Part shown: positions 1 through 64,000 of the stretch, one piece after another | Layout: each line of letters starts with the position of its first letter | Position numbering within the stretch: the stretch's first letter is position 1 | Source: Thermoplasmata archaeon | GTDB taxonomy: Archaea; Thermoplasmatota; Thermoplasmata; Lutacidiplasmatales; UBA184 | Reading direction: 5' to 3' | Assembly: GCA_021801925.1 (NCBI GenBank) | Contig: JAKABH010000002.1 | Span: 4,560 to 68,559, forward strand | Length of the DNA stretch: 64,000 nt | The notes under the pieces: model-generated | Databases searched by the model: none | Told to the model about the DNA's origin: nothing | The model's input: the letters and a program-made list of their open reading frames with translations, nothing else | Program-made: the position numbers and the translations under genes

Positions 1-307
1 GGGCCCATCTCGATGCGGACCGGCCCGGGGGGATCCTGCCGGAAGCGTCGGCGGGCACCGAGGGGAGCGGGTGGCAGTCCGCCCGCCTCGGGGACGACCA
101 CGAACGGTATCGCACTTCCCTCGAGCAGCTGCGCTGGTTCCTGGCGGTGGTCCAGAAGGAGGACCACGGGGGCCATCGCCAGGCGCTGGGCCAGTACGCC
201 CGGCTGGTCGCCGAGTCGCTCCGCCGCCACCGGGCCGAGGAGGGGGGGAGCGGAGGCGGGGCTCGGAAACCCTAATGAGCGGCCTCCGGCACCGCGGGTT
301 GGACAGC

Positions 308-1291
308 ATGGCGGCGCGGGCGTCGGAGGCGGTCTGGGTCGAGAAGTACCGGCCGACCTCCCTCGGGGAGATGGTCGGCCAGGAGCAGATCGTCCCCCTG
401 CTGCGCTCGTACGCCGAACAGCGGTCGATGCCCCACCTCATGTTCGCCGGCCCGCCGGGGACCGGCAAGACGACGGCGGCGCTGGCGCTCGCCCGGGACC
501 TGTTCGGTCCGTCCTGGCGCCAGAACTTCCTCGAGTTGAACGCGAGCGACGAGCGGGGGATCGAGACCGTCCGCGGGACGATCAAGCAGTACGCCCGGAC
601 CTCCCCCATCGGCGAGGTCAGCTTCAAGATCCTGTTCTTGGACGAGGCGGACAACCTCACCGCCGAGGCGCAGGCCTCGCTGCGCCGGCTGATGGAGCGC
701 TACTCCGGTTCGTGCCGGTTCATCCTCTCCTGCAACTACTCCTCCCGGGTGATCGATCCGATCCAGTCCCGCTGCGCGGTGTTCCGGTTCCGGGCCTACA
801 GCGCCGATGCGATCCGCGCCCAGCTCGGGCGGATCGCCGCGGCCGAGTCGAAGCGGGTCGACCCCGAGGCCTACGAGGCGATCCTGGTCGCGGCCGACGG
901 CGACATGCGGCGGGCGATCAACCTCCTCCAGCTCACCGCCACCCACGCGGCGCACGTCACCGCCCGCACCGTCCAGGAGCACGCCTCGACCCCGCTCCGC
1001 CGCGAGGTCGAGGGGATGCTGTCGGCGGCGGTCGCCGGCCGTTTCCGCGACGCCCGGAGCCAGCTCTATGCGCTGCTCGTGGACCGCGGGGCGGCCGGCG
1101 AAGAGATCCTGCATGCGATCCACAGCTACCTCCCCGAGATGGACGACCGGACCGTCCCGGCGCGGGAGAAGATCCGGCTGATCGAATACCTCGGGGAGCT
1201 CGACTTCCGCCTCGCCCAGGGGGCCTCGGAGCGGATCCAGCTGGAGGCGCTCCTCGCCCATCTCGCCGCGGTCGGCGCCGGCGGGCGCTGA
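308..1291 (+). CDS. rfcS: Replication factor C small subunit (AAA+ clamp loader)
   Basis: ORF 71..1291 trimmed to ATG 308 because the upstream part is R/G/P-rich noise. N-terminal WVEKYRP, Walker [10 protein letters not shown], Walker [12 protein letters not shown] motif QSRCAVFRF. Confidence 0.9.
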
Positions 1292-1298
1292 GGGGCCC

Positions 1299-1748
1299 GT
1301 GGCGCGGCAGCGGGACGTCGGGGGAAAGCCGAAGGTCGCGCGCCGCGCCGTTGTCGAGGGGGAGCTCGCCGTGGCGGCCTCCACCCGGCGGGCGATCGCC
1401 TCCCGGTCGGTCGAGAAGGGCGACCCCCTCGCCGCCGGCGAGCTCGCCGGCCTGCTGGCGATGAAGCGGACCCCCGACCTGATCCCGCACTGCCATTCCG
1501 TCCCGCTCACGTCGAGCTCGGTCGCCCTGCGCCTCGGGCGGCGGGGGGTGCGGGTCCACGCCGAGGCCGGGACGGTCGACCGGACGGGGGTCGAGATGGA
1601 GGCCCTGGTCGGCGCGACGGTCGCCCTGCTGACCGTGTGGGACATGGTCAAGTACCTCGAGAAGGATGCCCGCGGGCTCTACCCCCACACCGCCCTCGGC
1701 CCGGTCCGGGTCGTGGTGAAGCGCAAGGGAGCGAGCCTCGTTCCATGA
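1299..1748 (+). CDS. moaC: Cyclic pyranopterin monophosphate synthase MoaC
   Basis: GTG start 8 nt after the rfcS stop. Motifs KRTPDLIPHCHSVPL and TGVEMEALVGATVALLTVWDM align with the E. coli MoaC core as I remember it. Confidence 0.88.
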   Translation: MARQRDVGGKPKVARRAVVEGELAVAASTRRAIASRSVEKGDPLAAGELAGLLAMKRTPDLIPHCHSVPLTSSSVALRLGRRGVRVHAEAGTVDRTGVEMEALVGATVALLTVWDMVKYLEKDARGLYPHTALGPVRVVVKRKGASLVP

Positions 1749-2266
1749 CCGAACCGCAACCGTCGACCGCGAGCCGCCACCACCTCGGGGGAGATCGCGT
1801 GCTCTCCTTCGGGGTCCTCTCCGTCTCCGACACCCATACCGAGAGCGACGATCCGTCGGGCCATCTCGCCCGGGATCTCCTCACGGCCGGGGGCCACCGG
1901 GTCCTCCACTACCGCCTCGTGGCGAACTCGGTCGCCGACGTGCGCGACACGCTCGAGCCGTGGCTCGCCGAGATCCCGCTCGAGGTGGCGATCACCGTCG
2001 GCGGGACCGGGGTGAGTTCGCGGGACCTGACGGTCAACGCCCTCGAGGCGATGGGCGGCCGGCGCCTCGAGGGGTTCGGGGAGATCTACCGCGCCCTGAG
2101 CTTCCAGGAGGTCGGCCCGCTCGCCTTCATCAGCCGGGCGGCGCTCTTCGTCGTGAACGGCAAGCCGGTCTTCGCCCTGCCGGGCAGCGAGCGGGCGGTC
2201 CGCACGGCCGTCGAGAAGCTGATCCTGCCGGCCGCCATCCACTTGGTCGAGGAGCTCGAGCGCTAG
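1745..2266 (+). CDS. moaB: Molybdenum cofactor biosynthesis protein MoaB/Mog family
   Basis: ATG 1745 overlaps the moaC stop (ATGA). MoaB-type motifs ITVGGTGVSSRDLT and ALPGSERAV. ORF 1637..2266 trimmed. Confidence 0.8.
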   Translation: MTEPQPSTASRHHLGGDRVLSFGVLSVSDTHTESDDPSGHLARDLLTAGGHRVLHYRLVANSVADVRDTLEPWLAEIPLEVAITVGGTGVSSRDLTVNALEAMGGRRLEGFGEIYRALSFQEVGPLAFISRAALFVVNGKPVFALPGSERAVRTAVEKLILPAAIHLVEELER

Positions 2267-3051
2267 GCGCGCGGGTCGGACCGGCGCCCGACCGCGAGCG
2301 CCCCCATCGGTGGGGGGCCCGCGTCGAAGAGCTGGGGCGGGAGCCCTTGGGCCCGGCAGAAGGCGTCCCACGCCGCGGTCGCGTCGACGTGGTGGCAGAG
2401 CAGGATCCCGCGCCCGGAAAGGCGCTCCCATGCCGCGTGGAGCTCGAACCGGGCGCGAGCCGGGTTCGGCCCGTTGTCGTAGAAGAACAGGTCGATCGGG
2501 TCGGAATCGCCGAGGATCTCCCGAAGCCGCTCTTCGGAGTTCCCGAGGGCGAGGGTCCATCGGGTCCGGAGCGGGGGCGGCACGAACTGGCCGACCTCGA
2601 CCTCCCGGACCCCGGCGGACCGGCCCGCCGTCGGCCCGGGTCCCAGGGAGACGAGCTCGCCGCGTCCGTTCGCCGCGAGGGCGGAGAGGATCCACGCCGT
2701 CGAATAGCCGGGCCGGACGCCGGTCTCGACGACCCGATCCGGCCGTTGGCTGCGGACGAGCAGGTAGAGGAGCGCCCCCTGGGGGAGTTCGTGGGCGAAG
2801 GCGATCCCCGCCCCGCGCTCGAGCAGGAGGTCGGGGAGCGCCCCTTCCCGCAGCTCGCGACGAAACGTCGTGAGCTCGGGGTCCGACACCCCGGTCATCG
2901 CCCGGATCCGGTCGAGCGCGCTCTGGCGGAGGAGGAGCATCCGCTGCCGGATCGCCCGCCGGGCGGCCGGGGAGACGAGGGAGCGGCGACGGGACGTCCG
3001 GTCGACCATCGGCACCGACTCCCCGGCGACGGTCGTAGGTTTCGGTACCAT
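2263..3051 (-). CDS. Class I SAM-dependent methyltransferase (O-methyltransferase-like)
   Basis: SAM motif I VVETGVRPGYS and the later motif DLFFYDNGP. The 428-aa ORF is trimmed to ATG 3051 (MVPKP...) because its upstream part runs antisense through trx. Confidence 0.6.
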   Translation of the reverse strand: MVPKPTTVAGESVPMVDRTSRRRSLVSPAARRAIRQRMLLLRQSALDRIRAMTGVSDPELTTFRRELREGALPDLLLERGAGIAFAHELPQGALLYLLVRSQRPDRVVETGVRPGYSTAWILSALAANGRGELVSLGPGPTAGRSAGVREVEVGQFVPPPLRTRWTLALGNSEERLREILGDSDPIDLFFYDNGPNPARARFELHAAWERLSGRGILLCHHVDATAAWDAFCRAQGLPPQLFDAGPPPMGALAVGRRSDPRA

Positions 3052-3166
3052 AGGGTCAGCTCCTCCGGTCCCGGTCCGGAGGTCTAGCCCATCGAGGGGC
3101 GCCGACCTATACAAACCCTGTGCGTCGACCCCCGCGCCACGGGGTGGCGGGCGGGCCAGCGCACGA

Positions 3167-3173
3167 TTTAATA
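3167..3173 (+). promoter_or_regulatory. TATA-like box (TTTAATA) upstream of trx
   Basis: The only AT-rich heptamer in a GC-rich spacer, about 38 nt upstream of ATG 3208, with GAGG in between. Confidence 0.35.
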
Positions 3174-3207
3174 GGCCGACCGGCTCCGGACCGGCGAGGC
3201 GGTCACG

Positions 3208-3525
3208 ATGGCGGTTCAGGAAGTCGGAGGAGCCAACTACGACAAGTTCGCGAACGAGAACGGCGCCGCGGTGGTCGACATCTGGGCGCCGTGGTGCGGA
3301 CCGTGCCGGATGGTCTCCCCGATCGTCGACCGGCTGAGCGAGAAGTACCGCGGCAAGGTGGCGTTCGGGAAGATGAACTCGGACGAGAACGGCGAGAAGG
3401 CCGGGGCGCTCGGGATCATGAGCATCCCGACCTTGCTGTTCTACAAGCAGGGCAAGCTCGTCGACCGGATCGTCGGGGCGTATCCCGAAGAGGTCATCGA
3501 CGAGCACATCCGCCGCCTGCTCTGA
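3208..3525 (+). CDS. trxA: Thioredoxin
   Basis: Active site WAPWCGPC, 105 aa, typical thioredoxin length and pattern (GIMSIPTLLFYKQG). Confidence 0.92.
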   Translation: MAVQEVGGANYDKFANENGAAVVDIWAPWCGPCRMVSPIVDRLSEKYRGKVAFGKMNSDENGEKAGALGIMSIPTLLFYKQGKLVDRIVGAYPEEVIDEHIRRLL

Positions 3526-3626
3526 CTCTCCCGCCCCGGGGACGGGCACCGCGCCCCCGCGGGGGGGCCCGGCCGCATCGGGGCGCTGTGCACCGGCGCG
3601 CGCCCCGTCCCCGTTGAGGTGGCGGC

Positions 3627-4919
3627 ATGAGCGCGCCGGCGCCCGACGTGCAGCTGGCGCGCTACGTCTTCCGCCGGAAGCTGGACGAGATCGCGCAGAG
3701 CCGGGGGCGCGCGACGGAGCTGATCTCGCTCTACGTCTCCCCGACGCGCCAGATCCCGGACGTCCTAAGCTATCTGCGGAACGAGTACGCCCAGAGCTCG
3801 AACATCAAGAGTCGCACGACCCGCAAGAACGTCATGTGGGCGATCGACTCGCTGATGAACCGGGTCCGCGCCTACAAGGCGCCGCCGCCGAACGGGGTGG
3901 CGTTCTTCGTCGGGAACAAGGCGGTCGGCGCCGACAAGTCGGAGCCGGTCACCTACATCCTCGAGCCGCCCGAGCCGCTGAACACGTTCCTCTACCGGTG
4001 CGACTCCACGTTCTACCTGGACCCGCTGCTCTCGATGGTCCACGAACCGGACCTCTGGGGGCTCCTCGTCATGGACCGCGCCGAGATGACGATCGGCTTC
4101 CTCCGCGGCAAGCGGACGGAGGCGCTGCGCAACAAGCAGTCGATGGTGCCGAGCAAGCACGGACGGGGGGGCCAGTCGGCGCACCGGTTCGAGCGGCTCA
4201 TCGAGCACGCGGCGCACGACTTCTTCGTGCGCACCGCCGAGATCGCCGCCGAGCTCTTCCTGCCGAAGAAGGACCAGCTCAAGGGGATCCTCCTCGGCGG
4301 CCCCGGGGCGACGAAGGAGTTCTTCTACCACGAGGCCTACCTTCACTACGAGCTCCAGCAGAAGGTCGTCCAGCCGCTGTTCGACGTCGGCTACACCGAT
4401 GAATACGGCCTCAAGGAACTGGTCGAGAAGGCGTCCCAGACGCTCCACGGCCTCGAGCTCACGGAGGAGAAGCGGCTGATGCGCCGCCTGATGGCGGAGG
4501 TGCGGCGGGCGGAGGCCGGCCTCGCCGCCTACGGCGAGGCCGATGTCGCCCGCGCGCTCGAGCTCAACTCCGTCGACACCCTCCTCATCTCCGAGGCGCT
4601 CCGCCGACAGCGGGTGACGTTCCGCTGCACCGCCTGCGCCCAGGAGTTCGTCCGGACCGTCTCCGATGCGGAGATCGACCCGATCCTCGACGGGCCGTGC
4701 CCGAGCTGCGGCCAGCGGCAGGTCACGGAGGTCGCCCGCGAGGACTACGTGGAAGGCCTCTTCCGCCGCGCCGCGGAGTCGGGGGCGACGGCCCGTTTGG
4801 TCTCCGGGGAGAGCGAGGAAGGGGAGATCCTCTCGAAGGGACTCGGGGGGATCGCGGCGCTGCTCCGCTACCCTCTACCCCGGACCGCCTGGACGCGGCC
4901 GGCCGGACCCCCCGGCTGA
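3627..4919 (+). CDS. prf1: Peptide chain release factor subunit 1 (aRF1)
   Basis: NIKS stop-codon recognition motif (SSNIKSRTTRKN), GGQ motif (GRGGQSAHRFERL), GAGGTG Shine-Dalgarno-like run 5 nt upstream of the ATG. Confidence 0.93.
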   Translation: MSAPAPDVQLARYVFRRKLDEIAQSRGRATELISLYVSPTRQIPDVLSYLRNEYAQSSNIKSRTTRKNVMWAIDSLMNRVRAYKAPPPNGVAFFVGNKAVGADKSEPVTYILEPPEPLNTFLYRCDSTFYLDPLLSMVHEPDLWGLLVMDRAEMTIGFLRGKRTEALRNKQSMVPSKHGRGGQSAHRFERLIEHAAHDFFVRTAEIAAELFLPKKDQLKGILLGGPGATKEFFYHEAYLHYELQQKVVQPLFDVGYTDEYGLKELVEKASQTLHGLELTEEKRLMRRLMAEVRRAEAGLAAYGEADVARALELNSVDTLLISEALRRQRVTFRCTACAQEFVRTVSDAEIDPILDGPCPSCGQRQVTEVAREDYVEGLFRRAAESGATARLVSGESEEGEILSKGLGGIAALLRYPLPRTAWTRPAGPPG

Positions 4920-4930
4920 CGTCGGATCCT

Positions 4931-6418
4931 TCACCAGAGGTGCCCGAGGGGGTCGTCCTCGGAGTCGGAGGGGGCCGGCGGGGTCGGGTCGTGCGGGCCG
5001 GCCCGACCGGTCGTCGGCCCGCCGGGCGGGTAGAGGGGGGCGTTCGGATACACGGGCGGCGGGAGGCGGCGGCGCACGGCGACGACCGCGACCATGGCGA
5101 CGACGGTCCCCACCCCGGCGACCGCGACCGCCGGCCCCACGAGGTCCCGCAGGGTCGAGGCGGTCGGGAGACCGGCTCCGGGGCAGGCCGATCCGTAGAG
5201 GAGGCATCCCTGGACCGAGGCGGATTGTGTCGGCGACTGGGGCTCGCCCTGGACCGCCGTCTGGGCCGGGGTGTCGGGGGTACCCGTACCGGCGAGGTCG
5301 GTCAGGCCGCTCGCCGAGCCCGAGGTCGCGTACGTCGGCTCGAGCGTCTGGAGGCCGAAGACCCAGCGGGAAGCCCCGACCCCGAAGTGCGCCCGATCGA
5401 CGGTGCGGACATCGAGGAACGACATCCCGGCGTTCACGGCGCCGGATTCGTTCCCCGCCCACGGTCGGGCGGTCGTCGTGGCGAACAACTGGGCGCCGGT
5501 CGGGACCAGGACGATCCCGTCGACGAGGCCGAACGGTCCGCTGGGGGCGAGCGCGACCTCGGGGAACGGCACGCCGCCCAAGCGGATCGAGTTCGCGGAG
5601 GAGTAGGCTCCCAGCAGAGACTCGGTCCCGTTCGAGGGGAGCGGGAGGGAGCCGGACCCCGAAACCGAGCCGGTCACCGCACCGCTGCGGCTCAGGAAAT
5701 ACCGGTATCCGGTCTCGCCGGTCGACCGGAAGCCTGCCTCGGACGACCAGCCCTGGGAGTCGGTGAGGTTCTCCGGCAGGATCCCGAGGGGGCGGGGGAA
5801 CGTGACCGACGAGTTGGAGAAGATATCAGCGGAGAGGTAGCCGCTTCGGGCGACCGGCACCGACCCGGCCACCGGTAGGTAGCTCGAGGTCGACTCCGTC
5901 TCGTTCGCTCGGGTGACGGTCGTCGAGCTTTCGAGGGCGATCGCCGCCACCGGTCCGCCGGATTCGTTCACCGCCCCGGCGGTCGTCAGGAGCGAAACGG
6001 TCCGGTCGGACTCCCAGAAGCGGGCCTGGAGGGACGACCGATACACCGGCGTCTGGCAGTTCGGGGTGCAGTACTCGATCGCGAACGCCGCCCCCGACGT
6101 GCGGGTGACGTTGAGCGAGAAGGAGGTGCCGCTCACGTTCTGTTGCGCGAGCTCCACCGTGAATCCGTCCGTGAGATTGCCGACGTACGGGATGCCCGCG
6201 CGGGAGACGCCCGAGAAGTGGATTGTACCGACCCCGCCGTAGGCCCAGGTGGCGGACGGAGCGTTCGCGTCGGGCGCCGGGGCGGCGCGGGCGATTCCCC
6301 CGGAGCCGACCGTCGCGAACAGGGTCCCGAGGACGACGACGCCGACCGCCAAGGCGATCGCCCGTCCCCACGGTCGGCCCCTGATCGACCGCATCGCCCG
6401 TTCCTCGCCCCGTGCCAT
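4931..6418 (-). CDS. Secreted, C-terminally membrane-anchored glycoprotein (hypothetical)
   Basis: N-terminal signal/TM segment (AIALAVGVVVLGTLFATV), at least 9 N-x-S/T sequons, C-terminal TM (VAVAGVGTVVAMVAVVAV) followed by RRR and a Pro-rich tail. Start is uncertain (ATG 6418 or 6394). Confidence 0.55.
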   Translation of the reverse strand: MARGEERAMRSIRGRPWGRAIALAVGVVVLGTLFATVGSGGIARAAPAPDANAPSATWAYGGVGTIHFSGVSRAGIPYVGNLTDGFTVELAQQNVSGTSFSLNVTRTSGAAFAIEYCTPNCQTPVYRSSLQARFWESDRTVSLLTTAGAVNESGGPVAAIALESSTTVTRANETESTSSYLPVAGSVPVARSGYLSADIFSNSSVTFPRPLGILPENLTDSQGWSSEAGFRSTGETGYRYFLSRSGAVTGSVSGSGSLPLPSNGTESLLGAYSSANSIRLGGVPFPEVALAPSGPFGLVDGIVLVPTGAQLFATTTARPWAGNESGAVNAGMSFLDVRTVDRAHFGVGASRWVFGLQTLEPTYATSGSASGLTDLAGTGTPDTPAQTAVQGEPQSPTQSASVQGCLLYGSACPGAGLPTASTLRDLVGPAVAVAGVGTVVAMVAVVAVRRRLPPPVYPNAPLYPPGGPTTGRAGPHDPTPPAPSDSEDDPLGHLW

Positions 6419-6507
6419 GCGGGGGGGTACACTTAAGCGGAAGTGCTGAAAAGATGGGAATGGTCTGGACTGCGTGCCACGGTCTAGCATGGGTGGAGTG
6501 AAGTCTC

Positions 6508-7590
6508 GTGCGAACTCTGACCGAATCCGAAGCGCGGGTGATTGCCGTCATGCTCGCCGCCCGGCCGGACCGGGAACGCGAGCGCCTGCGGCAGGTGCAG
6601 GTACCCCGTTCGACCTACCATGCGATCCGCCGGCGCGCCTATACGGAGGCGTGGTTGCGCGATCGGTACATCCCGCACCCGGGCCCCCTCGGCCGCCCCT
6701 GGGTGACGTTCATCCTGCTCCGCCCGTTCGCGGACCGCTTCGAGGAGTTCGCCGCCGCCGCGGCGGCCGACCCCGGCACGGTCGGCCTGTGGACAGGCAC
6801 CCAGGTCGCCCTCGCGATCCTGTTCCAGCCGAAGCCGACCGACCGCGCGAAGTGGGCGAACCGCATCGAGCGGGAGCGGCTCGGCGCCCATCCGCTGCTG
6901 CTCACCGTACGGGCCGATGCGCCCTCGGTCCCGGTCTACTTCGACTTCGAGGGCCTCTGGTGCCATCTGGTCGGGTTGCCCGGCACCCTGGCCTATCCCC
7001 ACGGGCTCGGAGGGGAGCTGGCGCCGACCCCCGGTGAATCCGATCCCCGGCTGACTCCGCACCGGCGGTGGGCGATCTCCGAACTCGTCCATCGGCCGTT
7101 CGTCGGATCCGCGGACGGGCGGGGCGATCATCTCGTCGGCCCGTTCGGACTTCCGTTCACCCAGCGCCGGATGCTCGCGAAGGGATGGGTCGACCACCGC
7201 ACGCTGCTCGACCCGGCCCGCCTGCCCCCGTACCAGGGTCGGAGCCCGGATCAGGTCGTGCTGCTGTCGGGCACGCCGCGGGCCGGGGCCCGCCCCGAGC
7301 AGCTGTTCGCGTTGCTGACGCGGGAGTGCCGGGTCTTCCCGTTCCTGCTGGTCGTCGGCGACGACCGGTGGCTCGTCGGGGCCCTCGGATCGGCCTCGCC
7401 CCCGCCGGAGCTGGGGAGCGATCGACGGCCGGTGCTCGGCACCTTCCGGGAGTTCCTCGAAGGAATCGAGATCGTCCAGGAACCGGCGGCCCGCTTTGTC
7501 GCCCGGGTCGATCACCGGTACGACCGCCTCCTCCCTCCGGCCCGCCCGCCGGCGGCCCCGACCCGGGAGCCCGCCGACCCGACCGACTGA
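6508..7590 (+). CDS. Hypothetical protein with an apparent internal duplication
   Basis: GTG start and protein-like composition. The two halves share a pattern (see finding). No family recognised. Confidence 0.45.
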   Translation: MRTLTESEARVIAVMLAARPDRERERLRQVQVPRSTYHAIRRRAYTEAWLRDRYIPHPGPLGRPWVTFILLRPFADRFEEFAAAAAADPGTVGLWTGTQVALAILFQPKPTDRAKWANRIERERLGAHPLLLTVRADAPSVPVYFDFEGLWCHLVGLPGTLAYPHGLGGELAPTPGESDPRLTPHRRWAISELVHRPFVGSADGRGDHLVGPFGLPFTQRRMLAKGWVDHRTLLDPARLPPYQGRSPDQVVLLSGTPRAGARPEQLFALLTRECRVFPFLLVVGDDRWLVGALGSASPPPELGSDRRPVLGTFREFLEGIEIVQEPAARFVARVDHRYDRLLPPARPPAAPTREPADPTD

Positions 7591-7699
7591 GTCCGGCCGC
7601 GGGTCCACCCCTCGGGCCGCCCGACGACCGGGCCCGCCCTCCTGCGCCGAAGGTTCCGGCAGTGAGAAGCCATATGTGGCCCGGGGTGCGATTCCTGTG

Positions 7700-7774
7700 G
7701 GGCGCGTAGCCTAGCTTGGATAGGGCACCGGGTTCCTAACCCGGCGGTCGAGGGTTCAAATCCCTCCGCGCCCG
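7700..7774 (+). tRNA. tRNA-Arg (anticodon CCU)
   Basis: Hand-folded cloverleaf. Acceptor GGGCGCG/CGCGCCC, D stem GCCT/GGGC, anticodon stem CCGGG/CCCGG with loop TTCCTAA, T arm GAGGG-TTCAAAT-CCCTC. 75 nt, no encoded CCA. Confidence 0.9.
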
Positions 7775-7949
7775 TCGCTCGCCAGGGGAATCCGGAGGGC
7801 GCGCGGGAACCGGGAGCCGGACGTCACCGGCGACCCCTCCGCCCAGGTCGGCGGTCACCGGGCGGGCTACCGGCAAGCGAGCGGGCGGGGATCGCACCGC
7901 CCGATCGGGCCCGATCCGCCGGTTCCCCCCGGGTGGGCCGACGGATCGG

Positions 7950-8351
7950 TCAGCCGGTCGTGACGAGATAGATCGCGAGCCCCACCCCGATGGCGACCAT
8001 GGTGAGGGTGAGCGCCCACTCGAGGGCGGTATGGACCCGATACTCTCCCGCCTCCAGCTCCTGCCGCGCGGTGCGGAACCGGGCGAATCCGAGCAGGAGC
8101 ACCGCCGCGCCCGCGAGGACGAGCAGCACTCCGGTCGCCTCGGAAAGGGGGGCTGGGGCCGCCGTTCCCACCGTCCCGCCCGAGAGTTCGCGAAGCAGCA
8201 GGCCGAATTTCGCGACCACGAAGCCGAACGCCATGATCGTGATCGCCGTCCGTACCCATGCCAGAAACGTACGCTCGTTGGCAAGATGGTCCGTCGGCGA
8301 GGCGCGATGGACCGGCCCGGCCGCGGCGTCGGCATGGTCCGTTCCGCTCAT
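7950..8351 (-). CDS. DUF202 (YidH-like) membrane protein
   Basis: LANERTFLAWVRT signature followed by three hydrophobic helices. The 267-aa ORF is trimmed to ATG 8351. Confidence 0.75.
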   Translation of the reverse strand: MSGTDHADAAAGPVHRASPTDHLANERTFLAWVRTAITIMAFGFVVAKFGLLLRELSGGTVGTAAPAPLSEATGVLLVLAGAAVLLLGFARFRTARQELEAGEYRVHTALEWALTLTMVAIGVGLAIYLVTTG

Positions 8352-8868
8352 CGCCTCCCCACGGACACGCGGGCCGTTGATGAAGGACGCGGTCGAGCCG
8401 CGGACCCGCCGCCGGCGTCGCCACCGGGGGCCGGAACACCCCGCCTCATTTTCGCCTCGGGCGGGCTCGAGCCCAATCCCGCGCGGGTTCGGAACGTGGC
8501 GGTCGCGGTCCGGATGCCGGCCGCCCCGCAGGCGACGGGCCCCTGCCTCCGGTCGAGTTCGAAGGCGACTCGGCCTCGGACCCGGCGATCCGTCGGACCC
8601 CGGCGCCGCTGTCGATCCGGACCCCCTCCAGCGAGAGCCGTCCCCCCCTGGCGAGATCTCGGGCACTTCCCCGGGGGGGAGACGGGGAGCAGAGTCGAGC
8701 CCATTTGCCGAGCCCGCGCGGGCGCCTAAACATGGCGTGTCGGTTCCCGACATTCTGACCCCACTTCTTCCCGAAATTATGGCCCCCTTTCTACCTCGAA
8801 CGGGGGTGGCGCCTCATGACGGACATGTATCCCCCCAATCCTCGGTCACTTCGGTGGGAGGGCCCCCA

Positions 8869-9615
8869 GTGTACGACCGAGTGAAGCGCCACGAGATTCT
8901 CGTTCTGCGTCGAGCGGGCCTGACCCTGCGAGAAGTCGCACGGAAGGCCGGTGTGGGTGTGAGGACGGTCCAACGCATCCTCCAGCAGGGTGACCTCGAC
9001 CCTCCGTCACGACACGCTGTCGGCCGGCCTCCGGTCGCGGTGGCCTTCGAAGAAGAGGCCCGACGGATCCTGGCGACCGACGGGGAACTACCGACCGTCG
9101 AGGTCCTCCGTCGGCTACGGCAGAACGGCTACTCGGGAGGCAAGAACCCAGTCTACCAACTGGTCCGTCGCCTGCGAGCTACGGTGACCCCTCCGTTGGT
9201 GAGGTTCGAGGGCGTCGCCGGAGAGTTCTGTCAGTGCGACTTCGGCCACGTACGGGTCCACTACGACGACGGCACCGAGGAGCTGCTCCACTTCTTTGCC
9301 GCTCGGCTGAAGTGGTCGCGCTGGGTGCAGGTCGAACTCGTTCCCAACGAACAGGTGGAGGCGCTGGCCCGGTCGCTGCTCGCCGCCTTCGCCTCCTTCG
9401 GGGGCGTGCCCCTCGTGGGCGTCTTCGATAACCCGAAGACGGTCGTGATCTCGCGCCAGGGCGGCCAGATCCAGTGGAACGACACCTTCGCCCAAGTTGC
9501 CCTCGACTACCGCTTCGCCCCCGAGCTCTGTACGCCGCGCCGCGGCAACCAGAAGGGGAGTGTCGAAAATCGGGTGGGCTTTGTGAAGAACGGGTTCTTC
9601 AAAGTCCGCCGGTAA
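8869..9615 (+). pseudogene. IS21-family transposase IstA, C-terminally truncated, no istB
   Basis: N-terminal HTH (GLTLREVARKAGVGVRTVQRIL). First two DDE acidic motifs are present (CDFGHV, VFDNPKT), but the ORF stops at FFKVRR before the third catalytic residue. No IstB ATPase gene follows. Confidence 0.8.
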
Positions 9616-9637
9616 CTGTTCACGGAGTTGAGGGGCT

Positions 9638-9661
9638 GAACGCGCGCGCACGCGCGCGTTC
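9638..9661. repeat. 24-nt alternating-CG palindrome (11-bp arms, 2-nt centre)
   Basis: GAACGCGCGCG-CA-CGCGCGCGTTC, verified by reverse-complementing. It lies at the junction between the truncated IS21 gene and the IS110 unit. Confidence 0.9.
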
Positions 9662-9848
9662 GACTTCGGGTTGACCGAAAGTACTGCTATGTACCCTCCG
9701 CTCGCGAGTTGAGCGAAGGGTCGGGATCGGGGACGTCACATGGTTGGATCTCCGAGATTGGCTTGCCCGCTCCCGCCTACTGCTATTTGCGCCCGAAGCG
9801 CACGAAGACAATTGCGGCGAGGGGCCCCAGGGCGGTGTCCTGCATTCT

Positions 9849-10907
9849 TTAGTCGTGCGACGGTCGGGGAGGCCTCGCAGTACTTGCACTGCAGCTCGGC
9901 CGCTCTGGAGCGTGAGGGAGATAGGGAGTTCCCCGTTTCAGGATTGCGTAGACCACTCTGAGGAGGGCATGTGCGGTGTCGATCGCGCCGCGCTTCGCCC
10001 CCTTCCGGCGACCACTCCGCCGGCCTACCCGGGCGATGTAGCTCGTTCGTGACTCTCTCCGGTGGGACCAGCCAGCCTCCACAAGGACCCAGCGAAGAAG
10101 GTGATTGCAGTCCGCCTTGAGGGAGCCGTGGTAGGAGTGGTTCGCTGACTGGTGGGTCGAGGGGCACAGCCCGCAGTAGGAGCTCAGTTCGTCGAACGAG
10201 CGAAAGCGCTCAATGGGACAGAGGAAGGCCACGAGGATGACCGCAGTGAGCTCTCCAATCCCCGGGATGGTCTCCAGCAGTTGAGCCTCTTCTGATCTCA
10301 GGTAGGCGGCGTGGATCGCCTTGTCGAGCTCCTTAGTGGCCCCCGAGAGGTCCTCCAGCCGGTCCAACCCCCGATCGACCTCGGGGATTCCCAGCTCTCG
10401 GAGGCTCTCTCGACGCCGCGCCCGCATCAGAATGCCCTCCTCATAATCGACGCCTTTCCCGAACAGCTGAGCGTAGGTGTGGTTGGCCACTGACTTGTTC
10501 TGCTTCCGGTAGAACACCCTCTCCCGAACCAATCGACGCAGCGCGCGAGTATCGAGGTCGGGAACGAAGGCTGTGGGCAGCGCGTTCAATCGGAGTAAGG
10601 TCGCCAGCGCTTCGGAGTCCACTTTGTCAGACTTCAGACTCGCATCGGCGATCAAACGGGTCCGAAAGGGGTGGGAGAGCACGACCTGGGCGCCCGCCGA
10701 TACGGCCGCATCGTGGTAGTGCTCCCACACCGAACACGCTTCGAGCGCGACCCGCTTGGATCCCGGAAGCGTGCGAAGGTAGTCCACCAACTCCTGATCG
10801 GAGGACCCGAGCTTCACTTGACTCAACCTCCGGCCAGAGGCGTCGAGGGCTGTGGCTACGACGAGGTCCTTGTGCACATCCAATCCGACGAAGGTCTCTG
10901 CTTCCAT
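9849..10907 (-). CDS. IS110-family transposase (DEDD recombinase)
   Basis: N-terminal FVGLDVHKD (DEDD_Tnp_IS110 signature), central IPGIGELTA (Transposase_20 helix-hairpin-helix). Start at MEAETF (10907) or at 10961. Confidence 0.9.
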   Translation of the reverse strand: MEAETFVGLDVHKDLVVATALDASGRRLSQVKLGSSDQELVDYLRTLPGSKRVALEACSVWEHYHDAAVSAGAQVVLSHPFRTRLIADASLKSDKVDSEALATLLRLNALPTAFVPDLDTRALRRLVRERVFYRKQNKSVANHTYAQLFGKGVDYEEGILMRARRRESLRELGIPEVDRGLDRLEDLSGATKELDKAIHAAYLRSEEAQLLETIPGIGELTAVILVAFLCPIERFRSFDELSSYCGLCPSTHQSANHSYHGSLKADCNHLLRWVLVEAGWSHRRESRTSYIARVGRRSGRRKGAKRGAIDTAHALLRVVYAILKRGTPYLPHAPERPSCSASTARPPRPSHD

Positions 10908-11011
10908 GGGGCGTCTCCGAGGGGAAGGGAGGAGACGCCCCGCTTGGGTCTTCCGTGGCATCGAGCGGAGGGTAACATGTCTTCTTTCCGGAGTTCGCCT
11001 ATGCCCTCGCC

Positions 11012-12127
11012 ATGGTGGTCCGGGTCCGCCCGATCACGGATGACGAGGGCAATCGACTCCGACGGATCGTTCGCCACGGGCAGAACGCCATCGAGGTGAA
11101 GCGCGCCCAGGTCATTCTCTGCTCCGCCCAGGGGTTCACCCCTCCGAAGATCGGCCTCTCCGTCCTCATGAGCGAGGACTACGTCCGACGGCTGATCCAC
11201 GAGTTCAACCTCCATGGGTTCTCGATGCTCAAGCCCCACTGGGGACCGGGACCGAAGGCCAAGTTCTCGGACGAGCAGCGCGATGCGCTGGTGGCGCTCG
11301 CCAGCAGCCGTCCGAAGGACCTTGGGCTGCCGTTCACCCAGTGGAGCCTCTCCCGCCTCCGGAAGGCGGCCATCGATCGCGGAGTGGTCCCGTCGATCAG
11401 CGAGGAGTGGCTGCGGGTCATCCTCCTCGAGGCCGACCTCAGTCACCAGTCGTTGCGGACGTGGAAGAAGAGCACCGACCCGGAGCGGGAGCTGAAGAAG
11501 GAATACATCGAGAAGCTCACCCGGCAGCCGCACAACCCCCCGGTCGTACTGAGCGCGGACGAGATCGGACCGATCCAGCTGGTGCCGCAGGGCGGCGCGG
11601 GGTGGTTCCCGCGCAAGACGCCGGGGCGGATCCCGGCCGAGTACCCTCGGGAGTTCGGGACGGCCTACTACTTCCTGATGTTGAACGTCTACCACCAGAC
11701 CCTCTCGGGGCAGGTCTATCGAACCAAGCACTCCACGAACTGGCAGGAGTTCGTGGCGGAGGAGCGGGCGAAGTATCCCCTCGATCAGCCGGTCTACCTG
11801 ATCCAGGACGGGCTTTCCACGCACTGGACCCCGGCGGTGCGCCAGTGGGCGCGGGAGCACGAGGTGATCCTCGTGCCGACGGCGACCCACGCGAGCTGGA
11901 TGAACCCCGTGGAGACCCATGCGAAGGGGATCGAGGAGCTGGCGCTCCCCGGGACGGAGTTCACCTCGGTGGGGGAGCTCGGGGAGGCGCTGGACCGAGC
12001 GGTCGAGTACCGGAACGAGGAGCGGAAGGCGCGAGGGAAGAGGTTCCGGGACACGGTACGCGCCGATCGACGGCACGCGTCCAAGGTGCCCCTCTGGCTG
12101 CGGGCTACCGTACCCGATGTTTCCTGA
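11012..12127 (+). CDS. IS630-family transposase (apparently intact)
   Basis: HTH/winged-helix N-terminus, DDE_3-type core (VLSADEIGP ... YLIQDGLSTH ... SWMNPVE). 371 aa, uninterrupted. Confidence 0.88.
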   Translation: MVVRVRPITDDEGNRLRRIVRHGQNAIEVKRAQVILCSAQGFTPPKIGLSVLMSEDYVRRLIHEFNLHGFSMLKPHWGPGPKAKFSDEQRDALVALASSRPKDLGLPFTQWSLSRLRKAAIDRGVVPSISEEWLRVILLEADLSHQSLRTWKKSTDPERELKKEYIEKLTRQPHNPPVVLSADEIGPIQLVPQGGAGWFPRKTPGRIPAEYPREFGTAYYFLMLNVYHQTLSGQVYRTKHSTNWQEFVAEERAKYPLDQPVYLIQDGLSTHWTPAVRQWAREHEVILVPTATHASWMNPVETHAKGIEELALPGTEFTSVGELGEALDRAVEYRNEERKARGKRFRDTVRADRRHASKVPLWLRATVPDVS

Positions 12128-12161
12128 TGGCCGCTCCACTAGCTCCACTGAAATCGTCCTC

Positions 12162-12389
12162 TCAGCTAAGATGTACTGCCGAGCCGCTCAGACGACGCTG
12201 AACCATGACCGAGACGAGGACGCCTACCGCCCCGAATGCAATCAAGCCCGGCCCGAGCAGCGACGCCGGAAACAGCAACAGGGCCAGCAGCCCTGCGGTG
12301 TCGGCAACTACGACCCAGATGACCCCAATGACTCTACAAGTTTTCCACCATGCACTCGTCTTGCCGAGGTTCCGGGGCAAAGGATTCAT
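12162..12389 (-). CDS. Possible small two-TM membrane protein
   Basis: Two hydrophobic stretches (VIGVIWVVVADTAGLLALLLF, LIAFGAVGVLVSVMV) in the AT-richer spacer between two IS. No homology recognised. Confidence 0.3.
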   Translation of the reverse strand: MNPLPRNLGKTSAWWKTCRVIGVIWVVVADTAGLLALLLFPASLLGPGLIAFGAVGVLVSVMVQRRLSGSAVHLS

Positions 12390-12556
12390 CCCTCCCTCAT
12401 GAAGCTCACTTCAGTCGGAGTTGGATGCTCAATCAGAACCCGTAAGGGGCGCCGCCACACCACAGACCCCATGCGAAGTAGACTGTCCAACTCCAGCAGT
12501 ATATCCACCAGCAACTCCCCAAGCTAATCGAATCGCCTAGAATCGTAAAACGGTTT

Positions 12557-13844
12557 GCTACTGAATAGGTGAGTTAGATATCCGGAAACCATTTCGGGCT
12601 CGGGCGTGGAGCTCGCGGCCGTCGGGGCCAAGTATGCCTCCCTCGCCCCGGAACTCACCGAGAGGTCCCGTCGGTACTGGGCGGCGACGGAGGCGCTCTC
12701 CCTTGGCCATGGAGGGATCGGTCTCGTCGCGCGGGCCGCCGGTCTCTCTCGCTCTACGATCTCCCGAGGGCTCCGGAAGGTCCGGTCCGGGGAGCGGCTG
12801 GAGCCCGGGCGCATCCGATGACCCGGCGGGGGACGGACGCCCACCGCCCGGAAGGACGCGAAACTGGTGGCGGACCTGGAGGCGCTCGTTGAGCCCACCG
12901 ACGCGGGCCGCCCCCAGTCTCGGGTGCGGTGGACCTCGCGGAGCACCCGGCGCCTGGCCCGAGAGTTGGAAACCCTCGGGCACAACGTCAGTTCCCATCT
13001 GGTCGCGGATCTGCTCCATGCCGCTGGCTACAGCCTCCAGTTGAACCAGAAGACCCGCGAGGGGACCACCCATCCGGACCGTGATGCCCAGTTCCGGTAC
13101 CTGAATGCCGAGGTGGTCCGCCACCAGCGCCGTCACCAGCCGGTGGTCTCGGTGGACACGAAGATGAAGGAGCTGGTGGGGGACTTCAAGAACGGCGGAC
13201 GCGAGTGGCGGCCATGGGGCAAGCCCGCGCCGGTTCGGGTCCACGACTTCCTCATTCCCCAGAAGGGGATGGCGATCCCCTACGGAGTGTACGACCTGAA
13301 CCGTAACGAGGGGTGGGTGAGTGTCGGGAGCGACCACGACACGGCGACGTTCCCGGTGCGCGCGATCCGACGGTGGTGGGAGGTAATGGGCCGCCCCTCC
13401 TACCCCCACGCGACCTCGCTGCTCATCACGGCGGACTGCGGAGGCAGCAACGCGGCGAGGGTTCGGCTCTGGACGTGGGAATTCCAGCAGTTCGCCGATC
13501 GGACGGGATTGACGCTCACGGTGTGCCACTTTCCTCCGGGGACGGGCAAATGGATTCGAATCGAGCACCACCTGTTCTCCCACATCGCCATGAAATGGCG
13601 AGGGGAACCCCTCGTGAGCCTAGCGGTCATCGTCAGTCTGATCGGGGCCACTACCTCGACCGCCGGACTTCGAGTCCGATCGGAGTTCGACAAAGGGCGG
13701 TATCCCGATGGGGTCGAGGTGTCCCATGAGCAGATGGCAAGGGTCCTCCTCGAACCCCACGAGTTCCATGGCGACAGGAACTACACTGTCCGACCCCACC
13801 GGGCTCGGGCCAAATCAGTCAGCTATTCAGTAGCGATGCCTTAG
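12557..13844 (+). mobile_element. ISAzo13-family insertion sequence
   Basis: Perfect 12-bp terminal inverted repeats, GCTACTGAATAG (12557-12568) and CTATTCAGTAGC (13823-13834), bracket the transposase reading frame. The ORF stop lies 8 nt beyond the right repeat. Confidence 0.75.
12606..13844 (+). pseudogene. ISAzo13-family transposase interrupted by one in-frame TGA
   Basis: ORFs 12606..12821 and 12867..13844 are in the same frame. Reading through TGA 12819-12821 gives ...GRIR*PGGGRTPTARKDAKLVADLEALVEP..., continuous with the family pattern. DDE core present (VSVDTK, ITADCGGSN, IEHHLFS). Confidence 0.85.
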
Positions 13845-15036
13845 GGGGATGGCCGTCGGGGCCCCCGATGGGTGGGAAAGGGACGCGGTCCCGGCCGCGA
13901 TCGGCAGGCGCCACCCGCGAGGCTCTGGCCGCCGCGGCCCGCCGCCTCCCGCCCGGGCACAGCGGCCCACAGCCAACGAGCTACCCGATCTTCCGGTCGG
14001 CCCGCACCCCTCCACCGTTCGTCCGACGCCGGCAACGGACCCTCGGATCCCTGGGGTCGTTGGCCGGTGAGTGGTCGCACTCGGGCGGGGCCCCCCCCGG
14101 TGGCGCGCGAACGGCGGGGTCGGCCGGGAGAAGCTCTCGTGGGCTGCCTCGGGGAGAAATTTCGACCGGGGCGCCTGCGATAGCCGCGCGGGCCCTCCAA
14201 TCGAGCGCCCGAGGTTCACGGGCGCGGAACGGAACACGGGCTCGGATGCGCCGAGCGTCGCCGAGCGGGCGCCCGCCCTGCCCACGCGGATCTTGGGGCC
14301 GTAGCGCTCGCGCCAGGATCTCGATCGGCTGCGAGATCGCCCCCGCGGGTCGACCCCGGCCCAGCGATTCAGAAGGCAACGCGACTCGTACTCGGCCGAA
14401 AGTACTCCGCTGGCTTCTCCCTCCGGCGATGTCGAACCCAGCCGACCACGTGCCGTCCGCTCCCCCCGCGCCGGCCCGCAAGGTCTGCTATCTGAGCCGT
14501 CGGCGGGGATGGACCGACCCGGCGAGCCCCCATCGCCCGGTCTCGGAGGTCAACCTCCTCGCCGTCTACCAGGGGCATGCGATGTGGACGCTGCAGACGA
14601 CGTGGGCCTGGGCGTTCGGCACGATGATCCCCCGGGAGATCGAACGGGCCTACGTGAACGCGAGCGCCCGGGTGCCGATTTCGGAAGGGGAGGTCAGCCT
14701 GCTTCGGCTGGTCGCGGAACGTCTCGGCGTTGAACTGCGGGTCGTCGACTGACCGCCCGGCCCCGCGCCCGTCCGTACCGGGTCCACCCCCGGGCTCCCC
14801 CCGTCCGTCCCTCGCCAGTCTCGGGCCATCGCCGGCGCTCCGTCAGATGCCGGGCCCTACCCCCGTCGCACGGAGCCGTCCGGGGGTGACCGACGGCGTC
14901 TCGATCGCCGGTCCATCCGTCCGAGTGGGGGGGCGCCGGCCCCCCGGGGGCGCGACCTACGCCTTCGACGTCCGTACGGGGGGCCGCAGTTTGGACCTGC
15001 TGGTTTAGCCCGCCGAGCCTTGGGAGGCCGGATGCC

Positions 15037-15534
15037 ATGCTCGCGGACCACCAGGTCGGTTGGGTCCTCGTCGCTTATCCGGACGAACGGTTCGGATCGA
15101 GGCTACGGGCCGGCCGCGATTCCAACTGGTCCGACGCCCGGACGACCTCCATGGAACCGGGGCAGCCGGTCCTGTTCCTTCAGCTCGGCCCGCCGTCTCC
15201 GCGCTGGGCCGGTGTCGGGCGAATCGTAGGGGTCCAGGAACGCTGGCGGATGTTCGGGGTGGTCGTCCGCTGCCTCGAGCGATTCGCACCCCCGCTGCCC
15301 GCCGTCCCCGGGCGGAGCCCGAGGGCGACGGCGGCGGCTCGATCCCTCGCCGACGAGCTCGACAACGCGCCGGTCTGGGAGAACCGCACCCTGGCGGAGG
15401 TGTTGGGTCTGCACCGCTCGCCGTACCGGACCCCGTATCTCGGCGAGGGCCGCGTCGTCCGGGTCACCGCCGGCGACCTCGGCCTCGTGCGCCAGCTCCA
15501 GCCGTCCCTCGCCCGGGTCTGGCCCGAACGGTAG
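15037..15534 (+). CDS. Hypothetical protein, possible PUA-like/EVE-type fold
   Basis: The pattern GWVLVAYP...W...M.PGQPVLFLQ....AGVGRIVGV resembles EVE/ASCH-type beta-barrels. This is pattern recognition only. Confidence 0.45.
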   Translation: MLADHQVGWVLVAYPDERFGSRLRAGRDSNWSDARTTSMEPGQPVLFLQLGPPSPRWAGVGRIVGVQERWRMFGVVVRCLERFAPPLPAVPGRSPRATAAARSLADELDNAPVWENRTLAEVLGLHRSPYRTPYLGEGRVVRVTAGDLGLVRQLQPSLARVWPER

Positions 15535-15621
15535 CCGATCGCGGTCGCCCGCGGGCCCGGGTTCGGTGCCTCCGGGCGGATCGACCGCGGGCTCGCGCCC
15601 TCGCCTCCGATCGGGATCCGA

Positions 15622-16680
15622 TCAGAATTGGGGGCGAGGGCCGTCCGCCCCCGGCCGTTCGCGGGGGTGACCTCGCTCGATCAGGATCGAGCACGGGGCG
15701 TGGTGCAGGAGGGCGCTCGACACGCTGCCCAGGAGGAGTTCCCGCGGAAGCGTGCGCCCGCGCGAGCCGACGACGAGGAGGTGGGCATCCCCCTCGTCGA
15801 GGTAGTCGAGGATCGTCTCGGACGGCGGGCCCCGCAGCAGTTCCGTGGTCGTCTCCGCGACGCCGCCTTCCGAAGCCCGCTGCCGGGCCCGGGCGAGCTG
15901 GTCCTCGGCCGCGAGAAGCAGTTCCGCCTGCCGCCGCTGCGCCTCGTGCGAGCGGAGCCCGCCGGCCACCAGCGGGGGGACGACCGAGATCACCGTCAGC
16001 GGAACGGCGAGTCCGCGGCTGAGGGCGACGGCCCGCCGGAGGGCGGCGGTCGAGTCTCCCGAGGGATCGACGGCGGCGACGATGCGGTCGAACGGGGGCG
16101 GACGCCCGGCGGGGCCGGTGGGCGGCCTCCCCCGCGCGACGAGGACCGGCGCGGCCGAGAGCGCGGCGACGGCGGAGGAGGTGCTGCCGACCAGCACCCG
16201 ATGCACGGTCGACAGGTCGCGGGCCCCGAGGACGATGAGATCGGCCCGGGTCCGCTCGACGGCGGCCAGGATCGCCTCCGCCGGACGACCGACCGGCGTC
16301 TCGCGGGTGACGGAGACGATCCCGTCCCGGACCGCCCGCTCGCCCTGCCGGGCCGCGATCTCGCGATAGTACTTCTCCTCCCCTTCGGACTCGGGGAGGG
16401 GGGGCTCGGGCGCGGGGGCGACGACGGCATAGTACCCGAGATCGAGGTGGGTCGGGGTGACGACCAGGAGATGGAGCCGTGCGCCGAACGCGCGGGCGAT
16501 CGAGGTGGCGGCCTCGTAGGCGCGTTCGGAGCGGGGGAGACCGTCCGTCGCGAGCCCCACCAGGCGGAACGCGGGGTCCGTGCCGTCGTCGTGGCCGCCG
16601 GCAACCCCGGGCGGGCCGGGTGCCCGCTGGGCTTGTACGGCGGGGGTCGGCTCCGGAACGGCGAGGGGTGGGGGTGTCAT
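15622..16680 (-). CDS. Tandem universal stress protein (2 x UspA domain)
   Basis: Two Usp repeats, each ending with the ATP-binding G-x2-G-x9-G(S/T) region (VLGARDLSTVHRVLVGSTSSAV and VVGSRGRTLPRELLLGSVSSAL). Trimmed to ATG 16680. Confidence 0.85.
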   Translation of the reverse strand: MTPPPLAVPEPTPAVQAQRAPGPPGVAGGHDDGTDPAFRLVGLATDGLPRSERAYEAATSIARAFGARLHLLVVTPTHLDLGYYAVVAPAPEPPLPESEGEEKYYREIAARQGERAVRDGIVSVTRETPVGRPAEAILAAVERTRADLIVLGARDLSTVHRVLVGSTSSAVAALSAAPVLVARGRPPTGPAGRPPPFDRIVAAVDPSGDSTAALRRAVALSRGLAVPLTVISVVPPLVAGGLRSHEAQRRQAELLLAAEDQLARARQRASEGGVAETTTELLRGPPSETILDYLDEGDAHLLVVGSRGRTLPRELLLGSVSSALLHHAPCSILIERGHPRERPGADGPRPQF

Positions 16681-16831
16681 CGGTGCGGCTCGCTCCGCCC
16701 GCAGAGGGCGGCCGCCCGCCCATGAACGGGCCGTCGAAGCCGATTGACGGAACCCGTCGCCGGTCGGAGCCTTGGTCAACGCCGGTTCACCTGACCGCTA
16801 TCGGGGGCGACCGACCCCGACGGACGAGGGC

Positions 16832-18313
16832 ATGCAGTACAAGTGGCTCGCCCCCTCGAACACGACCGTCTCGACCCTGATGGCGTCGATCGATTCGAAC
16901 ATCGTCCTCATCGCCCTCCCGACGATCGGACGGGAGCTGCCGGCGACGTCGGCGACCGACCTTCTCTGGATCCTGCTCGGCTACTCGATCATCACCGCCA
17001 CCCTGCTGCTCAACTTCGGCCGCCTCTCCGACATGTTCGGCCGGGTCCGGCTGTACGTGATGGGGTTCGCGATCTTCACGGTCGGATCCCTGCTCTGCGG
17101 ATTCTCCCAGACGGGGACCGAACTCGTCCTCCTGCGACTCGTCCAGGGGGTCGGGGCGGCGTTCCTGTTCTCGAATTCGGCGGCGATCCTGACCGACGCC
17201 TTCCCGCCCGGGGAGCGCGGCGAGGCGCTCGGCATCAACCAGATCTCGATCGTGGCGGGGGCGGTCGTCGGGCTCGTGCTCGGCGGGGCGATCACCACGA
17301 CGATCGGCTGGCGCTGGATCTTCTTCGTCAACGTCCCGATCGGGGCGGTCGCCACCTGGCGCGCCCATGCGGACCTGCGCGAACTGGTCCGGCCCGAGAC
17401 CCGGCCGCCCTTCGACTGGATCGGGAACCTCGTCTTCGCCGGCGGGTTGACCGTCCTGCTGCTCGGGATCACCCTCGGGGCGCTCGGGGATCTCTCGCTG
17501 CCCGGCGCCCTATGGGCCGTCGGGGCCGGGATCGCGCTCCTCGTGGCGTTCCCGTGGCTCGAACGGCGGATGCGGGATCCGATGCTCGACCTCTCCCTGT
17601 TCCGGAGCCGGATCTTTTCCGGCTCGGTCGTCGCCATGCTCCTGAACGCGCTCGCCCGCGGGGCCTTCACCTTCATCCTGGTCTTCTATCTCCAGGGGCC
17701 CCCCCGCTTCCTCGACCCGTTCGCCGCGGGCCTCTACCTCATCCCGACCTCCGCCTCGATGGTCGCCGTGGCCCCCGTAAGCGGGTGGCTCTCGGATCGG
17801 TACGGCTCGACCCCGTTCCTGGTCGCGGGGCTCGCGCTCTCCGCCGGGGGATTCTTCTGGCTCGCGACGATCCCTCCCGCCGCCTCGATCTGGACGCTCA
17901 CGCCGCACCTCGTCCTCGTCGGGGCGGGGATGGGCCTGTTCGCCTCGCCGAACCGGGCGGCGATGATGACGGCCGTGCCGGACCATCGGCGGGGGGTCGC
18001 GGCGGGGATGGGGACCACGCTCACGAACACCGGGGCGGCCGTCAGCCTGGGGGTGACGCTGGCGTTGATGGCGAGCGTGATGCCCCAATCGATGATGGTG
18101 GCGATCCTGCTCGGCACGGCGGCCTCGGGTACGGCGGCCGCCGGGTTCCTGAACGCCATCCACCTGATCTTCCTCGTCTCCGCGCTCCTCTGCTTGGTCG
18201 CGATCGGCCCGTCCTTGCTCCGCGGCGACACGCGGCTGCGGAGCGCGGGCCGAAGCGGTGCCTCCAGCGTTCGGGAGCCCGTTACCGATCTCACCGTCGG
18301 GCCCGCGGCGTAG
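16832..18313 (+). CDS. MFS transporter, DHA2/EmrB-like (14-TMS type)
   Basis: MFS motif A region GRLSDMFGRVRLY, many TM helices, GAGGG Shine-Dalgarno-like run before ATG 16832. ORF 16772 trimmed. Confidence 0.88.
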   Translation: MQYKWLAPSNTTVSTLMASIDSNIVLIALPTIGRELPATSATDLLWILLGYSIITATLLLNFGRLSDMFGRVRLYVMGFAIFTVGSLLCGFSQTGTELVLLRLVQGVGAAFLFSNSAAILTDAFPPGERGEALGINQISIVAGAVVGLVLGGAITTTIGWRWIFFVNVPIGAVATWRAHADLRELVRPETRPPFDWIGNLVFAGGLTVLLLGITLGALGDLSLPGALWAVGAGIALLVAFPWLERRMRDPMLDLSLFRSRIFSGSVVAMLLNALARGAFTFILVFYLQGPPRFLDPFAAGLYLIPTSASMVAVAPVSGWLSDRYGSTPFLVAGLALSAGGFFWLATIPPAASIWTLTPHLVLVGAGMGLFASPNRAAMMTAVPDHRRGVAAGMGTTLTNTGAAVSLGVTLALMASVMPQSMMVAILLGTAASGTAAAGFLNAIHLIFLVSALLCLVAIGPSLLRGDTRLRSAGRSGASSVREPVTDLTVGPAA

Positions 18314-18606
18314 CGGCGGGACGGCTCCCGCCCTGTCCCGCCGGTCCCCGTTGCGGGGAGATCGCTCCGGCTGGGCCGGGGCGGATCGGCCACCGCCCCG
18401 ACGCCCACGCGGCGCGCCGGCCGCGATCCGGCGGGCGTCCCGCCCCGACCTCCCTCCGCGCGGGCGGGGACCGTTGAGGGGCTGGCGCCCCTCGCGGAGC
18501 CGGTCGATGGAAGGGGGGTCCGTTGGGGCGCCGACGGGTTCCCGCTCAAGCGCCGTTGACGGATGGGTTAGATGGAACGGCCTCCGTTCCCCTCCCGAGG
18601 CAGCAT

Positions 18607-18966
18607 ATGGCGTCGCACATGGAGGAACGGCTCGGGGAATTCCAAGGACTGGTCGCGTCGTTGCAGAAGGAGTATCCGGCGGAGATCGCCGGCTTCCTTA
18701 ACTTCATGAAAGCCGCCGAGAGCGGTCCGTCGCTCTCGGCGAAGCAGAAGGAGGTCATCAGCGTCGCCCTCGCCGTGGCGGCCCAGTGCGAGTGGTGCAT
18801 CGCCTTCCACGTGAAGACGGCCGCCGGGCTGGGCGCGACCCGCGGCGAGCTCATCGAGGCGGGGTTCGTGGCGGTCGTGATGCACGGCGGCCCGGCCCTC
18901 ACCTACCTGAAGCCGCTGGTCGATGCCGTGAACGAGTTCGTCCGTCCGGCGGCCGGAACCCGCTGA
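18607..18966 (+). CDS. Carboxymuconolactone decarboxylase (AhpD-like) family protein
   Basis: AhpD-type CxxC in ALAVAAQCEWCIAFH, about 120 aa. Trimmed to ATG 18607. Confidence 0.85.
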   Translation: MASHMEERLGEFQGLVASLQKEYPAEIAGFLNFMKAAESGPSLSAKQKEVISVALAVAAQCEWCIAFHVKTAAGLGATRGELIEAGFVAVVMHGGPALTYLKPLVDAVNEFVRPAAGTR

Positions 18967-19080
18967 ACCGGTCCGGCCTCCGCCCCCGACCCACCCCCTT
19001 CCCCGCCGCGGGCCGCTCGGCCACGGTCCGCGGCGAAACCCGGGGCGGAGGAGGCCGGCTCCGGGGGAACCGTCCGGGCG

Positions 19081-19515
19081 CTACGGCGCCGACACGGGGC
19101 GTCGCCGTCCGCTCGCCCCGCCGAACACCATCATCAGGAGCCCGCCCAGGAGGCCGAGCCCGCCCAAGCCCTCCATGGCGTAGAGCGCCGCCGAAGAGTG
19201 GCCGGCGAGCAGGTAGACCGTGCCGGCGATCGTGGCCCCGAGGGCGGCCACGGCGGCGAGCGCGGCCGAAGTCCGGGGAAGCGGGAGGTACGTCCGGCCG
19301 ATGGCGGAGGTGGCGTAGCCGGCGACGGCGAGGGTGACCAACGCGAGTCCGATGTGGCTCGCCAGGGTGACCAGCAGGTAGCTGCCCTCGAGCGCCAGCG
19401 ATCCCCCGATCGCCGAGGTCAGCAGGAAGAGCACGAAGACGACGACTCCCCAGCGGCGCAGCGACGGGGGGGTCGGGGCGGGCGGTGCGGTGGACGGAAC
19501 GGACGTCGCGGTCAT
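19081..19515 (-). CDS. Hypothetical integral membrane protein (4 predicted TM)
   Basis: Four hydrophobic helices. Trimmed to ATG 19515 (MTATSVP...). Confidence 0.5.
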   Translation of the reverse strand: MTATSVPSTAPPAPTPPSLRRWGVVVFVLFLLTSAIGGSLALEGSYLLVTLASHIGLALVTLAVAGYATSAIGRTYLPLPRTSAALAAVAALGATIAGTVYLLAGHSSAALYAMEGLGGLGLLGGLLMMVFGGASGRRRPVSAP

Positions 19516-19827
19516 AGGATCCGGCCCGTCACCCCGTACGCCCCTTATCACGGCTTCCCCGCGGAACGTTCGGGCCGTCACCGACCCTCGGTCCGCCGGC
19601 CTCCGGAAACGGGGAGCCGCGGATTCGGGTTCTGGGCGTCCCCCGGAGGGCCCGGCGGGGGGGCCTCGCCGAACGATCGGCCCGATGGGTCGGACGATCC
19701 GCAGCCGGCCGGGACGGTGGAGTCGCCTCCGCCCGGATGCCAAATCCTCGCAGGCCTTCCGTGAAGCCTATAGGGGGGTTCGGGGTCCGTCTGCCGCTCC
19801 ATTGCCGAGTGGACCCACGGTACGAAC

Positions 19828-21258
19828 ATGGACCGGTACGAACGAGTCCCCATTCGCGAAGAGTCGCGCGAGGATCGCCTCGAGCGGTTCGCGCTCATCG
19901 ACCATCCGTACCTTCTCGAGGAGGCCGTCCTCGAGGGCCAGCGGTGCCTCGAGTGCGCGATGCCGTACTGCGTGCAGGGATGCCCGATCACCCAGGATTG
20001 CCGGGGCTACAATGTCCTGATCGGCCAGCGCGATTTCGACGGCGCCGCGCGGCTGACGCTGCGGGACAATCCGCTCGCCAACGTGCTCTGCAAGACCTGC
20101 TACCACTTCTGCGAGGACGACTGCATCATGGCGGGACGGGGGATCCCGATCGCCATCCGGCACCTGAAGCAGGCCGCGCTCCAGTACGGGAAGTCCGACC
20201 TCCAGTACGTCCCCGCCAAGCGGAAGGAGGAGCGGATCGCGATCGTCGGCGGCGGCCCGACCGGCCTCATGGCGGCGTGGGACCTCGCCGTCCGGGGCCA
20301 TCCCGTCACCCTCTTCGAGCAGGAAGGATTCGTCGGCGGTCAGATCAACACGATCCCCCGGTACCATTTGGACGAGGAGTCGCTCAAGATCGATCTGGCG
20401 CGGTGGCGGAACCTCGACATCACCTGGGTGACGGGGAGGCGGGCCGGCGTCGATTTTACCCCGAAGGGCCTCCTGGCCGAGGGGTACGAGGCGGTCCTGG
20501 TCTCGATCGGGGCCTCCAAGCCCCGCGAGCTCAACATCCCGGGAGAGGAGCTTCCCGGGGTCTACCACGCGCTGCCGTTCCTCCTCGCGATGAACGCCCA
20601 GCCGGGGGGCCTGTTCGGCCGGACCGGTCGCCGGGTCGTCGTCATCGGCGCAGGCGACGTCGCGCTCGACGCGGCCCGCTCCGCGCGACGGCTGACGAAG
20701 GGCGGCGAGGTGCTCCTGGTCTACCGCCGGGGTCCCGAGGACATGAAGGCGACCCCCGAGGAGCGGAGCGGCGGGGAGATCGAGGGGGTCCGGTACATCT
20801 TCTACCGGGCGCCGAAGGCGATCCTCGGGGAGGATCACGTGGAGGGCCTGGTCGTCGAGCGCACGGCCCACGGCCCCCCCGATGCCAAGGGCCGTCGGAC
20901 GCTGGTCACGGTGCCGCACTCCGAGGAGACGATCGAGTGCGACATGATCGTCGTGGCGGTCGGCGAGGTCGCGGATGTCTCGGGATTCGATCCGGATTAC
21001 GATTTCAAGTTCTCGTCGATGGGCTGGCCCGAGGGGAAGCGCCCCGATTGGATGACGGACGTCGAGGGGGTCTTCGCGACGGGCGGCCGCTCGGTCGTCC
21101 ACGCCATGGGCGCCGGCGAACGCGCCGCGGCCGCGATCGACGCCTATCTGGCCAAGAAGCACGGTCGGGCCCCCGAACCGCGGCCGGACCCGTTCGGAGG
21201 GGCGGATCCGCCGCCCCCGACCCCGCCCGGCTACGGCGGGGCGACCTGGACCCCGTGA
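19828..21258 (+). CDS. Glutamate synthase small-subunit-like NAD(P)H-dependent FAD/Fe-S oxidoreductase
   Basis: N-terminal Fe-S cysteines (CLECAMPYCVQGCP, CKTCYHFCEDDC), dinucleotide folds IVGGGPTGL and VVVIGAGDVALD. GltD/SudA-type order. Confidence 0.85.
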   Translation: MDRYERVPIREESREDRLERFALIDHPYLLEEAVLEGQRCLECAMPYCVQGCPITQDCRGYNVLIGQRDFDGAARLTLRDNPLANVLCKTCYHFCEDDCIMAGRGIPIAIRHLKQAALQYGKSDLQYVPAKRKEERIAIVGGGPTGLMAAWDLAVRGHPVTLFEQEGFVGGQINTIPRYHLDEESLKIDLARWRNLDITWVTGRRAGVDFTPKGLLAEGYEAVLVSIGASKPRELNIPGEELPGVYHALPFLLAMNAQPGGLFGRTGRRVVVIGAGDVALDAARSARRLTKGGEVLLVYRRGPEDMKATPEERSGGEIEGVRYIFYRAPKAILGEDHVEGLVVERTAHGPPDAKGRRTLVTVPHSEETIECDMIVVAVGEVADVSGFDPDYDFKFSSMGWPEGKRPDWMTDVEGVFATGGRSVVHAMGAGERAAAAIDAYLAKKHGRAPEPRPDPFGGADPPPPTPPGYGGATWTP

Positions 21259-21289
21259 GCGGCGCGGTCACGCCCTCGGGCGGGCCGGG

Positions 21290-21580
21290 TCAGCGCAGGA
21301 CGATCTCGTAGGCCGTGCCATGGGCTTCCCCCGGGGTGGCGCCGGCGTGCGCGTGGGCCTCCCGGAACGCGGGGGAGGCGAGCCAGGCCGTGAAGTCCTC
21401 GCGCCGCGCCCATCGGGTGGCGACGACGACCTCCCGGCCGTCGTCCGCCCGCCAGACCTCCAGCCCTTCGAACCCGGGGGCCCGGTCGACCTTCCCGGCC
21501 CGGTGCCGGAAGGCGTCGATCACCCGGTCGGCGTCGGCGGGGGAGTCGACAGAGATCCGGTTCACGAGCATCCACGTCAT
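21290..21580 (-). CDS. Antibiotic biosynthesis monooxygenase (ABM) domain protein
   Basis: About 96 aa with ferredoxin-like ABM pattern (GFEGLEVWRADDGREVVVATRWARREDFTAW). Trimmed to ATG 21580. Confidence 0.7.
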   Translation of the reverse strand: MTWMLVNRISVDSPADADRVIDAFRHRAGKVDRAPGFEGLEVWRADDGREVVVATRWARREDFTAWLASPAFREAHAHAGATPGEAHGTAYEIVLR

Positions 21581-21650
21581 CGCGCGAGCACCGCGGCCCG
21601 GGTAGTTAACCCCGCCTCCGCCCGCACCCCCCCGCCGGCCCGTTCGATCG

Positions 21651-24600
21651 CTATCCCGTCCGATCCGTCGGAGAGGGGTTCGCCTCGTCGGGGCGGGTCC
21701 CGTAGAGCGCCGGGGCGTCGTCGGTCCGAGGCGCGGACGGCTCGGCACGGGCCGGGGCGGCGCGTCGCGGTCGCTGACGGAGGAGGACGGCGACGACGAT
21801 CACGGCCCCGGCGGCGACCAGCCCCACGATCGGGCCGAGGGTCAGCCACGGGGAGGGCGTCGGGGCCGCGGGGGCCGGCTGGACCTCCACGGCTGCGATC
21901 CGCAGGACGGACGCCCCCGTGCTGTCGTTGACCCAGACGGAGACGAACTGACGCCCCGCGGCCGGGAAGGTGAAGTTCGCGACCGGGCCGGTCTCGAACC
22001 GGGCGGGAGGAAACTCCCACGTCACCGAGATCGGCCGGGCGCCTCCGGTGAGCTCAATCCCGAACTCGGTGGCCGTGCCGGCGACCGGGGACGTCGGCGT
22101 CACGGTGACCGTCGCATTCAGCGCGGGCCAGACCGACAGCGTCGCCGCCCCAACCGAGGTGGCGGAGCCGCCGACCGAGTCGGTCACGGTCGCCCGCACG
22201 TCGAAGACCCCGGGGCCCGTCGGGACGCACGGCAGGATCTCGGTCGTCCCGGCGCAGCCGGGCGGGAGCCCCTGCCACAGGACCTGATAGCCCCCCGCCC
22301 CGCCCGAAATCGCCGCGACCAGATCGACCGTCTCGCCGACGTCCAGACTCGTCCGCCCGAGGGTGACGGCCACGGTCGGCGCCGGAAAGACCCGGAGGGA
22401 GATTGGAAGTCCGCTGACCGTGAAACCGTGGTCGTCCGTCACCTGCACCACCACCGAATAGTTCCCCGCCGCGGTCGGGAGGCAGACGACCGTAGACCCG
22501 GCGACCGGGCAGCCCGAAGGCAAGCCCTGCCACCGGTAGACGTAGCCTCCGGCGCCGTCCTCGGCCGCGGCGCGGAAGGTCACCGACTGCCCGAGATCGA
22601 TGGACGGGGCGCTGGCGTTCGACACGACGACGATCGGATATTGAACGACCGTGTAGTAGAACCCCGGGCTCGTGCGCCGGAGGCCGTTGGCATCGGTGAC
22701 GGTGGCGTACACCGTGCTCGCTCCCGGCGCGGTCGGGGTACAGTTCAGCGGGTCGCCTTCGGTCGGACATCCGGCGGGGAGGCCCTCCCACGCGACCGAA
22801 TAGGGAGCGGCTCCCCCCGCGATCGGCACCGAGAACGACACGGTGCCCCCCAGCGAGAGCCACGGCGAGGAGGCGGTGATGTTGCCGATCGTCGGATCCG
22901 ACTCCACGGAGAGCGTGAGGTTGGACCCCGCCCCCGACACTCCGTTCGCGTCGACCACGGTGGCGGAGATGGTGTAGGTCCCGGCCCGGGTCGGCACGCA
23001 GCTCGCGTTCGGGCCGGAGACCGAGCATCCGACCGGCAGTCCCGACCAGGCGATCGAGTAGGGGGGGCTTCCGTAGGTCACGGTAACGGAGAGGTTGACC
23101 GTCTGGCCGAGGTCGACCGACGATCGGGAGGCGACCGGCCCCGATACGGTGGGGGGCGGGGTCACCGTTTCCGTCAACGTCGCCGAATCACCGTCGGTGT
23201 CCGTGAGCCGGAGGGGGTAGGTCCCCGGCCGGGCGACCGGGGGGACGACGAAGCTCCCGAGCAGCGATCCGTTGGACGCCGTCGTCAGCGTACCGGACGA
23301 GCAGGTGCCGACCGTCGCCCCCGTGCACGCGACCGCCGAGCCGTTGAGCGTGAACGAGACGATCGCCGCGGCCGCGCCGAAGCCGAACGCCGAGAACGTC
23401 GCGTTCTGCCCCGACTCCACCGCCCGGAGTCCGACCAGCGAGGGATCGATGCGCAGCGGCGTCGTAGCGGCGAGCGCGGGGTCGATCCGGGCCAGCGCCC
23501 GCGAGTACTCGAGGGCGACCACGGCCTCTCCTGGGATCGGGTCGAAGGCGACCCCGACGGCCCCACTCCCCGGGGAGACCGTGGCAAGGAGGGAGTCGGA
23601 GGACAGGCTCACGACGGCGACCCCCGTCTCGTAGTAGTACCCGTACCCCCCGAAATACCCATACGTCGCAAACAGCTCCCCGAAGGTCGGGTCGAGGGCG
23701 AGGCCCACGATCGTGATCGCGTTCGGAATCGTGAGGTTGCCGAGGTCCGTCCCGTTACCTGCCGAGCGGATCGCGATCGTCCCGCCGTCCGACTCTCCGA
23801 CCAGCGTCTCGTTCAGGGCGGGGTCGGCCAGGATGGGCGCCGGGCCGAATCCGAGGGGGACCGAGCGGACCTCCGAAAGGTTTCCGGCGTCCAAGACCGT
23901 GAGGTTGTCGCTGTACTGGTTCGAGACCCAGATCTGGTTCGAACCGGGGTCGTAGGCGATCTGTTCGGCCCCGCTCCCGACCGGGGCGGTCGCCACCACC
24001 GAGTCGTTTCCGAGGGCGATCGCCACCACCTCGTCGGCGCTCGGGCAGGTCGCGAACAGGAGGGAGTCGTTCGCGGCCACCGCTATCGCCGCCGGCGCGG
24101 ACGAGAGCGTCAGGTTGCCGACCAGCGCGCCGGACGAGGCGTTGAACACCGAAATGTTGTCGGCGGCCGGGAGGGTCACGTACAGGCGGTCGAGCCCGGG
24201 ATCGACGGCGAGTCCCTGCGGCGTGGTCGTAAGGTTGAGCTGGCCGACCTTGGTGAAGTTGGTGGCGTTCACGACGTCGACTCGACTGTCGACCGGGTCG
24301 AGCACGAACAGCCGGTCGGCCGTCGGATCGACGACGACCTGTTCCGGCTGCCCGCCGATGTTGACTCGGTCGCCGACCCTGGTCCCACCGGTTACCGCCC
24401 TCGCCGTCCGGTTGCCTCCCGGTACGGCCGGGATCCGGACGGTACAGGGACCCCCGGCGGGGCTCGTCAAGGCGCCCGCGGCGGAAACGACGCAGCTGCC
24501 GTTCACCGGCGCGGAGTCGACGGTAATGTTGGCGGTGGAGTTCGGGAGGAAACCGGAACCCGTCGCGACGACCGAAGCGCCGACCGGGGCGGCCGACACG

Positions 24601-24848
24601 TTGAGATGGAACGAGGGCGTGGAGACGTTCGTCGCTCCGACCCGCACGGGGGCCACCCCGATCCCGGAGACGCCCCCGAACGTCGAAGCTCGGGTACCGG
24701 CCGCCGGGACGGGCCCGACCCCCCCCTGGCCCAAGACCGCGGACGTCACGAGCACCAGGGCGATCGCGACTCCGATGCCGAGCGCGCGACGCCCGGGACG
24801 CCGGCTCGCCGAAATCTGCGTCCGTACCACGTCCCCATCTAGCACCAT
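21651..24848 (-). CDS. Large cell-surface protein: signal peptide, YVTN beta-propeller repeats, tandem PKD/Ig-like modules, C-terminal TM anchor
   Basis: N-terminal TM/signal (LGIGVAIALVLVTSAVL). YVTN-type repeats (DRLFVLDPVDSRVDVVNATN, DRLYVTLPAADNISVFNASS, NQIWVSNQYSDNLTVLDAGN). Four repeats with the signature Y-x-[VI]-x-W-x-GLP-x-GC. C-terminal TM LTLGPIVGLVAAGAVIVVAVLL. Confidence 0.85.
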   Translation of the reverse strand: MVLDGDVVRTQISASRRPGRRALGIGVAIALVLVTSAVLGQGGVGPVPAAGTRASTFGGVSGIGVAPVRVGATNVSTPSFHLNVSAAPVGASVVATGSGFLPNSTANITVDSAPVNGSCVVSAAGALTSPAGGPCTVRIPAVPGGNRTARAVTGGTRVGDRVNIGGQPEQVVVDPTADRLFVLDPVDSRVDVVNATNFTKVGQLNLTTTPQGLAVDPGLDRLYVTLPAADNISVFNASSGALVGNLTLSSAPAAIAVAANDSLLFATCPSADEVVAIALGNDSVVATAPVGSGAEQIAYDPGSNQIWVSNQYSDNLTVLDAGNLSEVRSVPLGFGPAPILADPALNETLVGESDGGTIAIRSAGNGTDLGNLTIPNAITIVGLALDPTFGELFATYGYFGGYGYYYETGVAVVSLSSDSLLATVSPGSGAVGVAFDPIPGEAVVALEYSRALARIDPALAATTPLRIDPSLVGLRAVESGQNATFSAFGFGAAAAIVSFTLNGSAVACTGATVGTCSSGTLTTASNGSLLGSFVVPPVARPGTYPLRLTDTDGDSATLTETVTPPPTVSGPVASRSSVDLGQTVNLSVTVTYGSPPYSIAWSGLPVGCSVSGPNASCVPTRAGTYTISATVVDANGVSGAGSNLTLSVESDPTIGNITASSPWLSLGGTVSFSVPIAGGAAPYSVAWEGLPAGCPTEGDPLNCTPTAPGASTVYATVTDANGLRRTSPGFYYTVVQYPIVVVSNASAPSIDLGQSVTFRAAAEDGAGGYVYRWQGLPSGCPVAGSTVVCLPTAAGNYSVVVQVTDDHGFTVSGLPISLRVFPAPTVAVTLGRTSLDVGETVDLVAAISGGAGGYQVLWQGLPPGCAGTTEILPCVPTGPGVFDVRATVTDSVGGSATSVGAATLSVWPALNATVTVTPTSPVAGTATEFGIELTGGARPISVTWEFPPARFETGPVANFTFPAAGRQFVSVWVNDSTGASVLRIAAVEVQPAPAAPTPSPWLTLGPIVGLVAAGAVIVVAVLLRQRPRRAAPARAEPSAPRTDDAPALYGTRPDEANPSPTDRTG

Positions 24849-25262
24849 GACGCTTATCCCTTCCGGAGGTTCGCGGGCGCCACTCGGAGGCCCGACGTGA
24901 CGGTCAAACCCCGCACCAGACCCTCTCCCGCGGCGAAGAAGCGCGACCGGAAAGCCCGCCAGATGCGGATCGCCCGCCGCCGACGCCGGGCGTCGCGGGC
25001 CTGAACCGTCGCGTTCCCGGCTCCGCCGGAGCCGACCGACGCGATTCGACCTTGGAGCTCGGGCCGCGCGCTCGTCGGCTTGCGCGGTCGGCCGTCTCGG
25101 GGCCGCTGTGCGACCCGCCCCGGTCCCCCTCGGTCCGAGGCCCGGCTCGGGTTCGATCTGGGAAGGGCGGCGCGGCTAAGCCGCGGGGGCGCAGCCGAGC
25201 CCGGCGGCTTCGGAGAGGCGCGACCGCGCCGGAAACGCGCGAGGGACCGGGCGAGCTTTCCG

Positions 25263-25269
25263 TTATATC
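25263..25269 (+). promoter_or_regulatory. TATA-like box (TTATATC) 28 nt upstream of the padR ATG
   Basis: AT-rich island in GC-rich DNA at the distance expected for a leaderless archaeal transcript. Confidence 0.45.
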
Positions 25270-25281
25270 GAACTAGATATA
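25264..25281. promoter_or_regulatory. Palindrome TATATC-N6-GATATA overlapping the padR promoter (candidate operator)
   Basis: 6-bp perfect inverted arms (25264-25269 and 25276-25281), verified by hand. Confidence 0.4.
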
Positions 25282-25290
25282 GACGGCGTC

Positions 25291-25824
25291 ATGCCCTCTC
25301 GTTCGGCGGCCCGTCCCGGCCGGCTCCTCGGCCTCTATGCCCTCACGGTCATGGCGCGGGAGGGCCCGCTCCATGGGTATGCGTTGTCGGAGCGGATCGC
25401 CGAGCGGACCGGGGGATCGTGGCGGCCGGGCGCCGGGGCCGTGTATCCGGCGCTCCGCCGGCTCGAAGAGCGTGGGCTCGCCGTGGGCCGCCGGGACGGG
25501 GTGCGCCGGCCGTTCTCGATCACGCCCCGGGGCCGGGCCCTGCTCCGGCAGTTTGCGGCCCGTCCCGCCGACCGATCGGCCGCGGGGCCGGACACGACGG
25601 CCCTCTGGATGGAGATCGTCGGCGAACGCGACCGGGGCCAGTTCCTGTTGCGACGTCTCCGCCGGCATCTCGACGAGGCGCTTCGCTACGCCGAGGCGAC
25701 CCGGGGGACGGTGGCGGGGCGCGCGTTCGACCGGGCGATGGGGATCGAGATCGAGCGGGTGCGCCTCGCCGTCGGGGTCCGTTCCCGGCCGAGGGGCCGG
25801 GGACGTCGACCGGAGGCCGCATGA
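25291..25824 (+). CDS. PadR-family transcriptional regulator
   Basis: The winged-helix pattern HGYALSERIAERTGGSWRPGAGAVYPALRRLEERGL is the PadR signature. Confidence 0.88.
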   Translation: MPSRSAARPGRLLGLYALTVMAREGPLHGYALSERIAERTGGSWRPGAGAVYPALRRLEERGLAVGRRDGVRRPFSITPRGRALLRQFAARPADRSAAGPDTTALWMEIVGERDRGQFLLRRLRRHLDEALRYAEATRGTVAGRAFDRAMGIEIERVRLAVGVRSRPRGRGRRPEAA

Positions 25825-26891
25825 GCGCCCCGACCCCCTCGACGGCGCCGATCGGCGAGGAGTTCGCGGTGCGCGCCGTCCCGGAAGCCCTCGCGGGAGC
25901 CCCCGCCGGAGGGATCGAGGTCCGGGGGGTCACCAAGCGGTACGGCAGCGCCGAGAAGGGGATCCTGGCGCTGGAGGGGGTTTCCCTGTCGGTCGAGCCC
26001 GGGACGATCTTCGGGCTCCTGGGGCCGAACGGCGCCGGGAAGACGACCCTCATCAAGGTCCTCACCGGTATCGCCCCGATCACCGAGGGGTCGGCGAGCG
26101 TCGCCGGGTTCGATGTCCGGCGCGACCCGATGGAGGTGAAGCGACGGATCGGCTGGGTCGCCGCCGAGGTGATCCTCGACGACGACATCACCGCCCGCGA
26201 GAACCTCTGGCTGCAGGCCCGGCTCCAGTCGTTGCACGACTGGAAGGAGCGGTCGGAGGCGTTGCTCGCCTACTTCGGGCTCACCGACCGGGCGGACGAC
26301 CGGGTCGGGCGGTACTCTACCGGGATGCGGAAGAAGCTCGAGATCGCGCTCGCGCTCTTGCACCAGCCCGCGGTGATCTTCATGGACGAGCCGACGATCG
26401 GCCTGGATGCGAGCACCCGCCGGGGACTCTGGGAGCTCGTGACCGGGGTCCGACGGGAGTTCGGCATCACGGTCCTCCTGACCACCCACTACATCGAGGA
26501 GGCGGATGCCCTCTGCGACCGCATCGCGATCATCGACCACGGCCGCATCATCGCGGAAGGTACGCCGAACGAGCTCAAGGCCCGCGTGCACGCGGACCTC
26601 GTCCGCCTGGAGACCGAGGAGCGGCTCGATCCGGCCCGCCTCCAAGCGCTGCCGGGCGTCCAGCAGGTTTCGCCGATCGGCACCGGCTGGCAGATCCGCG
26701 TCGCCGCCGCGGAGGCGTTCCTCCCGCGGCTGTTCGCCACGATCGACACGACCCGGGTGCAACGGATCAGCGTCGACAAGCCGAGCCTCGAGACGGTCTT
26801 CCTCCAGCTCACCGGGCGCAGCATGGACGCCGACGAGGGGAAGGCCGACTTCCGCAAGTTCTACGTCCAGATGCGGAGGCTCCGCCAATGA
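25821..26891 (+). CDS. ABC transporter ATP-binding protein (DrrA/ABC-2 type)
   Basis: ATG overlaps the padR stop (ATGA). Walker A GPNGAGKTT, signature YSTGMRKKL, Walker B VIFMDEPTIGLD. The 603-aa ORF is trimmed. Confidence 0.92.
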   Translation: MSAPTPSTAPIGEEFAVRAVPEALAGAPAGGIEVRGVTKRYGSAEKGILALEGVSLSVEPGTIFGLLGPNGAGKTTLIKVLTGIAPITEGSASVAGFDVRRDPMEVKRRIGWVAAEVILDDDITARENLWLQARLQSLHDWKERSEALLAYFGLTDRADDRVGRYSTGMRKKLEIALALLHQPAVIFMDEPTIGLDASTRRGLWELVTGVRREFGITVLLTTHYIEEADALCDRIAIIDHGRIIAEGTPNELKARVHADLVRLETEERLDPARLQALPGVQQVSPIGTGWQIRVAAAEAFLPRLFATIDTTRVQRISVDKPSLETVFLQLTGRSMDADEGKADFRKFYVQMRRLRQ

Positions 26892-27646
26892 TGAGCCAGC
26901 TGTGGGGGCTCTACGCGCGCGAGGTGCTCCGGACGTTCCGCAACCCGTTCGTGCTCGCCTTCACGGTGATCTCGCCGTTCATGTGGCTCGTCTTCTTCGG
27001 CTCCAGCTTCGCGAGCGACGCCCAGTACCTGCACCTCGGGACCAACAACTACATCGCCTTCCTGCTGCCGGGCGTCCTCTCCACGTCGATGCTCTCGATC
27101 GGGATGTTCGGCTCGATGAGCACGATCCAGGACAAGCGGTTCGGATTCATGAAGCGCATCTTGATCACTCCGACCTCGAAGGGAACGGTCTTCCTCGCGA
27201 AGGCGTTCGGGGCGGCGACCCGCGGCCTCATCCAGATCCCCATCATGATCGTCGCCGCGCTCGTCTTCGGGGTCACCTTCCCGCTCTCCGTGCTCGACTG
27301 GGTCGCCTGGATCGTCGGCCTCATGTTCCTCGGGATCGGCTTCTGCAGCCTCTTCCTCGCGATGACGGCGTCGAGCACCGACTGGCAGACCCCCGGGGTC
27401 GTCTCGAACTTCATCACGCTCCCGCTGATGTTCTCGAGCAGCTACCTGGTCCCGAACACGACGTTCCCGCCGTGGCTGCGCGCCCTGTCGGACGTGAACC
27501 CGATCACGTTCGCGACGGAACTCGGCCGCTCGTTCGTGATCGGCGGCGGCACGCCGGGGATCGACCTCGGATACCTCGCGATCTGGGCGGCGGTCCTGGG
27601 CGGGATCGGCTACGTCGTTTCGGCGCGCTACCTCAAGGTCGAGTAG
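26888..27646 (+). CDS. ABC-2 type transporter permease
   Basis: ATG overlaps the ATPase stop. Six hydrophobic helices, ABC-2 membrane-domain pattern. Confidence 0.85.
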   Translation: MMSQLWGLYAREVLRTFRNPFVLAFTVISPFMWLVFFGSSFASDAQYLHLGTNNYIAFLLPGVLSTSMLSIGMFGSMSTIQDKRFGFMKRILITPTSKGTVFLAKAFGAATRGLIQIPIMIVAALVFGVTFPLSVLDWVAWIVGLMFLGIGFCSLFLAMTASSTDWQTPGVVSNFITLPLMFSSSYLVPNTTFPPWLRALSDVNPITFATELGRSFVIGGGTPGIDLGYLAIWAAVLGGIGYVVSARYLKVE

Positions 27647-30065
27647 CCGGCGGGGGGACCGTCTCGGCGACGATCCGGTAGTCGCGCCCCTCCCACCGGT
27701 CGCCGTCCGTCCACCGGAAGGTGAAGACCCAGCCCGGCGCCCCGGTCGCGAGGGGCTCGAGCGGCACGACGTGCAGCCCCGGGACGATCGCCGTCGACTC
27801 GACGTCGCGGACGTGGGCCCAGTTGTCCCCCGACACGTGGAGAACGAACGGGGCGCCGGCGGCGACCCGAAGTCCGATCCCGGGGGGGATCCGCTGGAGC
27901 TGCCGCTGGAACGTCCAGAACTCGGGGGGCGGCGGCCGCGGCCGGCCCCCGAGATAGCGCTCCGCGACCTCGGGGATCCGGTCGAAGACCGCCCGCTCGC
28001 TCGCCGAGCGCAGCAGTTTCACGTACTCGGCATGGGCCCAGACGAGGGGCGTCGCCGACTCGGTGGGCCGGCCCCGGTAGAGGTGGCGCGCGGGCCGGTC
28101 CTCCTCGTCCCAGACCTGTTCCGGGAGCAATCCGGTGGACGTCGCGAGACGCTCGAGCGCGGCGAGATACGGGTGGGGGTCGGCGCCCCGGGCGAGCTCG
28201 TAGTGGCCGCGTTCCCCGACCAGGAGCGGCCAGGCGCGGCCGATCCCCCAGCCGTCGAAGGCGCTCCCGTCCGGGCGTTCGCCGTACCCGTCGTGGTTGT
28301 ACCGCCGCCAGACCGGCCCCGCCGGGGTGTCGACCTTCAGCACGCGGTCGACCACGCGCAGGGAGTCCCGGATCAGCGGGTCGTCGGGGGACCGGATGCC
28401 GAACCGGACCAGATCGAGGAAGCCGGCGCCGACGATCTCGTCGGCCGGGAAGGTATTCGGCGTCCCGGGCTCCAGGTTCGGCAGGCGGACCGTCCCGAGC
28501 TCCGGCCCCTCGTGCGGGATCGGGTCCGAGGTGTCGGCCGGCCGGATCCGGACGAAATGCCGGCGTACGTCCGGATGGAGCGTGCCGGCCGAGGTGACCG
28601 TCCACGCCTCCACGTGGGCTTCCAGGAAGTCGGCGTACTCCTGGAAGAGGGCCCCGGCCTCCGGGCGGCGGTCCCGACGGGCGAGGCCGGCGGCGGTCGT
28701 CAGGGCCGCGATGGAGGCGGCGAGGGTCGACGGCGAGTAGCCGCTGACCTCCTCCCAGCGGTCCTGCTGGGTGACCGGACCGTGGAGGATCAGGAAGCGC
28801 GCCCCCCCGTAGACCATCGGGGCCGGGTCGAACTCCGCAAGACCGCCGACCCGGTGCAGCGCTCCCGCAAGCAGGATCGGGAAGGCGACCTCGTCGAGCT
28901 GGAGCCCCCGCCAGTACGGTCGGCCGTCGATCCAGAAGTTCTGGGGGAAGCCGCCGTCCGGTTGCTGTCGGGTCGCGAGGTAGATGAGGGCGCGGAGGGG
29001 CGCCTCGGTCGAGCCGGTCGCCAGGAGGCCGGTCGCGGCGTGGAACAGGTCGCGGACCCAGACGAGGTGGTAGCCCCCCCGGTCCTCGTCCCCTTGGGCG
29101 GCCCCCCACGGGATCGACAACGACGCGACGAACCCTCCGGGGTAGGTCTTGTCCTCGTGGGCGAAGAGGACGGCCCGGCTGGCCCGGTACAGCCGGCCGC
29201 CATCCCCGGCCCGGGACGGCCCGGGCTCCTCGCCGTGGGCGGTGCGACGCCATTGCGCCAGGAAGCGTCGTTCGTGGACGTCGAACGGGGTGCCGAGCGA
29301 CTGAAAGAGGGTCGTGATCGCCGCGGAGGGGCTCTCCCCGAGGGCGACGCCGATCGTGAACTCGTTCTCCGCGCCCTCCAGCGGGATCTCGCCGGTGAGG
29401 GCGACGTTGCCGTCGGGGGCGCGGTCGAACTGCCAGGTGAGGTCGTGGTGGCGGTTGAGGTCGGTCCAGCCGTCGCTGGCGCCGACATAGCCGACCGAGG
29501 TGCGGACGAACGGGCGCGAGGCGGCGATCGCGAGGGCGATCCCGTCCTTCTCCGCCAGCAGGATCGACCGGCCGACGACGGAGCGGACCGACGCGGAGTT
29601 TCCCCATCCGCCGACGGCGAGGTGCGGGGCGGCGAGGAGGAACGGGCGCAGGCGGCCGACGAGCGACCGGTCGGTCACGTCGAGATGGACCCGCATCAGC
29701 AGGCACGGCAGGTGGGGATCCGTGAGGATCGTCTTTCGGAGCCGGAACCGGCCCTCCGGCGCCTCCGCATGCACCCGGTAGGCGAGCGCGTCCTCGCCGA
29801 TGCGGGTGGTGGAGGCCGCAAGGTCGCGCTTCTCCTCGTAGAAGAGCGATGCCCCGTCGGTGAACAACAGCTCGAGGTCCCGGAGCTGGGGGCGGTCGAG
29901 CGTCGGAAAGTAGAGTTCCGTGACGATCCCTTTCCACAGGGTGAACCAGAGCCGCGAGTCGCCCGCATAGGCGGTACCGAGCCCGTCCTTGTTCGAGTGC
30001 GACCAGCGGGGCGGGAGCCCGGGGGCGCCGAACGCCTCCCCGCCGCCGATCGGAAGCGCGACCAT
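27633..30065 (-). CDS. Glycoside hydrolase family 15 (glucoamylase/trehalase type) with N-terminal glucodextranase-like domain
   Basis: N-terminal PPRWSHSNKDGLGTAY and LWFTLWKGIVTELYFP. Catalytic (alpha/alpha)6 region with RWEEVSGYSPSTLA and LLPEQVWDE. Start at 30065 or 30083. Confidence 0.88.
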   Translation of the reverse strand: MVALPIGGGEAFGAPGLPPRWSHSNKDGLGTAYAGDSRLWFTLWKGIVTELYFPTLDRPQLRDLELLFTDGASLFYEEKRDLAASTTRIGEDALAYRVHAEAPEGRFRLRKTILTDPHLPCLLMRVHLDVTDRSLVGRLRPFLLAAPHLAVGGWGNSASVRSVVGRSILLAEKDGIALAIAASRPFVRTSVGYVGASDGWTDLNRHHDLTWQFDRAPDGNVALTGEIPLEGAENEFTIGVALGESPSAAITTLFQSLGTPFDVHERRFLAQWRRTAHGEEPGPSRAGDGGRLYRASRAVLFAHEDKTYPGGFVASLSIPWGAAQGDEDRGGYHLVWVRDLFHAATGLLATGSTEAPLRALIYLATRQQPDGGFPQNFWIDGRPYWRGLQLDEVAFPILLAGALHRVGGLAEFDPAPMVYGGARFLILHGPVTQQDRWEEVSGYSPSTLAASIAALTTAAGLARRDRRPEAGALFQEYADFLEAHVEAWTVTSAGTLHPDVRRHFVRIRPADTSDPIPHEGPELGTVRLPNLEPGTPNTFPADEIVGAGFLDLVRFGIRSPDDPLIRDSLRVVDRVLKVDTPAGPVWRRYNHDGYGERPDGSAFDGWGIGRAWPLLVGERGHYELARGADPHPYLAALERLATSTGLLPEQVWDEEDRPARHLYRGRPTESATPLVWAHAEYVKLLRSASERAVFDRIPEVAERYLGGRPRPPPPEFWTFQRQLQRIPPGIGLRVAAGAPFVLHVSGDNWAHVRDVESTAIVPGLHVVPLEPLATGAPGWVFTFRWTDGDRWEGRDYRIVAETVPPPATRP

Positions 30066-30163
30066 CGTCGGCCGAGACGGCAACGACCTAAGAGGTTTCA
30101 GTTCGACCGCGCCCGCGGCCGGTGCCCCCGCCGGCTTTTCTTATCGACTGGCTCCCGTGGGCC

Positions 30164-31018
30164 ATGCAACTCGAACTCGCGCTGCCGTTGCTGCTGCTTC
30201 TCGCGGTCGCCGCGGGGCTGGTCGGGGCGCTCACGGGGCTCGGCGGCGGGGTGGTCGTGATCCCGGCCCTGGTCCTCCTGTTCGGGGTCCCGGTCCCGGA
30301 CGCGATCGGGGTCGGGGCCGTCACGATCCTCGCGAGCTCGAGCGCCGCCGGTGCGGCCTACGTCCGGGAGCACCTCAGCGACCTGCGGATCGGAATGTTC
30401 CTCGAGATCGCCACCGTGCCGGGCGCTCTGATCGGCGCCTCCACGACCGTCATCCTGACCCACGCCTCCCTCGACTCGATCCTGCTGGTCGCGCTCGGCA
30501 TCGTCCTCCTCCTGATCGTCCCCGGCACGCTCTCCCGACGCCACGTCGAGATCCCGGAGGCGGTACAGCCGGACGCCCGTTCGCAGCGCCTCGGCCTGAG
30601 CGGCGAGTACCACGACCATGTCCTGGACCGGGACGTCGAGTACCACGCCGCGCGAACGACCCCCGCCCTCGGGGTGATGTTCGGCGCCGGTCTTGTCTCG
30701 GGGATGTTCGGGATCGGCGCCGGGGTCTTCAAGGTCCTCGCCCTCGAGAAGTACCTGAGCCTGCCGATGAAGGTCGCCACGGCGACCAGCAACTTCATGA
30801 TCGGCGTCACCGCCGCCGCCGGGACCGGCATCCTGTTCGCCGCCGGGTTCATCGACCCCGTGATCGCCGCGCCGGTCGCGCTCGGCACGGCGCTCGGGGC
30901 GTTCGGAGGGAGCCGGCTGCTCCCCCACCTCCGCAACCGGACGGTCCGGTGGGTCTTCGTCCCGTTCATCATCCTGCTCGCCATCGAATCGATCCTGCGG
31001 GGGTTCGGGATCGGATGA
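30164..31018 (+). CDS. Sulfite exporter TauE/SafE family membrane protein
   Basis: TauE pattern LTGLGGGVVVIPALVL and a second half-repeat FGIGAGVFKVLAL. Trimmed to ATG 30164. Confidence 0.85.
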   Translation: MQLELALPLLLLLAVAAGLVGALTGLGGGVVVIPALVLLFGVPVPDAIGVGAVTILASSSAAGAAYVREHLSDLRIGMFLEIATVPGALIGASTTVILTHASLDSILLVALGIVLLLIVPGTLSRRHVEIPEAVQPDARSQRLGLSGEYHDHVLDRDVEYHAARTTPALGVMFGAGLVSGMFGIGAGVFKVLALEKYLSLPMKVATATSNFMIGVTAAAGTGILFAAGFIDPVIAAPVALGTALGAFGGSRLLPHLRNRTVRWVFVPFIILLAIESILRGFGIG

Positions 31019-31416
31019 CGACTCCCGCGGACGGCCCGCAGCTGCCCGACGTCGAGTACCGCCGGATGTCGCTCATCCTGCGCCTCGGGCTCTCGACCTC
31101 CCTCGTGCTCCTGATCGGCGGCCTGCTCGTCTACCTGGTTCAGCACCCCTACCTCGGTTTCGACCAGGCGCTCGCGCACAACCCGATCCTCCAGTATCTC
31201 GGCTTCACGGGGCTCGTCGACGGCCTGGCGGCGGGGAACATGGCGGCGGTACTGACGCTCGGGCTCCTCGCCCTGGTCGCAACGCCGATCCTGCGCGTGA
31301 TGACCGGGTTCTACTATTTCCGCCACGGCGGCGAGCGCACGATGGCGCAGGTCACCCTCACGGTGCTGATCCTGCTGCTGTTCGGGATCCTCGTCCTCGG
31401 CCCGATCCTGCGGTAG
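31015..31416 (+). CDS. DUF1634 membrane protein (usual TauE partner)
   Basis: ATG overlaps the tauE stop (ATGA). Three TM helices, 133 aa. Adjacency to TauE is typical for this family, as I recall. Confidence 0.7.
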   Translation: MTTPADGPQLPDVEYRRMSLILRLGLSTSLVLLIGGLLVYLVQHPYLGFDQALAHNPILQYLGFTGLVDGLAAGNMAAVLTLGLLALVATPILRVMTGFYYFRHGGERTMAQVTLTVLILLLFGILVLGPILR

Positions 31417-31444
31417 GCCGGCCGCCCCCGCGGGCGGCCCCGAC

Positions 31445-32821
31445 TCACGCCGAGGCGGTGAGGTCCCGCACGGCGGCGTCGACCGCCGCCCGCCCTTGGT
31501 CGGCGAGGCGTCGGGCGGTCGCCGGATCCGTCGCCTCGGCGAAGAGGCGGAGGAGCGGTTCGGTCCCGGACGGGCGGAGGAGGATCCAGCCGTCGTCCGA
31601 GTAGGCCTTCACGCCGTCGATCGTCACGAGGCGCCGCCCGGCCGCCTCGAATCCCGCGGCGACCCGGGCAACGACCGCGCTCCGCAGGTCGACCGGGCAG
31701 GCGAGCCGCTCCTTCACCAGCGCGTAGCGGGGCAGCTCGGCGAGGAGCTCGGCGAGCGGACGGCCGGTCCGGGTCAGGAGGTCGAGCAGACCCGCGGCGG
31801 TCATCGCCCCGTCCCGCGCGAACTGGAACGTCGGGGTGATGATCCCCCCGTTCTCCTCGCCGCCGAAGACCGCGTGCTGCTCGACCATGGCCCGCGCCAC
31901 CGCCGGCGAGCCGACGCGGGTGTAGTGGACGGTCCCCCCGACGGGCCGGATCGCGTCCTCGAGGCTCCGCGACGCCGAGACGGGGCTCACGACCACGCCG
32001 CCGTGCGCCCGGGCGACCGCGTCGCGGGCGAGCAGCGCCAGCGTCTCCTCGCCCGGGACGTACCGCCCCGCATGATCGATGAACACGGCCCGGTCGGCGT
32101 CCCCGTCGTGCACGATCCCGAGGTCGGCGTGGAGCGCGGCGACGGCGTGCTGGGCATCCAGCGTGTGCGCTTCCGTCGGCTCCGACGGATGCCCGGGGAA
32201 CGTCCCGTCGAGATGCCCGTTCAGGGTCACCACCCGGCAGCCCAGGCGGCGGAGCAGCGCGGGGCTCGTCACCGCGCTGGCGCCGTTCCCGCAGTCGAGG
32301 ACGACCGTGAACGCCCGCCGCCGGATGCGCGGGGCGTCGACCTGGGCCACGATCCCGTCGACGTACTGCTGGGCCCCGTCCCGGAGCTCGTGGGACGAAC
32401 CGACCTCGTCGTACGGCACCGCCCGGGTCGTTTGGGCCGCGACCCCCTGTTCGATCGCCTCTTCGACGGCGCGGGGGACTTCGAGCCCGTCCGCCGCGAT
32501 GCACTTGAGGCCGTTGAACTCGGGGGGATTGTGGGAGGCGGTGACGATCACCCCAAGCTGGGCGCCGACTCGGGGCACGAGGTACTGGACCGCGGGGGTC
32601 GGCAGGACGCCGAGGTCGACGACCCGATGGCCCCCGAGGATCAGCGTCCCCTCGACCAGGCGCGAGAACGCCACGCTCGAGGTCCGGCCGTCCCGTCCGA
32701 CGGCGATCGGGGCGCCGACCGGGAACTGCGCGGCGATCGCCCCGGCGACCCGGGTGACGAAGCCCGCGGTCAGCTCCCGCCCCACCACCTCGCGGATCCC
32801 GTTGGTGCCGAACAGCCGCAT
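31445..32821 (-). CDS. glmM: Phosphoglucosamine mutase / phosphohexomutase
   Basis: MRLFGTNGIRE N-terminus, active-site loop TASHNPPEFNG, metal loop HDGDADR. Confidence 0.9.
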   Translation of the reverse strand: MRLFGTNGIREVVGRELTAGFVTRVAGAIAAQFPVGAPIAVGRDGRTSSVAFSRLVEGTLILGGHRVVDLGVLPTPAVQYLVPRVGAQLGVIVTASHNPPEFNGLKCIAADGLEVPRAVEEAIEQGVAAQTTRAVPYDEVGSSHELRDGAQQYVDGIVAQVDAPRIRRRAFTVVLDCGNGASAVTSPALLRRLGCRVVTLNGHLDGTFPGHPSEPTEAHTLDAQHAVAALHADLGIVHDGDADRAVFIDHAGRYVPGEETLALLARDAVARAHGGVVVSPVSASRSLEDAIRPVGGTVHYTRVGSPAVARAMVEQHAVFGGEENGGIITPTFQFARDGAMTAAGLLDLLTRTGRPLAELLAELPRYALVKERLACPVDLRSAVVARVAAGFEAAGRRLVTIDGVKAYSDDGWILLRPSGTEPLLRLFAEATDPATARRLADQGRAAVDAAVRDLTASA

Positions 32822-32895
32822 CGTCGCCTCAACGCCCTCAGCCGGGCCCCGTTCTTAAGGGAAAGGTTATCGACGGCGACCGGATCGGCCCGACC

Positions 32896-33372
32896 GTGCC
32901 GCCCGAGCGCTGGCTCGCGGACGAGATGCTCGGCCGGCTCGCCGGGTACCTCCGCTTCGTCGGCTGCGATACGGCCTACGTCCGGGGCCAGGCGGACGGG
33001 GAGATCGCACGTCGGGCGGCGGAGGAGGGACGATTCCTCTTGACGCGCGACCGGGGGCTGGCGGGGCGTGTGCCCGAGAGCCTGTGGATCCGGTCCCACG
33101 AGATCGGGGCGCAGTGGGGGGAACTCATGGTGCGGTTTCCGGATCTGCCGCACGCGGTCCGCTTCGCGCGGTGCACCCGGTGCAACGGAGGGGTCCGGCC
33201 CGTAACGGATCCGCCGGGCGGGCGGTGGCCCGACGACGCGCCGGTCGACCGGATCGCCGCCGGCCTTGCCGTCTACCGGTGCGAGGCGTGCGGCCACCTC
33301 TACTGGGCCGGCACCCATTCGGCCGACGTCCAACGCCGGCTCGACCGGTGGAGCGGGGACGTGCGCCCGTGA
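32896..33372 (+). CDS. Mut7-C RNase domain (DUF82) protein
   Basis: WLADEMLGRLAGYLRFVGCDTAY, RFLLTRD, and C-terminal Zn ribbon RCTRCNG...CEACGHLYW. Confidence 0.75.
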   Translation: MPPERWLADEMLGRLAGYLRFVGCDTAYVRGQADGEIARRAAEEGRFLLTRDRGLAGRVPESLWIRSHEIGAQWGELMVRFPDLPHAVRFARCTRCNGGVRPVTDPPGGRWPDDAPVDRIAAGLAVYRCEACGHLYWAGTHSADVQRRLDRWSGDVRP

Positions 33373-34502
33373 GCCGCGCCTATGTCGAGCTCTCCGGGGA
33401 GAGTCCCGCCCTCGCCCGCGCGGAGCTCGCGGGGGCGTTGGAGGCGCTCGGCGGGGCGATCGTCGACGAGCCGGGCGTGCCCGAGCCGCTCGTGGCCGTG
33501 GCGCTGCCTGAGGGGCAGCTGCCGCAGCTCGCCGCCCGTCTCGGCCTGGCCCACCGGTGCCTGATCGACGCCCCCGACTTCGGGGCTCCGCTCGGAGCGC
33601 AGGCGCCGCGGGGGTCGGCGTCGTTCCGGCCGTTCGGACGGCCGTCCGGCGGGGGCGTGGAGCCGGCCGTCCACACAGCGGCCCGCACGTGGACGGCGGC
33701 CGGGGGGCGGATCGACCTCGCGCACCCGGAGCGCCGGTTCTGGGGAGCGGGTCTTCCCGGGGGGGTCCGGTGGTACGAAGAGGCCGCGCCGGTCGACCGC
33801 CGGGCCACGGCCGCCCGCGCGATCTCGGCGCTGCCGTTCCAGCGGCCGGTCGGGCTCGCCCCGCGGCTCGCCCGGGCCGCGGCCAACCTCGCGCGCGCCG
33901 GGCCCGGCCGCAGCGTCCTCGATCCGTTCCTCGGTACCGGCGCGCTCCTCGCCGAGGCCGGCCTCCTCGGGGGGCGCATCTTCGGGATCGACCGCGACGC
34001 TGCGATGGTCCGCGGGGCCCTCCAAAACTTCGCCTTCCTCGGCGTGGAGGCGGCCGGGCTCGCGATCGGCGATGCGGCCGAGGTCGAACCGCCGGGGACG
34101 CCGCCCCGGTTCGACGCGCTCCTCTCCGATCCCCCGTACGGCCGGGCCTCGAGCACCCGCGGCGAGCCGGCGGCCGCGCTCCTCGCCCGGGTGCTGCCGC
34201 GATGGATCGCCCGCCTTCGCCCGGACGGCGTGGCCGTCCTGGTCGTGCCGGCCGGCTCGGGGCCCGAGCTAACGGGATGCCGGCTCGAGGCGTCGGTGGA
34301 GGTCCGGGTCCACCGCAGCCTCACGCGGGAGTTCCGGCTCTATCGTCGTGGGCCCGACGGGGAGGCGGCGGCTCCCGGGTGGCGGCCGCCGGCCGGGTCC
34401 GAACGCGCGGAGGAAGGGGCGGAGGCGTCGGAGCGGCGGCCGGGCCGCTCGAGCGGGGAGGGGATCCCGCCGCGTCCCGGCCCGCCGGCTACGGCGGGAT
34501 GA
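33369..34502 (+). CDS. N2-guanine-type RNA methyltransferase (Trm11/TrmG10-like)
   Basis: GTG overlaps the upstream stop (GTGA). SAM motif LDPFLGTGALLAEA and catalytic SDPPYG. The C-terminal ~60 aa are low complexity. Confidence 0.7.
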   Translation: MSRAYVELSGESPALARAELAGALEALGGAIVDEPGVPEPLVAVALPEGQLPQLAARLGLAHRCLIDAPDFGAPLGAQAPRGSASFRPFGRPSGGGVEPAVHTAARTWTAAGGRIDLAHPERRFWGAGLPGGVRWYEEAAPVDRRATAARAISALPFQRPVGLAPRLARAAANLARAGPGRSVLDPFLGTGALLAEAGLLGGRIFGIDRDAAMVRGALQNFAFLGVEAAGLAIGDAAEVEPPGTPPRFDALLSDPPYGRASSTRGEPAAALLARVLPRWIARLRPDGVAVLVVPAGSGPELTGCRLEASVEVRVHRSLTREFRLYRRGPDGEAAAPGWRPPAGSERAEEGAEASERRPGRSSGEGIPPRPGPPATAG

Positions 34503-36066
34503 GGACGACCGAGGTGGCGGCGGTGCCGCCGCCGGCGGTGGCGCAGAACTGGTTCGCGGAGAGATGGAGGAGGACCGACGAGGCGCTCTCCGTGTCGGCG
34601 AAGGAGAACGAAAGGGCGGCGGTCGCCGAGCCGTCGATCGTGACGTAGGTGCCCCCCGGGAACGTCGCGGTGCCGCCGGTGACGGTCACGTTGGCGGCGC
34701 CCGGAACGGCGAACGTCCACGTCGCGTTCGCCACCCAGGCGGCGAACGCGGCGCCCGTGAGGTAGACGGTCGCGTTCCCGACCTGCTGGGAGACGTTCTC
34801 GACGGTCGCCGTCACGGTGTAGCCGTGGGAGACCGGGTCCTGGTTGGCCAGGTCGTACAGCACGTCGGCCCGGACCGGGGCGGCGGCGGTCCCCCCGGGA
34901 TAGTGGACTCCGGTGACGCCGACCTGCATCTCCCCGAGGGGCGTCGCGAGCGGGACGATGACGAACCCCCCGATCAGGACGGCGACGACCAGGGCGCCCA
35001 CCAGGTAGCGCTTCGTGTCGAGCGGCGAGACGTCGTTGAGGGGCGGGGGATGGCGGACGCCGAGCAGCAGGATGAGGATGCCGAAGAACAACCAGCCCGT
35101 GTAGAAGATGCCGAGCCCGAACAGCAGGAGCACCGCGGCGTAGCTCACGAACCGCGCCCGGTCCCCCGCGAGCGCACGGAAGACGTGCCCGCCGTCGAGC
35201 TGGCCGGCGGGAAGGAGGTTGATCGCCGTCACGAAGATCCCGACCCATCCGGCGAGGGCGAGGGGCTGGAGGCTCACCAGGGAGGGGGGGACGAAGTAGC
35301 TCAACAGGTGCCAGAAGAGCGGCACGCCGATCTCGAGGTTGCCGTAGCTGACCCCCAGGATCGACGGCCCGCAGTAGGTCGCCGGAACGACCGGCGCGTG
35401 GGCGGAGAGGTAGAGGCCGGCGATCGCCACGGGGATCGAGGCGACGAAGCCGACCAGGGGGCCGGCGGCGCCGATGTCGAACATCGCCTTGCGATCGGGG
35501 AACGGCTCGCGGATGCTGATGAACGCCCCGAAGGTGCCGAACAGGAACGGCGGGGGGAGCGGGATGAAGTACGGGAGCGAGGCGTCGATCCGCCGGCGCC
35601 GGGCCATGAAGTAGTGGGCGAGCTCGTGGAGTCCCAGGATGGTGAGGACGGGGATCGAGAAGTAGATCGCGCCGTTGACGAAGTCCGTCGGGGCGAGGTT
35701 CGCCGCGCCGACGTAGGTGAGCCAGATGAGCGCCCCCGCGAACGTCGTGGTGACGACCGTCGCCGCCAGGAGGGCGAGGTTGATCCAGTCGCGCCGCGAG
35801 CGGAGCTTCGGGCGGGGGATCACCTCGACGTAGTGCTCCCCCATCTGGTAGCGGAGGATCGGGATGTAGCCGGCGGCCCACATCTCCTGTCGGAGCCGGT
35901 CGAACCGGGACTCGAGGCCGTTCGGGTCGAGGTGGACGGCGAGGAGCAGCGACTGCGGGCCGATCCGCGTATCGTAGACGGGGAAGTACGTCGAGACCAT
36001 CCGGCGAAGGCGCTCGAGTTCCGTCCCCCCGCCGCCGGGCAGGGGACCCGAGGGCGGGCCGGCCAC
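34489..36066 (-). CDS. Site-2 protease family (M50) membrane metalloprotease with C-terminal extracytoplasmic domain
   Basis: HELAHY (HExxH) and NLLPAGQLDGGH motifs, multiple TM helices. Confidence 0.85.
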   Translation of the reverse strand: MAGPPSGPLPGGGGTELERLRRMVSTYFPVYDTRIGPQSLLLAVHLDPNGLESRFDRLRQEMWAAGYIPILRYQMGEHYVEVIPRPKLRSRRDWINLALLAATVVTTTFAGALIWLTYVGAANLAPTDFVNGAIYFSIPVLTILGLHELAHYFMARRRRIDASLPYFIPLPPPFLFGTFGAFISIREPFPDRKAMFDIGAAGPLVGFVASIPVAIAGLYLSAHAPVVPATYCGPSILGVSYGNLEIGVPLFWHLLSYFVPPSLVSLQPLALAGWVGIFVTAINLLPAGQLDGGHVFRALAGDRARFVSYAAVLLLFGLGIFYTGWLFFGILILLLGVRHPPPLNDVSPLDTKRYLVGALVVAVLIGGFVIVPLATPLGEMQVGVTGVHYPGGTAAAPVRADVLYDLANQDPVSHGYTVTATVENVSQQVGNATVYLTGAAFAAWVANATWTFAVPGAANVTVTGGTATFPGGTYVTIDGSATAALSFSFADTESASSVLLHLSANQFCATAGGGTAATSVVLIPP

Positions 36067-36070
36067 GCCG

Positions 36071-36397
36071 CTACGCCCCCGTGCCGCCGGCGAGGGCGGA
36101 CTTCCGCAGGCGTTTCGCCCGTTCCTTGGTCGAAAAGCCGGTCGCCGCCTCGAGGAACCGGTTGTAGCGCGCGATCGTCTCCCGCGCGACCTCCTCCGGG
36201 ACCTTGGGATTCATCGTGACGTCGACCTGGAGTTCCTTCCCCGCGGCCCGAACGACCAGCCGGGAGAGCGCCCCCCAGCTCGCGATGCGGTCGGTGCCGC
36301 TCGCCGTCGCGGAGCCGAAATGCTCGACCAGCAGCGCCTCGAGCCGCTCCGGGGCAAGACAGGGCCGGTGGCTCGCCCGGACGGGATAGTTCTGCAC
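36071..36397 (-). CDS. Conserved-looking hypothetical protein
   Basis: GTG start preceded by a TATA-like box at -26 to -31. Protein-like composition, 108 aa. Confidence 0.55.
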   Translation of the reverse strand: MQNYPVRASHRPCLAPERLEALLVEHFGSATASGTDRIASWGALSRLVVRAAGKELQVDVTMNPKVPEEVARETIARYNRFLEAATGFSTKERAKRLRKSALAGGTGA

Positions 36398-36422
36398 GAC
36401 GGACGCTTGAGCCGGCCGCTCG

Positions 36423-36428
36423 ATAAAA
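36423..36428 (-). promoter_or_regulatory. TATA-like box (TTTTAT on the minus strand)
   Basis: 26-31 nt upstream of GTG 36397. Confidence 0.4.
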
Positions 36429-36473
36429 CGTCTGGTCTACCCGGCGGTCCCCACTCGGGCGGAGAACCGGCCC

Positions 36474-36695
36474 CTAGACCGTTTCGATCTCGAAGAGGAA
36501 CCGGAACCCGCGCAGACGCCGCGTCAGCTCGTCCGACAGGTCGAGCACCTGGTCGTGGGTCGCGCTCCCCTGCCAGTCGTAGACGAAGTCGTAGTTCCCC
36601 TGCGTCGGGACGAACCCGAGGGCATTCAGCCGGGCGGCGATCTCCGAAGGGCTCGCCCCTTCGCTGTCGAACGTCACGCGCAGGTACGTCTCCAT
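36474..36695 (-). CDS. Small hypothetical protein (73 aa)
   Basis: ATG 36695 preceded by ATTTAA 26-31 nt upstream. Balanced composition (METYLRVTFDSEG...). Confidence 0.5.
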   Translation of the reverse strand: METYLRVTFDSEGASPSEIAARLNALGFVPTQGNYDFVYDWQGSATHDQVLDLSDELTRRLRGFRFLFEIETV

Positions 36696-36720
36696 CGGCC
36701 CCGCGAGGTCCGGCGGAAGG

Positions 36721-36726
36721 TTAAAT
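36721..36726 (-). promoter_or_regulatory. TATA-like box (ATTTAA on the minus strand) overlapping the PPAT stop codon
   Basis: 28 nt upstream of ATG 36695. Confidence 0.4.
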
Positions 36727-37500
36727 CCTTCCGGCGCGGGCGGCCGCCGGCCGCAGCACGGCGCCCAGCGCCCGCTCCCGCTCCCGCTCCGACCGCCCCG
36801 GCAACCGACGCGGATCGAGCCGTACTTCGGCGGAGCGCAGCCGGACCGACCATCGCCCGTCGGCCCCCGTCCGAACCTCGACCGCCAGCCCCCCCTTCGG
36901 CGCGGCGAGCTCCCCCCGCCCGGGGTCTGCGGCGTGGCGCACCCGGGCCGGGGGGAACGCCGTGCGGACGGCCCGGGCGACCCACCGCCGGCTCCGCACG
37001 TCGGGGGCGGCGATCGCGACCGGCAGCGGGGCCGTGCGCCGGCCGCTCGGATCGATCTCGCCGGCCCGGATCCGCCGGGAGCTCACCGGCCGCAGGTCGT
37101 CGGCGAGGACGATCGGGACGACCGCCACGGGGACCGGTCGGCGGCCGAGGCGGGCGCGCTCCCGGTTCACGGCCCGGCCCCCCTCGGCGGTCTCGGCCGA
37201 GACGATCAGCACGCCGACCTCGGGGGCGAGCGAGCCGCCGAAGCGGTCCGCGAGCGGCACGATCCGCACCGGCCGACCGGGGAACCGGCGGGCGACCCAT
37301 CGGGCGACCGCCGCCCGGCGCCGGCGGTACGGCTGAAGGCGCGGGGCGGCCGGCTTCGGATGCGCCGCCAGGTAGGCGTCCGTGGTGACCCCGATCGCCA
37401 CCGTCCGGCCGAGGGCGAAGGCGGTGCGCAGCAGCGCCTCGTGCCCCCGGTGCAGGTGGTCGAACGTCCCCCCGACGACGGCGAGCGCGTAGCGCGGCAT
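36721..37500 (-). CDS. coaD: Archaeal-type phosphopantetheine adenylyltransferase (cytidylyltransferase fold) with a C-terminal extension
   Basis: VVGGTFDHLHRGHEALL (GxFxxxHxGH nucleotidyltransferase motif). Trimmed to ATG 37500. Confidence 0.8.
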   Translation of the reverse strand: MPRYALAVVGGTFDHLHRGHEALLRTAFALGRTVAIGVTTDAYLAAHPKPAAPRLQPYRRRRAAVARWVARRFPGRPVRIVPLADRFGGSLAPEVGVLIVSAETAEGGRAVNRERARLGRRPVPVAVVPIVLADDLRPVSSRRIRAGEIDPSGRRTAPLPVAIAAPDVRSRRWVARAVRTAFPPARVRHAADPGRGELAAPKGGLAVEVRTGADGRWSVRLRSAEVRLDPRRLPGRSERERERALGAVLRPAAARAGRI

Positions 37501-37510
37501 CGGTCGACCG

Positions 37511-37699
37511 TCAGAGGTAGTGGGAGAAGAGGAGGATCGCCACCAGGGCGATCGTCCCGTAGAGCAGATAGGTGTAGTTCCGCCGGCTGCGCTCGAGCTC
37601 GGCCCGCTTCTCGGCGCAGGCCGCACTGCACGTCCACTCGTCCGGCGCGCACGGCCGGCCGCAGCTGCGGCAGTGGCGGTGGGGGATCACGGCGGCCAC
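37511..37699 (-). CDS. DUF2116-type Zn-ribbon protein with C-terminal TM helix
   Basis: CRSCG...CSAAC cysteines, C-terminal YLLYGTIALVAILLF, GTG start. Confidence 0.7.
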   Translation of the reverse strand: MAAVIPHRHCRSCGRPCAPDEWTCSAACAEKRAELERSRRNYTYLLYGTIALVAILLFSHYL

Positions 37700-37723
37700 G
37701 CTCCGGCGAGCCGACGCGGCCGC

Positions 37724-40567
37724 TTAGCGTTGTGCCCCCCGGCCGCGGGCGGCCGGGCGGCGGCGTCCCGTCGTCGGGCTCCCCGTCAGGTCCGGGTCGG
37801 GCGGGGTCGGCGGGAACTCCTCGGTCTCGAGAAACGGCTCCGACCCCTCCGGGTCTCCGCTCCGGGGCTCCGGGACGTCGACGTCGTCGGCGGTCCGCCG
37901 ACCGGCCGGCGTCTCGTCAAGCTCCGGCACGAAGCCGGCGCCGGACTCCGAGAGCTGGCGGACGAGGTTCATCCAGACCTTGCTCTGGGTCGTCATCGTG
38001 TGCTCGAGGCGTCGGCGGAGGACGGCCTGCTCGTCGCGCAGCTCCGTCTCGACGCGGCGGAGCTCGCGGCCGAGGTCGCGGCGGAGCTGGCCGAAGCGGG
38101 CCTCGGTGTCGTCGGAGCGGGCGAGCATCTTCTCGATCTCCTCGATCCGCACCCACGTCTTGCGGACGAGCGGGAGCATCTTGTCGGAAAGTACCTGCGT
38201 GCGGCGGTCGAGTTCGTCCAGGTCCCGCCGGACCTTCGCCTCCATCGTACCGATCGCCTCCGCCCGCTCGGCGAGCTTCTGCTCGACCGCATCGAGGCGG
38301 TCCGCGTCCGGGCCCCGGTCGCGCGCGAGGCGCGACTCGAGCTCCCCCATCGCGCGGAGGTAGTCGCGCCGGGTCTCCTCGGCGGCCCGCTCGACCCGCT
38401 CGCGGACCGCGGCGTCGAACCGGGTCGAATCGATCGTCCGGGCGAGGGCCTGGTCGACCTCCCCCTTGAGCCGAGCGAGGAGCTCGACGTACTTCGCCCG
38501 CTCCTGATCCCCCTCCTCCCGGAGCTTCTGGTCGAGGTACGATTGCATCCGGACCTGGAGGCCGGCGAGCGATTTCGACTGGGTGTCGGCCATCTCGGCG
38601 AGGCGGGCCTCGCGCTCGACGTCGCTCCGATGCACGGATTGGGCGAGCCGCTCGTCGGTCGCCGCCCGGGCCTGGGCCAGCTCGTGATCGATGCGGGAGG
38701 CGGCTTCCTTCGCCCGCGTCTCGACGACGACGTCGAGGCGCGCCTCGAGATCCTTCGCCCGGCCTTCGACGAGCGCCGCCAGCCGCTGCTCGAGCTCGCG
38801 CCCTTCCTTCGCGCGCTTCGTATCGAGCTCCTGGGCGAGGCGGTCGACGATCGCGCGCACGTTCGCCTCGACCTGCTCGCGCAGGGCGGTACCCTGCTCC
38901 TTCACCTCGCGGAGCTCGAGGTCGAGCTGGGCCGCCAGCGACGCCCGGAGCTCCTCCTCCGACATCGCCCCGCGGGCCGCCGCCTCCTGGGCGATCCGAT
39001 CGAGCTCGCTGCGGAACGACGCCGTCCACTGCTCGGAGGCCGCCCGGACCGCCTGCCGCGCCAGCTCGGGAAGGCCGGCGATCGACGGGTCGACCGCGGC
39101 GCGCACCCGTTGTTCGACGGCGCGGCCGAGCGCCGCCTCGTCCGCGACCGGCCGGGCCTCGAGCGCCGCCAGCCGGGTCGAGAGGTCGTGGCGGCTCTGG
39201 GCGAGCGCGCGGGCCGCGCCCTCGCTCGCCTCGGCGAGGCGGGCGTCGAGCGTGGAGCGCAGCCGGTGCTCGACCTCCTCGGGGAGGGCGGCCGGGGGCT
39301 CCGCCGGCGGGGTCGGGGCGTGCACGGACGGGTCGTTCTGGACGGGAACGGGCACCTCGCCGGCCGGGGAGGCGGCCCCGTCGACCTCGACCGGGGCCGC
39401 GAGCCAGGGGGGGAGCGGCGCGGCGGCCGCGGAGACCGGGTCCCCCGGCGGCGCGGTCGACGGCGCGGGCACCGCCCCGCCGCTCCGGGGCGAGGCGGCG
39501 ACGTATTCCTGGGCACGTCGGGCCGCCTCCCGGCTCGTCGGCACCGTCCGGCCCCGGGGCCGGCTGAGCAGGAGGGCCGCCGTCTCCATGGCGGTGCCGA
39601 TCCGCCACATCTCCTTGCGACGATCCCGCCCGGCCTGCCGATCCGGGTCGGTCAATAGGGCGCCGAGGCGGGGCCCCTCGACGAGGTCGACCCGCCGGGC
39701 GATCTCCGCGAGGCGATCGTCCGCCCGGTCGCGGGCGTACTGCAGCACGAGCGGGAGGGCATCCTTGCTGGCGCGGGCCGTCGTCGGGCGGGTGAGGTCC
39801 CGGAGCGTCACGGACGCCGCGTCCCAGCCGGCGACCCGCTTCTGGTGCCGCTCGCCGGCCGCCTCGCCTTTCGGGACGCGCATCACCGCCAGGGCAAGCG
39901 GCAGCTGTTCGGTGAGCTGGTGGAGGTCGACCTTCGCCACCGGCAGGAAGTACGGGAAGACGAGGACGGCCCCGAGGGCCACGAGGGCCGTCGGAAGCTC
40001 GGCGACCAGCTGCAGGGCGACGCGGTTCACGGCCTCCCACTGGTCGGAGGCGATGAGGACGACCGGCTCCGTCGACCCCCGGTGGAAGAGGAACCCCTCC
40101 CCGACGCCCTGGTAGACCGACTGGTCGGGGTCGGCGGCGGGCCGTTCGTCGGCCGATCGGCCGCCCATCGTCGCGTGCGCCCGGAGCACGGTGGCGTTGA
40201 AGTCGCCGCTCGCGACGAGCCGGGCCGTGTCGAAGACGAGGGTCTTCATCCCGATGCGGGGGCGGTCCTCGGTGGAAAGGAACATCCGGCCGACGCACGT
40301 GTAGCGCCCCCCGGCGGCCGGGTAGAGGAAGAGGTTCGGATAGTAGGAGAGCGGGGAGGCCGGATCGGGGTCCCAGTAATCGTGCGTGTCGGCGACGTTG
40401 ACGGTGAGGTTGCCGACGATCCGGATCGTCTCGAGCGTCTCGCGCCGGCCCGGGAACTCCTCCGGGATGGTCGTGTATCCCGGGCTCTCCGCCTCGTTGT
40501 CGACCTGCCGGCACCAGACGACGGCGACCGGGGCGTGGCCGGCCGCGGCCGTCTCCGAGCCCCGCAT
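37724..40567 (-). CDS. 947-aa protein: globular N-terminal domain + Pro/Ala linker + ~460-aa coiled coil + acidic tail (function unknown)
   Basis: This is the last 947 codons of the 1707-aa ORF. ATG 40567 overlaps the upstream stop (TGATG). Composition changes from R/G/P noise to protein-like exactly here. The long E/R/A/L helical region runs from EVEHRLRSTLDARLAEA to VWMNLVRQLSES. Confidence 0.8.
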   Translation of the reverse strand: MRGSETAAAGHAPVAVVWCRQVDNEAESPGYTTIPEEFPGRRETLETIRIVGNLTVNVADTHDYWDPDPASPLSYYPNLFLYPAAGGRYTCVGRMFLSTEDRPRIGMKTLVFDTARLVASGDFNATVLRAHATMGGRSADERPAADPDQSVYQGVGEGFLFHRGSTEPVVLIASDQWEAVNRVALQLVAELPTALVALGAVLVFPYFLPVAKVDLHQLTEQLPLALAVMRVPKGEAAGERHQKRVAGWDAASVTLRDLTRPTTARASKDALPLVLQYARDRADDRLAEIARRVDLVEGPRLGALLTDPDRQAGRDRRKEMWRIGTAMETAALLLSRPRGRTVPTSREAARRAQEYVAASPRSGGAVPAPSTAPPGDPVSAAAAPLPPWLAAPVEVDGAASPAGEVPVPVQNDPSVHAPTPPAEPPAALPEEVEHRLRSTLDARLAEASEGAARALAQSRHDLSTRLAALEARPVADEAALGRAVEQRVRAAVDPSIAGLPELARQAVRAASEQWTASFRSELDRIAQEAAARGAMSEEELRASLAAQLDLELREVKEQGTALREQVEANVRAIVDRLAQELDTKRAKEGRELEQRLAALVEGRAKDLEARLDVVVETRAKEAASRIDHELAQARAATDERLAQSVHRSDVEREARLAEMADTQSKSLAGLQVRMQSYLDQKLREEGDQERAKYVELLARLKGEVDQALARTIDSTRFDAAVRERVERAAEETRRDYLRAMGELESRLARDRGPDADRLDAVEQKLAERAEAIGTMEAKVRRDLDELDRRTQVLSDKMLPLVRKTWVRIEEIEKMLARSDDTEARFGQLRRDLGRELRRVETELRDEQAVLRRRLEHTMTTQSKVWMNLVRQLSESGAGFVPELDETPAGRRTADDVDVPEPRSGDPEGSEPFLETEEFPPTPPDPDLTGSPTTGRRRPAARGRGAQR

Positions 40568-41733
40568 CACGCCCCCTGGGTCGCCCGACGCTCGAAGATC
40601 CGCTCGCACGCCCGCGCCAGCGGGAGCGTCGTGTTGACCATCACGGGGACGCCGAGGGTCGGCGAGCCGACCGTCGGGGCCTCCTCGCCGCCCTCGCCGA
40701 TCAGCATCGGGTGGCCGCCGCCCGACGAGACGGCGCTCGACACCAGGAAGACGTCCTGCTTCACGGAGATCCCGCGTCCCTCCTGGGCGACCAGGATCGT
40801 CCCCATGGCGCCGCCGTCGCGGCGGAGGAGGAAGTCGGTCGGATCGAACGTGCTCCGATAGGAGCGCTCCCGGACCGACTGCTCGATCTCCCCGTAGAAC
40901 TCCGGGAGCTTGTCGGCCTTCGACACCGCGATGACGAGGGGCAGGTTGCGGGTCCGGACGTACTTGAAGACGCCTCGGGCGAGGTTCACCTGCTGCGCCT
41001 GCTCGTGGAGCGACGCGAGCGCCGGGGAGAGGAGCAGGATCACCGCGTCGGCCCCTTGGACGAATCGACCGAGCAGCGTGAGCCCGCGGCGCCAGAGATC
41101 GCGGCGATCGGGCCGCCAGGAGTCGAAGTGGGGGATGACGCGGCAGTTCCGTTCGGCGACCTCCGCCTCCTCCGAATCGATCCAGAGCCGGTCGTAGGTG
41201 AAGTAGTCGGCGATGATCCCGCCGGCCTCGTCGATCGTCTGAAGTTCCATCGGTCGGGAGCCGACCTCGCCGTCCGGCGCGCCGTAGCGGAACCGCATCC
41301 GCATCTCGACGAACTGGTTGAACTTGGTCGGGAGGGGGTACTTCGTGAGCACGCCCTGCTCCTCGCGCCCGGCGGCGAGCTCGACCCAGAGCTTCTTGCG
41401 GTCCTCCATCGGTCGGTTTACGTAGTAGCGGGTCGTCGTCTCGAGGCCCCCTTCGGGGTCGGTCGGGTCGGTCGTCTCGTACGTCGTTTCCTCGAGGGCG
41501 ACGTCGTGCTCCAGATCCCCGAACAGCGGCAGCGCGCCGCGGTCCGGTCGGGCCGGCACGTAGAGGATCGGCAGGTTGAGCCCAAAGTGGCCGGCGAGGA
41601 ACCGGAAGTACGTCGTCTTCCCCGAGGCGGGAATGCCGACCACCGCGATGCGGGCCGATTCCGGCGTCTTCTTCGTCTCGCGCTTCGTCCCCGGCGCGCG
41701 CCGGCTCTTCGTCGTGACCTTGACCTCTCCCAT
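40567..41733 (-). CDS. Atypical P-loop GTPase-like protein
   Basis: G1 GIPASGKT (res 33-40), G3 DEAG (168-171), G4 SKAD (271-274), G5-like SSA (332-334). About 125-aa insertion between G1 and G3. Confidence 0.8.
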   Translation of the reverse strand: MGEVKVTTKSRRAPGTKRETKKTPESARIAVVGIPASGKTTYFRFLAGHFGLNLPILYVPARPDRGALPLFGDLEHDVALEETTYETTDPTDPEGGLETTTRYYVNRPMEDRKKLWVELAAGREEQGVLTKYPLPTKFNQFVEMRMRFRYGAPDGEVGSRPMELQTIDEAGGIIADYFTYDRLWIDSEEAEVAERNCRVIPHFDSWRPDRRDLWRRGLTLLGRFVQGADAVILLLSPALASLHEQAQQVNLARGVFKYVRTRNLPLVIAVSKADKLPEFYGEIEQSVRERSYRSTFDPTDFLLRRDGGAMGTILVAQEGRGISVKQDVFLVSSAVSSGGGHPMLIGEGGEEAPTVGSPTLGVPVMVNTTLPLARACERIFERRATQGA

Positions 41734-41748
41734 GTGGAATTCCCCTGG

Positions 41749-43248
41749 CTACCGCATCTCCGCGAGGCAGACCTCGATGAAATCGAGGGCCCCCTCCGCC
41801 ACCGGCCCGGCCGCGGCGAGCTCGAGCCGGGCGTCCTGGAGCCGGCCGAAGACCGCCTCGACCGCCGCCTCGTGCTGGATCGCCGCGTCCTGGAGGTCCG
41901 CCTCCCCGGCGAGCTGCGTGAGCTGGTAGGTCCCCCGCAGTTCCATCAGCCGGGCGAAGAGGTCGAGCACCCGGTGGCGGACCGCGGCATCGGCCCCGCC
42001 GAGCCGATGCTCCGTCTCGTCGATGAACCGGACGAGCGTCTCCGTCTCCTTGTCGTTCTGCATTCGGGCCTGGAGGAGCGCGAGCCGCCGCACGACCCGG
42101 GCCCGCGCGGGCTCGGGGATCTGCTCGACCTCGACCCACGCCTGGATGAGCGAACGGGCCGCCTCCACGATCGCCCGGCGGGCGAACTGGACGCGCGCCT
42201 CCCAGTAGAGCCGGGTCACCGGCGGGAGGACCCCGCCGGAGCGTCGGACGAGCTCCAGGGCCCGGTCGAACTGGCCCGCGAGGTAGGCGTCGACGATCTC
42301 GCCCAGCGGGCCGTACCGCTCCGAAAGGTTCGCCGGAGCCGGGCCGGATCCGCTCGGGGAGGCGACCACCCCGACCTCGAACTCCGGTGCCTCGGTATAC
42401 GCCTCCTCCGCGTTCGGGCCCACCGTCGCGAGGCGCGAGACGGTCGCATGCTGCTGCGGCTCCTTGAGCGCCCGCGCCGCGCTCGCCGCGTGCCGGGCGA
42501 GTTCCTCCGGGTGGAGATCCTCGATCGGCCGGGCCTCCTCGTACTCGACGTCGAGGAAGGCATGGACCATCTGGGCGAAGAGGGCACTGCCGGTCGTGAC
42601 CTCCTGGTAGCTGAACGCCGCCGGCAGCCCGAGCGCCTGGGCCCGGTGGGTCAGCCGTCCGAGGAACTCCTGCATCCGCGCCCCGTCGACGCCCTTGTCC
42701 CGCTCCATGCCGCTGCCGATCCCGATCACCCGGAGCGAGAGCGCCGACTGCGCGGGCAGCATGTACTCGACGAGATCGGGGCGTCCGTTCGGCGGGGCAT
42801 CCGCCCCCGGGGCCGCGACGGCGAACCGGGTCGATGCGTTGTCCCACCCGTCGGTGACGAGGACGAGGGTGCCGTGGACGCCGCGGGAGCCGATCCGCAG
42901 GAGGTCGGCCCCGGCGGCGAGGGCGTCCCAGATCGCCGACCGGCCGCTCGGGGCGAGCATCGAGATGAGGTTCTCGATGTACGGGAGCTGCTCGGGGTGG
43001 ATCTCCGCGAGCGGCACGGGCGCCCGGACGCTCTCGGTGAACGTGACGAGGCCGAACCGCGCCCCCGAATGCGCCGCGTCCTGGAGGATCCGGAAGACCG
43101 CGGTACGGGCGACCTCGATCTTCGGTCGCTCGCCGCGGGGGGAGTCGGGATCCGGCAGCGGCGCGAGCATGCTCTTCGACAGATCGAGGACGAGGACGTT
43201 CCGTTCGCGGCCCAGTTCGGCGGGAGGAACGTCGGTGGGACCTTCCAT
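41749..43248 (-). CDS. von Willebrand factor A (vWA) domain protein with helical C-terminal half
   Basis: MIDAS residues D22-L-S-K-S26, T in VTFTES, D in LVTDGWDN. The C-terminal ~270 aa are helical-looking. Confidence 0.85.
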   Translation of the reverse strand: MEGPTDVPPAELGRERNVLVLDLSKSMLAPLPDPDSPRGERPKIEVARTAVFRILQDAAHSGARFGLVTFTESVRAPVPLAEIHPEQLPYIENLISMLAPSGRSAIWDALAAGADLLRIGSRGVHGTLVLVTDGWDNASTRFAVAAPGADAPPNGRPDLVEYMLPAQSALSLRVIGIGSGMERDKGVDGARMQEFLGRLTHRAQALGLPAAFSYQEVTTGSALFAQMVHAFLDVEYEEARPIEDLHPEELARHAASAARALKEPQQHATVSRLATVGPNAEEAYTEAPEFEVGVVASPSGSGPAPANLSERYGPLGEIVDAYLAGQFDRALELVRRSGGVLPPVTRLYWEARVQFARRAIVEAARSLIQAWVEVEQIPEPARARVVRRLALLQARMQNDKETETLVRFIDETEHRLGGADAAVRHRVLDLFARLMELRGTYQLTQLAGEADLQDAAIQHEAAVEAVFGRLQDARLELAAAGPVAEGALDFIEVCLAEMR

Positions 43249-43459
43249 CTACCCGCTCCGCCCCGGTTCGGTCGCCCGCGCCCCGGGCCGACCGTCGGCC
43301 GGCTCCCGGGGGACGCTCGCCGCAGCATTTACCCCGGGTGGGGTATTTCTGGCTTCCGCCGGCGCGAGGGCGTATAACCGGGGCCGGGCCGCCGACGACG
43401 CCGCCGGTTCCCCCCCTCGCTCACGGCGGGGCGACCGTGACGGACGCCCGGAGCCATCG

Positions 43460-43466
43460 TTATAAA
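43460..43466 (+). promoter_or_regulatory. TATA-like box (TTATAAA) 30 nt upstream of the rps17e ATG
   Basis: The only AT-rich heptamer in the spacer. The distance fits a leaderless mRNA. Confidence 0.45.
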
Positions 43467-43489
43467 CGGTCAACCCTCGGGCGGCGCGC

Positions 43490-43714
43490 ATGGGCAACAT
43501 CCGCCAGACGTACATCAAGCGGGTCGCGATCGAACTGATCCGCACGCACCCCGAGTCGTTCGACGGGGACTTCGCGCACAACAAGGCGAAGGTCCTCGAG
43601 CTGACCGACCTCGGCGTGGTCGTCGACGGGCAGATGCAGGTCCATTACAAGAAGCTCGCCAACCGCATCGCGGGTTACGCGACGCGGTACATGAAGCGCA
43701 AGCGGGGCACGTAG
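43490..43714 (+). CDS. rps17e: 30S ribosomal protein S17e
   Basis: MGNIRQTYIKRVAIELI...DF..NKAKV pattern, 74 aa. Confidence 0.9.
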   Translation: MGNIRQTYIKRVAIELIRTHPESFDGDFAHNKAKVLELTDLGVVVDGQMQVHYKKLANRIAGYATRYMKRKRGT

Positions 43715-43753
43715 CGCCTTCGCCCGCCGGCGGCGCGGGCCCCCGATGGGCCG

Positions 43754-44419
43754 TCAGTCGAACAGCGCGAGTCCTTCCTGCAGGTGGACGATCTCCACCG
43801 GGGTCGTCGGGCGCCCGACCAGCATCCCGCGGGCGTTCGCGACGAGGCAGGCGCCGACGATCGGCACCCCGAAGTTCGCCGTCGACCGGTGCACCGGCAC
43901 CCCGAGCTGGGAGGCGACCAGCTCCGCCTCGGCCTCCGTGGCGCGCGGGTGGAGGACGACGCCCCGGTTGGTCGCGACCCCCGCCATCCCGACGGTACCG
44001 AGGCCCGCCACGGTCCCCCGCCGGACCGGCACGCCGAGGCCCCGCGCGATCGCCTGCAGCGCCGTGTCGGAGAACTCCGGATGGACGATCGCCCCGTGGT
44101 CGTTCGCCAGGATGTTGTTCCCGAGGGCGTTCTGGCGGGTGCGGACGACCGTCACCGGGCCGACCGCCTCGAGGGAGACCCGCTCCTCGTCGGCGAGGTC
44201 GTCCCCCACGACGACCCCGGAGGCGGTGAGCGCGACGAGCGCGCCGACGACCTCGCTCTCGCCGACGTTGGTGCGGACGACCGTGACCGAGAGGAGGCGG
44301 GCGATCTCGCGGGCAAGCGCCGCCGGGACCGCGGCGGGAACGATCGCGAACCGGTCGTCGACGCGGAGGTAGACCCCGAGATAGGGGCTCCCCCCGTAGA
44401 GGGTGCGACCGACCGGCAC
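43754..44419 (-). CDS. eif6: Translation initiation factor 6 (aIF6)
   Basis: Five-fold pseudo-repeat with NVGESEVVGALVALTASG, GNNILANDHGAIVHP, GTVGMAGVATNRG. Confidence 0.92.
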   Translation of the reverse strand: MPVGRTLYGGSPYLGVYLRVDDRFAIVPAAVPAALAREIARLLSVTVVRTNVGESEVVGALVALTASGVVVGDDLADEERVSLEAVGPVTVVRTRQNALGNNILANDHGAIVHPEFSDTALQAIARGLGVPVRRGTVAGLGTVGMAGVATNRGVVLHPRATEAEAELVASQLGVPVHRSTANFGVPIVGACLVANARGMLVGRPTTPVEIVHLQEGLALFD

Positions 44420-44441
44420 GGAGCGGAGGCTCCTCGTCCGG

Positions 44442-44747
44442 CTACTCGGTGTCGAGGAGGTCGACCTCGATGAGGCCGTCCTCGAACCGGATCGCCTTGA
44501 CCCGGACCCGGCTCGGGATGTGCTGGATCCCCCGCTCCCAGACGTGCTCGTTCAGCCGCGGGTCGATCCAGACGTCCTCGGGGCGGCCCTTCATGTGCCG
44601 GACGACGAACCGGCGGACGGTCTCGAGCGCGTGGCCGGCGCGGCGGCGCCGGGACGGCTGGTGCTGGCTCGCCCGCAGGGGGATCACGTACTCGCGCTCC
44701 AGTTCCTCGCCGCGGCGGGCGCTCGGGGTCTTCGCCTTGGATGCCAT
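44442..44747 (-). CDS. rpl31e: 50S ribosomal protein L31e
   Basis: EREYVIPLR...VWIDPRLNEHVWERGIQHIPSRVRV pattern. Confidence 0.9.
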   Translation of the reverse strand: MASKAKTPSARRGEELEREYVIPLRASQHQPSRRRRAGHALETVRRFVVRHMKGRPEDVWIDPRLNEHVWERGIQHIPSRVRVKAIRFEDGLIEVDLLDTE

Positions 44748-44762
44748 CGATCGCTCCCCTTC

Positions 44763-44921
44763 CTACTTGTGGAGATGCCCGCGCTTCCAGGTGTGGCGCT
44801 TCGGATGCCGGGTGACCCGGCGTTCGGTCCGCTGCATCACCCAGGCCGGCACACGGCGGTTCTGCCGCACGACGCGGAACAGACGGATCTTCCGGGCCAA
44901 GCTCTTCCTGCGATTCGCCAT
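44763..44921 (-). CDS. rpl39e: 50S ribosomal protein L39e (52 aa; absent from the supplied ORF track)
   Basis: My hand translation of the minus strand gives [52 protein letters not shown]. It sits in the conserved position between the PDCD5-like gene and L31e. Confidence 0.88.
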
Positions 44922-44936
44922 CTTATCGTCCCTCGA

Positions 44937-45293
44937 TCAGCGTCGGGTGATCTTGATCTCGCGCCGCTCGGGCATCACCCGCTCGAGCAACGCGCGGAGG
45001 GAAGCGTCGTCGATCTGGCGCTGGAGCCGACCGGAGGCGGCCAGCGAGATCAGCTGCTGCTCGACGGAGCCGGCGACCTCGGGCTTCGCCAGCCGGATGC
45101 GGCCGAGCCGCTCCCGCGCCTCGGGCGTGAGGATCCGACGCAGGATCTCGGCCCGCTCCGCCTCGCGGCGTTGCATCTCGGCGTCCTGCTGCGCATACGC
45201 GGCCTGCGCCGCGCCGTAGTCGGCAGGACCCTGCGATTCCTGCAGCTGCTGGAGCCGGCGGCGCCGCAGTTCCTCGAGTTCCGAGTCGCCCAT
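44937..45293 (-). CDS. PDCD5/TFAR19-like DNA-binding protein
   Basis: Pattern LTPEARERLGRIRLAKPEVAGSVEQQLISLAASGRL. Conserved neighbour of rps19e and rpl39e in archaea. Confidence 0.8.
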   Translation of the reverse strand: MGDSELEELRRRRLQQLQESQGPADYGAAQAAYAQQDAEMQRREAERAEILRRILTPEARERLGRIRLAKPEVAGSVEQQLISLAASGRLQRQIDDASLRALLERVMPERREIKITRR

Positions 45294-45326
45294 GCCTCTC
45301 CACTCCCCGGCCCCGCGGCAATGGCG

Positions 45327-45782
45327 TCAGAGATACTTGGCGAGTTCGGGTCGTTCGGCGACGAGGCTCTTCATCGTCGCGGCCGAGACCTGGTCCAGCA
45401 ACTGGAGCCCCTTCGGGGTGATCCGCCGACCCTGGTTCTTGTACGCCTGGACCAGGCCCGCCTTCTCGAGCTGCTGGACGATCTCCCGCAGCACCGCGCG
45501 GGAGCCCGAGCGGGCGTGATACGGGGCGCTGCCCCGGTCGCGCTTGCCTCCGTATTCCGCCGCGAGCCGCTCCGTGCCGACGATGCCGAGCACGAAGATC
45601 TTGCGGAGCACCGAGGCGCTCCGCAGGTACCACCAGTCCGGAGAGGTCGGTCCCCGCTGCTTGTGGACGCCGGTCTTGACGAACGTCGCCCACGGCGGGG
45701 GCGCGACCGCGTGGCGACTCTTCAGTTCCGCCGCGAGCGGCGGGAGGAGCTTCGAGGGCGGGACGTCGTGGGGATGGGTCAT
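45327..45782 (-). CDS. rps19e: 30S ribosomal protein S19e
   Basis: PPWATFVKTGVHKQRGPTSPDWWYLRSASVLRKI pattern. Only the last 151 codons of the 662-aa ORF. Confidence 0.9.
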   Translation of the reverse strand: MTHPHDVPPSKLLPPLAAELKSRHAVAPPPWATFVKTGVHKQRGPTSPDWWYLRSASVLRKIFVLGIVGTERLAAEYGGKRDRGSAPYHARSGSRAVLREIVQQLEKAGLVQAYKNQGRRITPKGLQLLDQVSAATMKSLVAERPELAKYL

Positions 45783-45808
45783 GGAGCGGCGCGGCCACCC
45801 GGCCCGCC

Positions 45809-45815
45809 TATTTAA
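45809..45815 (-). promoter_or_regulatory. TATA-like box (TTAAATA on the minus strand) about 30 nt upstream of the rps19e ATG
   Basis: AT-rich heptamer in a GC-rich spacer at the distance expected for a leaderless mRNA. Confidence 0.45.
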
Positions 45816-45939
45816 CGAGCCACCCTCGGGGAGCCCTCCGGCGACCGAGGTGCAGGCGAGCCGGACCGGGCCCTCGCACCGGGCGGCCCTTAAGAGGCAC
45901 CTGCCGGTGGGCCGAGGGGCCCGCGGGGAGGTTCGACCG

Positions 45940-46548
45940 ATGGCGACGGCTGCGATCCTGCTGAGCGGCGGCGCTTCGACCCGATTCGGGGACCGTCCGA
46001 AGGCGCTTCTCTCGACCGGCGAGCGCTCCTCCGTCCGGCGGCTCGCCGAGGTCGCCCTCGCCGCCCGGCTCGACCCGGTCGTCGCGGTCGTCGGGACCCA
46101 TCGCGGCCCGATCGCGCACGAGCTCCGGGGGCTCCCGGTCGAGATCGTCGAGGCGACCGAGTGGTACGAAGGTCGGACGGCGTCGGTCCAGGCCGGCCTC
46201 CGGGCGCTGCCCGCCGACCGGGACGTCCTTCTCTGGCCGGTCGACCATCCGTTCGTCGCCGCGCGGACCGTCGACCGCCTGCTCGCCGTCCGGGACCACG
46301 ACCCCCTCGCGGTCTGGTTCATCCCGACGTTCGAGGGGCGGGGGGGCCACCCGGTCCTCTGGCGGGCGGGGCTCCGCGACGACCTCCTCGAACTGCGGGC
46401 GGACGCCTCCCTCCGCCTCCTGCTCCCCGAGCTCGGCCCCCAGGTGCGCCGCATCGGGGTCGACGATCCCGGCGTCGTCGCGAACGTCGACACCCCGGAC
46501 CAGTATCGCGCCGCCTTCGACCTGTGGCGGCAGCGGTCGGAGGAGTGA
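45940..46548 (+). CDS. mocA: Molybdenum cofactor cytidylyltransferase (MocA-type nucleotidyltransferase)
   Basis: AILLSGGASTRFG..PKALL N-terminal motif, GGAGGT Shine-Dalgarno-like run upstream. ORF 45544 trimmed. Confidence 0.8.
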   Translation: MATAAILLSGGASTRFGDRPKALLSTGERSSVRRLAEVALAARLDPVVAVVGTHRGPIAHELRGLPVEIVEATEWYEGRTASVQAGLRALPADRDVLLWPVDHPFVAARTVDRLLAVRDHDPLAVWFIPTFEGRGGHPVLWRAGLRDDLLELRADASLRLLLPELGPQVRRIGVDDPGVVANVDTPDQYRAAFDLWRQRSEE

Positions 46549-47393
46549 TGGATCGCCGGCTGCTCCGCGAGGCGCTCCGCCTGCTCGATGCCCGCGCGTC
46601 GTTCGTCCGGGCGACCGTCGTGGAGACCCGCGGCTCGGTCCCGGGGAAGCGCGGGGCGTCGATGATCGTGCGCGCCGACGGGTCGACCGTCGGGACCGTC
46701 GGCGGCGCCGCGCTCGAGGAGCGGGTGAAGGAGCTCGCCGCCCGCGCCTTCGAGACCCGGCAGGGGGGGCTCCACCACTTTGACCTCAAGGCCTGGGCGC
46801 CCGGGGGCCTCCCGAGCCTCTGCGGCGGCTCCGCCGAGATCGCCCTCGAGTACGTCCCGAGCCGGCCGAACCTGCTGCTCTGGGGCGGCGGCCACGTCGC
46901 GCAGGCGCTGGCGCATCTCCTCCCGACGCTCGACTACGACTACAGCGTCGCCGACGACCGGCCGGAATGGATCGGGGCGGAGCGGTTCCCCGAGGCGGAG
47001 CGCCGCGAGGTCGTCGACGCGTCCCGCCTCTGGGAGGTCTTCGCGCCGGAGGCGTTCACCCACCTCTACGTGCTCGGCTACGACGCGGGCCGGGACCTCG
47101 AGGTCCTCGCGACGTCGCTCGACCGGTTCCCGAACACGATCGGCCTCATCGCCAGCGCCTCGAAGCGGGCGCACCTCTTCGCCCAGCTGCGCGCCCGGGG
47201 ATTCCCGCGGGAGCGCCTCGCCCGGATCCGCTCTCCCGTCGGGCTCCCGATCGGGTCGGAGACGCCCCCGGAGATCGCCGTCAGCATCGTCGCCGAGATC
47301 GTCCGGGACCGGCACCCCTCGTCCTTACGTACTTCCGCGCCTGCTGGCTCGGCCGCCGAGGATCCCCACGATGCCGTCCCCTCCGCCCGTTAG
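46548..47393 (+). CDS. xdhC: XdhC/CoxI-family Mo-enzyme maturation protein
   Basis: ATG overlaps the mocA stop (TGATG). VVETRGSVPGKRGASMIV (XdhC N-domain) and LLLWGGGHVAQAL Rossmann-like C-domain. Confidence 0.8.
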   Translation: MDRRLLREALRLLDARASFVRATVVETRGSVPGKRGASMIVRADGSTVGTVGGAALEERVKELAARAFETRQGGLHHFDLKAWAPGGLPSLCGGSAEIALEYVPSRPNLLLWGGGHVAQALAHLLPTLDYDYSVADDRPEWIGAERFPEAERREVVDASRLWEVFAPEAFTHLYVLGYDAGRDLEVLATSLDRFPNTIGLIASASKRAHLFAQLRARGFPRERLARIRSPVGLPIGSETPPEIAVSIVAEIVRDRHPSSLRTSAPAGSAAEDPHDAVPSAR

Positions 47394-47844
47394 GTTCCGG
47401 TTGAACGGCCAGCCGACCGAGGTCGCGGTCGAGCCCGCCCGCGTCCTGCTCGACCTGCTGCGGGACGACCTCCGTCTCACCGGGACGAAGCGCGGCTGCG
47501 ACCTCGGTACCTGCGGCTGCTGCACCGTCCTGGTCGACGGACGGCCCAGCTTGAGCTGCCTCACCCTCGCCCGGCTGGTCGACGGCCGGGAGGTGACGAC
47601 GATCGAGGGGGTCTCGCCGCCCCAGGGGCTCTCGCCGCTGCAGCGGGCGTTCGTCGAGGTCGGCGCCACCCAGTGCGGGTTCTGCACGCCGGGATTCGTC
47701 GTGACCGCGACCGCCTTCCTCCGGGACCACCCCCACCCGTCGCGCGAGGAGATCGTCCGGGCGATCTCGGGGAACCTCTGCCGCTGCACGGGCTACCTCA
47801 AGATCATCGAGGCGATCGAGCGCGCCGCGGCGGGAGGCGCCTGA
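47371..47844 (+). CDS. (2Fe-2S)-binding small subunit of a xanthine-dehydrogenase-family enzyme
   Basis: CDLGTCGCCTV and CGFCTPG...CRCTGY cysteine motifs. Confidence 0.9.
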   Translation: MPSPPPVRFRLNGQPTEVAVEPARVLLDLLRDDLRLTGTKRGCDLGTCGCCTVLVDGRPSLSCLTLARLVDGREVTTIEGVSPPQGLSPLQRAFVEVGATQCGFCTPGFVVTATAFLRDHPHPSREEIVRAISGNLCRCTGYLKIIEAIERAAAGGA

Positions 47845-50168
47845 TGGCGACCGGCCCCGCGACCGACTACCGGCTCATCGGCGGGCGGATCCCGTACGTC
47901 GAGGGCCCGCTCAAGGTCACCGGCCGGGCCGAGTACACCGACGACCTCTCCCGCCCGAACCAGCTCGTCGGGCGGCTGCTGCGGAGCCCCTGGCCGCACG
48001 CCCGGCTCCGATCGATCGACGTGCGCGCGGCCCGAGAGCTCCCCGGGGTCTACGCGGTGCTGACCGGCGAGAAGTATCCGACGCCGTTCGGCGTGCTGCC
48101 GATCACGCACGACGAGACCGCGATCGCCGTCGGGAAGGCCCGGTACATCGGCGACATCATCGCGGCGGTCGCGGCGCAGGACGAACGGACCGCCGAGCGG
48201 GCGCTCGCGCTGATCCGCGTCGACATCGAGCCGCTCCCCGACTACGCCGACCCCCGGGACGGGGTCGGGAAGGTCGCGGAACCGATCCACGCCCGGGGAC
48301 TGAACGGCTCCAACATCCAGAAGGAGGTCGTCCAGCATTTCGGGGACGTCGACGCTGCGTTCGCGCGCGCCGCCCACACCGTCCGGGTGAAGGGGACGTT
48401 CGCGGGGGTCACCCACGCCTTCACGGAGCCGATGGCGACGATCGCGGAGGCGACCCCGGACGGCCGCCTGACCGTCTGGAGCGCGACGCAGGTCCCCCAC
48501 TACCTGCACCGGGCGCTCAGCGAGGTGCTGGGGATCCCGATGCACCGGATCCGGGTGATCAAGCCCGAGGTCGGCGGCGGCTTCGGCGGGAAGTCCGATC
48601 CGCTCCCCCACGAGATCGTCTGCGCGGCGCTCGCGATCGAGACCGGCCGTCCCGTCAAGATCCTCTTCGACCGCGAGGACGTCTTCTACACGAACCACGG
48701 CCGCCACCCGACGCAGAACGACATCCGCATCGCGGTCGACGCCGACGGCCGGATCCTCGCCTACGACATCGACGCGACGATCGACGGCGGCGCCTGGAGC
48801 TCCTTCGGCACCGTCACCACGTACTACAACGGCGTCCTCTCGATGGGGCCGTACCGGGTCCCGAACTTCCGCTACCACGGCCGGCGGGTCTACACGACGA
48901 AGCCGCCGAACGGGGCGATGCGCGCCCACGGCGGCACGAACCTCCGGTACTCGGTCGAGGTCGGCCTCGACCGGCTCGCCGAAGCGACGGGGATCGACCC
49001 GTTCGACCTCCGGGACCGCAACGCGCTCCCGCCGAACTCGACGACGGTGAACCAGTTCCGCATCACGTCGACGTCGTTCCGCGCCTGCCTCGCCGCCGCC
49101 CGCGCGCGGAGCGGCTGGGACGAAAAGTTCCGCCGCCTGCCGTACGGGAAGGGGATCGGCCTCGGCTGCGGCTTCTACATCTCCGGCTCGAACAGCCCGA
49201 TCCACTTCACCCCCGTGATGCCGCAGTCGACCGTCCACCTGAAGGTCGACATGGACGGGGGCATCGCGGTCCACTCGATGCAGGCGGACATCGGGCAGGG
49301 GTCGAACACGCTCCTCGCCGTGATCGTTGCCGAGGTGCTGGGGGTCGACCTCGCACGGGTCCACGTCCAGCGGGTCGACTCGGACGTGAGCCCGGTCGAC
49401 CTCGGCTCGTATTCGAGCCGCGTCACCTTCATGATGGGGAACGCCGCCCGGGAGGCGGCCCAGCAGCTGCTGGGCCAGCTCCTGCGGGCCGCGGCGGCGC
49501 TCACCGGTCGGCCGGTCGACGACCTGGCGGTCGGCCGGGAACGGTACTGGAGCCGCACCGACCCGTCCGTCGGCGTCTCGTTCGAGGAGGCGCTCCGCAA
49601 GGCGATGGAGGAGTCCGGCGCCCTCGTCGCGAGCGGCGCCTACCGCTCCCCGAAACTCGGGGGCTCGTTCAAGGGGGCCCGCGCCGGCACCGCGCCCGCC
49701 TACTCGTTCGCGGCGTACGTGGCGGAGGTCGACGTCGACGTGGAGACCGGCGTCTACGGGGTCTCCCGCGTCTGGGCCGCCTTCGACTGCGGCCGGGCGC
49801 TGAACCGCCTCGCCGTCGAGGGCCAGATCGAAGGGTCGATCCACATGGGCCTCGGCCAGGTGATGGGGGAGACGATGAGCTACCGCGGGACCCGGCTCAT
49901 GAACCCGTCGCTGCTCGACTACAAGATCCCGATGCCGCAGCAGATGCCGAAGGTCGAGATCCTGCTCGTTGGCGACGACGACCCCGAGGGGCCGTTCGGG
50001 GCGAAGGAGGCGGGCGAAGGGCCGCTCATCGCCACGCTGCCGGCCGTCGGCAACGCGCTCTACGACGCGATCGGGGTCCGCTTTACCGACCTCCCGATCA
50101 CGCCGGACAAGGTCCTCAAGGGCATCGACCAGCGGACGAAGGAGGGCCGCCCCTGGAAGGGGGCGTAG
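47844..50168 (+). CDS. Molybdopterin-binding large subunit, xanthine dehydrogenase/aldehyde oxidoreductase family
   Basis: ATG overlaps the upstream stop. GGGFGGKS motif, MRAHGG loop (no CODH-type AYxCSFR motif seen), C-terminal GAKEAGEGPL. Confidence 0.92.
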   Translation: MATGPATDYRLIGGRIPYVEGPLKVTGRAEYTDDLSRPNQLVGRLLRSPWPHARLRSIDVRAARELPGVYAVLTGEKYPTPFGVLPITHDETAIAVGKARYIGDIIAAVAAQDERTAERALALIRVDIEPLPDYADPRDGVGKVAEPIHARGLNGSNIQKEVVQHFGDVDAAFARAAHTVRVKGTFAGVTHAFTEPMATIAEATPDGRLTVWSATQVPHYLHRALSEVLGIPMHRIRVIKPEVGGGFGGKSDPLPHEIVCAALAIETGRPVKILFDREDVFYTNHGRHPTQNDIRIAVDADGRILAYDIDATIDGGAWSSFGTVTTYYNGVLSMGPYRVPNFRYHGRRVYTTKPPNGAMRAHGGTNLRYSVEVGLDRLAEATGIDPFDLRDRNALPPNSTTVNQFRITSTSFRACLAAARARSGWDEKFRRLPYGKGIGLGCGFYISGSNSPIHFTPVMPQSTVHLKVDMDGGIAVHSMQADIGQGSNTLLAVIVAEVLGVDLARVHVQRVDSDVSPVDLGSYSSRVTFMMGNAAREAAQQLLGQLLRAAAALTGRPVDDLAVGRERYWSRTDPSVGVSFEEALRKAMEESGALVASGAYRSPKLGGSFKGARAGTAPAYSFAAYVAEVDVDVETGVYGVSRVWAAFDCGRALNRLAVEGQIEGSIHMGLGQVMGETMSYRGTRLMNPSLLDYKIPMPQQMPKVEILLVGDDDPEGPFGAKEAGEGPLIATLPAVGNALYDAIGVRFTDLPITPDKVLKGIDQRTKEGRPWKGA

Positions 50169-50172
50169 GCCG

Positions 50173-51156
50173 ATGCACCTGGACCCGTTCGAGCTCCACC
50201 GGCCGACGTCGGTCGACGAGGTCGTCGGCCTCGCCCGCGACCTCGCGGGCCGCTTCGACTATCTCGCCGGGGGGACCGACCTCCTGCCGAACTACAAGAT
50301 GCACCTGAACCTGCGGCCCCACCTCATCGCCCTCGAGGGCGTACGGGAGCTGCGCGGGCGTTCCCTCGAGCGGATCGGCGCGATGGAGCGGCTCGCCGAC
50401 GTCGAGGCCGAATCCGCCCTGCTCGCCGCCTACCCGCCCCTCGGCGATGCGGTGCGCGAGATCGCGACGCCGCTCGTCCGGGCGAGCGGGACGGTCGGCG
50501 GCAACCTCCTGGTCGAGACCCGCTGCTTCTTCTTCAACCAGAGCCAGTTCTGGCGGCAGAGCCTGGGGTTCTGCCTGAAGGCGGACGGCGACCGCTGCCA
50601 CGTGGTCCCGCAGAAGCAGAAGTGCTACGCCACGTTCTCGGGGGACCTCGCCCCCGCGCTGATGGCCGTCGACGCGGAGGTCGAGGTCGCCGGTGCCGAT
50701 GGGCGCCGCCGGCTCCCGCTCGAGGCGCTCTACGACCCGGAGGGGGACGGGATCCGCCGCCTCCGACTGCGCCCGGGGGAGCTCCTCACCGCCGTCCACC
50801 TCCCGGCCGCCACGCGCGGCGACCCGGGCGCCTACCTCAAGCTGCGGGTCCGGCCGTCGTACGACTTTCCCGAGCTCGGCGTCGCCGCCTCCGGGGCGCT
50901 CGACGGCGGGCGGGTGCGCCGGCTGACGATCGCCGTCGGCGGGGCGGAGATGCGTCCGGTCCGCCACGACTCCCTCACGGCGGCGCTCGTCGGCGAGCGG
51001 CTCTCCGACGACCGGATCCGCGCGCTCGCCGACGCCGTCGAGCGCGCGACCCGCCCCGTCCACAACACCTTCCTCCTCCCCGACTACCGGCGGCGGATGG
51101 TCTCGGTCTTCGTCCGCCGGGCCGTGGAGCGGCTCCGCGAAGGGACGGCGGGATGA
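50173..51156 (+). CDS. FAD-binding medium subunit (CoxM/XdhB-like)
   Basis: FAD_binding_5 pattern YLAGGTDLLP and TVGGNL. Confidence 0.88.
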   Translation: MHLDPFELHRPTSVDEVVGLARDLAGRFDYLAGGTDLLPNYKMHLNLRPHLIALEGVRELRGRSLERIGAMERLADVEAESALLAAYPPLGDAVREIATPLVRASGTVGGNLLVETRCFFFNQSQFWRQSLGFCLKADGDRCHVVPQKQKCYATFSGDLAPALMAVDAEVEVAGADGRRRLPLEALYDPEGDGIRRLRLRPGELLTAVHLPAATRGDPGAYLKLRVRPSYDFPELGVAASGALDGGRVRRLTIAVGGAEMRPVRHDSLTAALVGERLSDDRIRALADAVERATRPVHNTFLLPDYRRRMVSVFVRRAVERLREGTAG

Positions 51157-51650
51157 CGTCCACGATCGTCTTCCGGCTCGTGCCGCTCGACACGCTCCTC
51201 GAGCACGAGGAGATCGACCTAGAGGGGGTCGACGCGCTCGCCGAGCGGATCCGGCGCGACGGCGTCGTCGTCGACCCGATCTGGGTCGCCGCGGGATCGA
51301 ACGTGATCCTGAACGGCCACCATCGCGTCGCCGCGCTCCGGCGGCTCGGCGCGAGGCGGGCCCCCGCGTGGGTCGTCGACTTCCACTCCGACCTCGTCCG
51401 CCTGGAGCGGTGGAACGACGGGCCGCCGATCCCGAAGGCGGAGGTGATCGAGCGCGCGCGTTCGGGCCGCCTCTTCACGCCGAAGACGACCCGCCACGTC
51501 CTCGCCACCGAGCTCCCCGCCCGGCCGACCCCGCTCGCGGAGCTCCTTGACGGGCCGCCGCTGGCGGCCGCCCGCCCCGCCGGTCAGCGCCGCGCGTCCG
51601 GTCGGTCGCGCCGGCCGGACGGACGCGCCCCCGACGCCGACGGCTCGTAG
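51153..51650 (+). CDS. ParB/sulfiredoxin-like N-terminal domain protein
   Basis: ATG overlaps the upstream stop (ATGA). LNGHHRVAALRRLG resembles the ParB/Srx-fold GxxR core. The tail is low complexity. Confidence 0.6.
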   Translation: MTSTIVFRLVPLDTLLEHEEIDLEGVDALAERIRRDGVVVDPIWVAAGSNVILNGHHRVAALRRLGARRAPAWVVDFHSDLVRLERWNDGPPIPKAEVIERARSGRLFTPKTTRHVLATELPARPTPLAELLDGPPLAAARPAGQRRASGRSRRPDGRAPDADGS

Positions 51651-52249
51651 GGGAGGGGGAGGCTCCCCTCCGCGAACCGCCGGACGGTTTCCGCCAACAG
51701 TTCGACCTCGACCGGGCGCTGCCGCGCCCGGAGGCTCTCCACGGTGTCGTCCGGCGCGACCGGCACCCGCTCCTGGGCGATCGGAACCCCGCCGTCCACC
51801 TCCGCGCTCACGAGGTGCACGGTCGCCCCGGTCGTCCCCTCGTGCGCCGCCAGCACCGCCTCGTAGACCCTCCGGCCGTACATCCCGGGCCCCCCGTGGC
51901 GGGGGAGCAGCGACGGGTGGAGGTTGACGGCCCGGCCGCGCCAGCGCGCGACCCATTCGGGCGGAAGGATCGAGAGGAACCCGGCGAGGACGACGAGCTC
52001 CGTCCCGTGCGCTTCGAGCGCCTCCGACAGCGCCGCCGCCCAGCGGGCCGGATCGACCCCGCGGGACGGCAGGAGGAGGGTCGGAAGGTCCCGCCGGCGG
52101 GCCCGTTCGATCGCCGGCGCGCCCGGCCGGTCGGCGACGACGAGCACGATCCGCACCGGCAGGCCGCCGCCGGTCGCCCGCTCGGCCAGGCCGTCGAGGG
52201 TCGTCCCCTCGCCCGAGACCAGGACGGCGATCGGGAGGGGCCGGCTCAC
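51584..52249 (-). CDS. purN: Phosphoribosylglycinamide formyltransferase
   Basis: IAVLVSGEGT, NLHPSLLP, and the H...D catalytic pattern (ATVHLVSAEVDGG). Confidence 0.9.
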   Translation of the reverse strand: MSRPLPIAVLVSGEGTTLDGLAERATGGGLPVRIVLVVADRPGAPAIERARRRDLPTLLLPSRGVDPARWAAALSEALEAHGTELVVLAGFLSILPPEWVARWRGRAVNLHPSLLPRHGGPGMYGRRVYEAVLAAHEGTTGATVHLVSAEVDGGVPIAQERVPVAPDDTVESLRARQRPVEVELLAETVRRFAEGSLPLPYEPSASGARPSGRRDRPDARR

Positions 52250-52372
52250 GGCCGGGCGAGCGGCGCGGAGGATTTAGCGCGGAGGCGTACCCCGATCGGA
52301 GGACGGGCCGACCGGCCGGGGCGCGCCCGGTACGGGGCGTGGGGGGGCCGCCGGCGGCCGAGCCCCGCTCGC

Positions 52373-53341
52373 TCAGAGCATGACGCGCAGGTTGAGCTTC
52401 TCGGTGAGCTCCTTGTAGCGGTTGCGGATCGTCACTTCGGTGACCCCCGCGACCTCGGCGACCTCGCGCTGGGTCCGCCGTTCGCCGCACTGGACGCTCG
52501 AGATGTAGATCGCCGCCGCCGCGACCCCCGTCGGCCCGCGGCCGCTCGTCAGCTCGCGGTCGGTCGCCTGCTTCAGGATGTCGTTCGCCCGCGACTGGAT
52601 CTCGCCCTTCAGCTTGAGCTCGGAGCAGAACCGCTGGATGTAGTCCTGGGGCCGCGTCGGCATCAGCCGAAGGTGGAGCTCCCGGGTCATGAACCGGTAC
52701 GTGCGGCCGATCTCCTTCCGGCCGATGCGGGACTTGGAGGCGATCTCGTCGAGCGTGCGCGGGACGTTGCACTGCCGGCAGCTCCCGTAGAGCGACGCCG
52801 CGACGACCCCTTCGATCGACCGGCCCCGGATCAGGTTCTTCGTGACGGCCTTACGATAGATCATCGCCGCCGTCTCGCGGACGTTGCGCGGGAGCGCCAT
52901 GCCCGAGGCGATCCGGTCGAGCTCCGCCAGCGCGAAGGCGAGGTTCCGCTCCGTCGCGTTGGAGACCCGGATCCGCCGCTGCCATTTCCGCAGGCGGTAG
53001 AGCTGGGCCCGGTTGCGCGTCGGGATCGACTTTCCGTACGGGTCGCGGTTCTTCCACCCGATCTCGGTCGAGAGTCCCTTGTCGTGGATCGTGAGGGTCG
53101 ACGGCGCGCCGGTCCGGGCCCGCTTCTCCCCCTGCTCGGCGTCGAACGCCCGCCAGTCGGGGCCTTGGTCGATCATCGCCTCCTCGAGGACGAGCCCGCA
53201 CTCGTCGCAGACGAGCTCGCCGCGCTCGTAGTCGCGCGTCAGGTGGTTGGATCCGCAGCTCGTGCAGCGGGTCGGGACGACCAGGTCGCCCGGCCGCGCG
53301 GTCGGCTTTTCGCCCGTCGTCGGCGCCTCGGGTTCCGTCAC
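52373..53341 (-). CDS. tfb: Transcription initiation factor IIB (TFB)
   Basis: N-terminal Zn ribbon CTSCGS...CDECG and two cyclin-fold repeats ([28 protein letters not shown] / [13 protein letters not shown]). Confidence 0.95.
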
Positions 53342-53598
53342 GGTTCGTTCCCCCGGTCGATCCCCACGGTCGCGCCGACCAGCCGCACGGCCTCCGCGGG
53401 CGAGATCGGGCGTCGGGGCCGGACGCTGAGGTAGGGCTGGGCGACCGGACCGAAGAGCCGGACCACTACCCCGCGCAGGTGCGTGCGCGGCTCCCGCACG
53501 GGCGTACCTTCCGGGGGGACCTCCGCCCCCGCGGCGCGTACGGTGAGCGACCCGGCGGGCGTGACGGCGAGAATCGTCCCGACCGCCGGCGGTGCCAC
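53338..53598 (-). CDS. gar1: H/ACA RNP component Gar1
   Basis: The pattern [17 protein letters not shown] is the Gar1 core. Gene overlaps the tfb start, which is the conserved gar1-tfb pair. I prefer GTG 53598 (28 nt after a TATA box) over TTG 53619. Confidence 0.8.
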
Positions 53599-53623
53599 CC
53601 TCGCGAGCCCCCGCGACAAGTGG

Positions 53624-53629
53624 TATAAA
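53624..53629 (-). promoter_or_regulatory. TATA box (TTTATA on the minus strand) upstream of gar1-tfb
   Basis: Consensus archaeal TATA hexamer, about 28 nt upstream of GTG 53598. Confidence 0.5.
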
Positions 53630-53653
53630 GCACTTGCGATGGCTACTTAAGCC

Positions 53654-54904
53654 TTACGGGGGCAGCCTCGGCCGGAGTCGCGGGCGCGTGGCGGGGGCCG
53701 GGACGGACGGGCCGACGGCCGGCGGCATCTCGGGCAGCACGTAGGGCGGCAGGTAGCCCCGGCGCCGTCGCGGGGTGTCGTCCTCCGTCGGCTCGCCGTC
53801 CGATTCGGCGGGTTCCGGCTCCGCGGGCGACGGGACCTCCGGGGCGGTTCCTTCCTCCTCGGCCGGGGTGTCGGTCTCCTCCCCCTCCACGGGGCTCCCC
53901 TCGGCCGGGGACGGCGCCTCCATACCGGCGGCCGGCCCTTCGGCGCCCTTGGGGTGGGCCGGTTCGCCCGGCGGACCCGCCGGCCCGCCGAGGGCTCCGG
54001 CGGGGATCACCTCGTTGGGCCTCCGTTCGTCCCGCGCGGGGGCGGCGACCGGAGGGGCCTCGGCGGCGCGCCGCCGCTCGCGGGTGATCCGGTCGACCTC
54101 GAGCCAGAGCGCCTCGATCTCCTCCTCGGGGGTCCCGAAGCGTCGGTCCTCCGCCAGCGCCTGACGGACCTGGGACATCAGCCGGGCGGCGCTGTGGGCG
54201 TCGTGCGCCTTGGTCTTGATCCGCTGGAGCCTCCGGGCGAGGTTCCGGGCCTCGAGGAGGATCTCCTCCTCCTCCTCGCCGGAGATCGGCGCCATCGGGG
54301 GGGCCCGGGGGATCCGGGCGACCGCCCGTCGCACCTCGACCAGCCGCTGGGCGGCCGTGGGCAGGTGCTCGTCCTGGAGCGCCTGCAGGAGGCGCGAGAA
54401 CGCCGCCGCCACCTCCCGGACCTCCTCGCCGCGGTCGCGGGCGGCGCGGATCGACGCCCCGAGCTTCTGCGCCTCCTGGACGCAGAACTTCGGCACGGCG
54501 TCGTTCAGGACGGCGAGCGCCAGCGAGGCGCTGGCGGCGGCCTTCTCGAGCGCCCCCGCGCTCAGCGGCTCGGCGAGGAGCCGCGTGCGGGGGTTGCCGA
54601 CCCGGGCGTCGAGGATGCTCAGGTCGACCCCGATCGTCGCGGAGATCGACCGCAGCTCGTCGGCCCGCTTCAGCAGCTCCTTCACCCACGTCCAGTCCCG
54701 GGTGACGCGCTCCATCAGCGCTTCGCCGCGCTTCAGCACCTGGGCGGCGTTCTCCGGCTGGTTCGATCGGATCGCCTGGGCGACCGCGCCGCGGATCTGC
54801 TCGATCGGGAACCCGGGCAGCCCGTCGACCTCGAGGGTCCGGGCGCGCTGGATCAGCACCTCCAGGCGCAGGCGGTTGTCGCTTCCCTTCGGTGGTGCCG
54901 GCAC
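53654..54904 (-). CDS. Helical protein with acidic Pro-rich C-terminal tail (function unknown)
   Basis: 416 aa with a long helical N-terminal ~270 aa. Tail EGEETDTPAEEEGTAPEVPSPAEPEPAESDGEPTEDDTPRRRRGY. Starts 4 nt after the upstream gene. Confidence 0.65.
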   Translation of the reverse strand: MPAPPKGSDNRLRLEVLIQRARTLEVDGLPGFPIEQIRGAVAQAIRSNQPENAAQVLKRGEALMERVTRDWTWVKELLKRADELRSISATIGVDLSILDARVGNPRTRLLAEPLSAGALEKAAASASLALAVLNDAVPKFCVQEAQKLGASIRAARDRGEEVREVAAAFSRLLQALQDEHLPTAAQRLVEVRRAVARIPRAPPMAPISGEEEEEILLEARNLARRLQRIKTKAHDAHSAARLMSQVRQALAEDRRFGTPEEEIEALWLEVDRITRERRRAAEAPPVAAPARDERRPNEVIPAGALGGPAGPPGEPAHPKGAEGPAAGMEAPSPAEGSPVEGEETDTPAEEEGTAPEVPSPAEPEPAESDGEPTEDDTPRRRRGYLPPYVLPEMPPAVGPSVPAPATRPRLRPRLPP

Positions 54905-54908
54905 GATC

Positions 54909-56129
54909 TCATTCCCCCGTCTCGGCCCCGGAGAGCAGCCGCATCAGCCGCGCGAGGATCTCGTCCGCCGTCGCGAGGTCCCGCGCGCGCAGCGCCTCGG
55001 TCGCGCTGCGGATCTCCATCGCCGCATCCCGGGCGGTCTCGCTCTCCGGCGGCAGGGTCCGCACCCGGCCCGCGAGCGCCCGCGCCTTCTTCAGCAGCCG
55101 GTCGAGCGTCTCGCCTTCGCTCTCTTCCGCCTCCGACGACCGGGGGGACGGGGGCGGCGGCGAGAGCTCGGCCGCCTGGCGGAGCATGGTGATCTGGGCC
55201 CGGAGCTCCCGCACGCTCTGGATCGCCTCGGGCAGGCGGCCCTTCTTGAGGTGGCGGCTCGCCTCCCCGTGCAGCCGACGGGCGACGGCGCTCGGCACGT
55301 GTTCGTCCGGGTACCGGTCGAGCGCCTGGGCGTGGCGCCCGAGTTCCTCTTCGAGGGAGGAGGGGATCGCCTCGTGGAGGAGCATCAGCGCCTGGGCGGC
55401 GTCCTGGGCGAGCTCGTCGAGGGTCTCCTCGGTGAGTCGCGGCTGGGCCAGCCGGTCGCGGATCTGCTCGATCTCCCCGGAGATCTCCCCCAGGGGAAGG
55501 CCGAGTTCGGTCGCCTCGTTCCGCAGGCTCTCGATCTGGCCGAGGAGCCCCTGGAGCCCCTTCCAGTCGGACTCGAGCTGATCGAGCCGCCGCTCCGCCT
55601 CCAGGAGGCGGGCGGTCGCCTCCTCCCGATGGGTCGCCTGCAGCTCTTCCGCGATCCGGTCGAGCTCGGGGCCGAGGGCGAGGCGGATCCCCTGCTGGAG
55701 GAGGGCATCCCGACGGGCGATCAACGACCCGTAGCGTCGGTCGAGGAGTTCGTCGAGCTCCCGCTCGAGGCGCGCCTGGGCGCCCCGCAGCGTCTCGAGC
55801 GCCTCCCCTTCGCGCCCCTCCGCCTCGCTGAGCGCCGCCTGGCAGAGCTCGCTCGTCGCGTCCGGCAGCGATCGACCGAGTTCCCGAACGATCTCCATCT
55901 TGCCGCGGAGGTCGCGGCTGATTCGATTCGTGAGCTCGGCCTGCGGCGACGCGGCTCGGGCGGGCCGGCGCGGCCCGGCCGGAGCGCCGGGGTCGCCGTT
56001 CGGGGCCGCCGGCACCGGCTCGATGGAGCGGAGCCCCTCGAAGGCGAGGGCGGTCGGGAATCCGCAGACGGTGCAGTGCTGGCTGGTCGCGCTGATCGCC
56101 TGTTCGCAGATGGGGCAGTTCGACGGCAC
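54909..56129 (-). CDS. Zn-ribbon protein with long helical body (function unknown)
   Basis: GTG start. CPICEQ-x10-CTVCG ribbon, then about 330 aa of helical sequence. Confidence 0.65.
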   Translation of the reverse strand: MPSNCPICEQAISATSQHCTVCGFPTALAFEGLRSIEPVPAAPNGDPGAPAGPRRPARAASPQAELTNRISRDLRGKMEIVRELGRSLPDATSELCQAALSEAEGREGEALETLRGAQARLERELDELLDRRYGSLIARRDALLQQGIRLALGPELDRIAEELQATHREEATARLLEAERRLDQLESDWKGLQGLLGQIESLRNEATELGLPLGEISGEIEQIRDRLAQPRLTEETLDELAQDAAQALMLLHEAIPSSLEEELGRHAQALDRYPDEHVPSAVARRLHGEASRHLKKGRLPEAIQSVRELRAQITMLRQAAELSPPPPSPRSSEAEESEGETLDRLLKKARALAGRVRTLPPESETARDAAMEIRSATEALRARDLATADEILARLMRLLSGAETGE

Positions 56130-56197
56130 GTCGCCAACCTTGGACCGAAGAGACGTTCGCCGTGGGTTTAATTGCTTGGGGTCCGCCCCCCTCCGGG

Positions 56198-56446
56198 TTA
56201 TCCGCCGGAAAACGTCGGGACGACCAGCAGGCGGCCCCCCCTCGGGATCGGCTCGTCCATCGGGACCGGCCGGTCGTCGACGAGGACCACGGCGCCCTCC
56301 GGCGCGAGGCCGACCGCCCGCACCGCATCCCGGACCCGGCCTCCGGCCGGGAAGGGGATCCGGTGCGTCGCCGAGCGGCCGGCGCGGACAACCTCGATCA
56401 CGACAGCGCCGTCCCCCGGGGCGTCGGTCGCGTCGCGGCCGTCCAT
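56198..56446 (-). CDS. ThiS/MoaD-family ubiquitin-like protein (SAMP-like), C-terminal Gly-Gly
   Basis: 82 aa ending ...GGRLLVVPTFSGG*, the beta-grasp family C-terminus. Confidence 0.75.
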   Translation of the reverse strand: MDGRDATDAPGDGAVVIEVVRAGRSATHRIPFPAGGRVRDAVRAVGLAPEGAVVLVDDRPVPMDEPIPRGGRLLVVPTFSGG

Positions 56447-56562
56447 GTCGGAGCCGGGAGGCGGCCGGTTCCTTATCCGTTGCCGTTCCCGCCCGACCCG
56501 CCGAGGTTCGCCACCCTCGTCTCCGTCCGACTCCCCCGCCGACCGGAGCGGCCCAGGGGAGG

Positions 56563-56648
56563 CGCTGAGGGGGAGATTTGAACTCCCGCGACGGAAACCG
56601 TCACCAGATCTCGAATCTGGCGCCTTGGCCGAGCTAGGCTACCTCAGC
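56563..56648 (-). tRNA. tRNA-Ser (anticodon CGA), class II with long variable arm
   Basis: Hand-folded. Acceptor GCTGAGG/CCTCAGC, D stem GCCT/AGGC, anticodon stem CCAGA/TCTGG with loop TTCGAGA, variable-arm stem GACGG/CCGTC, T arm GGGAG-TTCAAAT-CTCCC. 86 nt. Confidence 0.9.
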
Positions 56649-56849
56649 ACCCTATCGCGGGGAGTTGCGCCCGCTTTTAGCGATTTGCGGGCAGCCGAGC
56701 TCCGCCGGACTCGCCGCGTGCGACCGAACATTCGCCGCTCTCGCCCGCCGTACTTGTCTCGACTCGAACCTCCGACCGACTGCCCAACCGGGTGAGTTCC
56801 TGACTCCTGCGTAAATAGGTTGTTATCCGGGATCCCTCTGCCTCTCTGC

Positions 56850-57888
56850 ATGGGCCGATGGGCACAGCGCCATCGGGGTGCCGCCACCCTCGAAGAACGT
56901 CGATTGACGGGCCTCGCGCTCCTGCACTCCGGCCACTCGCAGGCCGACGTCGCTCGCCGCCTCGGAGTTACTCCCGTAGCGGTGTGTCACTGGAAGAGTG
57001 CCCTCGACGAAGGCGCCCCGCGGCGCTGCGCGCCATCCCTCGGCCCGGCCGGCCCCCGCTGGTGTCGAAGGACCACCAAGCCGCTCTCCCCGAGATGCTC
57101 GCGAAGGGAGCGCTCACCTACGGGTTCTCCACCGACCTCTGGACGAACCCACGCATCGTGAAGGTCGCCGAGGCCCAGTGGGGAGTTCGGTACTCCGAGA
57201 CAGCGATGTGGCGGATGCTCAAGCGCCACGGACTCTCCTGGCAGCGGCCTCGGAGGCAGGCCCGAGAGAAGGACCTCCGGGCCGTCTACAACTGGCGCCG
57301 TCGCTCCTGGCCTCGCTCTAAAAAAAACCCCGACACCGAAGAGCCGTAGTGGTCTTCGTGGACGAGAGTGGGTTCTCTCTCATCCCCTATGTCGCGAAGA
57401 CCTGGGCCCCCGTTGGCCAAACCCCGGTGCAGATCCACCAAGGACTGTGTCCGAAGTTCTCGGCGATCAGCGGCGTGACTCCCCCATGGAAGCTCTACAT
57501 CCAGGTCCACAAGGACACGATCGCCACCGACCAGCCTGTGGAGTTCCTCCAGCATCTCTTGCGACACATTCGCCGGCGACCCATCATGGTCTTCTGGGAC
57601 GGAGGTCGTCCCCACCACTCTGACGAGACTCGCGCCTTCCTCCGAGCCCACCCTCGGATCGAGGCGCAGCGGTTTCCGGGCTACAGCCCCGAGCTCAACC
57701 CCGATGAGTAGGTCTGGAGGCACCTGAAGAACCACGAACTCGCCAGCTACGCTCCGCACGACGTGAAGGAACTGAGCCGGGAACTCCGGCGTGCGGTCGT
57801 TCGAATGCGGGTCCGGCCCAAGCTGCTCTGTTCGTTCGTCGCGGCGACTCACCTCTACGATTCAGCACCTGACGACGGTGCGGGATGA
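56850..57888 (+). pseudogene. IS630-family transposase, disrupted (one indel, one A8-run frame change, one in-frame TAG)
   Basis: The HTH (frame of 56820) joins the frame of 56858 near 57015-57030 (...LDEG|PAALRAIPRPGRPPL). The frame changes again at A8 57320-57327 into VVFVDESGF. TAG at 57709-57711 lies inside ...SPELNPDE*VWRHLKN. Confidence 0.8.
57320..57327 (+). repeat. A8 homopolymer (slippery run) inside the IS630 remnant
   Basis: The only long homopolymer I saw in the window. A -1 slip here joins ...WPRSKKK to PRHRRAVVVFVDESGF. Confidence 0.85.
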
Positions 57889-58388
57889 GACGAACGGAGG
57901 ATTCTCCTCGGTAAGTGTTAAGCTATTTCGTCCGGCATCAGTAACTCGGTCCGGGCCGCCGCCCGGCCATCCGCGAGGTGACTCCGAGCTCTTGGAGAAG
58001 GTCTGGGGGCTACTGGAGGAACGTCACCTTGACTGGTCGCAAATCGCCCAGAACCGCCACGTCCCGGCAAGTAGCTGCCGAAAGTGGGTCTCCTACGCAG
58101 CTCGGGCTAAGGCGGTTACAGCCAACGGCCCGGTGACCAGGGCCTCCCCGAAGGGAGCCTGAAGACTGACCGCGGCGCCTCAATGGCGAAGGCTATTTGC
58201 CGCGGCCGTTGGGCCGGCCACCCCCCTACTGCCTAGACCCTCAGGAAGGCGGTCCGAGCGCGTGGAGAAACACGGCGGAGCCCGTCAAGGGGGTCGATTT
58301 GGGAGAAGCCAAACTTCTCAGATGAAGCGTGTTACTTCGAACTACACGAGCGACACTATCAAGTAGCAAAGCATCCGTGGCATCCCGC

Positions 58389-58712
58389 ATGAAGGGTGTC
58401 CTCTCTGTCCTGGGTAAGAAGAGGGCTCTGGACGTCTTGGACTTCCTTGAGTCCGAACCGCGGGGCGCACGATTCATCGACGTCCAACGATGGGCGGTGA
58501 ACGGGGTTCCATCGGTCACGACAGGCCTACTCAAGGACCTCAGGCAGTGCGGCGCAGTCGTCCGCGATGGCTCCGGGGACCTGCCCAGATACCGGATCAC
58601 CGACGCTGGAAAGGAGGCACGAACACATCTACACCAAGCCCTCGCCGCGCTGCATGGTGCGCGAGACAAGCGCCAGCCTCGTCAGGATTTGAGGAGAAGA
58701 ATGGGAGGGTGA
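58389..58712 (+). CDS. Small winged-helix DNA-binding protein
   Basis: LGKKRALDVLDFLESEPRGARFIDVQR...LKDLRQCGAVVRD...RYRITDAG follows a wHTH (HxlR/MarR-like) pattern. Trimmed to ATG 58389. Confidence 0.6.
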   Translation: MKGVLSVLGKKRALDVLDFLESEPRGARFIDVQRWAVNGVPSVTTGLLKDLRQCGAVVRDGSGDLPRYRITDAGKEARTHLHQALAALHGARDKRQPRQDLRRRMGG

Positions 58713-59494
58713 ACTGCGTGAAGGACCAGTACTTCGGTGACGTGAACGATTATCGCAAGTTCGGGCTTCTAAGGGGGTTGACCAGTGAGAGAGACCTTCG
58801 GCTGTCTATTTGCTGGGCACTGACCCGCTCAGATGGGCGGACTGACGGGTCCAAAACTCAGTACCTCGAGAACCCGAGCATCTGGAGGAGATTCGATCCC
58901 GAGCTCTTTGCCTTCCTTCGGCAACAGGTGGTCGATCGCGGCGACCGCCGAGTGGGTGCCATCGAAGGCACGCGAGTGCTTGGAGACTGCAACTTTTTCA
59001 GCGAGACCCTCCCGCGAGAGGAAGCGGCTCGAGACGGCTACTTCGAGAGACTTTGCGACCTTGCCGCCCGCACCGATCTCGTGTTCTTCGACCCAGACAA
59101 TGGCCTAGGTGTCAAGTCGACACCGAGAGGATGCCCGAACTCTGAGAAGTACGTGTACCCGTCGGAACTGGCGTCCGTCTTCTCACTGGGACCATCGATT
59201 CTCCTCTACCAACATTTCCCGAGGAGGCCACGAACCCAGTTCACCCAATGGTTGGCACGCTCACTTTGTGAGTTGCTTGGAAGCGAACGGGCGGTGGCCT
59301 TCATTACACCCCACGTGCTCTTCCTCCTCGTGCCGAACCGTCGTCACTGGGCCGCACTGAGGGCGGGCGCCGAGCGGGTCGCTGGGAGATGGAGCGGCCA
59401 GATTGGAGTGGTCCACCTCAGTCGACTTGGGAATCTCCGCCCGGTCCCATTCGATGCCTTTGGGCCCCGCGAAGCCGCCCCCGTTGCGGCGTGA
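58709..59494 (+). CDS. Hypothetical protein with GDVNDYRKFGLL and FFDPDNG motifs
   Basis: GTG 58709 overlaps the wHTH stop (GTGA). 261 aa, protein-like composition. No family recognised with confidence. Confidence 0.6.
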   Translation: MNCVKDQYFGDVNDYRKFGLLRGLTSERDLRLSICWALTRSDGRTDGSKTQYLENPSIWRRFDPELFAFLRQQVVDRGDRRVGAIEGTRVLGDCNFFSETLPREEAARDGYFERLCDLAARTDLVFFDPDNGLGVKSTPRGCPNSEKYVYPSELASVFSLGPSILLYQHFPRRPRTQFTQWLARSLCELLGSERAVAFITPHVLFLLVPNRRHWAALRAGAERVAGRWSGQIGVVHLSRLGNLRPVPFDAFGPREAAPVAA

Positions 59495-59505
59495 GATCGC
59501 CGGGC

Positions 59506-60189
59506 CTATGCGCTCCAGAGCGGTCGAACGAGGCTTGATGGCTGTTTCCACCCTGCGCAGACTCTAACCTCCGCGGACGCCGCAACCGATAGCACGTTTT
59601 CCACCCCCCGGTCCACCGCCACCTCGACGACCTGTCCGGATTCAGGGAAGCGATCTATTGCCTGGAACGTGTCCGCCCCCCTCGGTGGCGGATCCTCCCC
59701 GTTAGCGCGCCTGAAAGTGCTGCCGGAGTTCATCGAGGTGAGCGCGATCCGGGCGGAGCACTGATCGAGCAGCAACCGCGTGTTCACCTTCAGGACGACG
59801 TGTTCAAAACCTCTGTAGAACTTCGCTCCGAGAAGCATCTCGAGCCGAGACCACTCCGCCCAGAAGAACACCTTGGCATTGATCAAGCGATACCAGTCCT
59901 CCACAGACATCCCCTGCTCCAGCAGGGGGCGGAGCTCGGCCGGGGGCATGGGTTGCTGGTCCCGGATCCAAGCAGGGGGAAGGCCTGTCTTCTCGATCTT
60001 GACCATCGCTGGCCTCCACCTGGACTCGATCAGCTCCCTGCGCCCTCCAGTGTATCCGTAGAGGTCAAGCAATGCGGAAGTGCTGAGGAGCCCCCTGGCC
60101 TGTATCCCGGGCCAGTTCGGGACCTCGGCCATATGGTAGAGAGTCGGGTAGCGCTCTATCAGCACCCCAATCCTCAAGCTCCCTCCCAA
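59506..60189 (-). CDS. Putative ADP-ribosyltransferase-fold protein (DarT/DUF4433- or DUF7002-like)
   Basis: N-terminal LYHMAEVPNWPGIQARGLLSTSALLDL and C-terminal QVVEVAVDRGV resemble the H...E elements of DarT-type ARTs as I remember them. Start is TTG 60189 (16-nt overlap) or GTG 60165. Confidence 0.55.
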   Translation of the reverse strand: MGGSLRIGVLIERYPTLYHMAEVPNWPGIQARGLLSTSALLDLYGYTGGRRELIESRWRPAMVKIEKTGLPPAWIRDQQPMPPAELRPLLEQGMSVEDWYRLINAKVFFWAEWSRLEMLLGAKFYRGFEHVVLKVNTRLLLDQCSARIALTSMNSGSTFRRANGEDPPPRGADTFQAIDRFPESGQVVEVAVDRGVENVLSVAASAEVRVCAGWKQPSSLVRPLWSA

Positions 60190-61784
60190 GCTCTCCGGTC
60201 GATGACGCTGCGGTGGTTGAACCCGACTGCCACCATTGTCACGGGAACTCCCGCGACGCGGCCCACCTCGTCGATGAACTGTATGGTCTCCTTGGAGAGT
60301 TGGTCGAAGCGGACGGCCCTCCTATTTCCCGAGGTGATGTAGTCAGCAAACGTCAGCGCGATGTCGGTCGCGCCGTTCAGGAGCGAGGCTCGATGCAGGA
60401 GAGCCCAATCGAACTCGCCGACCCTCCTGCGGCGATTCGTGGTCGAAGTTCGCTCGTGCTGTCTGAGTTCATCGACCGGAATTCCAGACCGCCTGGAGAT
60501 CTCGGCCCAGCCGATCTCGTTCAGTGGACCTGACGTGCCTCCCTCGGGACTCTGCACTCGGATAGGGTAGGTTCGGACGACCATCAGAACGCGACGTACC
60601 CACTTCGGTGGTATGCCAGCCTCGGCAAGACACCCTCCTGCCGTCGTGTCGCGGCTCGTGACGAACGGAAACTCCCCGTGGTAGATGCTCAGCCCGGTCC
60701 CCTGGGTCCCTTCAAGGAGGACGCGCCTGCCGTTGAGGTAGGCATCCTCGAGCTGTGTGAAGGCGTCTCCTAGAAAGGGCTTGAGCTCCGGGACCGCCCC
60801 AGCCAGACGGGTCGTGGAGTTTCGCCCCATTATTCGGCGCGCGGTCGCAGCGCCGGTGCCGCTCCCCGTCGAGCCGATATCTTTCTTCAGCTTCAGCTCG
60901 TCATGGATGTCCTTGGGGTCGATTACCATCGCATTGCGGTCGATGACGAGCCGTTGGGCGTCCACCTGACAGTCGGCGATCTCCTGGAGCAGCTTTGGGA
61001 TGTTGAGGACGGCCCCCGGGCCAATCAGCAGCTTCGCTAGGGGGTTGTACCTTGTCCCAGAAGGAAGCTGGTGGTGCGTGTACGGTGGATTGCCGAAGAC
61101 CTTGTGCCCCGCGTTTGGCCCCCCCACGCGGACCAACAGGTCGTACTCGCGCGCGATGTAGGATGCGATTTGGCCCTTTCCCTCGCTACCGAATTGTCCG
61201 CCGACGACGACGTCCACGTACCCTAGCCCCTTGTGGGGGTGCGCCCGGATCAGGCTGGCGGCGCGAGCGGCGACATCCGCCTCGGTACAACGGTCCGTGT
61301 CGATGACCGCGTCCGCGAGGTCCCGGAGCGTCTCCACTTGGGCCTCCGTGGGATCGGCCTTCGCCTGGGCATATGTAATGGCCATGTCCTTCGATTGCTG
61401 ACGGCGCTTAGCAAAACGCATGGCGAGGACCTCAGGAGGGGCCGTCAGGTGGATGTGTACGACTTTGGACCCAAACGCCTCCCGGAGGGCCCTCACTTGG
61501 TTCTCTATCCGCACGGCGTCCACCACGATGCACGTGCCTCTGTCCTCTTCGCCCAACCATCGGTAGAGCTCCTGCACCACCCATCTTCCCCCGGTCGACT
61601 TGTCCAGGTCCGCGCCTCGTTTCTGGAGCAGCCTTCGGTCGGAGATTGGCACCCGCATGATCCGCTTCGTTAGAGACTCCTTAGTCCTGAACACCGACAT
61701 CTGGTAGCGGTCCTCCAGGCGGCGGGCAAGCGTCGACTTGCCGGAGTAAATCTGTCCCGATAGGGCGATGATTCGGTCAGCCAC
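60174..61784 (-). CDS. Fusion protein: N-terminal P-loop kinase-like domain + C-terminal adenylosuccinate synthetase (PurA)-like domain
   Basis: Kinase P-loop ALSGQIYSGKSTLA (res 7-20). AdSS motifs GGQFGSEGKGQ, GGPNAGH, GSTGSGTGAATARR, LLEGTQGTGLSIYHGEFPFVTSRDTTAGG, TSTTNRRRRVGEFD. GTG start overlaps the upstream stop by 8 nt. Confidence 0.85.
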   Translation of the reverse strand: MADRIIALSGQIYSGKSTLARRLEDRYQMSVFRTKESLTKRIMRVPISDRRLLQKRGADLDKSTGGRWVVQELYRWLGEEDRGTCIVVDAVRIENQVRALREAFGSKVVHIHLTAPPEVLAMRFAKRRQQSKDMAITYAQAKADPTEAQVETLRDLADAVIDTDRCTEADVAARAASLIRAHPHKGLGYVDVVVGGQFGSEGKGQIASYIAREYDLLVRVGGPNAGHKVFGNPPYTHHQLPSGTRYNPLAKLLIGPGAVLNIPKLLQEIADCQVDAQRLVIDRNAMVIDPKDIHDELKLKKDIGSTGSGTGAATARRIMGRNSTTRLAGAVPELKPFLGDAFTQLEDAYLNGRRVLLEGTQGTGLSIYHGEFPFVTSRDTTAGGCLAEAGIPPKWVRRVLMVVRTYPIRVQSPEGGTSGPLNEIGWAEISRRSGIPVDELRQHERTSTTNRRRRVGEFDWALLHRASLLNGATDIALTFADYITSGNRRAVRFDQLSKETIQFIDEVGRVAGVPVTMVAVGFNHRSVIDRRAWEGA

Positions 61785-63159
61785 CGGACCAGTCCTCCGA
61801 GAGGCAGCTCTGGCGCTCCCCCTTCGCAGACGTTGCGCGAGAAGTCCTGGCCGGCGGCGTGTACACCGTCACCGGGACACCCCGGCTTGATAGATGCTCG
61901 TCAATCAGCTCGGAGATGACGCTCCAGTTTCCCCCAGCCATACCCGCCCCGATGCGCGGCATGTGAATGCTCGCTCCCGCCCGGAGCGCCTCATCGCGAA
62001 CCGTTGCGAGGCAGGCGTTGAGGGCGGCGTACCTGATTCTGGGTTTGTCGCTGGGACCGTACCCATGCTGGGCCACCATGCTCGCGATGGATAGTCCCTC
62101 AGAGACTTGGGCGATCCGGGTCCTCCCGAGCGACAGGTTGCGGTGACCCTCGCTCGCCCAGCGCCGAAAGTCTTCCTGCGCTTGAGGGAACTTCCCTCTG
62201 ACCGCCTTCGAGAACGCCCCTCCCCAGTTCGCGGTCTTGTCGTTCACGACCTGGGCGACTATTTTTGGGCCTGCCCCGCGGGGTTGCAGGGCGTCCCCAC
62301 GGAGCTCTAGAGTGGTGCTGGGCCGGTCTTTCGAGGGCACCGTCATGCGGCAGAGGCCCAACACTCTGGGAAGGGCTTTCCCGGGATAGGGGGGAAGGCC
62401 CACGCACTCCCAATAGAGAGAGGGTACCACTCCTTTGGAGGGCTCGCGCCCTTTGGCGGTGCAACCGACGGCAATGCACTGGGAGAACACCGAGCCCTCT
62501 AGGAGTGCCCCAGGGCCGAACGGAGGTGCCCCCGCACGGGAAGTGACCACGTAGTCTGCCCGGAAGGTTCGCTCTCCGACCCCTTCGTTCACTCGAGAAG
62601 CCACGGCCACGGCGCACGGGTAGCGGGCCGAGCGAACGAGGCGTAGGGCCGCCGCCTCTACCGAGACCTGGCACGCCTCCTGGATCTTGAGAAGGGAGTC
62701 GATGGTGGGCGGAGCGGCGGGATCCACCGCGAAACCGGTGGGCATGAGGATCTCCGACGCCGCTATGTTGCACAGCATCTCGAGTTCCCAGTCGTCGCCC
62801 CGGGGGTTCGCCTCTCTGTTGCGAACCGTCTGGAGATGGTCGTCGAACAGCGTGTGCGCTATCTCATGGGCGAGAGAGAAGCGGATCCTGTTCCGGGGCC
62901 GGTTCGGATTGAACTCGATCTCTGGATGCTGGCCTCGGGGCACAATCTTCGCGTCCAGGACATCCTCCTTGGGGACCACGGAGATGCCGAGGAGCTCCGC
63001 GAGGCGGAACGGGTCGAACGGAGGCCCCTCCCACCCCCTTTGTACTGCCTCAAGTACGACGTCTCTGGCCCTCCGAGTCACGGCCACGACAGGGTCTCGA
63101 CCCTCGGCCAGCCTCTTCACGCTGGGGTTGGTCCAAACAACGGTAGTTTGTGGCGCCAT
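61777..63159 (-). CDS. Fusion protein: ImmA/IrrE-type Zn metallopeptidase + middle region + C-terminal Macro domain
   Basis: FSLAHEIAHTLF (HExxH, 62854-62868) with downstream ELEMLCNIAASEILMP. Macro motifs IVAQVVNDKTANWGGAFSKAV and IHMPRIGAGMAGGNW (about 61855-62307). Confidence 0.85.
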   Translation of the reverse strand: MAPQTTVVWTNPSVKRLAEGRDPVVAVTRRARDVVLEAVQRGWEGPPFDPFRLAELLGISVVPKEDVLDAKIVPRGQHPEIEFNPNRPRNRIRFSLAHEIAHTLFDDHLQTVRNREANPRGDDWELEMLCNIAASEILMPTGFAVDPAAPPTIDSLLKIQEACQVSVEAAALRLVRSARYPCAVAVASRVNEGVGERTFRADYVVTSRAGAPPFGPGALLEGSVFSQCIAVGCTAKGREPSKGVVPSLYWECVGLPPYPGKALPRVLGLCRMTVPSKDRPSTTLELRGDALQPRGAGPKIVAQVVNDKTANWGGAFSKAVRGKFPQAQEDFRRWASEGHRNLSLGRTRIAQVSEGLSIASMVAQHGYGPSDKPRIRYAALNACLATVRDEALRAGASIHMPRIGAGMAGGNWSVISELIDEHLSSRGVPVTVYTPPARTSRATSAKGERQSCLSEDWSGG

Positions 63160-63528
63160 GCTTGGTCACACTCGTACGCGGATTTCCCTGCTTCGAAGGT
63201 CCCCGCTACGTCGACCCAAGAGGAGACTCGGGCGAGCGTGACTCGCAGCAAACCCTCCCGTGCTTCTCGGTTCGGCCCTTGTCTTTGGTCCCCCCCATCG
63301 AACTATGTCCCCCTGCCCTCCACCATAATCGCCAAGAGGATTAACGCTCAGCGATGGTGTGTCGCGGCCTACTCGATAGGACCGAAATCCAGGGAGGGAA
63401 AGGCAACGGACCCGATTCGAGAAACGGCCCCTGAGAAGATGAATTCCGGGGACACCCCCTGAATCAAGGTCCCACCGAGGGCCACATTCCCGCCGCACAT
63501 CCGGCCATCTTGCGAGAAACGTGCTCGA

Positions 63529-63729
63529 TTATCGCCGTCCGCGGCGGCTTCCGCTCCCTGAGAAGAAGTTGATAACGATTACCACCGCTGTCAGCCCGAA
63601 GACCGCAGCGACGACTTCCACGATGTAGCCTGTGAACTCAAGGAGGACTGACGGGAGGAAGAACGCCACGAAAATGAAACCTACAATCAATACGAGAAGC
63701 ACCGTGACGATTCCGTCCCACTTGTTCAT
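63529..63729 (-). CDS. Possible small two-TM membrane protein (66 aa)
   Basis: IVTVLLVLIVGFIFVAFFL and VVAAVFGLTAVVIVINFF, with a basic C-terminus. AT-richer codon usage like the surrounding island. Confidence 0.4.
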   Translation of the reverse strand: MNKWDGIVTVLLVLIVGFIFVAFFLPSVLLEFTGYIVEVVAAVFGLTAVVIVINFFSGSGSRRGRR

Positions 63730-64000
63730 TCAGTTGCTCCCATCGGGCCGATTTGGGGCTGCTGGAACAGGGGGACGGCGGTCATGACGTGAGCTCGGCG
63801 GTCGAAGCGGGCAGGCGCTCGTCCTTCCACCAGCGGCGCACGACCCGTCTGGCTCTCCATGCTCGCAAATCGCCGGTGTAGGTCACGTCCATGTGTTTTC
63901 GGTTAACGACCCCTTCCACTCGAGCCGAGTAGGCTCATGAGGGGCGTCCCACGTCAGTGCGATGTCGCATCCGTCGAAGAAGACACGAGTCCGTCACCGC

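Follow-up and report, generated by a model that had tools for sequence, protein, structure and literature searches.

A kinase-fused, PurZ-like adenylosuccinate synthetase homolog in a mobile cassette with a DarT-like ADP-ribosyltransferase and an M78–macrodomain protein

The window analysed here, a 64-kb stretch of archaeal DNA, contains a reverse-strand operon of three genes, which encode an M78–macrodomain protein, a fusion of a kinase-like domain with an adenylosuccinate synthetase (AdSS) domain, and a DUF7002 protein (Table 1). The stop and start codons of adjacent genes overlap; the fusion ORF begins with GTG and shares 8 nt with the end of the upstream gene. The fusion gene lies inside an island of 62% GC in an archaeal genome of 72% GC, adjoining transposase remnants. 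Genes for TFIIB and SAMP2 neighbour the cassette in the window. The original prediction, which concerned a PurA-like domain with a substituted catalytic-loop Asp, had missed the conserved operon with a DarT-like ADP-ribosyltransferase (ART) and an M78–macrodomain protein.

Table 1. Features of the cassette and its surroundings, in window coordinates.
Feature	Position	Strand	Description
M78–macrodomain protein	61777..63159	-	460 aa; IrrE/CapP-like M78 metalloprotease (HEIAH) and macrodomain; peptidase and following sensor-like domain, aa ~10-290; C-terminal macrodomain, aa ~295-437
Kinase–PurZ-like fusion ORF	60174..61784	-	536 aa; N-terminal P-loop (d)NMP-kinase-like domain and C-terminal AdSS domain
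Kinase domain of fusion	61230..61784	-	aa 1-185
PurZ-like short AdSS domain of fusion	60177..61229	-	aa 186-536; motifs GSEGKGQ, NAGH, TSTTNRRRR aspartate loop, TFAD and PurZ-type insertion RVQSPEGGTSGP
Ser200 codon	61185..61187	-	Counterpart of E. coli AdSS Asp13
DUF7002 protein	59506..60189	-	227 aa; DarT-like ADP-ribosyltransferase fold; start overlaps fusion-gene stop
Accessory fourth gene	58547..59494	+	Family unassigned; convergent with the operon

In E. coli AdSS, Asp13 and His41 are catalytic, and the TKLD and SxGP motifs bind guanine. The AdSS-fold homology of the C-terminal domain is seen with Pfam PF00709 (5.7e-55), and the strings GGQFGSEGKGQ, PNAGHK, FVTSRDTTAGG, TSTTNRRRRVGEFD, LTFAD and AVGFNHR are read in the translation of 60174..61784(-), including all of the P-loop, NAGH, arginine-loop and VTSxxTTAGG strings quoted in the original prediction. 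The proposed position of Ser200 opposite Asp13 is borne out by the alignments and by the codon: GGQFGSEGKG aligns to GGQWGDEGKG of Pyrococcus horikoshii AdSS in HMMER (5k7x/2d7u, E 4e-51), Ser200 stands opposite E. coli Asp13 in the MAFFT alignment, and 61167-61205(-) translates to VGGQFGSEGKGQI, which places Ser200 at 61185-61187. Ser200 of the window protein replaces the catalytic base of the PurA-type GDEGKGK P-loop. Serine occupies this position in all 31 full-length homologs and in 42 of 43 fusion representatives, which indicates that its presence is not due to chance.

Most of the remaining active site is retained. Residues K16, N38, H41, T129, Q224, T239, V273, R305 and D333 (E. coli numbering) are kept in 40-43 of the 43 fusion representatives, the R303 position is R or K in 39 of them, and T301 is kept in 37. 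In the residue table, the window protein keeps the equivalents of His41, Lys16, Gln224, Thr129, Thr300/301, Arg303, Arg305 and Asp333. Because the residues that bind aspartate, the NMP 5'-phosphate and the NTP phosphates are conserved, the proposal that the domain is an aspartate–nucleotide ligase with altered substrate preference is reasonable; the changed NTP preference that was proposed with it does not agree with the retention of Asp333. The equivalent residue, Asp481, is invariant among the 31 full-length homologs and is of the guanine type found in PurA and PurZ0, a point in favour of a guanine nucleotide as the donor, as in those enzymes. The Lys331 position is Phe in the window protein (TFAD), and the alignment agrees with the earlier reading of LTFAD as having lost K and kept D; however, the loss is not peculiar to this protein, as P. 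horikoshii AdSS and phage PurZ0 both read TMLD here and other archaeal-type short PurA read T(K/H)xD. Similarly, the SxGP element, previously described as not evident, is degenerate but not absent, with A-V-G-F aligned opposite S-T-G-P and a family consensus of (S/A)(T/V)GF.

The replacement of Asp13 by Ser is the published hallmark of PurZ and PurZ0 (PMC8515928, PMC12884076) and is universal (100%) among phage PurZ; PurA keeps Asp13 in 99% of cases (PMC12884076). The original prediction had not recognised this change, or two further signatures present in the domain, as marks of PurZ. In S-2L PurZ, the substrate-contacting residues unique to PurZ are S23, T273 and Q308 (PMC8342488). The window protein has the equivalents of S23 (Ser at position 13) and T273 (Thr at the Gly298 position, within TSTT; Thr in 33 of 43 fusions), and the equivalent of Q308 stays Asp, as in the aligned PurZ0 (TMLD). 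The adenine-type donor pocket of ATP-using PurZ (Asp333→Gln/Asn) is absent from the window protein. Additionally, an insertion follows the Val273 position, placed as in PurZ but longer, and reads RVQSPEGGTSGP in the window protein versus RVGAGP in PurA; the S-2L authors tie the PurZ insertion, which lies after the conserved Val and near the substrate C2', to deoxy-specificity (PMC8342488). The Ser at 13, the Thr at 298 and the insertion by Val273 suggest that a 2-aminopurine nucleotide, most likely (d)GMP, is the substrate. Regarding the donor of the phage enzymes, 10.1101/2025.10.22.683976 implies GTP for PurZ0, and PMC12884076 states the opposite ATP/GTP preference. The substrate of the fusion (dGMP, GMP or XMP), its NTP donor and the substrate of its kinase are all deduced from residues.

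The N-terminal domain carries a Walker A motif, SGxxxSGKS, that is invariant in the fusion family, and G10, G15 and K16 are invariant among the 31 full-length homologs. It matches Pfam AAA_18/AAA_33 and, in PHROG, dNMP kinase (3e-7) and guanylate kinase (5e-4); a comparison with the AdkA-like SSO1041 gives E 0.02, and the matches to the kinase part of anti-phage dCTP deaminase models are weak (PADLOC 1e-6, NCBIfam 4e-4). The fused kinase, which had been noted for the window protein, is present throughout the whole fusion clade.

The AdSS domain scores below the NCBIfam cut-offs for archaeal AdSS (PRK04293, 276 vs 368), TIGR00184 (206 vs 396) and PurZ (207 vs 300 bits). In the trees, all of which were built by neighbour-joining, the kinase-fused homologs form one clade, with phage PurZ/PurZ0 outside it in 93 of 100 bootstraps and GDEGKG-type PurA outside it in 97 of 100; the monophyly of the Ser-type sequences receives 76/100. 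These sequence comparisons place the domain within the Ser-type (PurZ-like) superclade, on a separate, mostly cellular, kinase-fused branch. The original prediction had left open whether the domain is PurZ-like or represents a new branch.

Relatives are encoded in at least 566 of 185,579 species-level genomes, across bacterial and archaeal phyla, and the fusion is found on plasmids of Rhizobium, Agrobacterium, Burkholderia, Sinorhizobium and Ralstonia. Matches on E. coli plasmids were discarded, being canonical purA on chromosome-sized records and not the fusion. This accessory distribution and the plasmid location argue against a housekeeping role, and the fusion gene is probably accessory and horizontally mobile, not the housekeeping purA. 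The earlier view that the protein differs from ordinary archaeal PurA is upheld by its scores below the equivalog cut-offs, its position outside the GDEGKG clade, its accessory nature and its occurrence on plasmids. In public databases, the plasmid fusion genes bear the name 'adenylosuccinate synthetase' and a GO term for purine biosynthesis; this label is probably wrong, and apparent purA copy numbers are probably inflated by it.

The gene order of the window is widely conserved: the M78–macrodomain gene lies immediately upstream of the fusion in 71 of 83 loci, and the DUF7002 gene lies beside the fusion in 77 of 83, with a median offset of -1.5 nt after the fusion gene. The M78 part matches Pfam Peptidase_M78 (1e-10) and PADLOC capP (1e-21), its HEIAH motif is invariant, and in the AF2 model of the protein (pLDDT 85.5) it matches PprI/IrrE/CapP by Foldseek over 260-297 aligned columns. 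The fold of the macrodomain is certain, with matches to 2fg1 and 5e3b at TM scores of 0.87-0.91 (0.78-0.91 when TARG1 and DarG are included), and its matches to DarG sequence models are weak (22-25 bits against an NCBIfam cut-off of 250). No recurrent HTH gene that could represent a CapH/DdrO-type repressor partner is found among the neighbours of the 83 loci. The DUF7002 protein (Pfam DUF7002, 3e-54) has the conserved residues H19, F108-F109-W110 and E189; the best Foldseek match of its AF2 model (pLDDT 97) is E. coli DarT1 with NAD (8baq, E 3.6e-5), with a TM score of only 0.43-0.46, followed by cholera and pertussis toxins, DarT and Tpt1. Neither the PurZ-like domain nor DUF7002 is represented by a PADLOC model, and the PADLOC matches are confined to the kinase and M78 parts.

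Homologs of the fourth gene adjoin the cassette in 16 of 83 loci. The product of the window copy gives no credible match in Pfam, NCBIfam, PADLOC or PHROGs, even at E ≤ 1, and an EABR match of a homolog at locus L001 was dismissed as spurious (15.6 bits, E 0.013). The nearest neighbours include the defence genes GajB, IetA, MADS, DRT and restriction–modification genes in a minority of neighbourhoods. Of the 83 loci, 3 have adjacent PurB-like lyase genes and 7 have DCD/dUTPase-like genes. DatZ, MazZ/DUF550, DutZ/DmtZ and DpoZ are absent from the 25 commonest nearest-neighbour Pfam families (62 loci), and the genes called near the window copy include no Z-cluster member. Literature searches returned no mention of DUF7002, no publication joining adenylosuccinate with DefenseFinder, nothing related for adenylosuccinate synthetase with anti-phage, and only phage genome announcements for 'PurA-like'.

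Four IMG/VR viral contigs carry the fusion without ART or macrodomain genes. Three of them (L096-L098) are phage replication modules with family-A DNA polymerase, helicase, replication initiator and dNMP kinase genes, and the sole neighbour identified on the fourth (L101) is an NDT-like DUF4406 gene. The PolA, dNMP-kinase and NDT-like neighbours occur beside the viral-contig copies only. All four of these fusions nest within the cassette clade, and only 8 of the 217 viral-contig relatives are full-length fusions. The position of the viral copies in phage replication modules ties the enzyme to deoxynucleotide metabolism.

Phage PurZ/PurZ0 (PDB 6FM1, 7ODX, 7VF6), in which PurZ is the N6-succino-2-amino-2'-deoxyadenylate synthase, share with the fusion the short archaeal-type AdSS scaffold, Asp13→Ser, Thr at Gly298, the insertion after Val273 and Phe at the Lys331 position, with Asp333 kept as in PurZ0. 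In contrast to these enzymes, which are 31-33% identical to the window domain, the fusion is always linked to a kinase, forms a separate clade, scores below the PurZ cut-off and is mostly cellular; its P-loop ends in Q/N/H and not K/L, its C-terminal motif is GF and not GP, and ART/macrodomain partners replace DatZ, MazZ, DutZ and DpoZ. Archaeal short PurA (P. horikoshii 5K7X/2D7U; PRK04293) is the best overall match (E 4e-51, about 37-38% identity) and shows the same two deletions relative to bacterial PurA, with His41, Lys16, the Asp loop and Asp333 conserved. The fusion differs from it in Ser for Asp13, Thr for Gly298 and the extra loop after Val273, and its gene is accessory, mobile, kinase-fused and below the equivalog cut-off.

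DarTG resembles the cassette in that the cassette ART best matches DarT1 with NAD+, the macrodomain is of the TARG1/DarG/ALC1-like class, and the context is mobile and includes defence islands. However, the cassette has three genes instead of two, with a predicted nucleotide-modifying enzyme between the ART and macrodomain genes; its macrodomain is joined to an M78 protease instead of the DarG C-terminal domain and is encoded apart from the ART, which is DUF7002 (H / FFW / E) and not DUF4433, with FFW and not Y as motif II. Additionally, the plasmid versions contain the fusion and the ART but not the macrodomain gene, which makes simple DarT/DarG toxin–antitoxin logic a poor fit. The anti-phage dCTP deaminase (AvcD-type) likewise combines an N-terminal P-loop kinase-like domain with an enzyme that converts the base of a DNA precursor, whereas the fusion has an AdSS/PurZ-type ligase in place of the deaminase, additional ART and macrodomain partners, and a target that is presumably a guanine nucleotide and not a cytosine nucleotide.

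The motifs of the ART match those of the Lmac_3114 DarT-like family of a Legionella survey (BMC Genomics 2025, PMC12522546), which gives them as Hxx, FFW and xxE and reports co-occurrence with adenylosuccinate synthetase in 60% of neighbourhoods, including those of Rhizobium, Mesorhizobium and P. aeruginosa. That operon is very probably the same system as the cassette described here. In the portion of the survey available to us, the AdSS partner is treated as an ordinary enzyme that modulates purine or NAD+ supply; Asp13→Ser and the PurZ-like nature, the M78–macrodomain partner and the archaeal members are unreported there, and an AAA domain is mentioned for the P. aeruginosa version only, with no conserved kinase fusion.

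That the fusion shares a mobile three-gene cassette with a DarT-like ART and a protease–macrodomain protein is suggestive of a hitherto uncharacterised conflict system between virus and host. On balance, it seems fairly probable that the fusion, as a PurZ-type (d)GMP–aspartate ligase with a (d)NMP kinase, is the nucleotide-altering part of a DarTG-like mobile conflict system. A guanine nucleotide donor would phosphorylate O6 of a 2-aminopurine mononucleotide, most likely dGMP, and L-aspartate, held by the conserved TTxRxR loop, would displace the phosphate to yield N6-succino-2-amino-(d)AMP. The fused kinase may feed the ligase with (d)GMP from (d)GDP or phosphorylate the product after a PurB-type lyase step; the published route to dZTP runs from PurZ through host PurB to GMP kinase (10.1101/2025.10.22.683976). 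The conserved gene order points to a three-gene conflict cassette in which the fusion would be the nucleotide-altering component, the DarT-like ART the writer or toxin, and the macrodomain, linked to a sensor protease, the eraser or antitoxin. On firing, the PurZ-like enzyme would drain or rewrite the dG/dA precursor pool by converting dGMP to succino-dZMP and on to Z nucleotides.

A bolder form of this conflict-system reading, which we regard as rather doubtful, is that cells, archaea included, wield PurZ chemistry as a weapon: on infection, dGMP would be turned into succino-dZ/Z, the ART would act on the altered DNA or pool, and the macrodomain would shield the cell itself. Either dG precursors would be depleted or replicating invader DNA would be loaded with 2-aminoadenine. 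The 2-amino group of guanine, which is reported to be the target of DarT1, is also present in Z.

It is unlikely that the cassette instead generates a signal, with the fusion turning an infection-specific nucleotide (for example, dGMP from degraded host DNA) into an unusual succinylated or phosphorylated purine nucleotide, which would be sensed by the M78 protein, through its GAF-like module or the macrodomain, and would switch on the protease and the ART. The IrrE/CapP sensor-protease architecture of the partner, the tightly conserved gene order and the presence of kinase and ligase in one polypeptide, which would give a product foreign to normal metabolism, are in keeping with such a signal, as are the affinity of macrodomains for ADP-ribose-like nucleotides and a general likeness to nucleotide-signalling defence systems. 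However, two-gene plasmid versions have no putative sensor, and the same fusion occurs in phage replication modules without any receptor, where bulk nucleotide metabolism fits better.

Quite unlikely, too, is a DraT/DraG-like arrangement, in which the ART and macrodomain, instead of attacking nucleic acid of an invader, would reversibly ADP-ribosylate the fusion enzyme, or vice versa, and keep a toxic activity off until a trigger arrives. A writer (ART), an eraser (macrodomain) and an enzyme do share one operon, the plasmids retain enzyme and ART together as the smallest conserved unit, and a regulatory ART–AdSS link is also proposed in PMC12522546; nevertheless, in structural comparison DUF7002 comes closest to the DNA-modifying DarT1 and then to Tpt1, and protein-modifying toxins match more weakly.

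If the island were a provirus or virus remnant, the fusion could be a PurZ that makes dZTP for viral 2-aminoadenine DNA. The PurZ signatures of the domain agree with this origin, as do the four IMG/VR fusions without ART or macrodomain, which lie inside the clade and three of which are found by family-A polymerase or replication genes. It is nonetheless very improbable, as the window and approximately 90% of the 83 cellular loci pair the fusion with the ART and macrodomain–protease, their partners are not DatZ, MazZ, DpoZ or structural genes, the flanking genes vary between loci, and full-length fusions are rare among the viral-contig relatives (8/217). Finally, the fusion could be the working adenylosuccinate synthetase of the archaeon, using IMP, Asp and GTP, in which the Ser is tolerated and an adenylate-type kinase converts AMP to ADP; this role is scarcely credible and was rejected: archaeal PRK04293 is the best single-model match and P. 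horikoshii AdSS the best PDB match, Asp333 and the Asp loop are kept, and no second purA homolog lies within the 64-kb window, which is too small to prove purA missing from the genome, but 99% of PurA have Asp13 and the Ser is specific to PurZ, the equivalog cut-off is not reached, GDEGKG-type archaeal PurA falls outside the clade (97/100 bootstraps), and the gene, which in the window sits in the low-GC island by transposase remnants, is patchily distributed, with relatives in at least 566 of the 185,579 species genomes, and has copies on accessory plasmids of bacteria that presumably carry a chromosomal purA.

The 2025 survey (PMC12522546) already noted the ART–AdSS linkage, but not the PurZ-like nature of the enzyme or the three-gene architecture. 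The cassette, which is widespread in bacteria, archaea and plasmids, contains a kinase-linked sister branch of PurZ with the same catalytic signature. To our knowledge, PurZ has been described solely in phages, where it swaps adenine for 2-aminoadenine so that phage DNA evades host restriction. Homologs of the fusion are present in culturable Rhizobium, Agrobacterium, Burkholderia thailandensis and Ralstonia. If a host-side enzyme does make succino-dZ/Z or drain dG, this would represent new chemistry for nucleotide-based immunity, would link ADP-ribosylation systems to purine-nucleotide remodelling, and would bear on the origin of phage Z-genome biosynthesis. Were the PurZ chemistry truly used as a weapon, it would constitute a new antiviral principle and would suggest a common origin for a host immune module and the biosynthesis of phage Z-genomes.

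The original prediction placed a serine (residue 200) at the Asp13 position of the adenylosuccinate synthetase (AdSS, PurA) domain, and every sequence string that it quoted is found in the translation of the fusion ORF, in which the codon of Ser200 lies at 61185-61187 and VGGQFGSEGKGQI is encoded by 61167-61205 of the reverse strand. In Pfam, the window ORF matches Adenylsucc_synt (E 5.7e-55) C-terminal to an AAA_18/AAA_33 P-loop kinase domain. The top PDB-sequence match obtained with HMMER is the short AdSS of Pyrococcus horikoshii (5k7x/2d7u, E 4e-51), whose GGQWGDEGKG pairs with GGQFGSEGKG of the window protein; a MAFFT alignment with E. coli PurA agrees, and Ser200 therefore occupies the Asp13 position, as predicted. 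Ser200, the NAGH histidine, T-F-x-D, the C-terminal G-F and the kinase Walker A motif are invariant in all 31 full-length homologs (56-79% identity). With the AdSS domain alone as the query, a full-library HMMER search gives 626 representative sequences at E ≤ 1e-30. Nearly all of the top 150 carry GSEGKG and only three GDEGKG; the GSEGKG homologs come in two forms, one fused to the kinase (about 500-560 aa) and one stand-alone (about 340-370 aa). Published work finds Asp13 conserved at 99% in PurA, with Ser in its place in 100% of phage PurZ/PurZ0, the enzymes of 2-aminoadenine (Z) DNA synthesis, and with Ser or Gly in a few archaeal relatives (PMC12884076; PMC8515928). In light of this published split, the substitution is a PurZ hallmark, and the confirmed observation tells more than was originally realised.

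A residue comparison of 43 fusion representatives (E. coli numbering) reveals that E14, K16, N38, H41, T129, Q224, T239, V273, R305 and D333 are retained in 40-43 of them, T301 in 37 and R303 (R or K) in 39. The substitutions are D13 to S, K18 to Q/N/H, G298 to T, K331 to F and S-T-G-P to (S/A)(T/V)GF, and 7-8 residues are inserted after V273 (RVQSPEGGTSGP versus RVGAGP). The structure of S-2L PurZ contains three PurZ-unique residues that contact the substrates, namely S23 (D13), T273 (G298) and Q308 (D333); Q308 recognises ATP through its adenine, and a 2-amino group would clash with this residue, and the deoxyribose preference is credited partly to the insertion following the conserved Val (PMC8342488). 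The equivalents of S23 and T273 and the post-Val insertion are present in the window protein, whereas position 333 is Asp, as in PurA and PurZ0, rather than the Gln of S-2L PurZ. PurZ0 is described as an intermediate between archaeal PurA and the ATP/dATP-using PurZ (10.1101/2025.10.22.683976). The loss of the TKLD lysine was correctly noted but is not distinctive, since this residue is missing from archaeal PurA and PurZ0 too. From these sequence features, we infer that the enzyme would act on a 2-aminopurine mononucleotide as acceptor, dGMP being the most likely, together with L-aspartate and a guanine nucleotide as donor; ligation of aspartate to (d)GMP by the AdSS-like domain with such a donor is a prediction that we place slightly short of an even chance. 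The original interpretation as a whole, in which an aspartate-type ligase has altered chemistry or substrate preference, is partly supported.

The scores against the NCBIfam models lie under every curated cut-off (archaeal AdSS, 276 versus 368; PurZ, 207 versus 300; bacterial PurA, 206 versus 396). In a neighbour-joining tree of 123 AdSS-type domains (100 bootstraps), E. coli PurA and GDEGKG archaeal-type sequences are basal, the Ser-type sequences all group together (76/100) and the kinase fusions form a single clade. Phage PurZ (phiVC8 and an Acinetobacter phage), PurZ0 (Wayne) and a Bacillus phage homolog fall outside this clade in 93/100 replicates, and GDEGKG PurA in 97/100. Dozens of stand-alone, short Ser-type homologs (GSEGKG) from metagenomes (P0318, P0340, P0385 and others) belong neither to the fusion clade nor to the phage reference PurZ. 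A P-loop kinase domain is present in every examined deep variant with an N-terminal extension long enough for scoring, and one variant has a tandem pair. This domain is (d)NMP-kinase-like, with hits to PHROG dNMP kinase (3e-7), guanylate kinase (5e-4) and AdkA-like SSO1041 (E 0.02), and weakly matches the kinase part of anti-phage dCTP-deaminase models.

Coordinates of the fusion gene, its neighbours and related genes at other loci
Feature	Location	Position	Strand	Remarks
Kinase–PurZ-like fusion ORF, 536 aa	window	60174..61784	-	flagged part is the C-terminal 351 residues plus stop codon
M78 protease–macrodomain gene	window	61777..63159	-	upstream; 8-nt overlap with the GTG start of the fusion
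DUF7002 gene	window	59506..60189	-	downstream; overlaps the stop of the fusion
Fourth gene, about 250-315 aa, unknown family	window	58490..59494 (ORF); 58547..59494 (NCBI gene call)	+	convergent with the operon
DDE_3/HTH_33 transposase fragments	window	56858..57711	+	border the cassette
Predicted membrane ORF, 66 aa	window	63529..63729	-	just upstream of the M78–macrodomain gene
PurB-like gene	L014	10956-12293	+	Dehalococcoidia; 1-3 kb from cassette
PurB-like gene	L021	10449-11792	-	Dehalococcoidia; 1-3 kb from cassette
PurB-like gene	L052	3318-4814	-	Dehalococcoidia; 1-3 kb from cassette
DCD gene	L001	11038-11958		downstream of cassette
Fusion copy	L059	8001-9587	+	flanks DUF7002 gene
Fusion copy	L059	10366-11970	-	flanks DUF7002 gene
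PurA-like gene beside folE	NZ_CP030762.1	121649-122683		R. leguminosarum

As shown in the table, the fusion gene overlaps both of its neighbours. Of 83 independent loci, 71 have the upstream gene and 77 the downstream one, with order and strand unchanged, whereas the genes beyond these partners vary. The downstream protein is assigned to DUF7002 by Pfam (E 3e-54), and its AlphaFold model (pLDDT 97) best matches E. coli DarT1 with NAD+; next come the A subunits of cholera and pertussis toxins, further DarT structures and Tpt1. The conserved residues of this protein are H19, F108-F109-W110 and E189. In the upstream protein, the HEIAH motif is invariant and PADLOC CapP is matched at 1e-21. Its model (pLDDT 85.5) superposes at the N-terminus with PprI/IrrE/CapP (about 260-297 aligned columns) and at the C-terminus with the macrodomains 2fg1 and S. 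coelicolor 5e3b (TM 0.87-0.91, 35-39% identity), followed by TARG1, Poa1p and DarG. These folds therefore describe the cassette as a sensor-type protease with an ADP-ribose eraser/reader, a kinase–PurZ-like enzyme and a DarT-like writer. The 121 nearest neighbours (62 loci) include Gabija GajB, IetA, MADS, DRT and restriction–modification components, plus transposases. The enzyme is very likely a non-housekeeping, PurZ-like AdSS homolog of a distinct kinase-fused clade, at the core of a mobile three-gene cassette that also encodes an ADP-ribosyltransferase (ART) and the macrodomain–protease.

Several loci depart from this arrangement. In a Nitrososphaerota MAG (L059), one DUF7002 gene lies between two divergent copies of the fusion, both with about 52% identity to the window protein. 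Three Dehalococcoidia loci (L011-L013) lack the M78–macrodomain gene; upstream, in opposite orientation, they have a DUF7002 homolog together with the fourth gene, and downstream a DCD gene. L011 additionally has a weaker DUF7002 match downstream. The small membrane ORF is also called in the near-identical L091 and L094 and is not conserved in distant loci.

With one genome scanned for each species, relatives are present in at least 566 genomes, from Dehalococcoidia, Acidobacteriota, Planctomycetota, Verrucomicrobiota, Actinomycetota, Proteobacteria, Thermoplasmata and Nitrososphaerota. Plasmid or megaplasmid copies (44-47% identity) in Rhizobium, Agrobacterium, Sinorhizobium, Burkholderia thailandensis and Ralstonia consist of the enzyme–ART pair only and are labelled 'adenylosuccinate synthetase' in the database; examples are WP_105009709 on R. 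leguminosarum pRLN3 and WP_059708976 on a B. thailandensis plasmid. Complete genomes with the cassette include OZ240206.1 and OZ244810.1. A true PurA is a very unlikely alternative. The search for a second purA homolog covered the 64-kb window and found none. The GC content is 62-63% over 58-64 kb, which includes the cassette, versus 71-75% in most of the remaining window; this dip and the transposase remnants are consistent with a horizontally acquired island in the archaeal genome. The neighbourhood also holds TFIIB and SAMP2 genes, which mark the source as an archaeal MAG. On Rhizobium leguminosarum plasmids (H56-H58), folE (GTP cyclohydrolase I) is adjoined by another short PurA-like gene, of about 30% identity, which recalls 7-deazapurine (toyocamycin-type) pathways and is unrelated to the cassette.

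Homologs of the fourth gene, with the N-terminal motif QYFGDxNDYxKxxLLR, adjoin the cassette in 16/83 loci, and no credible match to this gene is found in Pfam, NCBIfam, PADLOC or PHROGs. A DCD gene (dCTP-deaminase/dUTPase-like, PF22769) lies downstream of the cassette in seven of the 83 loci (L001, L010-L013, L082 and L084), in five of them after the fourth gene; the window contains no DCD homolog. By analogy with DutZ or MazZ of Z phages, the DCD protein could act as a dNTP diphosphatase. PurB-type adenylosuccinate-lyase genes lie by three of the 83 cassettes, versus about 0.3 expected by chance (a rough estimate), and that of L014 shares its strand with the fourth gene and overlaps the latter's end; these may be chance-placed housekeeping purB genes or functional partners.

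In IMG/VR, relatives occur on 217 contigs and the full fusion on only eight, three of which carry the ART and two of these three also the M78–macrodomain gene. Four further full-fusion contigs have neither partner (L096-L098 and L101: 3300037264_005663, 3300043398_000289, 3300033067_002286 and 3300025133_000326). In L096-L098, the fusion lies inside phage replication modules with a family-A DNA polymerase with 3'-5' exonuclease, helicase, replication initiator, exonuclease and dNMP kinase, and the sole neighbour identified in L101 is an NDT-like DUF4406 gene. These four may represent Z-genome phages not yet described, whose PurZ is fused to a kinase. For the window enzyme, a viral Z-genome gene is a further, very unlikely alternative to a cassette effector. 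The viral copies are nested within the cassette clade, with no separate branch, in a neighbour-joining tree whose placement carries no support values. The dZTP route proceeds from PurZ through host PurB to GMP kinase (10.1101/2025.10.22.683976), and the fusion would perform its first and third steps. The viral context, the PurB and DCD neighbours and this route are circumstantially consistent with a fusion that makes or diverts purine deoxynucleotides.

A DarT-like ART termed 'Lmac_3114', with the motifs Hxx, FFW and xxE, was described in a 2025 ART-family survey, in which 60% of its neighbourhoods contain an adenylosuccinate-synthetase domain and those of P. aeruginosa also AAA and NUDIX domains (PMC12522546). 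DUF7002 has the same motifs, and the two are therefore very probably one system. There, the partner is taken for an ordinary AdSS with a role in adjusting the supply of purines or NAD+, and the sections covered here contain no mention of its Ser13/PurZ-like nature, of a conserved fusion to a kinase, of archaeal members or of the M78–macrodomain partner. The gene context of the kinase–PurZ-like enzyme is noted only in part by the literature.

Within the cassette, the PurZ-like enzyme would be the effector, depleting dG nucleotides or producing succino-dZ or Z nucleotides; the role of writer or toxin would fall to the ART, and that of eraser or sensor to the macrodomain–protease. We regard this assignment as tentative and somewhat less likely than not. 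Signal synthesis by the enzyme and its DraT/DraG-like regulation by the writer and eraser are other, less likely alternatives. The diversity of PurZ-like enzymes far exceeds the characterised set.

Follow-up and report, generated by a model that had tools for sequence, protein, structure and literature searches.

A predicted DarT-like fold in the DUF7002 family, encoded with a PurZ-like enzyme and a peptidase–macrodomain fusion in a three-gene cassette

To our knowledge, bacteria offer few cases of nucleic-acid ADP-ribosylation (DarT1, DarT2, the pierisin-like enzymes, and CmdT), and 2-aminoadenine-like deoxynucleotide chemistry has to date been described in Z-genome phages alone. The peptidases IrrE and CapP respond to single-stranded DNA, which activates them. 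The base modified by DarT1 is guanine, whose ADP-ribose marks are reversed by NADAR, not by macrodomains (PMC13036486); the macrodomain protein SCO6735 reverses DarT-made thymidine-ADPr in DNA and uracil-ADPr in RNA (PMC9411070, PMC13036486), with Gln85 as its catalytic residue (PMC9411070). In Z-genome phages, PurZ/PurZ0 is the N6-succino-2-amino-2'-deoxyadenylate synthase and has MazZ, DatZ, and DutZ as helpers, and Asp13, which is 99% conserved in PurA, is a Ser in 100% of 147 phage PurZ (PMC12884076).

We analyzed a 64,000-nucleotide stretch of DNA from an archaeon, hereafter the window, in which relatives of these components meet in one operon: a DUF7002 gene is preceded by genes for an IrrE/CapP-type peptidase fused to a macrodomain and for a P-loop kinase fused to an adenylosuccinate-synthetase (AdSS)-like domain. 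In the literature searched, no paper names DUF7002 or deals with the family or with this three-gene cassette, which is undescribed there, and nothing relevant was found linking adenylosuccinate synthetase to anti-phage defence, a macrodomain, or an ADP-ribosyltransferase (ART).

The DUF7002 family and its predicted fold

The DUF7002 gene occupies 59506..60189 on the minus strand and, when read from the first TTG (60189), encodes the 227-aa protein reported in a preliminary description of this DNA, for which an ADP-ribosyltransferase fold is predicted. Both strings quoted in that description, YPTLYHMAEVPNWPGIQARGLLSTSALLDLYG and FPESGQVVEVAVDRGVENVLSV, are present in the protein, but the second, given there as its end, is followed by 29 further residues. 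A second TTG at 60177 is the likelier start, yielding 223 aa, because it is preceded by GGGAGGG, forms a TTGA overlap with the upstream stop codon, and reproduces the length of the protein held in the protein collection (223 aa). The suggested resemblance to DUF7002 was borne out by Pfam, in which PF22531 scored 184 bits (cut-off 27 bits; E=3e-54) over model positions 1–193 of 195. This score, together with 429 homologues in the protein collection and relatives encoded by 483 stretches of the species-genome collection, establishes that the ORF is a genuine gene rather than a frame open by chance. All 47 homologues that we aligned likewise score as PF22531 in a Pfam scan, and NCBIfam and PADLOC hold no model for the family.

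The AlphaFold2 model of the protein (pLDDT 96.7, pTM 0.92) recovered almost exclusively ADP-ribosyltransferase-fold proteins with Foldseek. The top match was DarT1 of E. coli C7 with NAD+ (8BAQ; E=3.6e-5, probability 1.0, TM 0.44/0.47), and the list contained the further DarT structures 7YK3, 7OMU, 7OMV, 7OMW, and 7OMY. Cholera/pertussis-type ARTs and Tpt1/KptA ranked below the DarTs, with the Tpt1/KptA entries 8TFI, 8TG4, 1WFX, and 9LD4 at E 0.28–0.45 and TM 0.24–0.39; TM-scores of the model to matched structures were 0.3–0.47, those to DarT being a modest 0.44–0.47. Searches against a viral structure library returned weak matches, one of them a phage 'RNA 2'-phosphotransferase'. The model supports an ADP-ribosyltransferase fold, as had been proposed from the sequence, and the known structures closest to it are those of DarT, which fits better than Tpt1.

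Sequence profiles gave no comparable link. Searching the PDB with the single protein produced no match, and searching it with the family profile produced nothing significant, with DarT1 at E=0.7. In Pfam, the DarT model PF14487 (DUF4433) matched neither the window protein (E<=1) nor any of the 47 members (E<=10), the Tpt1/KptA model PF01885 matched neither the window protein nor the 47 members, and these members touched no other ART family at E<=10. An hhalign comparison with DarT was marginal, at E=0.027 and a probability of 1.8%; the DarT alignment behind these values is small—seven sequences from genome matches—and served residue correspondence, not proof of homology. By sequence profile, DUF7002 is not a member of DarT or Tpt1, and of the original 'DarT/Tpt1-like' label the DarT-like fold stands, whereas the sequence link to either family does not.

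The proposed NAD+-binding residue, His19 (CAT codon at 60133..60135, minus strand), lies on beta-1 in the motif L-Y-H-M-A-E, and the proposed catalytic Glu189 (codon at 59623..59625, minus strand) lies in the strand V-V-E-V-A-V. These two residues were already singled out in the preliminary description and do not vary across any of the 88 homologues compared. R51, R59, D77, N104, F108, F109, N154, G156, R170, and F175 are equally invariant, R76 is kept in 87 of the 88, and the residue preceding His19 is Y, F, or W throughout, never Arg. In the hhalign alignment, E189 pairs with the invariant catalytic Glu of the DarT AE-LV motif, and N154-S-G pairs with the Asn of DarT DGNAA. The His19 motif is similar to the Y-H-x-T...N..SI...G-L-S found near the N terminus of the DarT sequences retrieved for comparison, so that a putative equivalence with the DarT His is one of motif resemblance. 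An ART fold and conservation of the His and Glu, whose absence had been named beforehand as counting against the proposal, were thus both found.

The peptidase–macrodomain and kinase–PurZ-like partners

The first gene of the cassette (61777-63159, minus strand) encodes a 460-aa protein that combines an IrrE/PprI/CapP-type module (M78 zinc peptidase, HTH, and GAF-like; residues ~1-289; 62293..63159, minus strand) with a macrodomain (residues ~290-437; 61849..62292, minus strand). The peptidase matches Peptidase_M78 in Pfam (1e-10) and capP in PADLOC (1.3e-21), and RosmerTA-type antitoxin (RmrA) models in PADLOC also match the M78 part. Foldseek recovered PprI with ssDNA (8SLN, 1.2e-11), IrrE (3DTE), and CapP (7T5T, 4.5e-8), each alignment spanning ~270–290 columns, that is, the full peptidase-HTH-GAF module, and the zinc site formed by H98-E99-x-x-H102 and E127 is invariant among homologues. 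In both the complete module and the invariant HExxH plus Glu, the protein resembles CapP/CapH and IrrE(PprI)/DdrO; unlike them, it is fused to a macrodomain and has no conserved adjacent repressor gene, as no conserved CapH/DdrO/XRE-type repressor or small ORF was found upstream of it across 37 loci. The position of the 'cysteine switch' loop (bioRxiv 10.64898/2026.05.16.725639) is a Cys in 18 of 33 homologues and a His in the window protein.

The macrodomain belongs to the ALC1/TARG1/DarG class and, within it, to the subclass of SCO6735 and BT1257. Its profile matched 2AFC (7e-47) and 5E3B (SCO6735, 8e-43) in the PDB, followed by ALC1 (2e-18), TARG1 (2e-11), and DarG (8e-7), and the ADP-ribose-1''-phosphate phosphatase Poa1p was matched as well (profile 7e-8; Foldseek 1.4e-8). 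Identity to SCO6735 of S. coelicolor and BT1257 is 35–39%, TM-scores are 0.91 (2FG1) and 0.87 (5E3B), and the macro fold carries the P-R-I-G-x-G-x-x-G-G loop of the SCO6735 subclass. The invariant Gln364 aligns with residue 105 of the 5E3B chain, which we take to be the catalytic Gln85 of SCO6735, on the assumption that the pET15b construct carries a 20-residue tag. SCO6735 and BT1257 are stand-alone proteins, whereas the cassette macrodomain forms the C-terminal part of the 460-aa peptidase fusion. The preliminary description had placed a macrodomain partner in the operon; one is indeed encoded there and belongs to the DarG/TARG1/ALC1 class, but it is not DarG, nor is it an immediate neighbor, since a 536-aa gene intervenes.

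This middle gene (60174-61784, minus strand), between the macro and DUF7002 genes, likewise encodes a fusion. Its P-loop nucleotide-kinase-like domain (residues 1-185; 61230..61784, minus strand) matches AAA_18 (5e-9) and AAA_33 (3e-5) in Pfam, archaeal (d)CMP kinase (1.6e-5) and the N-terminal region of anti-phage dCTP deaminase (4e-4) in NCBIfam, and dCTPase (1e-6) in PADLOC. The AdSS-like domain (residues ~186-536; 60177..61229, minus strand) matches P. horikoshii AdSS (5K7X) over the full length at E=4e-51 and has a Ser-type P-loop, GSEGKG, where PurA has GDEGKG; the Ser is kept in at least 97% of 45 cassette homologues, and the corresponding loop of PurZ (6FKO) reads QFGSTGKG. The domain has the Asp13-to-Ser change in common with PurZ/PurZ0, together with an AdSS fold of the short archaeal type. 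In NCBIfam, it scores below the cut-offs of the PurZ model NF038379 (207 bits vs 300) and of the archaeal PurA model (276 bits vs 368), and a separate housekeeping PurA is encoded in the same genome. Unlike the phage-borne PurZ, the cassette enzyme is cellular or plasmid-borne, is fused to a kinase, and is encoded alongside an ART-fold protein and a macrodomain. Some cassette variants also carry DCD/dUTPase-like and YfbR-like (HD) deoxynucleotide enzymes, the same kinds of helper that accompany PurZ in Z phages (PMC12884076).

Gene order, distribution and genomic setting

The three genes run on the minus strand in the order peptidase–macrodomain, kinase–AdSS, and DUF7002 as the last gene, with overlapping junctions of 8 nt between the first two and of 16 or 4 nt, depending on the DUF7002 start, between the last two. 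In a survey of 80 species genomes, all three genes were recovered in this order in 37 loci, and the kinase–AdSS gene lay directly upstream of DUF7002, overlapping or abutting it, in 45, including 7 loci that lack the macro gene. Among the 76 loci with enough flanking sequence, the macro gene was absent from 39, and DUF7002 stood solo in 32 (about 40%), with every invariant residue intact. The kinase–AdSS gene is thus more constant than the macro gene, and it always sits between the macro gene and DUF7002. No conserved neighbor of the solo copies was found, and twelve of twelve solo genomes encode neither the PurZ-like fusion nor an M78–Macro protein anywhere. On the DUF7002 tree, solo copies intermingle with cassette copies, forcing at least five switches. 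Given the intact solo loci and the twelve partner-less genomes, DUF7002 is not an obligate toxin that needs the macrodomain, and it can persist without the cassette.

The cassette is found in both bacteria and archaea. DUF7002 is carried by 24 plasmids, with harmless cultivated strains of Agrobacterium rubi and Rhizobium among the hosts, and is absent from all 50,697 phage records searched. Neighbors in five inspected loci included Kiwa, type I and EcoRII restriction-modification, Shedu SduA, DCD, an integrase, and transposases, which in this sample amounts to a defence-island setting. In the window, the low-GC island containing the cassette is bordered by a tRNA-Ser(CGA) (56561..56648, minus strand; ARAGORN and Rfam), at which GC drops from 0.74 to 0.62. 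A convergent ORF at 58490..59494 on the plus strand, with a conserved core from near QYFGDVNDYRK, belongs by flank clustering to a family that adjoins six of the retrieved cassette loci besides the one in the window; it has no match in Pfam, NCBIfam, or PADLOC, and is possibly an accessory gene rather than a core part. Scanning the operon for sigma-70 promoters and terminators was uninformative, as expected for a sigma-70 model applied to an archaeal host. We regard the cassette as a horizontally mobile, self-contained unit of three genes.

Set against DarTG (DarTG1/DarTG2), the locus shows a mixture of likeness and difference. The two have in common the DarT-type predicted fold, an N-terminal Y-H...G-L-S-type motif combined with a late catalytic Glu, an ALC1/TARG1/DarG-class macrodomain in the same operon, and a mobile, defence-associated setting. 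DUF7002, however, lacks DarT sequence-profile membership, and a cognate DarG or NADAR antitoxin is missing beside the window gene. The macrodomain differs from DarG in its subclass, with Gln where DarG has Lys, and in being fused to an IrrE/CapP module instead of a C-terminal DarT-binding domain; moreover, a kinase/PurZ-like gene separates writer and eraser, and many DUF7002 genes are solo. The comparison with DarTG writer/eraser logic drawn at the outset consequently holds for the pairing of an ART-fold protein with a macrodomain, and fails on the peptidase fusion, the more tightly linked PurZ-like partner, and the ~40% of solo copies.

A candidate writer/eraser system and competing readings

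Our main reading, to which we assign a probability of roughly 0.6, is that DUF7002 is an NAD+-dependent DarT-fold ADP-ribosyltransferase acting as the writer in a nucleotide-centred writer/eraser conflict system. We consider the cassette as a whole a probable new antiviral or conflict system, present in bacteria and archaea alike. In DUF7002, His19 (beta-1) would contribute to NAD+ binding and Glu189 (late strand) would stabilize the oxocarbenium intermediate, and R51, R59, R76, and R170 may grip a phosphate-rich substrate. The most likely target is a T/U-type nucleic-acid base or nucleotide; the choice of base is ambiguous because the best structural match, DarT1, is a guanine modifier, and guanine marks are reversed by NADAR. 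The peptidase–macrodomain protein would act as both 'eraser' and sensor, with the macrodomain stripping the marks written by DUF7002 in the resting cell. Infection by a virus, or damage to DNA, would switch on the peptidase module, which would shift the balance between writer and eraser, while the kinase–PurZ-like enzyme, for which a deoxypurine nucleotide such as dGMP is the probable substrate, would alter the deoxynucleotide pool; viral nucleic acid would then become ADP-ribosylated, or replication starved or poisoned. In its most elaborate form, which we put forward tentatively and consider clearly less likely to be right than wrong, this would be a three-gene immune system in which a cellular PurZ-type enzyme and DarT-like ARTs are both restrained by a macrodomain eraser wired to an ssDNA-sensing IrrE/CapP peptidase, so that infection leads to rewriting of the deoxypurine pool and ADP-ribosylation of viral nucleic acid or nucleotides.

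The constancy of the kinase–AdSS gene could suggest a different substrate: DUF7002 might ADP-ribosylate a small molecule, namely a nucleotide that the kinase/PurZ-like enzyme makes or binds, such as a succino- or 2-amino-deoxyadenylate-type product. The outcome would be a poison or signal that the macrodomain degrades or senses. The kinase/PurZ-like enzyme is the tightest conserved partner (45 of 80 loci, 7 of them without the macro gene), its P-loop Ser is a PurZ hallmark, the accessory genes encode DCD/dUTPase-like and YfbR-like deoxynucleotide enzymes, and four invariant Arg of DUF7002 would suit a nucleotide. We nonetheless judge this unlikely, as intact solo DUF7002 occurs in genomes that lack the PurZ-like enzyme, the DarTs with the nearest folds act on DNA, and macrodomains of this subclass are associated with ADP-ribose attached to the bases of polymers. 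The same wealth of invariant Arg, alongside a kinase in the cassette, could alternatively point to a Tpt1/KptA-like enzyme that places ADP-ribose onto a phosphate—a 2'/5'-phosphate of RNA or DNA, or one added by the kinase—which the macrodomain would process like Poa1p. Tpt1/KptA structures and the phage 'RNA 2'-phosphotransferase' do appear among the fold matches, and Poa1p is recovered by the macro profile and by Foldseek; yet the Tpt1 fold matches (E 0.28–0.45) are far weaker than those to DarT, and PF01885 is unmatched. The Tpt1 catalytic tetrad is Arg-His-Arg-Arg and includes an Arg-His dyad; DUF7002 lacks this dyad, since all 88 homologues have Y, F, or W before the His. An invariant Glu in the catalytic position of an ART typifies enzymes that transfer to nucleophiles and is not typical of Tpt1. 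We therefore hold a Tpt1-like activity to be very improbable.

The solo copies also bear on whether DUF7002 could be a constitutive DarT-type toxin, with the macrodomain protein as its dedicated antitoxin (type II/IV) and the PurZ-like gene as a passenger. The fold nearest to DarT, a DarG/SCO6735-class macrodomain with its catalytic Gln kept, and RmrA models matching the M78 part would all suit such a pair. Against it, 32 solo and 7 macro-less loci of 76 retain the catalytic residues, a macro-protein homologue is missing from twelve solo genomes, the kinase–AdSS gene is the more constant one and always lies between the two, and solo and cassette copies interleave on the tree through at least five switches. 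It was on the solo copies that we rejected the classical DarTG-type toxin–antitoxin arrangement, to which we leave very little weight. Finally, because DUF7002 is tied to ARTs by a predicted fold whose TM-scores stay below 0.5, while sequence profiles are silent, the protein might be ART-like in shape alone and work as an NAD+ glycohydrolase that depletes NAD+, or as a non-catalytic nucleotide binder. Twelve invariant residues, with the His and Glu in the expected places, argue for catalysis, and a conserved erasing macrodomain partner argues for ADP-ribose that is transferred and not free, leaving this a slight chance.

If the main reading of DUF7002 as a DarT-fold writer holds, placing the family in the ART superfamily beside DarT would add to nucleic-acid ADP-ribosylation a new family of writers, with a conserved His/Glu pair and an eraser partner that is predicted to be catalytically intact. 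The cassette unites reversible ADP-ribosylation, DNA-damage-sensing peptidases, and PurZ-type deoxynucleotide chemistry, which have so far been studied apart, and it offers a testable candidate antiviral system present in both bacteria and archaea. It also points to a possible cellular role for a PurZ-type enzyme, a kind of enzyme thought to be confined to phages.

An ART-like predicted fold with DarT as nearest match

The minus-strand ORF at 59506-60189, the last gene of a three-gene cassette, translates to 227 aa from its first TTG. Both strings quoted for this protein in the preliminary description lie within the ORF, but the second does not mark its end, as had been stated, since 29 residues follow it. 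At the junction with the preceding gene 2 (...GCTTGGGAGGGAGCTTGAGG...), an in-frame second TTG at 60177 follows a GGGAGGG stretch and shares bases with the TGA stop of the upstream gene (TTGA); starting there yields a protein of 223 aa, the length of the corresponding entry in our protein collection (P0001); these three features make it the likelier start. The protein belongs to the Pfam DUF7002 family (PF22531), which it matches over its full length (184 bits, E=3e-54). NCBIfam and PADLOC contain no model for DUF7002, and the name appears in no paper of the literature searched. Our searches recovered 429 homologues in the protein collection and 483 stretches encoding a relative in a collection of 185,579 species genomes.

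An AlphaFold2 model built with 47 homologues as input was very confident (pLDDT 96.7, pTM 0.92), and a Foldseek search with it against the PDB returned almost purely ADP-ribosyltransferase (ART)-fold proteins. The top match was E. coli C7 DarT1 with NAD+ (E=3.6e-5, probability 1.0, TM 0.44/0.47), followed by the DarT proteins of M. tuberculosis, Thermosipho, and Thermus; cholera, heat-labile, and pertussis-type A subunits and an Rhs ART toxin were also recovered, with Tpt1/KptA lower in the list (E 0.28-0.45). This relationship is invisible to sequence methods: phmmer with the window protein found no match among PDB sequences, the family profile gave nothing significant there (DarT1 only at E=0.7), and a Pfam scan of 47 members at E<=10 matched no other ART family. 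Aligning DUF7002 with seven DarT sequences from genomes by hhalign was marginal (E=0.027), placing N154-S-G on the invariant Asn of DarT's (S/T)DGNAA and E189 on the invariant Glu of its AE-LV motif, which is the residue pairing to be expected. The N-terminal L-Y-H-M-A-E-x6-I-x3-G-L-L-S of DUF7002 likewise resembles the start of the fetched DarTs, Y-H-F-T-D-I-K-N-I-Q-S-I-L-x3-L-x-S.

Across 88 homologues, H19 and E189 are invariant, together with R51, R59, D77, N104, F108, F109, N154, G156, R170, and F175, and R76 is kept in 87. The preliminary description had proposed a DarT/Tpt1-like ART with exactly this His and Glu; given the Foldseek list and the invariance of both residues, its assignment is upheld for the predicted fold, and its candidate catalytic pair by conservation. 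Within that proposal, DarT is a better fit than Tpt1. Tpt1 carries an Arg-His dyad, which is absent from DUF7002 because the residue before H19 is always aromatic; with the invariant Glu also at the ART catalytic position, identity with Tpt1 was rejected. Membership of the DarT family was rejected as well, since both profile membership and the DarG/NADAR partnership fail. On the strength of the model, DUF7002 is predicted to work like DarT from outside the DarT family.

Partner domains with intact catalytic residues

Gene 1 (61777-63159, 460 aa) fuses an M78 peptidase to a macrodomain; in Pfam, only the peptidase and a Macro hit of very low significance were detected. A profile built from the last 150 residues of the protein in 31 cassettes retrieved BT1257 (E=7e-47) and SCO6735 (8e-43), as well as the ALC1, TARG1, and DarG macrodomains, and the whole-protein model (pLDDT 87.5) superposed on BT1257 and SCO6735 with TM 0.91 and 0.87. 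Over its first ~290 residues, the model overlays the whole peptidase-HTH-GAF module of Deinococcus PprI/IrrE (E=1.2e-11 to the ssDNA complex 8SLN) and that of Thauera CapP (7T5T); the zinc site of this part (H98-E99-x-x-H102 and E127) is invariant. In the macrodomain, the invariant Gln of A-Q-H-G-Y-G aligns with residue 105 of the 5E3B chain, which we take to be SCO6735 Gln85, assuming that the chain includes the 20-residue tag of its pET15b construct. Mutation of Gln85 abolishes SCO6735 activity (PMC9411070). SCO6735 takes DarT-made thymidine-ADPr off DNA, rescuing cells from DarT, and also takes uracil-ADPr off RNA, guanine-ADPr removal being the province of NADAR enzymes (PMC9411070, PMC13036486). 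At the loop position of the 'cysteine switch' mechanism (bioRxiv 10.64898/2026.05.16.725639), 18 of 33 gene 1 homologues have Cys, and the window's protein has His. We found no small CapH-like gene conserved before gene 1, so the three cassette genes look self-contained. A 66-aa hydrophobic ORF with two membrane-spanning stretches predicted by eye (63529-63729, minus strand) lies 370 nt upstream of gene 1 and is not conserved in other cassettes.

Gene 2 (60174-61784, 536 aa) fuses a P-loop kinase-like domain to a short archaeal-type adenylosuccinate synthetase (AdSS). The former matches AAA_18 and is similar to archaeal (d)CMP kinase and to the N-terminal region found in anti-phage dCTP deaminases; the latter aligns end to end with P. 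horikoshii 5K7X (E=4e-51). The main PurA motifs NAGH, TGSG, EGTQG, and RRR are kept, the sole alteration being a Ser in the P-loop (G-S-EGKG, against G-D-EGKG in PurA); at least 97% of the 45 homologues from cassettes share this Ser, and phage PurZ (6FKO) has G-S-TGKG at the same place. Asp13 is present in 99% of PurA sequences, and all of 147 phage PurZ (100%) have Ser (PMC12884076). Gene 2 stays below the curated cut-off in NCBIfam for PurA as well as for PurZ, and a separate canonical PurA (461 bits) is encoded elsewhere in the window's genome.

Conserved gene order and genomic context

Among 80 species-genome loci fetched with 6-kb flanks, the three genes occur in the same order and orientation in 37, kinase-AdSS and DUF7002 without M78-Macro in seven, and DUF7002 alone in 32; contig ends cut four loci. 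Exact-protein look-ups gave six metagenomic or genomic contigs, of which five carry the cassette and one has a solo copy. Full cassettes span Chloroflexota, Acidobacteriota, Actinomycetota, Planctomycetota, Verrucomicrobiota, Alpha- and Gammaproteobacteria, and Binatota among bacteria, and Thermoplasmata and Nitrososphaerota among archaea. The context is of mobile or defence type: neighbours in sampled contigs include Kiwa (KwaAB), type I restriction-modification, EcoRII with Vsr, a Shedu SduA_C protein, a DCD-like gene, a ResIII/restriction endonuclease, an integrase, and transposases. DUF7002 was found in none of 50,697 phage records and on 24 plasmids or megaplasmids (Rhizobium, Agrobacterium, Sinorhizobium, Ralstonia, and others), where at least five of 15, among the matches listed, have an annotated 'adenylosuccinate synthetase' alongside. 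Agrobacterium rubi pW2_73_2 and a clade of loci lacking M78-Macro are flanked by a DCD/dUTPase-like protein and a YfbR-like HD 5'-deoxynucleotidase; deoxynucleotide helpers of the same kinds accompany PurZ in Z-genome phages (PMC12884076). The pW2_73_2 operon, a variant (record 16740-21599), runs from the DCD/dUTPase-like gene through a class I SAM methyltransferase, kinase-AdSS (annotated 'adenylosuccinate synthetase'), and DUF7002 to the convergent YfbR-like gene, with a UvrD-helicase and PD-(D/E)XK nuclease pair nearby. Some cassettes are decaying: a DDE transposase lies within the M78-Macro gene of Hoeflea sp. (L004/L025), an insert of ~2.2 kb separates the Macro and kinase genes at locus L075, and an insertion interrupts kinase-AdSS at L070.

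In the window, the cassette occupies a low-GC island (0.62-0.67 vs ~0.74) extending from tRNA-Ser(CGA) (56561-56648) over 56650-64000, the window end, which looks horizontally acquired and integrated at the tRNA in an archaeal genome. That genome (1.57 Mb, 94.7% complete, ~72% GC) has, from contigs C22 and C17, an archaeal SRP RNA above the Rfam gathering score (138 bits) and no genuine tmRNA, only a tRNA-like sub-threshold match, which together indicate an archaeal host. In the DUF7002 tree, a metagenome contig (L001) lies nearest to the window's copy, and the other two of its three closest neighbours are Thermoplasmata MAGs. Directly after the tRNA (56820-57711, plus strand), transposase-like ORFs lie in two frames (56858-57349 and 57349-57711) and, from reading their translations, look IS630/Tc1-like with a frameshift. 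Downstream of the cassette and convergent with it is a plus-strand ORF (58490-59494) whose family recurs just downstream in six cassette loci (L001:8882-9640, L008:4366-5142, L010:6672-7538, L015:1621-2376, L019:6705-7422, and L064:6669-7379), convergent in four of them. The family has conserved QYFGD-NDYRK and FFDPDNG motifs, has no match in Pfam, NCBIfam, or PADLOC, and might serve as an accessory gene in a single sub-lineage. The 5' extension of the window's member is overlapped by a small plus-strand ORF (58329-58712) that weakly matches an IclR-type HTH (E=1e-3) and may be the real upstream gene if the larger ORF starts later.

Proposed function of the cassette

We estimate a probability of about 0.6 that DUF7002 is the ART-fold writer of a writer/eraser, nucleotide-centred conflict cassette; any single target is far less probable. 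DUF7002 would use NAD+ to ADP-ribosylate a phosphate-rich acceptor, and, as long as the cell is uninfected, the macrodomain would take the mark off again. Sensing of ssDNA may fall to the IrrE/CapP module, which would then act to shift the balance by proteolysis of a putative substrate, and the kinase/PurZ-like enzyme would change the deoxypurine pool. By analogy with its SCO6735-class eraser, a T/U-type base on DNA or RNA is the favoured acceptor. Also in play are a nucleotide, from the tight link to the PurZ-like enzyme, and a purine 2-amino group, as the best structural hit to the model is the guanine-specific DarT1.

The solo copies argue against the writer being a toxin that is always lethal unless this macrodomain is present. 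In a maximum-likelihood tree, cassette and solo DUF7002 interleave, forcing at least five switches between the two states, and solo copies retain every invariant residue, with no conserved neighbour found. The M78-Macro query, which recovers its homologues in cassette loci at 1e-40 to 1e-80, found none in 12 solo genomes, where the housekeeping PurA (35-38% identity) is also the sole homologue of AdSS. Either DUF7002 activity is conditional, or the protein has its own use. One solo clade, with all catalytic residues intact, comes from Acetobacteraceae (L003, L020, L040, and others); in three of these loci DUF7002 directly follows an ftsY-like gene, overlapping it in L003, and cassette partners are absent throughout the Acetobacteraceae solo genomes tested.

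The proposed writer/eraser cassette shares its logic with DarTG but differs in a writer outside the DarT profile and in having no DarG/NADAR partnership; gene 1 shares its sensor module with CapP/IrrE systems, and gene 2 the hallmark Ser with PurZ. No description of an ART writer, a macrodomain eraser, a CapP/IrrE module, and a PurZ-type Ser in combination was found in the literature searched. We regard the cassette as a probable conflict system of the ART-macro kind, in which the writer family and two modules are new.
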